Shown: piece after piece, positions 1 through 34,600 of the stretch
How the letters are laid out: the number at the start of each line of letters is the position of its first letter
Position numbering within the stretch: position 1 is the first letter of the stretch
IMG/VR virus record: IMGVR_UViG_3300037286_000263
Coordinates: 1-34,600 of that record
Reading direction: 5' to 3' (one strand)
Length of the DNA: 34,600 nt
DNA from: a virus
Taxonomy: Duplodnaviria > Caudoviricetes
Translations under genes and position numbers: made by a program
The notes under the pieces: model-generated
Database searches by the model: none
What the model was told of the DNA's origin: nothing
The model's input: only the letters and a program-made list of their open reading frames with translations

Positions 1-972
1 TTAGTTAATGGTTTTTAGTAGTGCCTCAATTTTCTCTGTTGCCACGGATTCTTCTATTGGAGTAATTGCAACGGGCCCCGTTCCACCTACTCTACCCACC
101 ACAACTGCTGGAATGAGCCCAAGACCGAGAACGGTCGAGGCCTTGCGCGCAAAAGTTGGGGTCAGTGTAAAATAATGTGTTTGTCCGGCTTTAGCATCTA
201 CGAGCATTTGTGGCGTTGTCTCGTACCATGACACCGCAACAATAATTGTGTGATTCCCGGGATCGACGTCAACGTAAGTCATTTTATCTCTATTTAAATT
301 TCTATTAATATTTCCGACACTCACCCATATATCCCCCAAGAAATACTCTTCCCCAATAAAGAACAGGCGTGCCTTTCCATCTTCTGGTTTGAGCAGAATG
401 GCCCCTCCCTTTCTAAGCACACTCAAAATGTCGTTTCTCTTCATGGAAAGAGCTAAATCCAGCATACTCTGGCCGTCAGCATCCTTCGCGTTTACATTGG
501 CCCCCTTTTCAATTAGCAACTTTATTATATTGATGTTGCCAGTTTGCCAAATCGCGTGTGCCAGAGGTGTCATCCCGGAATTGTCTCGTGACTCTATATC
601 AGCCCCCGTGCCTACCAGGAGGTTGATTGTTTCGATCTGGTCATAATAAACCGCCCACATTAAAGCGTCAAAACCGTTTTTATCTTTGGCCTTAATGTCT
701 GCCCCCGATTCAATAAGATATCTCGCGGCACCACCTTGCTTGTTGAATATTGCATACATGAGCGCTGTCATTCCAGATTCATCCGCTTCATTTATGCTTC
801 GTCCTTCGGATTGAAGAGTTCTTATACTATCGATCTCTCCAGAACTTGCCGCCCTAATTATTGTAGACCGCGTACTGGCACATCCATAAGCCACAAACAT
901 GATCACAATGCACGCCGCCAGCGCATGTGGGACCCTCTCATGCAGGATAATATTTACACGTTTCCATCTCAT
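1..972 (-). CDS. Ankyrin-repeat protein, probable lipoprotein, with C-terminal DUF2846-like beta domain
   Basis: About 4-5 ankyrin repeats (GMTALMYA, GFDALMWA, GMTPLAHA, LIEKGANVNAKD); hydrophobic N-terminal stretch ending VAYG-C; SD AAGGA upstream; 14 bp downstream of the repressor on the same strand. Confidence 0.85.
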   Translation of the reverse strand: MRWKRVNIILHERVPHALAACIVIMFVAYGCASTRSTIIRAASSGEIDSIRTLQSEGRSINEADESGMTALMYAIFNKQGGAARYLIESGADIKAKDKNGFDALMWAVYYDQIETINLLVGTGADIESRDNSGMTPLAHAIWQTGNINIIKLLIEKGANVNAKDADGQSMLDLALSMKRNDILSVLRKGGAILLKPEDGKARLFFIGEEYFLGDIWVSVGNINRNLNRDKMTYVDVDPGNHTIIVAVSWYETTPQMLVDAKAGQTHYFTLTPTFARKASTVLGLGLIPAVVVGRVGGTGPVAITPIEESVATEKIEALLKTIN

Positions 973-986
973 GGTGGCGCTTCCTT

Positions 987-1886
987 TTATCTTTCGAGTT
1001 CCCTGGCGTACCAGATCACCTTTCCGTTGATCACGATCGCAGCCCTCGCGATTTCAAAGGGAGGGTACTGCTTATTATCACTCAAAACAAGAATTTTGTC
1101 GGGAAAGACGGGCTGGACGCGCTTGATCATGATCTCATCGTCTATGGATACGGCATATATTCCGCCCTGGGAAGAAATGCTGCTGCGCCCATGATCGACC
1201 AGGACGAGATCTCCTGAGAGAAGTGTCGGATCCATGCTGTCGCCGGCAACTTTAATCAGGGACATATTATCAGCCTTGCCGCCTCTTTTTTTGATCCAAT
1301 CTTTCCGGAAGGCGGCCTGTATGTCTGCAGAATTGTCCGGCATCAGGCCGCCGCCGGCGCTGATCTTGCCGTTGACCTGGCGGATAAAGACAAAATCGTC
1401 GGCCGGAAAATCAGGTTGAACGGGGATGGTCTGATGACCAGAATATTCCCTTAAAGCTTCCTCATAATCAAGAGACCCATCGAGGCTCTTTTTTAATTGG
1501 TCGATAAACTTTTTCCCTTCCGCCACGTATACATCGGTTCCTTCTGCAGCGCCTCTCCCTTTAACGTATTCACAAATCAATCTCTCTTCACGAGAGACTG
1601 AATGTTCCAAACGATCGATTAATTCTTCAATAATGACGTCTCGCGCAAGGGCTTCTTGCACGCGATACTTTTCGATATCTTCTATGCCCGTCAGAATCCA
1701 ATCTACACTCTTATTATGTTTCTTGGAAATTTTGGTGAGTAATTCAATGGGGGGCACACGATCACCCGCTTCATAATACTGATACGCACGCAATGCCGTC
1801 CCTATATCAGAAGCAAACTCTGACTGAGTCAGTTTACCTCTTAAAATCTTTAACCTATTACCAATATCAATATATTTTTTTATCAT
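987..1886 (-). CDS. CI/LexA-like phage repressor (XRE HTH plus S24 peptidase domain)
   Basis: N-terminal HTH (LTQSEFASDIGTALRAYQYYEAG), Ala-Gly site (ISAGGG), catalytic Ser (GDSM) and Lys (IMIKRV). ATG at 1886 preferred over the GTG at 1925, which lies inside the divergent promoter region. Confidence 0.92.
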   Translation of the reverse strand: MIKKYIDIGNRLKILRGKLTQSEFASDIGTALRAYQYYEAGDRVPPIELLTKISKKHNKSVDWILTGIEDIEKYRVQEALARDVIIEELIDRLEHSVSREERLICEYVKGRGAAEGTDVYVAEGKKFIDQLKKSLDGSLDYEEALREYSGHQTIPVQPDFPADDFVFIRQVNGKISAGGGLMPDNSADIQAAFRKDWIKKRGGKADNMSLIKVAGDSMDPTLLSGDLVLVDHGRSSISSQGGIYAVSIDDEIMIKRVQPVFPDKILVLSDNKQYPPFEIARAAIVINGKVIWYARELER

Positions 1887-1946
1887 ATGCACAATTTGTT
1901 CATTTTCCGCTTGACAAGAACGCACATACTGTCGTATTAAGCCACC
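1887..1946. promoter_or_regulatory. Divergent immunity control region with rightward sigma70-like promoter and two candidate operators
   Basis: TTGACA (1911-1916), 18 bp, TATTAA (1935-1940); imperfect palindrome ATGCACAA-T-TTGTTCAT (1887-1903) and related ACGCACATACTGTCGTA (1920-1936). Confidence 0.6.
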
Positions 1947-2192
1947 ATGAACGATATATTAATCACACCGCCGATCAAAAAAAAGGGGCGCTATGTCAGC
2001 GCACTGCTCATCATGCACGGCATCAACCAGGCGGAATTGGCCGAAAAGATCGGCGTATCACAACCCTTCTTATCCATGATCATCAACGGCCGTCGCATCG
2101 GCGCAAAGGAAAAAGGAAAACTCGCTCGACAGGTCATTGCCGAATCCCTCGGCGTGGCGGTCGAGGATCTCTGGCCCAAAAAGGCCGCATAA
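1947..2192 (+). CDS. Ner/Cro-like HTH transcriptional regulator
   Basis: HTH (INQAELAEKIGVSQPFLSMIING) and Ner-like ending IAESLGVAVEDLWP; divergent from repressor. Confidence 0.88.
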   Translation: MNDILITPPIKKKGRYVSALLIMHGINQAELAEKIGVSQPFLSMIINGRRIGAKEKGKLARQVIAESLGVAVEDLWPKKAA

Positions 2193-2208
2193 CAAGGAGG
2201 AGATCTTT

Positions 2209-2454
2209 ATGAAAGTTCGAATCATCGATGACAAAGAAACCACTGTCTGGGAATACGGCTATACCAACGGTAATCGTGGCGGCATGACATGCGCGGCTTA
2301 TGCAAACAACGGAACGCTTCCGGCCATCATCGATGCCTTGGAACTGGCGCTGGAACAAGCACTCGCAGAGCTATCTATGTTTCAGCACGTTGATGGAGTA
2401 CTTGATGTTGGCGCTGCCCCCGCCCAAATCCAGAACAATGTTCCAATAACCTGA
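2209..2454 (+). CDS. Hypothetical early protein
   Basis: Strong SD AAGGAGG before ATG 2209; 3' 84 nt overlap the antisense gene at 2371-2637. Confidence 0.55.
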   Translation: MKVRIIDDKETTVWEYGYTNGNRGGMTCAAYANNGTLPAIIDALELALEQALAELSMFQHVDGVLDVGAAPAQIQNNVPIT

Positions 2455-2637
2455 ACTTGGAGCCGGGATTCGTGCGGGAAACATTTTATAGTGCCCGCCG
2501 TAATGAGTAAATCCCTGGCTCCGCTTGTAGCTGCTGAAATTAAGGTCGTCCATGAGCATGATATTGCACTGGTGGGAGCAATCGATAATGGCCACATCAC
2601 CTTCATTTAAATACTCTCTTGAATGCAAAAATTTCAT
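2371..2637 (-). CDS. DUF1883-like small beta protein (moron)
   Basis: Pattern GDVAIIDCSHQCNIMLMDDLNF..Y.....F..YGG.....P.RI..P.SGYWNIVLDLGG resembles DUF1883; SD AAGGAG; AT-richer than flanks. Confidence 0.75.
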   Translation of the reverse strand: MKFLHSREYLNEGDVAIIDCSHQCNIMLMDDLNFSSYKRSQGFTHYGGHYKMFPARIPAPSSGYWNIVLDLGGGSANIKYSINVLKHR

Positions 2638-2723
2638 GGTGACTCCTTATAGTCGAAAAATGTTGGACCAAAAGGACAATTTTCAAAGTTGATTTGATTT
2701 TACATAAAAAGCGGGGGATTGCA

Positions 2724-3209
2724 ATGTCAAAAATACGCAAGCAAACTGACGAAAAGCAGATCAGCCTCTTCACCTACCTCGAACCCGAAATCCCGCCGTC
2801 TCCGGGCAGCATGGATGTCAGCATGCGGCTCCGCCACGCAGTCTCAAACGCCATCAAGAAATCAGGGAAAGACCGAATCGACATCTGCGCCGAGATCTAC
2901 AAGCTCAGCGGCAAAGAGGTGGCGAAAAGCACCCTGGATGGATGGTCGGCCGAGAGCCGCGATCTGTCAAACGACAGCATCGATTTTAACGGCAATAAGC
3001 GATGGGGCATGTCCGGCGATGTGATCGCCGCCTTTTGCGCTGCTACGTCTGATTGGGAAACACTTTTTGTCCTGGTCGAGGCCTGCAACTACAAGGCGCT
3101 CAAGGGAAAGGACGTGGTTCGGGCGAGGATCGGGCTGCTCAAGGAAGAAATCACGAAGAAGACCCAGGAGCTCAAGGACCTGGAAAAGGCACTGGTGAAA
3201 TCACAGTAA
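2724..3209 (+). CDS. Hypothetical phage regulatory protein (helical, C-terminal coiled coil)
   Basis: ORF in early operon with SD-like GGGGG; phage-typical QISLF motif; coiled-coil C-terminus. Confidence 0.7.
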   Translation: MSKIRKQTDEKQISLFTYLEPEIPPSPGSMDVSMRLRHAVSNAIKKSGKDRIDICAEIYKLSGKEVAKSTLDGWSAESRDLSNDSIDFNGNKRWGMSGDVIAAFCAATSDWETLFVLVEACNYKALKGKDVVRARIGLLKEEITKKTQELKDLEKALVKSQ

Positions 3210-3223
3210 AGCGGGAGGTGGGC

Positions 3224-3535
3224 ATGGCTGCAAAGAGTTGCAGGAAGATCGATGTGTTGATGACGGCGGACCGCATCCTGGGTGTGCTGCAGGATTCACC
3301 GGCGCCGTTGAGCATCGGGGAGTTGACCCGGTTGACGGGTTTTTCCACGGACATGGTCTTCCGTCAGATGGGCACGATGGAAGACCTTCGCTGGGTGGAC
3401 CGGATCGGCGAAGGGTTTGTCCTGGGCATGCGGCTGGCACTGGTGTGGGCCAGACGCAAGACGTTGACGGAGGCAAGGATCGGGCGGTCGCAACGGGAAT
3501 TATCTGAACTGATGGGAGGAAGCAATGACAACTGA
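3224..3535 (+). CDS. IclR-type winged-helix protein
   Basis: SD GGAGGT; RILGVL...PLSIGELTRLTGFSTDMVFRQMGTMEDLRWV..IGEGFVLG matches the IclR N-terminal wHTH pattern. Confidence 0.8.
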   Translation: MAAKSCRKIDVLMTADRILGVLQDSPAPLSIGELTRLTGFSTDMVFRQMGTMEDLRWVDRIGEGFVLGMRLALVWARRKTLTEARIGRSQRELSELMGGSNDN

Positions 3536-4559
3536 AGCGGATAGGCGGGTGAAGAACTATTCGGAGGCGGCGGAATCAATGGAAATCGAGAGGCGAAACA
3601 TCGAGAAGAACGCCGCGACGGCACAGCGGGAGAAGGAAGAGGCAATCGCCAATGTTTACAAGATGGCGGGAAAAATTTCGGCGACAACCTTCTTCAAAAG
3701 CCAGGCGGAGTTTTTCAACCTCGTCATGTTGAAGAAGGTGAAGGATTCGAGGGAATACCGCGAGCGTTTTGGTATGACCTGGGAGCAATTTTGCGAGCAC
3801 GTCGGAGTGAACCGGCGAACGGTAGACCGGCAGCTTGATGATCTCGAACCGTTCCGCCAGGATTTTTTGGACACGCTGTCCAATTTTTCCGGGGTCACTA
3901 TAAACAAAATCAAATACTTGGGAATGGCCGTTGACCAGAAAACGGCCAACGTGTCCGAAAATGCCATCACCTATGCCGGCGAAACCATCCCCCTCGATGC
4001 CGAGCACAAAGACGATATCCAGGCCCTCCTGGAGAACCTCGAAATAGCCAGCAAGCAGGGAAAAGAAGAGTTAGAGGCAGCCCTGAGCGCTCAGAAAAAA
4101 ATCGCTGCCGCCAAGGAGAAGGTCATCAACAAAATGGAGCGGGATCTCAAGCGGCTGGAGCGGACGGTCGAGAAAACCGACCTGACCGAAGAAGAGCAGG
4201 AGGCCCTCAACCTCCTCGTCCAGGTGCAAACGGACTTTATGCTCTGGATCTCGGATATCAAAAAAAAGATCGAGCCCGGCAAAGCCCCCCAAATCGCCCT
4301 CCGCCAGCTTTATTACCTCTATATTCTTATCTCCAAAATGGCCATGGAGGAACGCCTGGCACTGCAGGAATTCTACCAGAACGCCGAGGAGGTCCCCTGG
4401 GAGATCACAGAGATGGAATTGCCGCCTGCGGAGATCCTCATCGACAACCTGCCCAGGACTGCCGGCAGGGGCATGGGCGCCAAGGTTAAGGCGAAGATGG
4501 AAGGGCGGCAGGCAGCCAGGGACGCGAAGAAGGGAAATAAATCAGAAAAGGACAACTAA
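3525..4559 (+). CDS. Conserved Mu-like early protein upstream of transposase (DUF3102-like, coiled coil)
   Basis: 344 aa; TWEQFCEHVGVNRRTVDR HTH-like motif, long coiled coil; position immediately before transposase. Confidence 0.7.
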   Translation: MTTEADRRVKNYSEAAESMEIERRNIEKNAATAQREKEEAIANVYKMAGKISATTFFKSQAEFFNLVMLKKVKDSREYRERFGMTWEQFCEHVGVNRRTVDRQLDDLEPFRQDFLDTLSNFSGVTINKIKYLGMAVDQKTANVSENAITYAGETIPLDAEHKDDIQALLENLEIASKQGKEELEAALSAQKKIAAAKEKVINKMERDLKRLERTVEKTDLTEEEQEALNLLVQVQTDFMLWISDIKKKIEPGKAPQIALRQLYYLYILISKMAMEERLALQEFYQNAEEVPWEITEMELPPAEILIDNLPRTAGRGMGAKVKAKMEGRQAARDAKKGNKSEKDN

Positions 4560-4560
4560 C

Positions 4561-6369
4561 ATGGCCGTCTCGGAATCTATTATGGATCATGTGCGGGAGA
4601 GCTTGCGGGGCCTTAAAGGCGGAGCGGTCGCGCAAAAGACAAGAGATCTGGCCGCGCATTACGGCGTCACAACAGCTACCATCAACCGTTATGCGGCCAA
4701 GCGGGGCCTGCGTTTCCGCAAGGAACGGTCCACGAAAGGCGCATCAAAGGCGACGCGGGAGATGTGCCTGGATGCCTCGACGCTGCTTTTATCCTCGCGG
4801 CGGACGTCGAACGAGATCCCCCTGCCGGCCTGCGACGCAAAAACCATACTGGATGATTCGGGGATCAAGACGGGCGGCGTTTCGACAAGCTGGTTTCTTT
4901 CGCGCCTGCGTCAGGAGCAGATATCCGCAAAAGACCTGCTCAAGCCTGCCCCTCATCAACGGCTTCTATCCGATCACCCCAACCATGTCTGGCAGTTCGA
5001 TGTGACGAACTGCCTCCAGTACTTCCTCGATACCAAAAAAGGCCTGGGCGAGCGGGATACGGAGATGACCCTCTACAAAAACAAGCTCGTCAAGACGGCC
5101 AAGACCATCAAGAAGGAACTGCTCCGGTACGCGGCGGTGGACCACTGCTCCGGAGCTTTCTATTTTCAGTACTTCTATGCATCCGGCGAACGGGCGGCGG
5201 ATGGATCCCAATTCCTCTTTACGGCCATGCGCCCGAAAGATGAACTGATCAAGCGGACGTGGAACGGGTCATCCGCAGAGATGCTCGGCAAATACCGTTT
5301 TCACGGCGTTCCCTTCCTGTTGATTGCCGACCGGGGATCCATCATGACGGCCAAGGCGAACCAGGCGCTCTTTGACGCCCTCCGGATCGACATGCAGGCG
5401 CACATGCCGGGAAATCCCCGCGCAAAGGGCGCCATCGAAGGGCTCATGCACTATATCAACCGGTTTGAGGGGCGGTTGAAGTTCCAGCGTCCCGCCGATC
5501 TTGACGAACTCAACCGCTGGGCGCTGGATTGGTGCATCTACGTCAACGCCGCCTTGAAGATGCGCGATATCGCGCCGCGCTCCGTCCTGTGGTCGTACAT
5601 CAAGCAGGAGCAGTTGCGGCTTTGCCCGGAGGAATCGCTTTACCGCCTACTAATCAAAGAGCCGACGATCACCAGGACGGCAGACGGATCACGTTTAATC
5701 AGCGTGGACAATCGTCATTACCAGATACCCGATTCCCAGGCGGCCGGCCAGAAGGTCAACGTGGTCCGCCATCCCTACGAGTATCCGAACGTTGAGGTCC
5801 ATTTCAACGGCTTCGTCTGGCTGTGCGAACCCATCCCGGAAGATCAATACGGCCGTCTGACGAACGGCGTGCCCTACGGAACCTACCAGGGCGTCAAGCA
5901 CACGCAAACCCAAAAGGCCAGGACGGAGATGGAGAAGAAAGCGGAGTCCTGGGGCCTCAAATGGAAGGGCACGGGGGATAAGCGCATGGCTGAGGCGCCG
6001 CCCGTCGGCTTTGAATCGCCGCTGACGGTCTTCGGCCACCAGGCGGACAAGGTGGGCAATCTGGAGTTTATCGAGCGCAAAGGAACGCCGCTGGAGATCA
6101 AAGTGGCAGAGGATATGCCGGAGAACAAGTCATTAATGACGGACGCCGCTGAGGTCTCGCGGGGGATCGCCGCCCGGCGGATATCTTTTGTCGAGTTGCT
6201 GAAGCGGCTGAGCGCCGAGATCGGCGTCATTACCCCGGAGATGAACCGGACGCTCCGGGAGCAGTACGAATCCGGAATTGAGATCAGAGAAGCGGAGGAG
6301 GTGATTGCGTCAATACAGGACGGAACGTGGGCGACGACGGAGAAACAATCGGTAGTGGTGGGAGGATAA
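4561..6369 (+). CDS. Mu-like DDE transposase (MuA analogue)
   Basis: Integrase core motifs HPNHVWQFD, AVDHCSG, LIADRGS, PGNPRAKGAIE; N-terminal HTH; 602 aa. Confidence 0.95.
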   Translation: MAVSESIMDHVRESLRGLKGGAVAQKTRDLAAHYGVTTATINRYAAKRGLRFRKERSTKGASKATREMCLDASTLLLSSRRTSNEIPLPACDAKTILDDSGIKTGGVSTSWFLSRLRQEQISAKDLLKPAPHQRLLSDHPNHVWQFDVTNCLQYFLDTKKGLGERDTEMTLYKNKLVKTAKTIKKELLRYAAVDHCSGAFYFQYFYASGERAADGSQFLFTAMRPKDELIKRTWNGSSAEMLGKYRFHGVPFLLIADRGSIMTAKANQALFDALRIDMQAHMPGNPRAKGAIEGLMHYINRFEGRLKFQRPADLDELNRWALDWCIYVNAALKMRDIAPRSVLWSYIKQEQLRLCPEESLYRLLIKEPTITRTADGSRLISVDNRHYQIPDSQAAGQKVNVVRHPYEYPNVEVHFNGFVWLCEPIPEDQYGRLTNGVPYGTYQGVKHTQTQKARTEMEKKAESWGLKWKGTGDKRMAEAPPVGFESPLTVFGHQADKVGNLEFIERKGTPLEIKVAEDMPENKSLMTDAAEVSRGIAARRISFVELLKRLSAEIGVITPEMNRTLREQYESGIEIREAEEVIASIQDGTWATTEKQSVVVGG

Positions 6370-6381
6370 GGAGGTGAGTGT

Positions 6382-7668
6382 GTGGGAAGGCCAAAAACTA
6401 ATAGTGTAGCCCCGTATAAATTAGTGTTTGAACCAATAGTTTTGAAGGAATTGGCCCTGGATTGCGGCATCAGCCAGTCCCGGATCGCCCAGGAAACGGA
6501 GCTGTCCCGGCCATCGATCAATCTGACTCTGAACCGGGGATACATCCCCAAGGAGCGCCCTGATTTCCGGAAAAAGGTCGAGGTCATGATTCGGGCTGAC
6601 CGGCGGGCGATGAAGTGGCTGACCATGCGGCAGATGACAGAGGCGGACGTCTGGCAGCCCTTGGGCAAGGATTTGCGGCACGTCTCGCCCGCTGCGGACA
6701 ATCAAAAAATGTGGAAGACCAGGCGGTCACACGCAATGGTTCCGGGCGATCCGGAAAAAATCATAACACGGGAGGTGGAGATGATCAGTCAGGAGGCAAT
6801 GAAGCATTTCAAGATTTTCAGGAATCCTTTTATTGACGATATCCAGAAGGATTCGGACATTTTCATGAGCGAGGAGCACCGCTACATCGAGGCAGCCATG
6901 ATCGATGCGGCCCGTCACGGCGGATTCCTCGCGGTGATCGGAGAGGTGGGATCCGGCAAATCGGTTATGCGGCGCAAGGTCGTCGAGCAGCTCAAAAAAG
7001 ACGGCGACGTGATCGTGATTTTTCCGCAGATGATCGACAAGAACCGCGTAAACGCGGCCAGCATCTGCGACGCGATTGTCATGGACCTCTCCGAGCAGCG
7101 TCCCAGGATGAGGCTGGAAGATAAAACCCGGCAGGTCCACAAGCTCCTGCTGGAGCGGGCGAAACAGGGGTTCCGCGCGGTCCTTATCGTCGAGGAGGCT
7201 CACGACCTGCACACGAGCACGCTGAAGTACTTAAAACGATTCTACGAGCTGGAGGACGGCTATCGGAAGCTTCTCGGCATCGTCCTGATCGGTCAGAGCG
7301 AACTCAAAAATTTATTCAACGAGCAGTACCACATCGACCTCCGCGAGGTGATTCGCCGCATACAGGTTGCCGAGATCAAGGGGCTCAACGGGAATATCAA
7401 GGCATACCTGTCGCTGAAGTTCAAGCGGATCGGGGCAAAGATCGATGACATCTTCGACGACGGCGCCTTTGCGGCCCTCTCACGCCGCCTGAAACTCCAG
7501 GACCGCAACAACCGCGCAATCTCCCACGCCTACCCCCTGACCGTCAACAACTATGCGGCGCTGGCGATGAACGAAGCCTTCGAGCTGGGCTTCCCGAAAG
7601 TGTCGGCGGACGTGATCATGAAGATCGGAGAGCCCAGGGAATCGGAGAACGTAAGGAGCGGGTCATGA
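6382..7668 (+). CDS. AAA+ transposition ATPase (MuB analogue, ExeA-like) with N-terminal HTH
   Basis: Walker A GEVGSGKS, Walker B LIVEEAH, IVLIGQSEL; SD GGAGGT before GTG; follows transposase. Confidence 0.93.
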   Translation: MGRPKTNSVAPYKLVFEPIVLKELALDCGISQSRIAQETELSRPSINLTLNRGYIPKERPDFRKKVEVMIRADRRAMKWLTMRQMTEADVWQPLGKDLRHVSPAADNQKMWKTRRSHAMVPGDPEKIITREVEMISQEAMKHFKIFRNPFIDDIQKDSDIFMSEEHRYIEAAMIDAARHGGFLAVIGEVGSGKSVMRRKVVEQLKKDGDVIVIFPQMIDKNRVNAASICDAIVMDLSEQRPRMRLEDKTRQVHKLLLERAKQGFRAVLIVEEAHDLHTSTLKYLKRFYELEDGYRKLLGIVLIGQSELKNLFNEQYHIDLREVIRRIQVAEIKGLNGNIKAYLSLKFKRIGAKIDDIFDDGAFAALSRRLKLQDRNNRAISHAYPLTVNNYAALAMNEAFELGFPKVSADVIMKIGEPRESENVRSGS

Positions 7669-7817
7669 TTAAAAAAATTAAAATTTATGTCGAACAGGAA
7701 CCCTGGGACGAGGAGTTTATTCGACAGGACAGGCTGCTGCGGGGGGTCACTTGGTGCATCCTGGCCATAGCGGCCCTGGTGTTCGGCCCACCCTGCATCA
7801 GCATCTTCATGAGGTGA
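7665..7817 (+). CDS. Small membrane protein, 50 aa (not in ORF track)
   Basis: ATGA overlap with ATPase stop, SD AAGGAG; MIKKIKIYVEQEPWDEEFIRQDRLLRGVTWCILAIAALVFGPPCISIFMR has one hydrophobic helix. Confidence 0.65.
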   Translation: MIKKIKIYVEQEPWDEEFIRQDRLLRGVTWCILAIAALVFGPPCISIFMR

Positions 7818-7820
7818 TCA

Positions 7821-8045
7821 ATGACGAAACGTGAACGCCGATGGGCGAGACAAAAGGATAAAAAGCCGCGTCGAACCGAAACCGAACAGCCCGGACTCTT
7901 CGCAGGAGTCATCCCGGGTGAACGGCCCTACGGCAACGGAAACCATTGCCAGGCCAGAAATGATCGGATCGACACGGCGGTCTGCATTGTACAACAGTCC
8001 CGCGAGCCGCGCAAGTGCGTTGGATGCGGATTGTTCAAGTCGTAA
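7821..8045 (+). CDS. Small Cys-containing hypothetical protein
   Basis: SD GAGGT; four Cys ending in CVGC; fills operon gap. Confidence 0.6.
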   Translation: MTKRERRWARQKDKKPRRTETEQPGLFAGVIPGERPYGNGNHCQARNDRIDTAVCIVQQSREPRKCVGCGLFKS

Positions 8046-8056
8046 AGGAGTAAAAT

Positions 8057-8584
8057 ATGGCAACACTGGCTGAAATCGAGAAATTAACGAAGGAATATGC
8101 AGAATGGAGGCAGCAACTGGCTGATGCCGTGCGCGCCCTCGAGGATGAGGTCAGCGCCGTCAAACGGACGCACATCACTGCAATCAAACGGAAGGTTGTC
8201 GCGGTCACGGAACGCCAGGCCGCGCTGAAAGCGGCGATCGGAGAGAGCAAGGATTTGTTCAAAAAGCCCCGGACGATAATCATCCATGGCGTCAAGATCG
8301 GGTTCCAGAAGTCAAAGGGAGAGATGAAGTGGATCGATGCGGCCCAGGTGGTCAGGCTGATCAAGAAACATTTCCCGGACCTGGCGGAGACCCTGATCAA
8401 GACGACAGAGATGCCGGTCAAGGCCGCCCTGGGGCGGATCTCCGCGGCGGATCTGAAGCGGATCGGCGTCATGATCGATGACGACGGCGACCAGGTGGTG
8501 ATCAAGAGCACGGACAGCGAGATCGACAAGTTTGTCGAGGCCCTGTTGAAGGATGACGAGCAGGACGAAGCGGAGGCGGCGTAG
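8057..8584 (+). CDS. gam: Host-nuclease inhibitor Gam-like protein
   Basis: Coiled-coil N-half then LFKKPRTIIIHGVKIGFQKSKG and LKRIGV motifs typical of Mu Gam-like proteins; SD AAGGAG; Mu early-operon position. Confidence 0.8.
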   Translation: MATLAEIEKLTKEYAEWRQQLADAVRALEDEVSAVKRTHITAIKRKVVAVTERQAALKAAIGESKDLFKKPRTIIIHGVKIGFQKSKGEMKWIDAAQVVRLIKKHFPDLAETLIKTTEMPVKAALGRISAADLKRIGVMIDDDGDQVVIKSTDSEIDKFVEALLKDDEQDEAEAA

Positions 8585-8968
8585 ATGGCGCTCTTTGGAT
8601 ACGGGAAACGGTTCGCCCCGATGGTTAAAAACGGCCTACAGGCACCTCCGGATCCCAATATTCGAATCAAGCGGCAGACCATCAGGGCTAAGCGCAGGGA
8701 TGGAAAAAACGCCCATCCCGGAGAGACGCTTCATCACTATACCGGCCTCAGAACAAAAAGCTACCGAAAATTGGGAATATCAATCTGCAAAAGCGTCGAG
8801 GAGATTACTATCGAGGCCAATGGAATCAACGTGGCAGGGACATGGCTTCATCACGCTGAGGTTGAGAATCTGGCCTTTGACGACGGGTTTGATTCCTTCG
8901 AGCAATTACTGGCCTTTTTTGAAACGGAGCATGGCCTTCCATTTTGGGGCCTGCTCACCAAATGGTGA
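8585..8968 (+). CDS. ASCH/PUA-like domain protein
   Basis: KRQTIR...PGETLHHYTGLRTK and LAFDDGFDSFEQLLAFF motifs resemble phage ASCH proteins. Confidence 0.7.
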   Translation: MALFGYGKRFAPMVKNGLQAPPDPNIRIKRQTIRAKRRDGKNAHPGETLHHYTGLRTKSYRKLGISICKSVEEITIEANGINVAGTWLHHAEVENLAFDDGFDSFEQLLAFFETEHGLPFWGLLTKW

Positions 8969-8975
8969 TCTGAGC

Positions 8976-9365
8976 ATGGATCAGGCGGCGTTTGATTTTG
9001 ATCTGAGACTGACGGACGAGGAGCGGGCGGTTTACTCCTTACTGGAGACGGGTCGTGCCAATGCTCTCTCCGCGCGGGATATAGCGGACAGGACGGGTAT
9101 GAGCGACGTCCGGATCCGCCAGACCGTCCGCAGCCTCGTTATGGAGCACAACTTCCTGGTGGCCTCCGTCGTAAACCCGCCGCCGGGCTTCTTCCTCCCG
9201 GAGACGGCCGACGAAATTATCAACGCAACCCGGAGCCTGCGGCATCGGGGAATCATGATCCTGGTCCGGGCTGCCCGTTTACAGAAATCGTCCCTGGAAC
9301 TGGTCTTCAATCAGGGACGTCTTGAACTTGAATCAGAGAGAAGGGAAACTGTTTCATGCGGCTGA
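8976..9365 (+). CDS. Winged-helix DNA-binding protein
   Basis: GRANALSARDIADRTGMSDVRIRQTVRSL...GFF wHTH pattern; ATG 8976 just after upstream stop. Confidence 0.75.
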   Translation: MDQAAFDFDLRLTDEERAVYSLLETGRANALSARDIADRTGMSDVRIRQTVRSLVMEHNFLVASVVNPPPGFFLPETADEIINATRSLRHRGIMILVRAARLQKSSLELVFNQGRLELESERRETVSCG

Positions 9366-9859
9366 TCTGTCCATCATGCGGGGCAATCGCAAGCGCGGAA
9401 GCCTGGATGAACGACTCGATCATCCGGAACTTCTTTGAAACGGCGCTGCGCCTCCCCTCGCCCGTCCAGATCCGGACGTTGCATTACCTGGGGCTCTTCC
9501 GCCAGGGGACCAGGGCGCTTCCCTGGCGGAGGGCCCTGACGCTCGCCAAGAGCCTGCGGGATCTGACCGAGCAGGAAACGGTCCACTGGCAGGGCGGCGA
9601 GACGCGTCCCGTCACGCCGGAAATCTGGGGGACGGCGATGGAAGCGACCCTGGCGAGCAACCCCAAGGGCCTGCGGAATCACAATTATCTGAGGAAATGC
9701 GCCTACGATCTGGCGGCGGAGCTGGCAGCCAGGGCCGAAGCGGACCGCGAGGCGGCCCGTAAGAGGCGGACTCGGGAAGTGGATGAGGCCCCGGCGCCGT
9801 TGTCGGAAACGGCCCGCCAGGCCATTGAGGATCTCAAGCAAAAATGGGGGCAAAAATGA
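9356..9859 (+). CDS. Conserved Mu-like hypothetical protein with N-terminal CPxCG
   Basis: MRLICPSCG, YLGLFR, LRNHNYL motifs; overlaps neighbours. Confidence 0.75.
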   Translation: MRLICPSCGAIASAEAWMNDSIIRNFFETALRLPSPVQIRTLHYLGLFRQGTRALPWRRALTLAKSLRDLTEQETVHWQGGETRPVTPEIWGTAMEATLASNPKGLRNHNYLRKCAYDLAAELAARAEADREAARKRRTREVDEAPAPLSETARQAIEDLKQKWGQK

Positions 9860-10335
9860 AGATGATCGAGCCGATCCAGGTGCAGTTGATCCATGTTCAA
9901 GCGGCTCAATTGGGCCTGTCTCGGGACGAATACGAGGCGGCCATCGGGGCGCAAACCAAAGGGAAAAAGCAGTCCAGCAAGGAGCTGACCTACTTCGAGG
10001 CGGACGCCTTGATCAATTATTTTGCATCGCTGGGCGCTAAAATCAAATCGAATTACATCCGCACCGCCGGCGCGGCCCGGCGCGCCCGGTGGCAGCCGGC
10101 AAGCGACCGCAGGCGCGCCCGGCGGAATGCGGCCAACGTGGTTGTGCTCGCATCGCCGGATCAACTGGAGATGATCGACGTCCTGGTGAAGAAGATTCCC
10201 TGGCGCTTCGAGGACGGCTATCAGCGGTGGCTGACGAAGTACATGAAGATCAAGCGGATCGTAACAATCGAGCAGGCCAGCGACACGATCGAGGGGCTGA
10301 AAAAGATGCTCGAACACGCGATGATGGGAGCATAA
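9856..10335 (+). CDS. gemA: GemA/gp16-like (DUF1018) protein
   Basis: IHVQAAQLGLSRDEY, SSKELT..EA..LI, QASDTIEGLKKM motifs; ATGA coupling; position before Mor. Confidence 0.8.
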   Translation: MKMIEPIQVQLIHVQAAQLGLSRDEYEAAIGAQTKGKKQSSKELTYFEADALINYFASLGAKIKSNYIRTAGAARRARWQPASDRRRARRNAANVVVLASPDQLEMIDVLVKKIPWRFEDGYQRWLTKYMKIKRIVTIEQASDTIEGLKKMLEHAMMGA

Positions 10336-10337
10336 GG

Positions 10338-10664
10338 ATGACAAAAACCTGGCTTGATTACATCAAAGAAGAACAGTTTTCCGAAGATTACCGGCTTATC
10401 GCGCGCGCGATCGGCCTGGAAAATACCATCAAGCTGGCGCAGGCTCTTCCGAGCGTCTACATCTATCTGGCGAGTCCTGACAAGCTGTTCAAGCCGGCCA
10501 AGGTCGAATATGTGCGCGATCGCTATGCCCAAGCCTGTCCGGAGGAACCTTTTAACCACCGCCACATAGCACTGGAAACGGGACTGTCCATTCGTGAGGT
10601 TTACGACATCGTCGCCGCCCGCAAGGAGGAGCCGAAACAGCCACAGCTTTTCGATGGTGCTTGA
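10338..10664 (+). CDS. mor: Mor/C-family transcription activator
   Basis: IARAIGLENTIKLAQAL..VYIY and C-terminal HTH IALETGLSIREVYDIV; last gene of early block. Confidence 0.85.
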   Translation: MTKTWLDYIKEEQFSEDYRLIARAIGLENTIKLAQALPSVYIYLASPDKLFKPAKVEYVRDRYAQACPEEPFNHRHIALETGLSIREVYDIVAARKEEPKQPQLFDGA

Positions 10665-10703
10665 CATTTTTCAGCGATAAGGTAATAAGCAAACCTGTAA
10701 TTT

Positions 10704-10741
10704 AAAAGAGCCCCTTCATCCCCGAAGGGGCTCTCCTTTTT
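10704..10741 (+). terminator. Rho-independent terminator ending the early operon (possibly bidirectional)
   Basis: 11-bp stem AGAGCCCCTTC/GAAGGGGCTCT, 6-nt loop, followed by CCTTTTT and preceded by an A-run. Confidence 0.85.
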
Positions 10742-10809
10742 GTGCACGCCGCAAAAGACTTCCCCCACGTGATCTGTAATAACCATTCCCGAAATGCCAC
10801 ACCTCCCAA

Positions 10810-10944
10810 GCCGGGGCTTCGGTTTGGCCGCTGAAGCCCCGGCGCCCACGCTCTTACTGATGCCCAGGCCGTTAGGCCCAAATAGAGAGGCGGGGACTGA
10901 CCCGCCAACCGCCCGCCCCCCCAGGCTCTGCCGTGAGGGGGGGC
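10810..10944 (+). promoter_or_regulatory. Structured leader of the late (lysis) operon, four consecutive stem-loops
   Basis: GCCGGGGCTTCGG/CTGAAGCCCCGGC, GGCC-GTTA-GGCC within CTCT/AGAG, GGCGGG/CCCGCC, GCCCCCCC/GGGGGGGC. Confidence 0.5.
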
Positions 10945-10960
10945 AACAAAAGGACAGACG

Positions 10961-11386
10961 ATGAAAGAAAACTTCGACAGGGCCTTTTTACTGGTTATCG
11001 GCGCGGAAGGAAAACCGACCGACGACCCCGACGATCCGGGCGGATTCACCATCTGGGGACTGGCCAAGCGCTACCATCCGGAGATCGACGCCAACACCAC
11101 GATTGAATATGCCAGGCAGGTTTACCGCAAGAAATACTGGGACGTCATCGGCGGGGACGCGCTACCGTCTCCGCTCGATATCGCCGCCTTTGATTGCGCC
11201 GTCAATCCCGGCACGGGCGTGGCGATTGGCCTGCTGAAGAAAACAAGTGACTGGCAGGATTTCATGATCCTCCGGCTCAAGTACTATTCCGAACTCGTTA
11301 GAAAAAATCCCGAAAAAATAAAGTATTTCAGGGGCTGGGCAAACCGGGTTCTGAATTTGTGGGATCAGATCAAGAAGGGAGTGTGA
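10961..11386 (+). CDS. Endolysin, glycoside hydrolase family 108
   Basis: EG....DPDDPGGFTIWG catalytic-type motif, YRKKYWD, FDCAVNPG, YFRGWANRV. Confidence 0.92.
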   Translation: MKENFDRAFLLVIGAEGKPTDDPDDPGGFTIWGLAKRYHPEIDANTTIEYARQVYRKKYWDVIGGDALPSPLDIAAFDCAVNPGTGVAIGLLKKTSDWQDFMILRLKYYSELVRKNPEKIKYFRGWANRVLNLWDQIKKGV

Positions 11387-11388
11387 TC

Positions 11389-11811
11389 ATGGGGATCGCG
11401 GGCATCAATATCGATGTAGGCAGTGTTTTGAATGGCATCGGAAGCCTCGCCAAAGACATCCGGTCTGCCATCACAGGCGAAATTTCCCCGGAACAAAAAG
11501 CGGCGATCCAACAGAAACTCCTGGAAATCGAAAACCAGGGCCTGCAGGCGCAGGTCGAAGTCAATAAAATAGAGGCTCAACACGCCAGTGTCTTCGTCTC
11601 CGGCTGGCGCCCTGCCGTGGGTTGGTGCTGTGTCCTGGGTCTGGCCTATTCGTTTTTGATCCAGCCGCTATGCACCTGGGGCGCAACGATCTTTCATTAT
11701 CCGGCGCCTCCCATTTTGGATACGGGCGTGCTGTTTCAGCTCCTTGTTGGAATGCTCGGTCTTGCCGGGTTCCGTTCCTGGGAGAAGAAAGAAGGGGTGG
11801 CAAAGACCTGA
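11389..11811 (+). CDS. Holin (3TM / GTA-type holin family)
   Basis: VNKIEAQH.S.FVSGWRPAVGW and GMLGLAGFRSWEK motifs; TM segments; follows endolysin. Confidence 0.88.
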   Translation: MGIAGINIDVGSVLNGIGSLAKDIRSAITGEISPEQKAAIQQKLLEIENQGLQAQVEVNKIEAQHASVFVSGWRPAVGWCCVLGLAYSFLIQPLCTWGATIFHYPAPPILDTGVLFQLLVGMLGLAGFRSWEKKEGVAKT

Positions 11812-12161
11812 TGAGTCCCGAACAATTTTCTGCGCTCACGGCCATTGCGGCCATCATTTCAAACGTAGGCGCCTGGCCCCTTGGGTCGATTCTGTTCTCC
11901 ATCGTGTTCGGCCCCTGGGTGGGCATGTGGATGGTCTCCAGGTCCATCGAGAGACGGCACAAGGCGGCGATAGAGATGTACGAATCCAACGTCAAGCTGG
12001 TCAAAAACTACGAGCGGATGGCGGAGGAACAAACCGATACCATCCGGCTCAGCGTTGCCGCGACTACCGAGCTGACGACGTACCTGCGGACAAAGACACC
12101 GTGCCATCAATTAATCTCCACCGGCATGATCAATCTGAGCAAACAAAGGGGCGGCGGATGA
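11811..12161 (+). CDS. Membrane protein of lysis region
   Basis: TGATG coupling; N-terminal hydrophobic segments, then YESNVKLVKNYE coiled region. Confidence 0.7.
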   Translation: MSPEQFSALTAIAAIISNVGAWPLGSILFSIVFGPWVGMWMVSRSIERRHKAAIEMYESNVKLVKNYERMAEEQTDTIRLSVAATTELTTYLRTKTPCHQLISTGMINLSKQRGGG

Positions 12162-12403
12162 GCATCCAGAATGAAATGCGGCGAGTGAGAAAGACGAACC
12201 TGGAATACCGGGGCAAGCGCCTGCGCGACGAGATCCAGAACCTCGCCCGGACAATCTGCATCAACCTTGATTGCAGCCTGAGAAAGCCGGATGATCTGCC
12301 CATCGCCGAGGTGGACGGACAGTTTGACGAGTTGAAGGCGAAATGGGGCGAACTGGCGGTTTCCCTCGAGGAGATCCGCCGTCTCGATGAGGAGCTGAAG
12401 TAA
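12158..12403 (+). CDS. Hypothetical coiled-coil protein
   Basis: ATGA coupling upstream, TAATG coupling downstream; 81 aa. Confidence 0.7.
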   Translation: MSIQNEMRRVRKTNLEYRGKRLRDEIQNLARTICINLDCSLRKPDDLPIAEVDGQFDELKAKWGELAVSLEEIRRLDEELK

Positions 12404-12900
12404 TGGCCGAAAAGGGAGCGCGCACACAACTGGAGGCCGTGGCCCGGCAGATGTTCGTGGATGGGCAGACCCTAACGGCCATCGAAGCCGCGCTGGGGGT
12501 CTCCCGCCAGACGCTCTCCGTCTGGAAGGGGCAGACGAAGAAGCCCGACGAAGAGTTCGATGAGTGGGACAAAGCCCGTGCGCGCAAAGCGTCATTCGGG
12601 CTCAGGATGGAGGCGCTCCTGGAACGCGAGCTGACATTTGCCGAAGAGCGGCAGCCGGGCGCGATCGAGGGAGGGTCCCTCGACAATCTCTCCAAGCTCG
12701 GCTCGCTGGTGGTGCGGTTCCGGGCGGTGGAAGGCCAGGGGGCCGGATACGACAAAGCGAAAGTGTTCCTGGAAAATCTGCAATGGATGGTTTCCTGGTT
12801 GCGGGAAAACGATCCGGAAGGGCTCAAGATGCTGGCGGCGGATTTTGACGCGATGACGATGAAGTTCAAGACGGAGTGCATGAATGGCAGCAATGCGTAA
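12403..12900 (+). CDS. DUF1804-like HTH protein, probable terminase small subunit
   Basis: N-terminal HTH (ARQMFVDGQTLTAIEAALGVSRQTLSVWK), WDKAR motif; directly upstream of large terminase. Confidence 0.78.
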   Translation: MAEKGARTQLEAVARQMFVDGQTLTAIEAALGVSRQTLSVWKGQTKKPDEEFDEWDKARARKASFGLRMEALLERELTFAEERQPGAIEGGSLDNLSKLGSLVVRFRAVEGQGAGYDKAKVFLENLQWMVSWLRENDPEGLKMLAADFDAMTMKFKTECMNGSNA

Positions 12901-14425
12901 ACGTCCGAACCTGACCGAGGGGCAGTTCGACAAGCAGGTCGAGGAGCTGAAGAAATGGATCCGCGAATCCGTTTCTCCCTTCGAACGCGACACGCCCGCG
13001 AAACAGGCCGCCCGCAAGGAGCGGGGCCGTACGGAGCTGCTGTATTTTTTTGCCACGTATCTGCCGCATTATTTTAACGTCGCCTTCGCCGACTGCCACG
13101 GCGAATGGCAGGAGATCACCGAACTGCAAGACCAACTTGCGCTGGTCGGTGCTCCCCGCGAACTGGCCAAGTCGACCTTTTTCACTCTCGGCAACAATAT
13201 TCACAAGATCGCCTACGCACTCAAGCGCTTTCCCTGGGTTTGTTCCGACACCCACGAGCAGGCGGCGGCGTTCACGCTCCAGATCAAGCTTGAGCTGGAG
13301 GAGAACCCGCGACTCAAGCACGACTTCGGCGCGCTCAAGACGAAAAACTGGAGCGACGACGAGTTCGAAACCACCAACGGCGTCAAGGTCCTGGCCCGGG
13401 GCCGCAAAGACAAGGTCCGGGGCGTCCGGTATCGGCAGCACCGTCCAGACATGGTGACCTTCGACGACATGGAAAACGACGAGACCGTAGAGAATCCGGA
13501 TACGACGAAGAAAATCAAAAACTGGATCCGCGGTGCCGTTCTCGGGTCCATGGGCAAGGGGTACTCGGCGATCATGGTCGGGAACCTCTTCTCCCCGCTC
13601 TCCGCCATTTCACAACTCATTGCCGATCAGGATGAAGAGGGACGGCCGCGGTACGTCACCAAGGTGTACGACCTGATCCTGGACGAGGGCACGCCCAACG
13701 AGCGTTCCCTCTGGCCGGCAGCATGGCCGATGGACCGAATCCGGAAGAAGAGGCATGACGTCGGCTCGTACACCTTCAACAAGGAATACCGGAACCGGGT
13801 CGGCGTCGACGACTCGCCCTTCCCGGAGGAGCAGGCCGCCTATTACGAGCGGATCGAGATTGTCAACCGTAATTTGATCTTCTGTACCGCCGTGGATCCC
13901 TCCGGCACCGCCAAATCCGGGAGCGACTTCCGGGCCGTGGTGACCTTCGGCCTCGACCCGAAGGAGATGGTCTTTCCCTGTATGCACGCCTGGATCAAGC
14001 GTCGGTCGATCGGGGAGATGTTCGCCGCCGCCTACCTGCAGCACGACCAGTATCCGGGGCCGGTATGCGTCGAGGAGAATATGTTCAAGGATTTTCTCCA
14101 CGAGGCGATCAACAACTACGCGAAGCAGAACGCCCGCTATCTTCCCTGGGCGCCCATCCAGCACAGCGCCAACAAGAACGCCCGGATCGTGGGGACCTGC
14201 TCCTATCTCTGGGAGTTCAAGAAGATCCTCTTCGAGAAGAACCACAGCGACCAGGCGATCCTGCGCGAACAGTTCGTTTATATCTTCGTACCGACGGTCC
14301 ACGACGACGGCCCGGACGCCGCCGAGATGGCGATCAGCCACCTGCAGAAGGGGGCCGGCACAAAGATCGAATACGAAACGGTTCAATCCCGGGCGTTCGG
14401 CGGTTTAAAAAGGGGGGCGTGGTGA
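12884..14425 (+). CDS. Terminase large subunit
   Basis: Walker A-like APRELAKST, Walker B RPDMVTFDDME, nuclease motifs AVDPS and HDDGPDA. Confidence 0.93.
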   Translation: MAAMRKRPNLTEGQFDKQVEELKKWIRESVSPFERDTPAKQAARKERGRTELLYFFATYLPHYFNVAFADCHGEWQEITELQDQLALVGAPRELAKSTFFTLGNNIHKIAYALKRFPWVCSDTHEQAAAFTLQIKLELEENPRLKHDFGALKTKNWSDDEFETTNGVKVLARGRKDKVRGVRYRQHRPDMVTFDDMENDETVENPDTTKKIKNWIRGAVLGSMGKGYSAIMVGNLFSPLSAISQLIADQDEEGRPRYVTKVYDLILDEGTPNERSLWPAAWPMDRIRKKRHDVGSYTFNKEYRNRVGVDDSPFPEEQAAYYERIEIVNRNLIFCTAVDPSGTAKSGSDFRAVVTFGLDPKEMVFPCMHAWIKRRSIGEMFAAAYLQHDQYPGPVCVEENMFKDFLHEAINNYAKQNARYLPWAPIQHSANKNARIVGTCSYLWEFKKILFEKNHSDQAILREQFVYIFVPTVHDDGPDAAEMAISHLQKGAGTKIEYETVQSRAFGGLKRGAW

Positions 14426-14500
14426 AGAAAAAGGCCAGGCCCCGGAAAATGCCTCAGGATCGATTGAGGGGCGCCAGGCAGCCCAATGGTCTCATGATTT

Positions 14501-14529
14501 CGTTGACATTGTTTATAACTATGTCAACG
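14501..14529. repeat. AT-rich near-perfect inverted repeat between terminase and portal
   Basis: CGTTGACAT-T-GTT-TAT-AAC-T-ATGTCAACG; each arm contains TTGACA. Confidence 0.8.
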
Positions 14530-14552
14530 GGCCTCACGGGGGTATTTTTGAG

Positions 14553-16196
14553 ATGCTGTTAGACCAGTTTGGAAAAGAGATCGACGTCAAACGGAAACCC
14601 GATACCCGTGAGATCGCCGTCACGACGATCCGGGACCGCTGGAGTAACTACCCCTCCGGCGGGCTGACGCCCCAGCGGCTGGCGACGATCTTCAAGGAGG
14701 CCGACCAGGGCGACGTGGCCCGCCAGGCGGAACTCTTCGAGGAAATGGAGGAGAAGGACGCGCACCTGTTCTCCGAACTCCAGACCCGCAAGAACGCCGT
14801 CCACGGCCTGGATTACGAAATCGCCCCCTGGTCGGAAAGCGCCGAAGATAAGAAAATTCGGGATTTTGTCTCCGATTGCATTTTGTCTCTGGCGAGTTTC
14901 GATGATGCCCTGCTGGATCTGCTCGATGCAATCGGCAAGGGCTATGCCATGCAGGAAATTGTCTGGGATTCCGAAAGCAGCAAATCCAGCAGCAAGTCCT
15001 TCATCGCCCGACTGGAATGGATCCACGCCAAAAAGGCTGTTTTCTATGAACGCGGCGCAACGAACATGTGGGCGAAAAGTTTCGAGATGCCCCGGATCGT
15101 GACGGAGGTCGAGCCGTTCAACGGCGAGGTCATGCCGCCCTTCAAGCTGGTTTACCACCGATATAAAGCCCGTTCCGGCTACGATACCCGCGCGGGAATT
15201 CTCCGGGTCTGCGCCTGGATGTACCTATTTAAAAACTATGCGCTCAAGGACTGGGTGGCCTTTGCGGAGGTATTCGGAATGCCGCTGCGCATCGGCAAAT
15301 ACGATGCGCGCGCAGACAAGGCCGACAAGGACGCCTTGGCCGCGGCTATCCGCTCCCTGGGATCGGATGCCGCCGGAATCATCTCCAAGAACACGGAGAT
15401 CGAGTTTGTCGAAACGGTCAAGAATAGCGGCACGAATAACATCTACGAGACGCTGGCCAATTTCTGCGACAAGCAGATGTCGAAGGCAATCCTCGGCCAG
15501 ACGGCCACCACGGAAGGCACGCCCGGCAAGCTCGGCAATGAAGACGCCCAGGACAGGGTCCGCCATGATCTGATCAAGGCGGACGCCGAAAGCCTCGGCA
15601 AAACAATTCGACATCAAATCATCCGGCCCTTGGTGGGCTACAACTTCGGCTGGGACAAACGCCTGCCCTGGTTCAATCTTCTGTATGAAAAGCCGGAAGA
15701 CCTCAAGAACCTCATGGAGGTCTACAACGGCGCGGCCAAGATAGGGCAGCCGATCTCCGCCGAGCATGTGTCCGAGCGGTTCAAGATCCCGCTGCCCAAA
15801 AAGGGGGAGACGGTCTTGGAGCCTCGTCAGGGTTCGCTCGCTGATGGAGATGTCCCGCTGGCTGCCAAAGCAAGGGCGCATTTAAACGAACGCCCCGGGA
15901 CGAGGGTCATCATAGCCTCGGGTGGGGAAGACGCGCCTGAAGGCGAAATCGACGCGGAGGATCGGATTGTCGGGCGACTCTCGGCTGAGGCCGGTCCGAT
16001 CACAGACGAGTTCGTGGAGACGATCCGCTGTCTTGTAGACGACCCCTCTGTCAAGGATCTGGAAGATCTGCGGGAACGGCTTTTCGATCTGTGGGGAGCT
16101 ATGGATCTGGCAGCCCTGGGCGCTGCGATCGCACGTGCGACCGCTGTTGCGGAGCTGGCAGGCATGTCGGAAGTCCAAGACGAAACGGGGGCGTAG
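14553..16196 (+). CDS. Portal protein (Mu gp29 / DUF935 family)
   Basis: LFEEMEEKDAHL.SELQTRK, FAEVFGMPLRIGKY, SKAILGQT motifs. Confidence 0.95.
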   Translation: MLLDQFGKEIDVKRKPDTREIAVTTIRDRWSNYPSGGLTPQRLATIFKEADQGDVARQAELFEEMEEKDAHLFSELQTRKNAVHGLDYEIAPWSESAEDKKIRDFVSDCILSLASFDDALLDLLDAIGKGYAMQEIVWDSESSKSSSKSFIARLEWIHAKKAVFYERGATNMWAKSFEMPRIVTEVEPFNGEVMPPFKLVYHRYKARSGYDTRAGILRVCAWMYLFKNYALKDWVAFAEVFGMPLRIGKYDARADKADKDALAAAIRSLGSDAAGIISKNTEIEFVETVKNSGTNNIYETLANFCDKQMSKAILGQTATTEGTPGKLGNEDAQDRVRHDLIKADAESLGKTIRHQIIRPLVGYNFGWDKRLPWFNLLYEKPEDLKNLMEVYNGAAKIGQPISAEHVSERFKIPLPKKGETVLEPRQGSLADGDVPLAAKARAHLNERPGTRVIIASGGEDAPEGEIDAEDRIVGRLSAEAGPITDEFVETIRCLVDDPSVKDLEDLRERLFDLWGAMDLAALGAAIARATAVAELAGMSEVQDETGA

Positions 16197-16949
16197 ATGA
16201 CCATTGCAGCTATCTTCGGCCTTCCGTTCCTCGAGCAGATCGCGTTCTTTCGCAAGAAGTTGACCGTGCCGACGCGCAAGTGGGACGACCTCTGGAAGGA
16301 TCAGCATGCCAAGGGCTTCATGATCGCCGGGGCGATGAAGGCGGACCTGCTGAGCGATTTCAGGAACGCCGTGGACAAGGCGATCGCCGGCGGAAAGACC
16401 CTGGGTGACTTTCGCCGTGATTTCGACCGGATTGTCGAGAGGCACGGCTGGAGCTACAAGGGCGGGCGGAACTGGCGCACCCGGGTAATCTACGACACGA
16501 ACGTCCGGACGTCCATCGCCGCAGGCCGCTGGCAGCAGTTAAACGACCCGGATGTCAAGGGCTTTTACGGATACCTGGTCTACCGCCACGGAGACAGCAT
16601 CCAGCCGCGGCCCGAGCATTTGGCCTGGGACGGCCTGGTTCTTCCGGCGGATGATCCCTGGTGGAAGACCCACTATCCGCCGAACGGATGGGGTTGCAAG
16701 TGCAGGGTTTTCGCGGCCGCCAAAGATGAGTTCGAAAAAGCCGGAAAACCCAAGGCGCCGCGATCGCCGATCGACCCGAAGACCAGGGAGCCCCTCGGGA
16801 TCGACAAGGGATGGGGCTACAACGTCGGGGAAGCCGGGATGGAACGGTCGCACATGATTCTGGAGAGCGCCGCGGCCCGGTTGCCGGTAGTGCTGGCTGA
16901 GAAATTGCGGGCCGAGATCGCGGCTTACTCGGGGGTGGGCAATGGCTGA
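16197..16949 (+). CDS. Head morphogenesis protein (Mu gpF/gp30 family)
   Basis: EQIAFFRKK, IYDTNVRT...AGRW, RPEH.AWDG, PPNGWGCKC motifs. Confidence 0.93.
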   Translation: MTIAAIFGLPFLEQIAFFRKKLTVPTRKWDDLWKDQHAKGFMIAGAMKADLLSDFRNAVDKAIAGGKTLGDFRRDFDRIVERHGWSYKGGRNWRTRVIYDTNVRTSIAAGRWQQLNDPDVKGFYGYLVYRHGDSIQPRPEHLAWDGLVLPADDPWWKTHYPPNGWGCKCRVFAAAKDEFEKAGKPKAPRSPIDPKTREPLGIDKGWGYNVGEAGMERSHMILESAAARLPVVLAEKLRAEIAAYSGVGNG

Positions 16950-17460
16950 AATCACGGTCAAGGTGGACGACGAGTCGGTACAAAAGGCCCTGGCCGAGCT
17001 GGCCGGGAAAATGGCTGACCGGTCGCCGGTGATGAAGGTGATCGGGGAATATATGGTTCGCTCGACGGAAGACCGTTTCAAACGACAGGGACCGGCCCCG
17101 GATGGGTCGCCCTGGGCGCCGCTGAAGCCTTCGACCCTGAAGCGCAAGAAGCACTCGAAGACCCTGACCGAATCCGGCGCGCTGCGCGGGGATATCCACT
17201 ATCAGCTCCTCGGCGCAAACGGCGTCTCCATCGGAACAACTGGGCGCGTTCCCTACGGTGCAATCCACCAGCTCGGCGGCCGAACGGCCCCGAGGGTCAT
17301 TCTTCCCAACCGGAAGAAGGCTCTCCGGACGCCCTATGGAATTTTCAAAAAAGTGAACCATCCCGGTTCGGTCATCCCCGCCCGGCCGTTTCTGGGGGTG
17401 AGCGATACGGACAGTGGGAAGATCGTCGGAATCATCAACCATTACCTGGGTATGAGGTGA
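16942..17460 (+). CDS. Virion morphogenesis protein (Mu gpG family)
   Basis: PDGSPWAPL, L..SG.LR, YGAIHQLGG, IPARPFLG motifs. Confidence 0.93.
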   Translation: MAEITVKVDDESVQKALAELAGKMADRSPVMKVIGEYMVRSTEDRFKRQGPAPDGSPWAPLKPSTLKRKKHSKTLTESGALRGDIHYQLLGANGVSIGTTGRVPYGAIHQLGGRTAPRVILPNRKKALRTPYGIFKKVNHPGSVIPARPFLGVSDTDSGKIVGIINHYLGMR

Positions 17461-18476
17461 ACATGAAAAAGTGGCTGGCAATCTTGAAGGAGATGACCGG
17501 CGCGCCTGCGGAATTCCAGGTATTGCCGGAGGGGAAGATCGAGATCGAGGGCATGGACCCGGCTTTTCTCAATGAAACGGCGGCGGCCGGCGTGATCGCG
17601 GCTTTCAAGGCGCGAGGCAATGACATGGTCGTCGATTACGAGCACCAGACGCTCGCAGACGGCCAAGCGCCGGCGGCGGGATGGATCAAAGACCTGATCT
17701 GGAAAGGCAAGGAGGGGCTCTGGGCGGCGGTGGAGTGGACGAAAAAGGCAAAGGAATACCTGGAGAACAGGGAATACCGCTATTTCTCTCCGGTGATGCT
17801 CGTCGGGGCCAAGGACGGGCGGGTGGTGCGGCTGGTCAATCTTGCTCTGACCAACAGCCCGAAGATTAACTGCCTGCAGCCGATTGTGGCCAAGTGGAAT
17901 GCAGGGGAAACGAAAACCGAAAAGGAGGACATTATGATCGGAAAGTTGAAGCAGTTGCTGGGCCTCGCGGCCGACGCCGCCGAGGCGAAAATCGAAGAGG
18001 CGGTGACGCTTCTGGTGAACAAGGCCAAGGAACTGGAAACCCAGGCGGCATCCCTGGTCGCCTGCAAAGAGGTGTTGACGGCCCTGGGCGCAAAGGATGG
18101 CGCTGGAAAGGACGAGGTCATCCGGATCGTTGCTTCGCTCAAGGCGCCCGGGGATGCGGCGAAGGACCTGAGCCTTAAGGTCGCGCAGCTCACGCAGGAG
18201 ATTGCCGAGATGAAGCAAACCGACCTCGTGCAGCTTGCCCTCAAGGAGGGCAAAACCAGCCCGGAAGAACTGGATAAATGGGGCCGCAATCTCGCGAGGA
18301 CGAATCCGGAGCAGTTCAATCTGATCGTCCTGGCCAGGCCGGCGGGCAGCGTGATCCCGATCGCGCAGATCGAGGTGCTGAAGGATCAGCTGGGCGCCGT
18401 CCCGGACGACGTCCAGAAATCGGTCAATAAGATGATGGGCGTCGATGACGCGACGTTCGCAAAATACAACAAATAA
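17457..18476 (+). CDS. Capsid maturation protease (Mu gpI family)
   Basis: VVDYEHQT, APAAGWI, VEWT, YRYFSPV, ALTNSP motifs; start may be ATG 17463. Confidence 0.93.
   Translation: MNMKKWLAILKEMTGAPAEFQVLPEGKIEIEGMDPAFLNETAAAGVIAAFKARGNDMVVDYEHQTLADGQAPAAGWIKDLIWKGKEGLWAAVEWTKKAKEYLENREYRYFSPVMLVGAKDGRVVRLVNLALTNSPKINCLQPIVAKWNAGETKTEKEDIMIGKLKQLLGLAADAAEAKIEEAVTLLVNKAKELETQAASLVACKEVLTALGAKDGAGKDEVIRIVASLKAPGDAAKDLSLKVAQLTQEIAEMKQTDLVQLALKEGKTSPEELDKWGRNLARTNPEQFNLIVLARPAGSVIPIAQIEVLKDQLGAVPDDVQKSVNKMMGVDDATFAKYNK
17934..18476 (+). CDS. Nested in-frame scaffolding protein (Mu gpZ equivalent)
   Basis: Internal SD AAGGAGG (17922-17928) then in-frame ATG 17934; helical C-terminal half; Mu Z is made from an internal start in I. 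Confidence 0.7.
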   Translation: MIGKLKQLLGLAADAAEAKIEEAVTLLVNKAKELETQAASLVACKEVLTALGAKDGAGKDEVIRIVASLKAPGDAAKDLSLKVAQLTQEIAEMKQTDLVQLALKEGKTSPEELDKWGRNLARTNPEQFNLIVLARPAGSVIPIAQIEVLKDQLGAVPDDVQKSVNKMMGVDDATFAKYNK

Positions 18477-18482
18477 CATTCT

Positions 18483-18509
18483 GTCATTCCCACGAAAGCG
18501 GGAATCCAG
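18483..18509 (+). repeat. REP/dRS3-like palindrome, copy 1
   Basis: GTCATTCCC-ACGAAAGC-GGGAATCCAG. Confidence 0.85.
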
Positions 18510-18528
18510 GAAGACAAGGAGGAACATC

Positions 18529-19737
18529 ATGAAGAGAGTTATCAACAAGTATTTCGGAAGCGGGAGGTCGCTGTTCACCATCCTGTTCGTCTGTCTCATT
18601 GCGCTGGCTGTAAATGCGTTCGGCTGGGAGGAGGATGGCGCGCCGCTCGTCATGTTTGGCATTCTCGCAGCCGACAAAGCGCTCGAATACACCGAGGGCG
18701 TGGAACTGGCCCTGCCGGTGATCAATGCGGACTGCATCTATGGCGGATCATTTGTTTGCGTCAACGCTGCCGGCTACGCCCTGCCGGGCGGCGATACCGC
18801 CGGGCTGATCTTCATGGGCGTCGCAACTCAGCGCGCGGACAATACATCGGGCGCGGTCGGGGCAATTAGCGTTCCCGTCCGGCGCCGGGGGCTTGTCAAG
18901 GCCACACTGGCCACCGCGATCACCATCGCAAACGTGGGCGACAACGTCTTTCTCGTGGATGACGAGTCGGTTGATCTGACGGGGAATGTCACCAACGGAA
19001 TTTTCTGCGGGATTATCGCTCAGTATATCGATACGACCCACGCCTGGATCGACATCGAGCCCGCCATCAAACAGGCCGACGTGGCAACACACATCGCCGA
19101 CGGCTCCGCTGCCCATGCGGCCTCGGCGATCTCCGTGCTCGATTCGGGCAACTTTACCACAGCGGCCCAGGTCGAAGCCGCCCTCGCGGAGATCTACCAG
19201 CACCTGAAATCCGCCAAGGGGATCATCCCCATCCCCACCCCGGCGTTCGATTCTGCCGGCGTCGCCCTGGCAGCGTTCGTCAGCGCGGACTCCGCCACCG
19301 GCGGCTACTGCGTTACCGCCAAGGGCCTCGGCATCCGGTGGAACAACCACGCCACACCCGGCCCGCCGGTCGGAATCAAGGTCATGGTCCCGCCCGACAT
19401 GGACGTTGCGGCCGACGCCGTGCTCCATATCCTGGCGGCGAAGACCGGGGCCACGGGGGCGGACGCCACGAAGTTCACGGTGGGCGCCTTCAACAATGAC
19501 GTGGGCGCGGCTTTCGACGCCGATGACAGCTTCGGCGGGGACAGCACCGCGATGGTGGGCGACGCCACGGCGAAGGACGTTCAAGAGGTCACGCTGACCC
19601 TGGCGCTCGCGAACCTCACGGCCTACCCCGCGGCGATCGAGCTGACCATCAAACCCAAGGACGGCACACTCGGCGCCGACGACGTGATCATGCTGGCCGC
19701 CTGGATCGAGTACAAGAAGAAGCTCCTGACGGCGTAA
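18529..19737 (+). CDS. Head decoration/cement protein with N-terminal hydrophobic leader and C-terminal fibre-like extension
   Basis: SD AAGGAGG; core IYGGSFVCVNAAGYALPG...GVA....DN..G..G...V.VRRRG resembles Mu-like cement proteins found between I and T; 402 aa. Confidence 0.75.
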   Translation: MKRVINKYFGSGRSLFTILFVCLIALAVNAFGWEEDGAPLVMFGILAADKALEYTEGVELALPVINADCIYGGSFVCVNAAGYALPGGDTAGLIFMGVATQRADNTSGAVGAISVPVRRRGLVKATLATAITIANVGDNVFLVDDESVDLTGNVTNGIFCGIIAQYIDTTHAWIDIEPAIKQADVATHIADGSAAHAASAISVLDSGNFTTAAQVEAALAEIYQHLKSAKGIIPIPTPAFDSAGVALAAFVSADSATGGYCVTAKGLGIRWNNHATPGPPVGIKVMVPPDMDVAADAVLHILAAKTGATGADATKFTVGAFNNDVGAAFDADDSFGGDSTAMVGDATAKDVQEVTLTLALANLTAYPAAIELTIKPKDGTLGADDVIMLAAWIEYKKKLLTA

Positions 19738-19754
19738 CGGCAACCCCATAAATT

Positions 19755-19784
19755 GTCATTCCCGCGGCGAGCACGGGAATCCAG
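19755..19784 (+). repeat. REP/dRS3-like palindrome, copy 2
   Basis: GTCATTCCC-GCGGCGAGCAC-GGGAATCCAG. Confidence 0.85.
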
Positions 19785-19802
19785 AAAGCAAAGGAGGAAA
19801 CC

Positions 19803-20708
19803 ATGTTAGTGAATAAAGCGACAATTGCGGCGGTCTTTCTGACCCTGAAAACCACTTTCAACAACGCCTTCGACGCCGCCCCCAGCCAGTGGCAGGCGAC
19901 GGCCATGCTGGTGCCGTCGGGCTCCGGCCAGAACGATTACGCCTGGCTCTCCAAATTCCCCAAAATGCGCAAGTGGATCGGGGACAAGGCGATCAAGGCC
20001 CTCGAAGCCTTCAAATACACCGTCGTCAACGACGACTTTGAGGCCACCGTGGAGGTGGACCGCAACGACGTAGAGGACGACAACCTTGGCATCTACGCCC
20101 CCCAGGCGCAGATGGCGGGCTTTTCCGCCCGGCAGCTCCCCGACGAGATCGTGGCGGATTTGAAGAACAATGCCTTCGCCAACAAGTGCTACGACGGCCA
20201 GTATTTTTACGACAACGACCACCCCGTTGCCGGCGCGTCCGTCGCGAACGTGGGGACGGCGGTGCTTTCCGCGGCGACCGTCGCCCTGGCGAAAGCCTCC
20301 TACGGCGTCGCCCGGACGGCGATTATGTCCTTCAAGGACGACGAGGGCCGCCCTCTGGCGCTGGTCCCCGATACGCTCGAAGTGCCCCCGGCACTGGAGG
20401 CGGTGGGGCGGATGATATGCGAATACGACAAACTGGAGGACGACAAGCCGAACCCCTACAAGGGCACTGCCAAGCTCGTCGTCAATCCGCGGCTCACCTC
20501 GACCACGGCCTGGTTCCTCCATATCACCTCGCTGCCGGTGAAGCCCTTCGTCTACCAGGAGCGCAAGGCCCCGATATTCGTCGAGCAGACCGACGCGCAG
20601 ACGGACAACGTGTTCATGCGCAAGAAGTTCCGTTTCGGCGCCGAAGCCCGCGCCGCCGGCGGATATGCCTTCTGGCAGATGAGCTTCGGCAGCACCGGGC
20701 TCGGGTAA
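19803..20708 (+). CDS. Major capsid protein (Mu gpT family)
   Basis: YAWL..FP.MRKWIGD, FEATVEVDRNDVEDDNLG.Y, CYDGQYF...DHPV, KPF.YQER motifs; SD GGAGG. Confidence 0.96.
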   Translation: MLVNKATIAAVFLTLKTTFNNAFDAAPSQWQATAMLVPSGSGQNDYAWLSKFPKMRKWIGDKAIKALEAFKYTVVNDDFEATVEVDRNDVEDDNLGIYAPQAQMAGFSARQLPDEIVADLKNNAFANKCYDGQYFYDNDHPVAGASVANVGTAVLSAATVALAKASYGVARTAIMSFKDDEGRPLALVPDTLEVPPALEAVGRMICEYDKLEDDKPNPYKGTAKLVVNPRLTSTTAWFLHITSLPVKPFVYQERKAPIFVEQTDAQTDNVFMRKKFRFGAEARAAGGYAFWQMSFGSTGLG

Positions 20709-20779
20709 CCTTTGCGGACGTGAGTGATCCGCCCCGTGCCTCCCGGATCCGGGAGACACGGGGAAACTCACAAAGGAGG
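20709..20779. promoter_or_regulatory. Structured element downstream of gpT overlapping the next RBS
   Basis: CCCCGTG-C-CTCCCGGATCCGGGAG-A-CACGGGG hairpin; GCGGA/TCCGC hairpin whose loop GTGAGT is complementary to ACTCAC (20766-20771); CCTTTG complementary to CAAAGG at the SD. Confidence 0.55.
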
Positions 20780-20784
20780 AAGCG

Positions 20785-21096
20785 ATGATTAGAATCAAGA
20801 GCAAGCAGAAGAACTTCCGGCGTTGCGGCATCCCCCACGACGACCGGCTGGTCGAATATCCGGACAACCGCTTTACGCCCGAGCAGCTCGCCATCCTGAA
20901 GGCTGAGCCCATGCTGATCGTCGAAGTGGTTCAAACGAAAGCGGTCGGCGATGATATCGCGGTGATGACGGTCGCGCAGATCACGGCCGAGATCGCCAGG
21001 TATCAGCCGATCGAACCGCTGAAAGGCGTGAAAAAAGCGGATCTGATTGAGATCCTAAAGTCCCACGTAACAAGTCCGATCGCGCCGAAGGAGTAA
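20785..21096 (+). CDS. Mu gp35-like (HI1506-related) protein with C-terminal helix-extension-helix motif
   Basis: FRRCG..H.......F..EQL..LKAEPML.V N-domain; MTVAQI....KKADLIEIL C-motif. Confidence 0.8.
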   Translation: MIRIKSKQKNFRRCGIPHDDRLVEYPDNRFTPEQLAILKAEPMLIVEVVQTKAVGDDIAVMTVAQITAEIARYQPIEPLKGVKKADLIEILKSHVTSPIAPKE

Positions 21097-21099
21097 CGC

Positions 21100-21525
21100 A
21101 TGCCCTACTGCACGCAGGCAATCATCCTGAACCGCATCGACGAGACGACGCTGATTCAGCTCACCGACGAGGCAGGCACCGGCGAGATCGACGCCGCCAA
21201 GGTCGCCGCGGCAATCGCCGACGCCGATGCCACGATCGACGCCTACTGCCAGGGCCGCTATACCGTTCCGCTCTCGCCCGTGCCGCCGAAGATCCTTCAG
21301 GTTTCGGTCGATATCGCCCTGTTCAATCTCTACTCCCGGAGCGACCTCGAAATGCCGGGGGTGCGCAAGGACCGGAACACGGAGGCGATCCGCTTCCTGG
21401 AGATGGCGGCCGCGGGCAAGGTCAATCTCGGAGCGGCGACGCCGTCTCCCGCCAATACGGATAACACGGTGAATGTGGATTCCAACACCCGGATTTTCAG
21501 CCGGGCAAAGATGTCGGGGTTCTGA
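21100..21525 (+). CDS. Head-tail adaptor (Mu gp36 / DUF1320 family)
   Basis: MPYCT...LIQLTD, AIADA.A.IDAY..GRY.VPL, AIRFL...A.GK..LG motifs. Confidence 0.92.
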   Translation: MPYCTQAIILNRIDETTLIQLTDEAGTGEIDAAKVAAAIADADATIDAYCQGRYTVPLSPVPPKILQVSVDIALFNLYSRSDLEMPGVRKDRNTEAIRFLEMAAAGKVNLGAATPSPANTDNTVNVDSNTRIFSRAKMSGF

Positions 21526-21526
21526 A

Positions 21527-21940
21527 ATGATCGAAATAACCCAAAACACCATCATCGAGGCTCTTGAAACGATCAAGGACGTCAAGACCGTCGGCGTCTG
21601 GCAGGGTGATATCGATGACCTGGTCAAGATGCCCCAGCGCCTGCCGGCCCTGCACGTGATCTACCAGGGGGCGGACTTCGAAGAGATCAAAACCGCCGGC
21701 GGAGACACGCCCGGCCATACAATGGATTTTCTGGTCGTGTTGGTGGCCCAGCACGCCAAGAACCGCCAGGACGGCGCGTCGATCTGCTATGCCGTCATCG
21801 AGGGGGTCCGGGGTGTGCTTGTGGGGTTGCGGATTTATGGCAGCTTACTCTGGCCGATCAAAGAGGATTTGCTTTTTGCCGAGGGCGGCATCCTCGTTTA
21901 CGGAATGGATTATCGTCTCGGCAACCTGCTCGTGGAATAG
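21527..21940 (+). CDS. Tail terminator / Mu gp37-like protein
   Basis: Position after gp36; V.VWQG.......RLPALHVIYQG pattern. Confidence 0.72.
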   Translation: MIEITQNTIIEALETIKDVKTVGVWQGDIDDLVKMPQRLPALHVIYQGADFEEIKTAGGDTPGHTMDFLVVLVAQHAKNRQDGASICYAVIEGVRGVLVGLRIYGSLLWPIKEDLLFAEGGILVYGMDYRLGNLLVE

Positions 21941-21950
21941 GAGGACAGAT

Positions 21951-22154
21951 ATGTACCAGCTCAAAAAAGGACAGGAGGCGTTCACCGTGGTGGAAGGTTT
22001 CTTCAAGGGGAAAACCTTCAAGCCCGGCGCGCGTTACGAGGAGATTCCCCGGGAATATGCCGGGCGATTCGCAGCGATCGGAGCCGCGCAGCCGGCGCCT
22101 GTGCAGGCGGCCGAGCCCGTCAAACCGAAGACCGAGAAGAAAGCGTCCGCCTGA
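21951..22154 (+). CDS. Small hypothetical tail-region protein
   Basis: SD AGGAGG, ATG 21951; 67 aa with Pro/Ala/Lys-rich tail. Confidence 0.7.
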   Translation: MYQLKKGQEAFTVVEGFFKGKTFKPGARYEEIPREYAGRFAAIGAAQPAPVQAAEPVKPKTEKKASA

Positions 22155-22179
22155 CGGCGGAAGAAGGAGGTAACCGACC

Positions 22180-23466
22180 ATGACCCGATCCTACATGGCC
22201 ACCCACAACCTGATCGCCGTTTCAGCCAACGCGGCGGAGACGGCCATCAATACCGAGCAGACACTGGATACGACGATGCTCTGTGCCTTGGGCGACATCA
22301 TCAACATGGAGCACCGGCGCGAAAGCAACGAGAATGAGGCGACCGGCAAGGAGGAGCCCGACACCATTTACGACCTGGGCGCGCTGGTCAACGCGACGTT
22401 CAACTTTGAAAAGGCGCAGCCGCAGCACTTCGCATTTCTGCTGGCCTACGCCCTGGGCTCGTCCTCCGTGGCGGCGGCGGGCTCCGGCAAGCAACACACC
22501 ATCGTCCCGATTGACGGCGATCTGGATGATGACCGTTCGCTGCCATCGTACACGGCGGCGCAGCGCTATGGAGATACGGTTCTCCGTCGTCGCTTCGCCT
22601 CCATGTTTGTCGATTCCATTTCGGCGACATTTGCAAAAGACGCCTGGTGCAAGATCACTGGCAATATCAAGGGCACCGGCAAAGTGACCACCAACGTGCT
22701 GGAGGAGGTTATCTCCGCCGCGCCCAACGCCGCCTCTCTCACCCTGGCGGCCAACGCCGTGCATGGCGGGGCGGATGCCGCGGTGCGCCTCCAGAACGTC
22801 CAGCGGATCCGCGTGGAGCTGGCCGCCGGCGTCTGGACAGAGGTTGCCTATTCCGCCGTCTCCGCAGCCACTCCGGCGGTGATCACGATCACCCCACCCC
22901 AGGTTGGGGCGGGCGACAACGTCAACTATCGGGTCCTCTACATTCCGGCCGAATCCGGCTGGATGACGTTTCCTGCGCGGGTCAACGAAACCCCGCTGCG
23001 CGTCTCCGAAATGACGCTGAAGGTCGGCGGCGCCTGGTCAGGATCCGCATTCGTTGGAGGCCGGGAATTGCAGGCCGAGGTGAAGTCTGTCGATTGGAAC
23101 TTCAACAACAACCTGGCCGTGGAATTCGTTCCCGGGGCGGGCGGCGCCTACGCCTCCCGGGCAATCCGAGGCGGAAGGTCGCAAAAAATCACGCTGAACC
23201 GCGAGTTCCGCGAGTTCATCATGCAGCAGCACCTGGTGGCAAACGACACCCTGGGGCTCTACATTCTGGCGGAAGGGGCGATCTATGACAGCCCGCATAA
23301 GTACCAGGTGGAGATCATCTTCCCGAAGGTGGCGGTCCTGGCCTCCCCGATTTCCGTGGACGGCAAGCGGCTCGGTGAAGCCGGGGATCTCCAGGTGCTC
23401 GAAGACGACACCTACGGATCCGTGATCGTGAAGATCAAAAACCTGCAGGCGACCTACGCGGCGTAA
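22180..23466 (+). CDS. Major tail (tube) protein
   Basis: SD AAGGAGGT; 428 aa beta-rich; position between tail terminator and chaperone/tape measure; no sheath gene. Confidence 0.75.
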   Translation: MTRSYMATHNLIAVSANAAETAINTEQTLDTTMLCALGDIINMEHRRESNENEATGKEEPDTIYDLGALVNATFNFEKAQPQHFAFLLAYALGSSSVAAAGSGKQHTIVPIDGDLDDDRSLPSYTAAQRYGDTVLRRRFASMFVDSISATFAKDAWCKITGNIKGTGKVTTNVLEEVISAAPNAASLTLAANAVHGGADAAVRLQNVQRIRVELAAGVWTEVAYSAVSAATPAVITITPPQVGAGDNVNYRVLYIPAESGWMTFPARVNETPLRVSEMTLKVGGAWSGSAFVGGRELQAEVKSVDWNFNNNLAVEFVPGAGGAYASRAIRGGRSQKITLNREFREFIMQQHLVANDTLGLYILAEGAIYDSPHKYQVEIIFPKVAVLASPISVDGKRLGEAGDLQVLEDDTYGSVIVKIKNLQATYAA

Positions 23467-23536
23467 TGACCACGGGGGCGGCCATGCGCCGCCCCTCCAC
23501 AAATCAGGCCCGCACCCGCGGGAGAAAGGAAACATC

Positions 23537-24004
23537 ATGCCCCGACAGCTAAACGATAAACCCTGCGAGGTGACCTTCCAGGACCGGCTTTCGACGGACA
23601 AAGGCGGGAACCCGTCCAAGATCACCCTCTTCTACCATTTGCCGACGACCGAGGACCGCATCGGCTACGCCAATGCGCAGATCATCCGCCAGGGCAACAC
23701 GGTCAAAAACAACATGGGCGAAGCGCGGCTCAAATACGGTTTGAAAATCCTGACCGGGTTCAAGGACGGCGACTTCGAGACGGACGACGGCCGGCCGATG
23801 GCCTCCGACCCGGCATCGCCGCACTACGACCCGGCATGGAAGAGCAAGGTCCGCCAGTACGCCTCCGACATCATCAGCCTACTGGCCATCCATGTCTTCG
23901 ATGCTTCGGTCACCACCAGCGAACCCGACGCGCCGGCAGACGCTGATCCGGAAGCTCCGCCCGCTGGGAAAGGCTCGGAGGATAGGGACGAAAACCCTTT
24001 GTAA
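23537..24004 (+). CDS. Tail assembly chaperone (lambda gpG equivalent)
   Basis: Between tube and tape measure; acidic flexible C-terminus ending at slippery site C-CCT-TTG-TAA. Confidence 0.82.
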   Translation: MPRQLNDKPCEVTFQDRLSTDKGGNPSKITLFYHLPTTEDRIGYANAQIIRQGNTVKNNMGEARLKYGLKILTGFKDGDFETDDGRPMASDPASPHYDPAWKSKVRQYASDIISLLAIHVFDASVTTSEPDAPADADPEAPPAGKGSEDRDENPL

Positions 24005-24321
24005 CTGATCTGGCGGCCATCCGAGCGGGCCTCTGTGAGGAGGCCAACGAGCGCAAATGCCAGGAAGAATGCGGCGACGAACTGCTCTCCTGGACATGCT
24101 CCCAATGTGAGAAGAAGAAACGTCGGGACCTGGGCGAGTACACACAAAAAATTTTCAGAATCAGGCACTTGAAGATGGCCGGCTATCCTTTCAGAACGAA
24201 CGACCTGACGCAGGAAGAATGGGAGGACCTCGGAATGGTCGAGGATCTGGTGCGCCAGCAGGATAAAAAGGCGGAACTGTCGGCGATGCAGAACATCATA
24301 CTGAATCTATTGAGGCGCTGA
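23998..24321 (+). CDS. -1 frameshift extension of tail chaperone (gpGT equivalent; not in ORF track)
   Basis: -1 frame open from the slippery heptamer CCCTTTG (23995-24001) to TGA 24319-24321, one base before the tape measure ATG: FVTDLAAIRAGLCEE...MQNIILNLLRR. Confidence 0.82.
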   Translation, partial: FVTDLAAIRAGLCEEANERKCQEECGDELLSWTCSQCEKKKRRDLGEYTQKIFRIRHLKMAGYPFRTNDLTQEEWEDLGMVEDLVRQQDKKAELSAMQNIILNLLRR

Positions 24322-24322
24322 A

Positions 24323-27300
24323 ATGGCAAACAAGATCGCCATCGAAATCGTCGTCAATGACAACGGCACCGTTGTGCTGAAGCAATTCGGCGACAACGCC
24401 GAGAAGTCGCTGCACGGCGCCGCGGCGGCCGCCAAAAAATCGGACAGCGCCTTCACCGGCATGGTGGGCACTCTGAAAAACATGGTGGGCCTGGCCGCCG
24501 CCGCCTTCGGTGTGCACGAGATCGCCTCCTACGCGTCGGAGACGATCAAACTCGCCGCCAGGGTGGAGACCCTGGGCGTCGTTCTGGGCGTGGTCGGCGA
24601 AAATGCCGGCTATTCCCGCGGCGAGATGGCCAGGTACGTCGATGAAGTGAAAAAAATGGGGATCACCACGGAGGTCGCCCACGACGCCGTGATCAAGATC
24701 GCCCAGGCGCAGATCAACGCCGCCGATTCCGCCAAGCTCGCCCGTGTTGCCCAGGACGCTGCCGTCATCGGCAATATCAACTCCTCCGATGCCTTTCAGC
24801 GGATGATCAACGGGATCCGGTCCGGCGAAGTCGAGATTCTCAAGACCATCGGCCTGAATGTCCAGTTTGAGCAGGGCTACAAGCGAATGGCCGCCGAGCT
24901 TGCGAAAAGCACCGACAGCCTCACCGAGCAGGAAAAAGCCCAGGCCCGGGCGAATCTCGTTATGGAGGCAGGCACCCGGATTTCCGGGGCTTATGAGGCG
25001 TCGATGGGCACGGCCGGCAAAATGATGGCCAGCCTGTCGCGCTATACCGAGGAACTCAAACTCGGCTTCGGCCAGCTCTTCAGCGGCGGCCTCACTGATT
25101 CCGTGTCCGGCGTGACGATGTTACTGAAAGACATGACCGCGTACATGGAGCAAATGCGATCGAGCGGCGCAATCGCCGAGATCTCCGACCTGGTCGCCAC
25201 CGGGTTGAAGATGGCCTGGAGTTCCGTCAAGGACGTCATCGAAGCCGTCTGGAATGCCATAAAACCTTTCGGGCCGATCATCGGCGAAGCGCTGCCCATC
25301 CTTGGCCTGGTGGCCGTTGGATGGGGGCACATCCTGGCCGTACTGAAACCCGTCGGCACGATCATCGGCGAGATCATTTCGTCCGTTTTTAACCTGGGGA
25401 AAATGGGCGGCAGCGTCTTCGGGATGCTGGGCGCGGCGCTGACCGGGCAATTCCAACTGGCCGGCCAGTACCGGGATCAGTTTCTCGCCTCTTATCAGTC
25501 CATTGCCGCATCCGGGGGCAAGGTCGTCGATGCCGTGGTGTCGGGCGTCGAGCAATCCATAATGGCCCATCAGCGGGAGCTGGACACCGCGGTGACCAAG
25601 TCCAAAGCCAGGACGGCCGCGGAACTGGCGGCCGAGGAGGCCATCAGCAAGGCCAGGGCTGAATCTGCGAAGGCGGAGAATCAGCGCCTGCTACAGCAGC
25701 AGGAGAACGAGAAGACGGCCGCCGATGTGGCCAAAAAAGCGGCCGAGACGCGCAAAAGGGCCGAAGAGTCGATCACGGAGGCCATCAGAAAGGCCAGGAT
25801 CGAAGCGGATGGCATCGGGAAGAGCCAGTACGAACAGGACATCATCCGGATCGCGGCGGAGGCCAAAAAATACGAGGAGGCCGGTGCGGGCAAGATCCTG
25901 GTGGCGCAGTATGTGGCCGTCCAGACGACGATCGCAAAGGAAAAGGCCCTGCAGGATGAGGTCAAAGCCGAACAAAAGCGGGCCGAGACCCTGTCCGTCC
26001 TCTACCGCGACCTCTATACCGACCTGCGTGGTTACGAGACGGACTATTACGCGGCGTCGGTGAAACTGCTGGACGACCAGGAGAAAAAATACAGGGCGGC
26101 GGGCGTGAGCGAGCGGGCGATCACGGCCTGGAAGACCGAGGAGATGATAAAGCTGGACCTCCGGCGGCTCAAAAGCTCCAACAATTTTGTGGACGGCGTA
26201 AAAGCCGGATACATAGAAATGACCCGCAGCCAGGAAACCTGGGGCAAGACGGGCCTGGCACTCTTTCAGACCTTCAACAAGCAGGCCACCAGCCAGCTCA
26301 GCACAAACCTCGTCAAGGTCTTCAAGGGGAAATTCGGCGAAATCGGCGCTGATTGGAACAGCCTCCAGGACTCGATGATCCAGTCGTTTTCCGATAGCCT
26401 GTCCAAAATGATCATCGAGGCGGCCACACAAGAAGTGGTCATGTTTTTCAAAACAACCTGGACGGAGAACGGGGCCAACGTCCTGGGGATCGTCAATAAA
26501 GTGCTCGGGTTTGCCGGGGATCTGTTCGGCGGAAGCAGCACTCCTACAGGGGGCGGGGGCATTGAATCCGGGTACGGATTTGAGAATCAATTTAACTCCG
26601 GCGGCCGGGTTGACTACCGGGGCGGCGGCCGGGTCGCCGGGATCGCCCCGTATCCCGGTGATCACCCCGGGAATGACATCGTCCCCGCCTGGCTGAGCCC
26701 TGACGAGATTGTCGTCCGGCGCGGCGCCGTCAACCCCGACACCGCGGAGATCCTCGACTATATCAACCGCTTCGGCCGCCCCCCGGCCTACGCTTTCGGC
26801 GGCCGGGTCATGAACGCGGTGACCGACACGCCAGGGCGAGGCTACTGGGGCTTTGGGGATCTCGTATCCATCGTCACGGGCGGTCTCTCGGATGTCTTCG
26901 GGATAACAAACGGCGGGCTGGGAAAAGACATTTTCATGCCCTTCCTGACGAGCACCGACAGGCTGGTGGAAGCCATCAAACAGAGCAACTGGGCTGATGC
27001 CGTCGACGCCGCTTTTGATCCGATTACCGGCCCGGGCATTGACGCCCTGACGCGGGGGTCGGGTAAGTACATCAACGACGTTGCCCCGTGGTTCGGCCAA
27101 CTGATGAACGTCGTGGCTCCCATCGTCGGCTCCATCGTCGGCGGCGTCTACGGCGGCCCGGCTGGAGCCGCGGGCGGCGCGGCGGCCGGGTCGGGTGTTG
27201 CGAGTAAATTCAATCAGTATTCGAACGAAGAGGCCTTGATAAAGGCCGGCGTGTCGGCGGCAGTGGCCTATGTGGCTACACCGGCCTCAAATGCTATCAA

Positions 27301-27889
27301 CGCGGGGCAGATCACCGCCGATATGGCAGGCAATGCAGCGTATAACGCGGCGATCCAGCAAGGGGCGACGGATGCAGCGGCGCAAGCGGCGTATGAGGCT
27401 GCGTTCCAGGAGACAATGCAGCAGGCTCTCAACCAGGCTTTGCTCGATGCAGGTTTGGGAACGATAAAAACTTTTGTTCGCAAGTGGCTGATCAACGAGG
27501 CACTGGGCTCGGTCCTCGACGATCCCTCGCGCGGGCAAATGAGCATCGACTACATGGGGGCGTCCGACAACGGGCTGATCGGTTCACTCTCCTCTCTGAT
27601 GGGTCAGATTGCCCCGCAATCGAGCACGTTTGCCTTCTCTGCTCCCTTCTCCGCCATGAATGGTCTCGATTACGTTCCGCGGGATAATTTCCGGGTCGAT
27701 GCCCACGAGGGGGAGGCTGTCCTGACCAAGGATGAAGCCACGGAGTGGCGCGACGGCAAACGCGGCCGGCGGGGCGACGTCATCCTCGAGGCGCACTTCC
27801 ACGGGACGGTCATCGATCGCAATGCCGTCAACGAATTCGCGGAGTTGCTCTACCCGCAGCTCAAAAAACTGGAGGCGTGGGGACACTAA
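24323..27889 (+). CDS. Tail tape measure protein
   Basis: 1188 aa, Ala-rich helical, hydrophobic segments, D.VPAWLSPDE.V and AHEGEAVLT motifs typical of siphovirus TMP C-termini. Confidence 0.93.
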   Translation: MANKIAIEIVVNDNGTVVLKQFGDNAEKSLHGAAAAAKKSDSAFTGMVGTLKNMVGLAAAAFGVHEIASYASETIKLAARVETLGVVLGVVGENAGYSRGEMARYVDEVKKMGITTEVAHDAVIKIAQAQINAADSAKLARVAQDAAVIGNINSSDAFQRMINGIRSGEVEILKTIGLNVQFEQGYKRMAAELAKSTDSLTEQEKAQARANLVMEAGTRISGAYEASMGTAGKMMASLSRYTEELKLGFGQLFSGGLTDSVSGVTMLLKDMTAYMEQMRSSGAIAEISDLVATGLKMAWSSVKDVIEAVWNAIKPFGPIIGEALPILGLVAVGWGHILAVLKPVGTIIGEIISSVFNLGKMGGSVFGMLGAALTGQFQLAGQYRDQFLASYQSIAASGGKVVDAVVSGVEQSIMAHQRELDTAVTKSKARTAAELAAEEAISKARAESAKAENQRLLQQQENEKTAADVAKKAAETRKRAEESITEAIRKARIEADGIGKSQYEQDIIRIAAEAKKYEEAGAGKILVAQYVAVQTTIAKEKALQDEVKAEQKRAETLSVLYRDLYTDLRGYETDYYAASVKLLDDQEKKYRAAGVSERAITAWKTEEMIKLDLRRLKSSNNFVDGVKAGYIEMTRSQETWGKTGLALFQTFNKQATSQLSTNLVKVFKGKFGEIGADWNSLQDSMIQSFSDSLSKMIIEAATQEVVMFFKTTWTENGANVLGIVNKVLGFAGDLFGGSSTPTGGGGIESGYGFENQFNSGGRVDYRGGGRVAGIAPYPGDHPGNDIVPAWLSPDEIVVRRGAVNPDTAEILDYINRFGRPPAYAFGGRVMNAVTDTPGRGYWGFGDLVSIVTGGLSDVFGITNGGLGKDIFMPFLTSTDRLVEAIKQSNWADAVDAAFDPITGPGIDALTRGSGKYINDVAPWFGQLMNVVAPIVGSIVGGVYGGPAGAAGGAAAGSGVASKFNQYSNEEALIKAGVSAAVAYVATPASNAINAGQITADMAGNAAYNAAIQQGATDAAAQAAYEAAFQETMQQALNQALLDAGLGTIKTFVRKWLINEALGSVLDDPSRGQMSIDYMGASDNGLIGSLSSLMGQIAPQSSTFAFSAPFSAMNGLDYVPRDNFRVDAHEGEAVLTKDEATEWRDGKRGRRGDVILEAHFHGTVIDRNAVNEFAELLYPQLKKLEAWGH

Positions 27890-28972
27890 ATGGGCAAGGC
27901 GCGCTTTCTCTCCCAAAATCTGATCACCGATGCAACGATGCTCTCGGTGCTGTCCCTGCGTCCCGGGATCGTCACGGCAGCCCTCAAAGAGGGCGTCGGG
28001 GCGGCCGGCATGACGCCCTCCGGCAACTACGCCGGGATGGCGGACAAGGAATACATCGTCGAGATCGATTCGATCGCCGGCGGCACGGAGATCGGCCAGG
28101 CCACATTCCGCTGGTCCGACGGCGGCGGCGCCTGGAACGCTACGGGCGTGGCCACCTCGGCCGCGGCAATCTCCCTCAACGAGAGCGTGTCCATCAAGTT
28201 CACCGCCGGATCCGGCGACGACTTTGCCCCGGCTGACCGCTGGTATTTCAAGGGCATCAACCTCTTTTCTCCTTCTGCAATGCTCGACCTGGACCGGGAT
28301 CATCGATACCGATCGGCAGCGCTGCACGCCCCCAATACGATCACTGTGGATTTCGGGACGGCCAGGGAGGTCAAGGCATTGATTCTGGGCGACCACAACT
28401 TCACCGCCGGCGCAACGATCCTCCTGGCGGGTGACGACGCCAATACCTTTGACAGCGACGGCGGAGCCGCGCAGATCTCCGAGGAGATCGCCTGGAGCGA
28501 GGAGATCATCCTCCACTATCCGGCTGTCACGGCAACAAAACGGTACTGGCGGATCAGTGTGACCGACGGGGACAACCCGGCCGGGTACATCGAGATCGGC
28601 GAGCTGTTCCTGGGCAGCTACCTGCAACTGTCTAAGAACTTTCAGGACGGTTATTCCGAGGAGATGACCGATCTTCTGGAGGCGAATGCAACGCCCTACG
28701 GTGTGGAGAGGGAGCGATTTTTCAACTCGCGGATGAGATTCGAGATCAACTATGAGCTGCTGCCGGCGGCTGACGTGTCCGGCATCAGGGCGATGCTCGC
28801 CGCTCTTCGGTCCCGAAGCGCCGGGACACGCAAACCCTTCTGGTTCAACAAGGATTCCGCCGTCGTCGCCGAGATCTGGCTGGTAAAGGCCGACGGCCTG
28901 CCCGCCCGGCATCGCACACTGAGCTATTTTAACGCGACCCTGATCCTGACGGAGGTGCTGGCCAGTGTATAG
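27890..28972 (+). CDS. Distal tail-like structural protein
   Basis: Immediately after TMP; beta-rich; RYWRI...D..N..GYIEIGELFLG motif. Confidence 0.72.
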   Translation: MGKARFLSQNLITDATMLSVLSLRPGIVTAALKEGVGAAGMTPSGNYAGMADKEYIVEIDSIAGGTEIGQATFRWSDGGGAWNATGVATSAAAISLNESVSIKFTAGSGDDFAPADRWYFKGINLFSPSAMLDLDRDHRYRSAALHAPNTITVDFGTAREVKALILGDHNFTAGATILLAGDDANTFDSDGGAAQISEEIAWSEEIILHYPAVTATKRYWRISVTDGDNPAGYIEIGELFLGSYLQLSKNFQDGYSEEMTDLLEANATPYGVERERFFNSRMRFEINYELLPAADVSGIRAMLAALRSRSAGTRKPFWFNKDSAVVAEIWLVKADGLPARHRTLSYFNATLILTEVLASV

Positions 28973-29471
28973 GGTGCCGATCAAATTCTACAACAAGTTG
29001 ATGGCCGGGGAGATCCCTGTCGCCTATGCCGTGATCCAGACACATCTGGGGTATCGGGCCTATGGCGAGAAGGAACTGACGGACGTCTTCGGGATCCTCC
29101 GGCTTCTGGCCGACGGGTCTGTCGTCGCCGGCGGCGGCGAAACGGCCGGTATGGACAGCACCGGGACGATCGAGAAGTCCGGCCGCATCGTGGGGATCGG
29201 AAAATTCGACAGGACAATCCAGCCGCGGGGCCGGAACGTGCTGGCCGCCTGGACGGGGAAGCAGGCCCAGCACTCGTCCATCGACCTGGATAACGCGGAC
29301 CGGTATTTCTCGCGGCTGATCGTCGCGGAACCCTTTCTTGGCCGCCCCTTAACGGTCTATGTGGGCATCGAGTCATCGCCGCAGTCGGAACACCTGCGGG
29401 TATTCTCCGGGCTGATCGCCGAAATCGGCGTCAATCGCACGGTCATGACGCTGGAGGTTGACGAGCGATGA
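28965..29471 (+). CDS. Tail tip protein
   Basis: GTG start with SD GGAGGT; IDLDNADRYF, V.V..G.......VFSG.I pattern of hub N-terminal domains; ATGA coupling to next gene. Confidence 0.7.
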   Translation: MYRVPIKFYNKLMAGEIPVAYAVIQTHLGYRAYGEKELTDVFGILRLLADGSVVAGGGETAGMDSTGTIEKSGRIVGIGKFDRTIQPRGRNVLAAWTGKQAQHSSIDLDNADRYFSRLIVAEPFLGRPLTVYVGIESSPQSEHLRVFSGLIAEIGVNRTVMTLEVDER

Positions 29472-30097
29472 ATCTGCGCGACACCTTCTATTTGCCCAGG
29501 GCCTGGCGCTACAGCGGCGCCAAGACCTCAAATGCCTGCCTGCCGTTGGTCTATGGAGATCTCACCGATGGCGACGAGGGCATCTGGGGGCTTCCATGCA
29601 TCGATACGGCCAATTTCATCTACTGTTACGCCGCCTTCCCGGTGTTGTCCGTCGCCGAAGGGAACACGGTGAGCATCTATGCCGACGGCGCGCTGGTCGA
29701 TTCATCCGGATACACCTTTCTCGAGTCGTCCGACTACCAGGGACAAGGCGCGATTGCCACGGTGGCTTTTGCGGCCGACCAGGCGAACAAGGTCATCTCC
29801 GCCCGGGGCAAGGGGAAGGCCGTGGGCGGCGTGCTGATTGAGAACATCGTGGAGATCATCGACGATATTCTGGTGGGGCAGAACGGCTTTGTGGGCGCCG
29901 ATCTCTACGAAGCCTCCAGGAAGGCCGCCGCGGCCCAGGTCTTCGATGCCCAGGGATACAAGGCCGCCGGCGTCATCGAGGGCGACGTGGTGCTCTGGGA
30001 TTTGATCCGGGCCATGATGGGGTCATTCCTCGGGTCGGCCTATCTGGACGGCGCCGGCCGGCTCGTGCTGGAAATCGATACGGGACTGATCATTTAA
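29468..30097 (+). CDS. Tail tip/hub protein, N-terminal part
   Basis: LPLVYGD and IEN.VEII.DIL...WDLI..MMGSFLG.AY.D..G.L motifs typical of tail hub proteins; ends abruptly after that motif. Confidence 0.7.
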   Translation: MNLRDTFYLPRAWRYSGAKTSNACLPLVYGDLTDGDEGIWGLPCIDTANFIYCYAAFPVLSVAEGNTVSIYADGALVDSSGYTFLESSDYQGQGAIATVAFAADQANKVISARGKGKAVGGVLIENIVEIIDDILVGQNGFVGADLYEASRKAAAAQVFDAQGYKAAGVIEGDVVLWDLIRAMMGSFLGSAYLDGAGRLVLEIDTGLII

Positions 30098-30115
30098 CGG
30101 CAAAAGGAGGATTTC

Positions 30116-30670
30116 ATGGAAAAGTATGTGTCGATCGATCAACTGATCGCGCGCCTGCAGGCGCAGCGCCAGCCTGGCGGGCCGCAGGCCAAATTCAGTC
30201 TCGGCGGCGTCTTCAAGGTTCAGTGCTTCGACAAAAACGGCAACCTGCGTTGGGAGGACACGGCGAAAAACGCAGTTACCGACCAGGGGCTCAATCATGC
30301 CCTGGACGTGGTGTTCCACGGGACCACTCCGGTCAGCCCCTGGTACATCGGCTTGATCACCGGGACGGGAACCCTGGCCGCTGCCGATACCCTGGCCAGC
30401 CACGCCGGGTGGACCGAGGGCACGGACTATACCGGGACGCGCAAGGAGTGGACCGAGGGGGCGGCAAACAACAAGGTAATGACAAACAGTGCCACCGTGG
30501 ACTTCGCCATCACTGGCCCGATGACGGTCAAAGGCCCTTTCCTGGCCTCCGTTACTTCCGGCGCGGACGGCACCCTGTTCTGCACGGCCCCGTTTATTGA
30601 TGGCGATCAGGCGGTGCGCTCCGGCGACACCCTGAAGGTCACCTACACGATCACGGCCAGCACAACCTAA
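30116..30670 (+). CDS. Tail fibre/baseplate-associated beta protein
   Basis: Strong SD AAGGAGG; N.VT.QG.N..L...F, WYIGL, GTL.C...F.......GDTL.VTY pattern seen in phage minor tail proteins. Confidence 0.75.
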   Translation: MEKYVSIDQLIARLQAQRQPGGPQAKFSLGGVFKVQCFDKNGNLRWEDTAKNAVTDQGLNHALDVVFHGTTPVSPWYIGLITGTGTLAAADTLASHAGWTEGTDYTGTRKEWTEGAANNKVMTNSATVDFAITGPMTVKGPFLASVTSGADGTLFCTAPFIDGDQAVRSGDTLKVTYTITASTT

Positions 30671-30682
30671 ACGAGGAAGGTT

Positions 30683-32251
30683 ATGGGCGCGAAGCTCGCC
30701 GACGGAACCTGGGTTGCAAATGGGAGCATCTATGCCGGCGCTCCGGGGCCGACCTACGCCTGGCTTGCCGACGGCTCCTGGACGGCCGGCGGCGGGCTGC
30801 TCGCGGGCAGCAATTTTGCTATTTCCGAGGGGGCATCCTCTGAAATGGCCCTTTCTGTCCTGGCGGCTTGCGTCGCTGGACGCCTGGGCGATGCCGCTGC
30901 AGGTCTGAGGCTCTCCGGGGCCGTCTCCGAAACGGCCCATTTTCCGCGGACGGCAGCAACCGAACTGGCCCTTGCGTCGGCGGCGGGCGGGCTTGGCATC
31001 CTCCTGCGATCGGCGGCAGCCACGATCGGACTGGCGCCGACGGACCGGGGCGTCGCGGATCTACTGCGGGCCGCTTCGGTTGTGATGGCGTTGACGTCTG
31101 GCGCTGCAGAACGGGCGGCATTCCCGGCATCGGTGACCGTGCCCTTTACCCTGATCGCCGGAGCGGGCGAGGTGGGCATATTTCCGGCCGGCGCGGCGGC
31201 TTTTTTGTCCGTCAACCCGTCGACCGCGGAAGTGGCAGCGTTCGTCAGCGCGGCGGCAATCGCACTGGCACTGTCGGCCGGCGTTTCGGAAACAGCGGCA
31301 TTTTCTGCCGGGGCCGGGGTAACAGTGACTATGGGCTCCAAGGCGGGCGAAATTGCGGTCTTCGTGTCCGACGCCCAGGCGTCCATGCTGATTGTCCCGA
31401 CACCGGCGGCCGTCGGTGAGTTTGTACGGGCATCCGAGGCTGTCGTCTCCCTGTCGCCCGGATCGTCGGAGGCGGCCGCCTTCCTGGCCGCGGCGGCGGG
31501 CGATATGATCCTGTCTGACGCGGCTGCCGAACGAGCCGATTTTCAGGCTTCTGCTGCTGTCCCCGTGGCCTTTGGGGCCGATTCCGGGGAGGTGGCCGAT
31601 TTTTCCCGCATCGCCTTGGCTACAATGAACCTGCGTGGCTGGTTCTGGGGGAGCGCCTGGGGCCTGCCCAGCTATGGAGGAGTATCAACCATGTTTGCGT
31701 CCATCATCCAGCGTCAGGACCTGGTATTCAACGGGGCGACACAGCGGATCGAGAACGTGATCAACCAGTGCCCGGTCAGCTATGCCTATAACTACATACG
31801 CAAGGCCTTCGCCGGTCACACCGACGATCCCGACCGGGCTGACTTGCGATCCCAGGGCGTCTATGGGATCCGGACCCCGGACGGCCCATTCCAGACGCCG
31901 TGGTGCCGGCACCTGGCATCAGCTCAAAACATTCAACGGATCATTGTTTTGAAGTTTCGCGACCCCTTGTGGGAAGCGGACGTCGATGACATGACGATGA
32001 AGCGGGTCAACGTGGATCTGGGCAATTTTGTGATCGCATCCATTGACACCCTCTACGATCGCACCGCGGAACCGCTTGTAAATCAGTATTGGAAGGTGCT
32101 GGGGGTAAGCCCGGACCCGGCGAAGGCGCGAATAAACTTCAGGTTGCTGCAGACGGGTGCCTTTTTGACCCAGGCCGATTTGGCAGCGGGCGACTACATT
32201 GCAGACGGCAGCCGCCATGCCGGCGGCCAGCGTGATACCACCACCTATTAG
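30683..32251 (+). CDS. Chimeric protein: Ala-rich 20-aa-repeat fibre fused to tail hub C-terminal part
   Basis: SD GAGGA; 12 in-register 20-aa repeats (30929-31648); C-terminal 186 aa non-repetitive with own SD GGAGG and in-frame ATG 31691. Confidence 0.75.
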   Translation: MGAKLADGTWVANGSIYAGAPGPTYAWLADGSWTAGGGLLAGSNFAISEGASSEMALSVLAACVAGRLGDAAAGLRLSGAVSETAHFPRTAATELALASAAGGLGILLRSAAATIGLAPTDRGVADLLRAASVVMALTSGAAERAAFPASVTVPFTLIAGAGEVGIFPAGAAAFLSVNPSTAEVAAFVSAAAIALALSAGVSETAAFSAGAGVTVTMGSKAGEIAVFVSDAQASMLIVPTPAAVGEFVRASEAVVSLSPGSSEAAAFLAAAAGDMILSDAAAERADFQASAAVPVAFGADSGEVADFSRIALATMNLRGWFWGSAWGLPSYGGVSTMFASIIQRQDLVFNGATQRIENVINQCPVSYAYNYIRKAFAGHTDDPDRADLRSQGVYGIRTPDGPFQTPWCRHLASAQNIQRIIVLKFRDPLWEADVDDMTMKRVNVDLGNFVIASIDTLYDRTAEPLVNQYWKVLGVSPDPAKARINFRLLQTGAFLTQADLAAGDYIADGSRHAGGQRDTTTY

Positions 32252-32263
32252 GAGGACAGACAG

Positions 32264-33361
32264 ATGGCATCGCAAGTGATTCAATATATGGAAGAAATGG
32301 TGGGTGCTGGTCACCCGACCAAGGCGGACACGCTCAACCGCGCCCTGCTGGTGGAGCATAACGACGACGGGACGCATAAATCAGCTTTCGGCTTGTCTCA
32401 TCTACAGCAGCTCATAAACAATCTGTCCCTCACAGCGACTGTTGGTTCAAAGTCGCTGACTATAGCAGTAAAGGGCGCGGATGGGGATAACTGCTCTGCT
32501 TCCAACATCGCCACAATTGCCTTTCGTAGCGCCACCCTGACCGACGGCAAGCCAGTATTCAGGACGGTTACGGGTGCGCTTTCTGTTGTTCTCTCGCCCG
32601 GGTCCACCCTCGATTTCGGCCCCGCCGAGGCGGGACGGATCTACGTATGGGCCATCGATAATGCCGGTACGGTGGAGCTGGCCCTTTCCAGGACCGCGGA
32701 CCTTTTCCCGGAAAGCAATCTTGTTTCGACCACGGCAGAGGGAGGGGCGGGTGCGGCTGATTCCGCAGCGGTTATGTATTCCACAACGGCGCGATCGAAC
32801 GTCGCCTGTCGCTGCATCGGATATGTCGAGATCACCACGGGAGCGACGGCCGGCGAGTGGGACAATGCCGCGACGAAAATCCAGGTCATGGGGCCGGGTG
32901 TGAAGCGGACAGGCGAAATCGTTCAGGACGTGTGGCAAACGACACAATCAGGAGTGGACGCATCGACGGCTTTCCCAAACGATGGCACTATCCCGCAAAT
33001 AACGGAAGGAGACCAGGCTTTTGCCAGAACGGTCACTGCAACAAGCGCCCTCAATCCGCTGATCGTTGAATCTGTTTGTCACTTGTCTCATGGTGCCGGG
33101 TCGACCAATTGCGGGATAGCATTATTCAGGGATGCGGTTGCAAATGCCCTTGCTACCGGTGGGAACGATACCCCCGGCACGTCGCGGCTGATGATGTTCA
33201 AGTTGAACCATGTGATGATCGCCGGCACTGTCAGCGCCATAGCGTTTCAGGTGCGGTTTGGCGGCGGCGGCGGCACCGCCCGGTTGAACTACCAAGACGG
33301 TGGCACCGGTTATGGTAACAAAAATACATCTTATTTGCGGATCACGGAGGTAATGGCATAA
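32264..33361 (+). CDS. Tail fibre / receptor-binding protein
   Basis: SD AGGAGG; short N-terminal anchor ending EHNDDGTH, then Thr/Ala/Gly-rich beta domains; distal tail position. Confidence 0.75.
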   Translation: MASQVIQYMEEMVGAGHPTKADTLNRALLVEHNDDGTHKSAFGLSHLQQLINNLSLTATVGSKSLTIAVKGADGDNCSASNIATIAFRSATLTDGKPVFRTVTGALSVVLSPGSTLDFGPAEAGRIYVWAIDNAGTVELALSRTADLFPESNLVSTTAEGGAGAADSAAVMYSTTARSNVACRCIGYVEITTGATAGEWDNAATKIQVMGPGVKRTGEIVQDVWQTTQSGVDASTAFPNDGTIPQITEGDQAFARTVTATSALNPLIVESVCHLSHGAGSTNCGIALFRDAVANALATGGNDTPGTSRLMMFKLNHVMIAGTVSAIAFQVRFGGGGGTARLNYQDGGTGYGNKNTSYLRITEVMA

Positions 33362-33672
33362 TGAATATAATACGTTGTATCCAAAAAATAATCCCCGGCT
33401 GGACGGGGGCGGTTTGGGACAACTCCTACGAAGGCATCAAGCCCAACGAAACAGAAACAAGGCCCATCCCGACACTGGCAGAACTCGAAGCTGTGTGGCC
33501 CGACGTGCAAAAAGACATAGCGCTGGATGACGTAAGATCAAATCGGGCAGCCGCGTATCCCGATTTCCGGGAATACCTGGACGGCATCGTAAAGGGCGAT
33601 CAGGCACAGATCCAAAAGTATATCGACGATTGCCTGGCTGTTAAGGCCAGGTATCCCTTGCCCAAGACATAA
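33361..33672 (+). CDS. Tail fibre assembly/chaperone-like small protein
   Basis: PIPTLAELEA and RAAAYP...YLD..........CLAVKARYP motifs common in genes after fibres; TAATG coupling. Confidence 0.7.
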   Translation: MNIIRCIQKIIPGWTGAVWDNSYEGIKPNETETRPIPTLAELEAVWPDVQKDIALDDVRSNRAAAYPDFREYLDGIVKGDQAQIQKYIDDCLAVKARYPLPKT

Positions 33673-33766
33673 AAGGCGGACAGTATTCCAGGGAGCACCA
33701 CCTCCCCAGACCAGGCGATTTCGACGCCCGACGGGATAACCCGCTACCATCCGCACAGTGAAACCG
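33670..33766 (-). ncRNA. Candidate small RNA (about 95 nt, four-way junction) antisense to the methyltransferase leader
   Basis: Minus strand folds as GCGGAUGGUA / GCGGG-UUAU-CCCGU / CGGGCG-UCGAAAU-CGCCUG / G / UCUGGGGAG-GUGGUG-CUCCCUGGA / A / UACUGUCCGC then CUUUU; six G-U pairs that would be A-C mismatches on the plus strand; own promoter upstream. Confidence 0.72.
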
Positions 33767-33771
33767 CACGG

Positions 33772-33800
33772 CTTATAGCAGGGTTACTCCCATAAATCAA
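33772..33800 (-). promoter_or_regulatory. Leftward sigma70-like promoter for the candidate sRNA
   Basis: Minus strand TTGATT (33800-33795), 17 bp, extended -10 TG-C-TATAAG (33777-33772). Confidence 0.7.
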
Positions 33801-33817
33801 TTTCGGGGAGGACCACA

Positions 33818-34600
33818 ATGAACAGTTTTTTAGCGTATATGGGCGGCAAATCGTTACTGGCACACAAGATCATTCCGAAGATTCCGGAACACAAATGCTA
33901 CGTGGAAGTCTTCGCGGGCGCGGCCTGGCTGTTGTTCAAGAAAGAAGAGAACACATCGGACGTGGAGATCATCAACGACATCAACCTGGATCTGGTGACC
34001 CTGTACCGGGTGGTCAAGCACCATCTGGAAGAGTTTATCCGATATTTTAAATGGGTACTGGTTTCGCGTGATGAATTCCATCGGTTCCGCAAAGAAGTGC
34101 CGGATGCCCTGACGGACATTCAGCGGGCGGTCCGGTTCTACTATCTCCTCAAGCTGGGCTATGCGGCCAGGATCAAGAACCCGTCCTTCTCCATAGCCAC
34201 AACCGCGAAGCCCCGCCTGAACCTCCTGCGGATTGAGGAGGAGCTATCTGCGGTCCATCTTCGCCTGGCGCGGGTCTATATCGAGCATCGTTTCTATGCG
34301 GATGTCTTTGCCTATTTTGACAAGCCGGACACGTTCTTCTACATCGATCCGCCCTATTACGGCTATGAGGATTATTATGGGGACGGCTTCTTTGATCGGA
34401 CCGATTTCATGAAGCTCCGGGATATCCTGGCCGGCATTTCCGGGAAATTCATTTTGTCAATTAATGACGTGGATCATATCCGGGATCTGTTCAGGGGCTT
34501 CCACATCGAGACGGTTCCGACGTCCTATTCGGCGGCCGGGGCGAACAGAAAAAAGAAAGTGAATGAATTGTTGATCATGAATTACAAGCCGATTGGGTAA
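33818..34600 (+). CDS. dam: DNA adenine methyltransferase (D12/Dam class), in the position of Mu mom
   Basis: YMGGKS, YVEVFAGAA (motif I), INDIN, FYIDPPY (motif IV), ELLIMNY; SD GGAGG. Target specificity not determinable here. Confidence 0.94.
   Translation: MNSFLAYMGGKSLLAHKIIPKIPEHKCYVEVFAGAAWLLFKKEENTSDVEIINDINLDLVTLYRVVKHHLEEFIRYFKWVLVSRDEFHRFRKEVPDALTDIQRAVRFYYLLKLGYAARIKNPSFSIATTAKPRLNLLRIEEELSAVHLRLARVYIEHRFYADVFAYFDKPDTFFYIDPPYYGYEDYYGDGFFDRTDFMKLRDILAGISGKFILSINDVDHIRDLFRGFHIETVPTSYSAAGANRKKKVNELLIMNYKPIG

Follow-up and report, generated by a model that had tools for sequence, protein, structure and literature searches.

Temperate phages often carry orphan adenine methylases. Among the regulatory RNAs of phages and plasmids, the C4 and CI RNAs arise by processing and share the strand of their targets. 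In plasmid copy control by the IncI-alpha Inc RNA (repZ) and the pT181-type RNAs, whose sequences are unrelated to the RNA considered here, antisense binding upstream alters the downstream fold and keeps the ribosome-binding site (RBS) closed. In symE/SymR (RF01809), hok/Sok and tisB/IstR-1, a small structured RNA with a reverse promoter faces the 5′ region of a gene whose expression has to stay low, a layout likewise seen at the present locus. With respect to DNA modification, the accessible part of one report detected no in vivo activity of prophage adenine methylases and merely presumed their repression (PMC3299994), and tight repression of mom in phage Mu is described in the accessible parts of two reports (PMC3299994, PMC3378877).

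The DNA analysed here, referred to as the window, is a stretch of 34,600 nt from a Mu-like provirus record with a completeness estimate of 71%, which ends at the methylase stop. It carries Mu-like genes for the transposase, transposition ATPase, Gam, GemA, Mu portal, protease and gpT. The feature under study occupies the 145 bp separating the upstream stop (33672) from the methylase ATG (Table 1). An ankyrin-repeat protein and a DUF1883 gene lie on the minus strand next to the repressor (1-972 and 2371-2637) as possible cargo or host flank, and CTAG does not occur in the window (1-34600), with 14.5 occurrences expected from trinucleotide counts.

Table 1. Positions of the RNA element, its putative signals, the leader segments and the neighbouring genes (window numbering unless another contig is named)
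Feature	Position	Strand	Remarks
103-aa ORF, end of tail module	33361..33672	+	phrog_9114, function unassigned; stop 3 nt from the RNA closing stem
U-rich tail, putative intrinsic terminator (weak)	33666..33675	-	follows the closing stem
Four-way-junction RNA core	33676..33754	-	P1 33754-33745/33685-33676; P2 33744-33731; P3 33730-33712; P4 33710-33687
RNA 5′ tail (predicted)	33755..33765	-	length and sequence vary in homologues; inferred +1 near 33765
Extended -10-like element TGc-TATAAG	33772..33780	-	TGc 33780-33778; TATAAG 33777-33772; final T absent
-35-like element TTGATT	33795..33800	-	17-nt spacer to the -10-like element
W′, GGGAG	33691..33695	+	predicted local trap for W in the nascent mRNA (prefix folds)
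W, upstream anti-RBS CCTCCCC	33701..33707	+	pairs with the SD, 33805-33811; lies under the antisense RNA
X	33733..33746	+	pairs with Y, neutralising it; covered by the antisense RNA
Y, local anti-SD	33776..33791	+	pairs with X or the RBS; overlaps the antisense promoter
Z	33805..33820	+	Shine-Dalgarno GGGGAGG (33805-33811), spacer, ATG
D12-class N6-adenine DNA methyltransferase, 260 aa	33818..34600	+	PF02086, E 1.6e-29; phrog_56; last gene of the record
VP882 three-way element	L104 527-624; EF057797.1, about 20846-20943, minus strand		

The probable minus-strand RNA and its conservation

RNAfold reproduced exactly the cloverleaf of the original prediction, with a 10-bp closing stem (P1), arms of 5 (P2), 6 (P3) and 9 (P4) bp and 0, 0, 1 and 1 unpaired bases at the joints, and all of its coordinates were correct on re-check. 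The energy of the junction is -48.1 kcal/mol (z -4.20), and none of 200 shuffles was equally low. The 79-nt core gave -44.7 on the minus strand versus -26.6 on the plus strand, and 5 of 3454 windows of 79 nt across the prophage folded equally low. G+C-rich folds with a stability equal to that of the element were seen at 9461-9540 and 10061-10160, in the phrog_2161 ORF and gemA, probably owing to composition. The element is likely a minus-strand RNA gene giving an antisense RNA of roughly 95 nt. Its promoter-like motif, TTGATT-17-TGcTATAAG, is placed as originally predicted and is conserved, but the -10 is imperfect; similarly, the proposed U-tract stands as a conserved U-rich tail but is weak, consisting in the window of only CUUUUAUGUCUU. 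Both the antisense promoter and the terminator went unlisted when a consensus scanner was run on the window, the reasons being a -10 (TATAAG) that lacks its final T and a multibranched stem. As for candidate transcript data, seven sequencing runs shared 4-6% of words; the four examined are unstranded assembled contigs, three of them probably DNA, and the sole run recorded as RNA yielded one unstranded 151-nt contig at depth 2.

Comparison of homologues revealed that the fold is maintained by paired changes. In 24 loci found via the methylase, the core is near-identical letter for letter in 19 and divergent in 5. A 25-nt pattern spanning the 5′ strand of P1 and P2 retrieved 77 viral loci, 71 of them distinct, and alignment A2 was composed of the window and 70 distinct viral loci (71 sequences), with L053, which lacks the 3′ half, omitted. 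Pairing is retained in 96.6% of 2128 cells of A2, versus 44-50% in slid controls, and double-sided changes occur in 14 of 30 pairs (136 cells, versus 30 in shuffles). As the search pattern fixes the 5′ strand of P1 and P2, the informative arms are P3 and P4, in which double changes were found at 12 of 15 pairs. In A2, the row for the window contains the six G-U pairs that had been noted, and G-U pairs on the minus strand outnumber A-C pairs by 406 to 17, near-invariant positions contributing part of this bias; these changes and this bias uphold the claimed selection on a minus-strand RNA. A further alignment, A4, consists of the 54 best minus-strand rows (53 distinct), excluding 12 plus-strand mirror matches and 2 weak minus-strand rows; here, 97.7% of cells are paired and double changes affect 24 of 30 pairs, in an alignment fitted to the model.

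Promoter conservation was assessed in 138 distinct leaders from 184 loci, after removal of duplicates, leaders without a recognisable start and five without a -10 anchor. TTG, which was not selected for, occurs at spacer 17 in 102 of the 138 leaders and at spacer 18 in 28 more. The final T of the -10 is present in 35% of them, and since the anchor was chosen by pattern, conservation of this box is partly by construction. The distance from P1 to the -10 box is mostly 13-24 nt, with a maximum of 50, and the 9 nt after P1 contain on average 5.3 T, a control stretch having 2.5 (n=135). Promoter and terminator features on the opposite strand are thus conserved at consensus level only, and the 5′ tail and the loops of P3 and P4 vary freely. 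Covariation (71 sequences) and promoter conservation (138 leaders) are both found in homologues.

A blastn search of 50,697 phage records gave nothing beyond five chance matches of 24 nt. Genome records with the RNA motif are labelled as Syntrophales, Syntrophorhabdus, Smithella and other Deltaproteobacteria (23 of 30), Nitrospirae (6) and a Solibacteraceae bin (1). Within one carrier phylum, matches occurred in 2 of 151 sampled genomes, implying that the element is accessory rather than core. One contig (L007, 1740-1824) holds a partial second copy of the RNA, comprising the 3′ half (29 bits), about 115 nt upstream of a complete copy.

Linkage to modification genes and two forms of the junction

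The claimed link in cis to the methylase was borne out: among 92 distinct pattern-selected loci, a D12 methylase start lies downstream in 83, is cut off in 2 and is replaced by another arrangement in 7. The D12 methylase gives way to a small CxxC ORF and an N6_N4_Mtase gene in L091 and to a DAM-like-phage1+GNAT gene in L097 (1577-2884), and the genes downstream of the RNA in L065 have no Pfam match. L097 and L065 share the same integrase-like upstream context, and their differing downstream genes open with near-identical codons. L062 is apparently frameshifted, and in L125 the promoter is gone, as is the 5′ portion of the gene. In L034 and L131, the RNA and an intact promoter-like motif are present with no methylase start downstream; the RNA of L131 adjoins tRNA-Sec. 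Translational coupling with the upstream gene was considered and is not required, as the distance from the upstream stop to the stem exceeds 20 nt in 23 of 91 scored loci.

Loci were also chosen by the methylase protein (80 viral and 80 metagenome, the two sets sharing some contigs). At E <0.01, a model of the four-way form (R1) gave a match immediately before the methylase, on the opposite strand, in 30 of the 80 viral and 54 of the 80 metagenome loci, many of which overlap the training set. A model of a three-way form (R2) matched 42 of the 50 remaining viral and 11 of the 26 remaining metagenome loci, so that either form of the RNA precedes the methylase in totals of 72/80 viral and 65/80 metagenome loci. 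Neither form was found upstream of the close methylase relatives in L297, L298, L341, L286, L291, L296 and L334. The record of phage ZY1 (Bacillus-labelled, L113) has a different methylase upstream region in which the element is absent; a CTGT-rich motif at about 640-690 of this record presumably resembles an SOS box.

In named phages with a related methylase, an opposite-strand structured element precedes dam or com-dam in phiE125, B3, VP882, phiHAP-1, TJ1, MuM16-1 and S1, and further in AM106, UMP151, Aval, KP12, PhiKM and Mae-JY22. This form is a three-way junction, in which P2 is replaced by a 4-nt bulge, and 27 of its 31 pairs covary in 28 sequences. The two forms interchange before similar methylases. 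They are equivalent in layout, and shared descent is likely; R1 and R2, however, score each other's form weakly. R1 gives just 12-14 bits on B3, VP882, phiHAP-1 and TJ1, and the window element goes unrecognised by R2 (7.2 bits, E 4.1).

The absence of a com-like ORF was confirmed, with no CxxC motif in the window and none in 137 related loci within the fetched flanks; as a positive control, the same motif scan found Com in 29 of 36 three-way-type loci. The original prediction presented RNA-only control as an alternative to Com, which does not hold in general: a three-way counterpart sits upstream of com itself in B3, TJ1, UMP151 and 29 of 36 pattern-selected loci.

The mRNA leader and proposed control of the methyltransferase

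The plus-strand leader does not simply mirror the RNA, its predicted fold being different. Four segments, W, X, Y and Z, can be distinguished in it. The sequence CTCCC (33787-33791), within Y, is able to pair with the methylase SD, as originally proposed. Description of the RNA gene as self-contained proved too narrow, because the mRNA lying under the RNA itself bears the best-supported anti-RBS helix, formed by W and the SD. For 76 non-redundant leaders, cognate and non-cognate duplex energies were compared with 5000 permutations, none of which reached the cognate values of W:Z (-19.0 cognate vs -14.5 non-cognate), X:Y (-18.2 vs -16.7) or Y:Z (-10.7 vs -9.4). Measured against the three nearest relatives, W:Z is better in 52 and worse in 23 of the 76 leaders (p 8e-5), a cognate advantage is absent for X:Y (43 vs 33, p 0.63), and Y:Z falls short of significance (44 vs 30, p 0.062). 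As W:Z alone is significant in this comparison, a self-hiding RBS is well supported. The proposed X:Y pairing (-18.5, versus -7.8 for shuffled partners) draws on conservation and on recurrence with other letters in the three-way form, and Y:Z is the weakest link of the leader model. A W:RBS helix of at least 6 bp is part of the minimum-free-energy fold of 58 of 75 leaders; in some homologues, W is extended into the P4 loop or shifted to the P3 mirror. In the examples considered, P4 loop variation is largely explained by pairing with each phage's own SD-to-start spacer.

The predicted cost of opening the RBS depends on which segments are available. Its median in 76 leaders is 10.7 kcal/mol for the full leader, 9.4 kcal/mol with the antisense-covered part removed, and, with W removed, 5.8 kcal/mol when X is free and 9.2 kcal/mol when X is shuffled; in 61 of 76, the leader without W is more open, by >1 kcal/mol, than in its RNA-bound state. 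The three-way form (n=18), of unrelated sequence, shows the same order in these four states (9.6, 8.7, 5.6 and 6.8 kcal/mol). In prefix folds of the window, W:W′ and X:Y persist until the SD emerges and are then replaced by W:SD, and just 49 of 75 leaders have X:Y of at least 8 bp in the prefix fold. Leaving the open state is predicted to cost 6.7 kcal/mol for the window (median 9.6), a barrier small enough that the translatable interval may be very short. When the RNA tail/entry region and X are blocked in the window, the opening cost rises from 7.6 to 9.3 and a Y:SD hairpin forms. A scheme with an open free leader that the RNA would shut was rejected, being wrong at equilibrium, where W already closes the free leader.

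From these predictions, the antisense RNA likely helps to hold the methylase off, and the chances appear evenly balanced that it does so by refolding the mRNA leader instead of covering the RBS. The RNA leaves the SD and the start codon uncovered, so that silencing would be indirect; as X is required for the sole predicted open state and lies under the RNA, repression by refolding is favoured. In the nascent late transcript, a short local hairpin would trap W and X would hold Y, leaving the SD briefly free, and the finished leader would relax to W:SD, the off state. Prior binding of the antisense RNA would mask X and set Y free, closing the SD at once, and RNase III would probably cut the long duplex as well. 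In the lysogen, the RNA would come from a host-type promoter and silence leaky read-through, and heavy late transcription would out-titrate the RNA, permitting a limited late burst of methylase. The timing, the part of RNase III and the toxicity of the enzyme are modelled on Mu mom and type I antitoxins, as described in the accessible parts of four sources (PMC3299994, PMC3378877, PMC3874152, PMC2887945), and repression of the methylase in the lysogen, part of the original prediction, would follow the same analogy. A point counter to repression is that the RNA-bound state is slightly more open on average than the finished free leader. In L053 (1449-1780, on the L054 contig), a second copy is missing W together with the half that holds the terminator, and the methylase frame behind it is cut short at 63 codons; this joint loss is one anecdote consistent with repression.

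The same energies can be read in the opposite direction, with the RNA as an activator: the 5′ strand and loop of P4 would mimic the RBS and capture W by a loop-loop contact, leaving X:Y intact and the SD open. Even with no RNA present, the full leader is closed, and blocking the P4 mirror or the P4+P3 mirror (W) alone cuts the opening cost of the window from 7.6 to 6.1 and 5.8. Across the 138 leaders, blocking the RNA-covered part lowers the median from 11.2 to 9.5 (lower by >1 in 72, higher in 24). W:RBS is also the best-covarying helix, so that the RNA necessarily carries an RBS copy, with at least 8 perfect pairs in 46% of 76 leaders versus 8% for non-cognate pairs. Against activation, the full antisense:leader duplex is overwhelmingly favoured (-232 kcal/mol, predicted) and contains the Y:SD pairing, and with a host-type promoter the RNA would be produced in the lysogen, a state in which, to judge from Mu mom, the enzyme is expected to be off; activation is thus considered unlikely. 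It is a little harder still to credit that leader structure alone sets translation and the reverse promoter acts by transcriptional interference or plain duplex decay, X and Y having no switch role. The covariation of X:Y and Y:RBS is indeed clade-level only, the divergent Mu promoter momP2 competes with the mom promoter (PMC3378877), and EcoRI and Eco29kI are regulated by reverse promoters (PMC3874152). A covarying four-way junction is not needed for interference, however, and shuffling of X abolishes the open state (5.8 to 9.2), an equivalent helix of unrelated sequence being present in the three-way type.

Action in trans, which had been offered as an alternative from the start, finds little support. 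An RNA directed mainly at host or phage mRNAs or at a protein, in the manner of Hfq-type phage sRNAs, would suit the compact and conserved fold and the two loci, L034 and L131, that keep the promoter-like motif in front of no methylase start. VP882 has a trans-acting sRNA, VpdS (PMC12197685, PMC13603594), to which one review assigns a length of about 50 nt. Such a role is nevertheless improbable, in view of the freely variable 5′ tail and P3/P4 loops, a longest complementary match elsewhere in the prophage of 12 nt, loop variation that the cognate RBS accounts for, and the tight linkage to modification genes. The imperfect -10 and the weak U-tract might even mean that no RNA is made and that the pattern is a feature of the mRNA leader or of the DNA, which is very improbable given the bias to minus-strand G-U over A-C pairs, the conservation of a -35 that was not selected for, and the U-rich tail.

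Repression by refolding, the preferred reading, makes the 145-bp cassette a concrete model for the silence of the methylase in lysogens of Mu-like prophages that lack a Mom/Com pair, and the model is open to reporter tests in the culturable phages B3, MuM16-1, TJ1 and VP882. In its widest form, put forward tentatively and at slightly less than even confidence, the proposal is that a widespread, undescribed family of phage antisense RNAs, four-way and three-way and possibly related to SymR, operates a portable switch of four segments. This switch would time DNA-modification enzymes of at least three non-homologous kinds in temperate phages of several phyla, Mu-like and lambda-like ones among them, either with no protein regulator or one layer above Com. 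If this is true, Rfam would gain a new RNA family, and a layer of RNA control would be placed above Com.

Comparison with described RNAs

Searches against Rfam at gathering and E-value thresholds gave no family match for the element, the window or 15 related loci. The name of D12-methyl (RF02950; 64-position model, cut-off 57 bits) suggests the same gene class, and this model had no match in the record at E up to 10. The C4 RNA of P1/P7 and the CI RNA of P4 are also phage RNAs with a multi-arm fold; the C4 likeness drawn in the original prediction was not sustained, as the Rfam scan gave no C4 match, nor one to CI. Unlike C4 and CI, the window RNA has its own promoter-like motif on the opposite strand. 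ARAGORN found no tRNA gene in the window, and there was no match to RF00005. The open-licence full-text literature searched held no description of this antisense RNA family, and the text examined of PMC8541194, on MuM16-1, has nothing on the methylase of that phage. The RNA family appears real and conserved and is apparently unpublished, model scores setting it apart from SymR, D12-methyl, C4 and tRNA.

The nearest signal is SymR. The phiHAP-1 element, the best family member, scored 29.8 bits on the SymR model (E 0.085, cut-off 61), and the SymR 3′ hairpin scored 16.5 bits on the P4 part of R2 (E 0.018); this weak two-way signal is a lead only, and the window element had no match to the SymR model at E up to 10. 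SymR consists of two hairpins without a closing stem, whereas the window RNA is a closed four-way junction, and the target of SymR is symE, that of the window RNA a PF02086 DNA methylase. SymR overlaps the symE start according to the accessible part of PMC3874152, and the window RNA, in contrast, stops about 40 nt short of the SD.

Mu com-mom resembles the window in having an adenine-modifying enzyme as its last gene, a predicted RBS-hiding structure and an opposite-strand promoter. It differs in the presence of Com and in its enzyme, Mom rather than a PF02086 protein, and momP2 is described in the accessible part of PMC3378877 as a competing promoter, not as a structured-RNA gene. B3-type phages combine the two arrangements, the RNA lying upstream of com and not replacing it. 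By analogy, the mode of action of the window RNA would thus resemble that of the 5′-acting type I antitoxin RNAs, coupled with a hidden RBS like that of mom.
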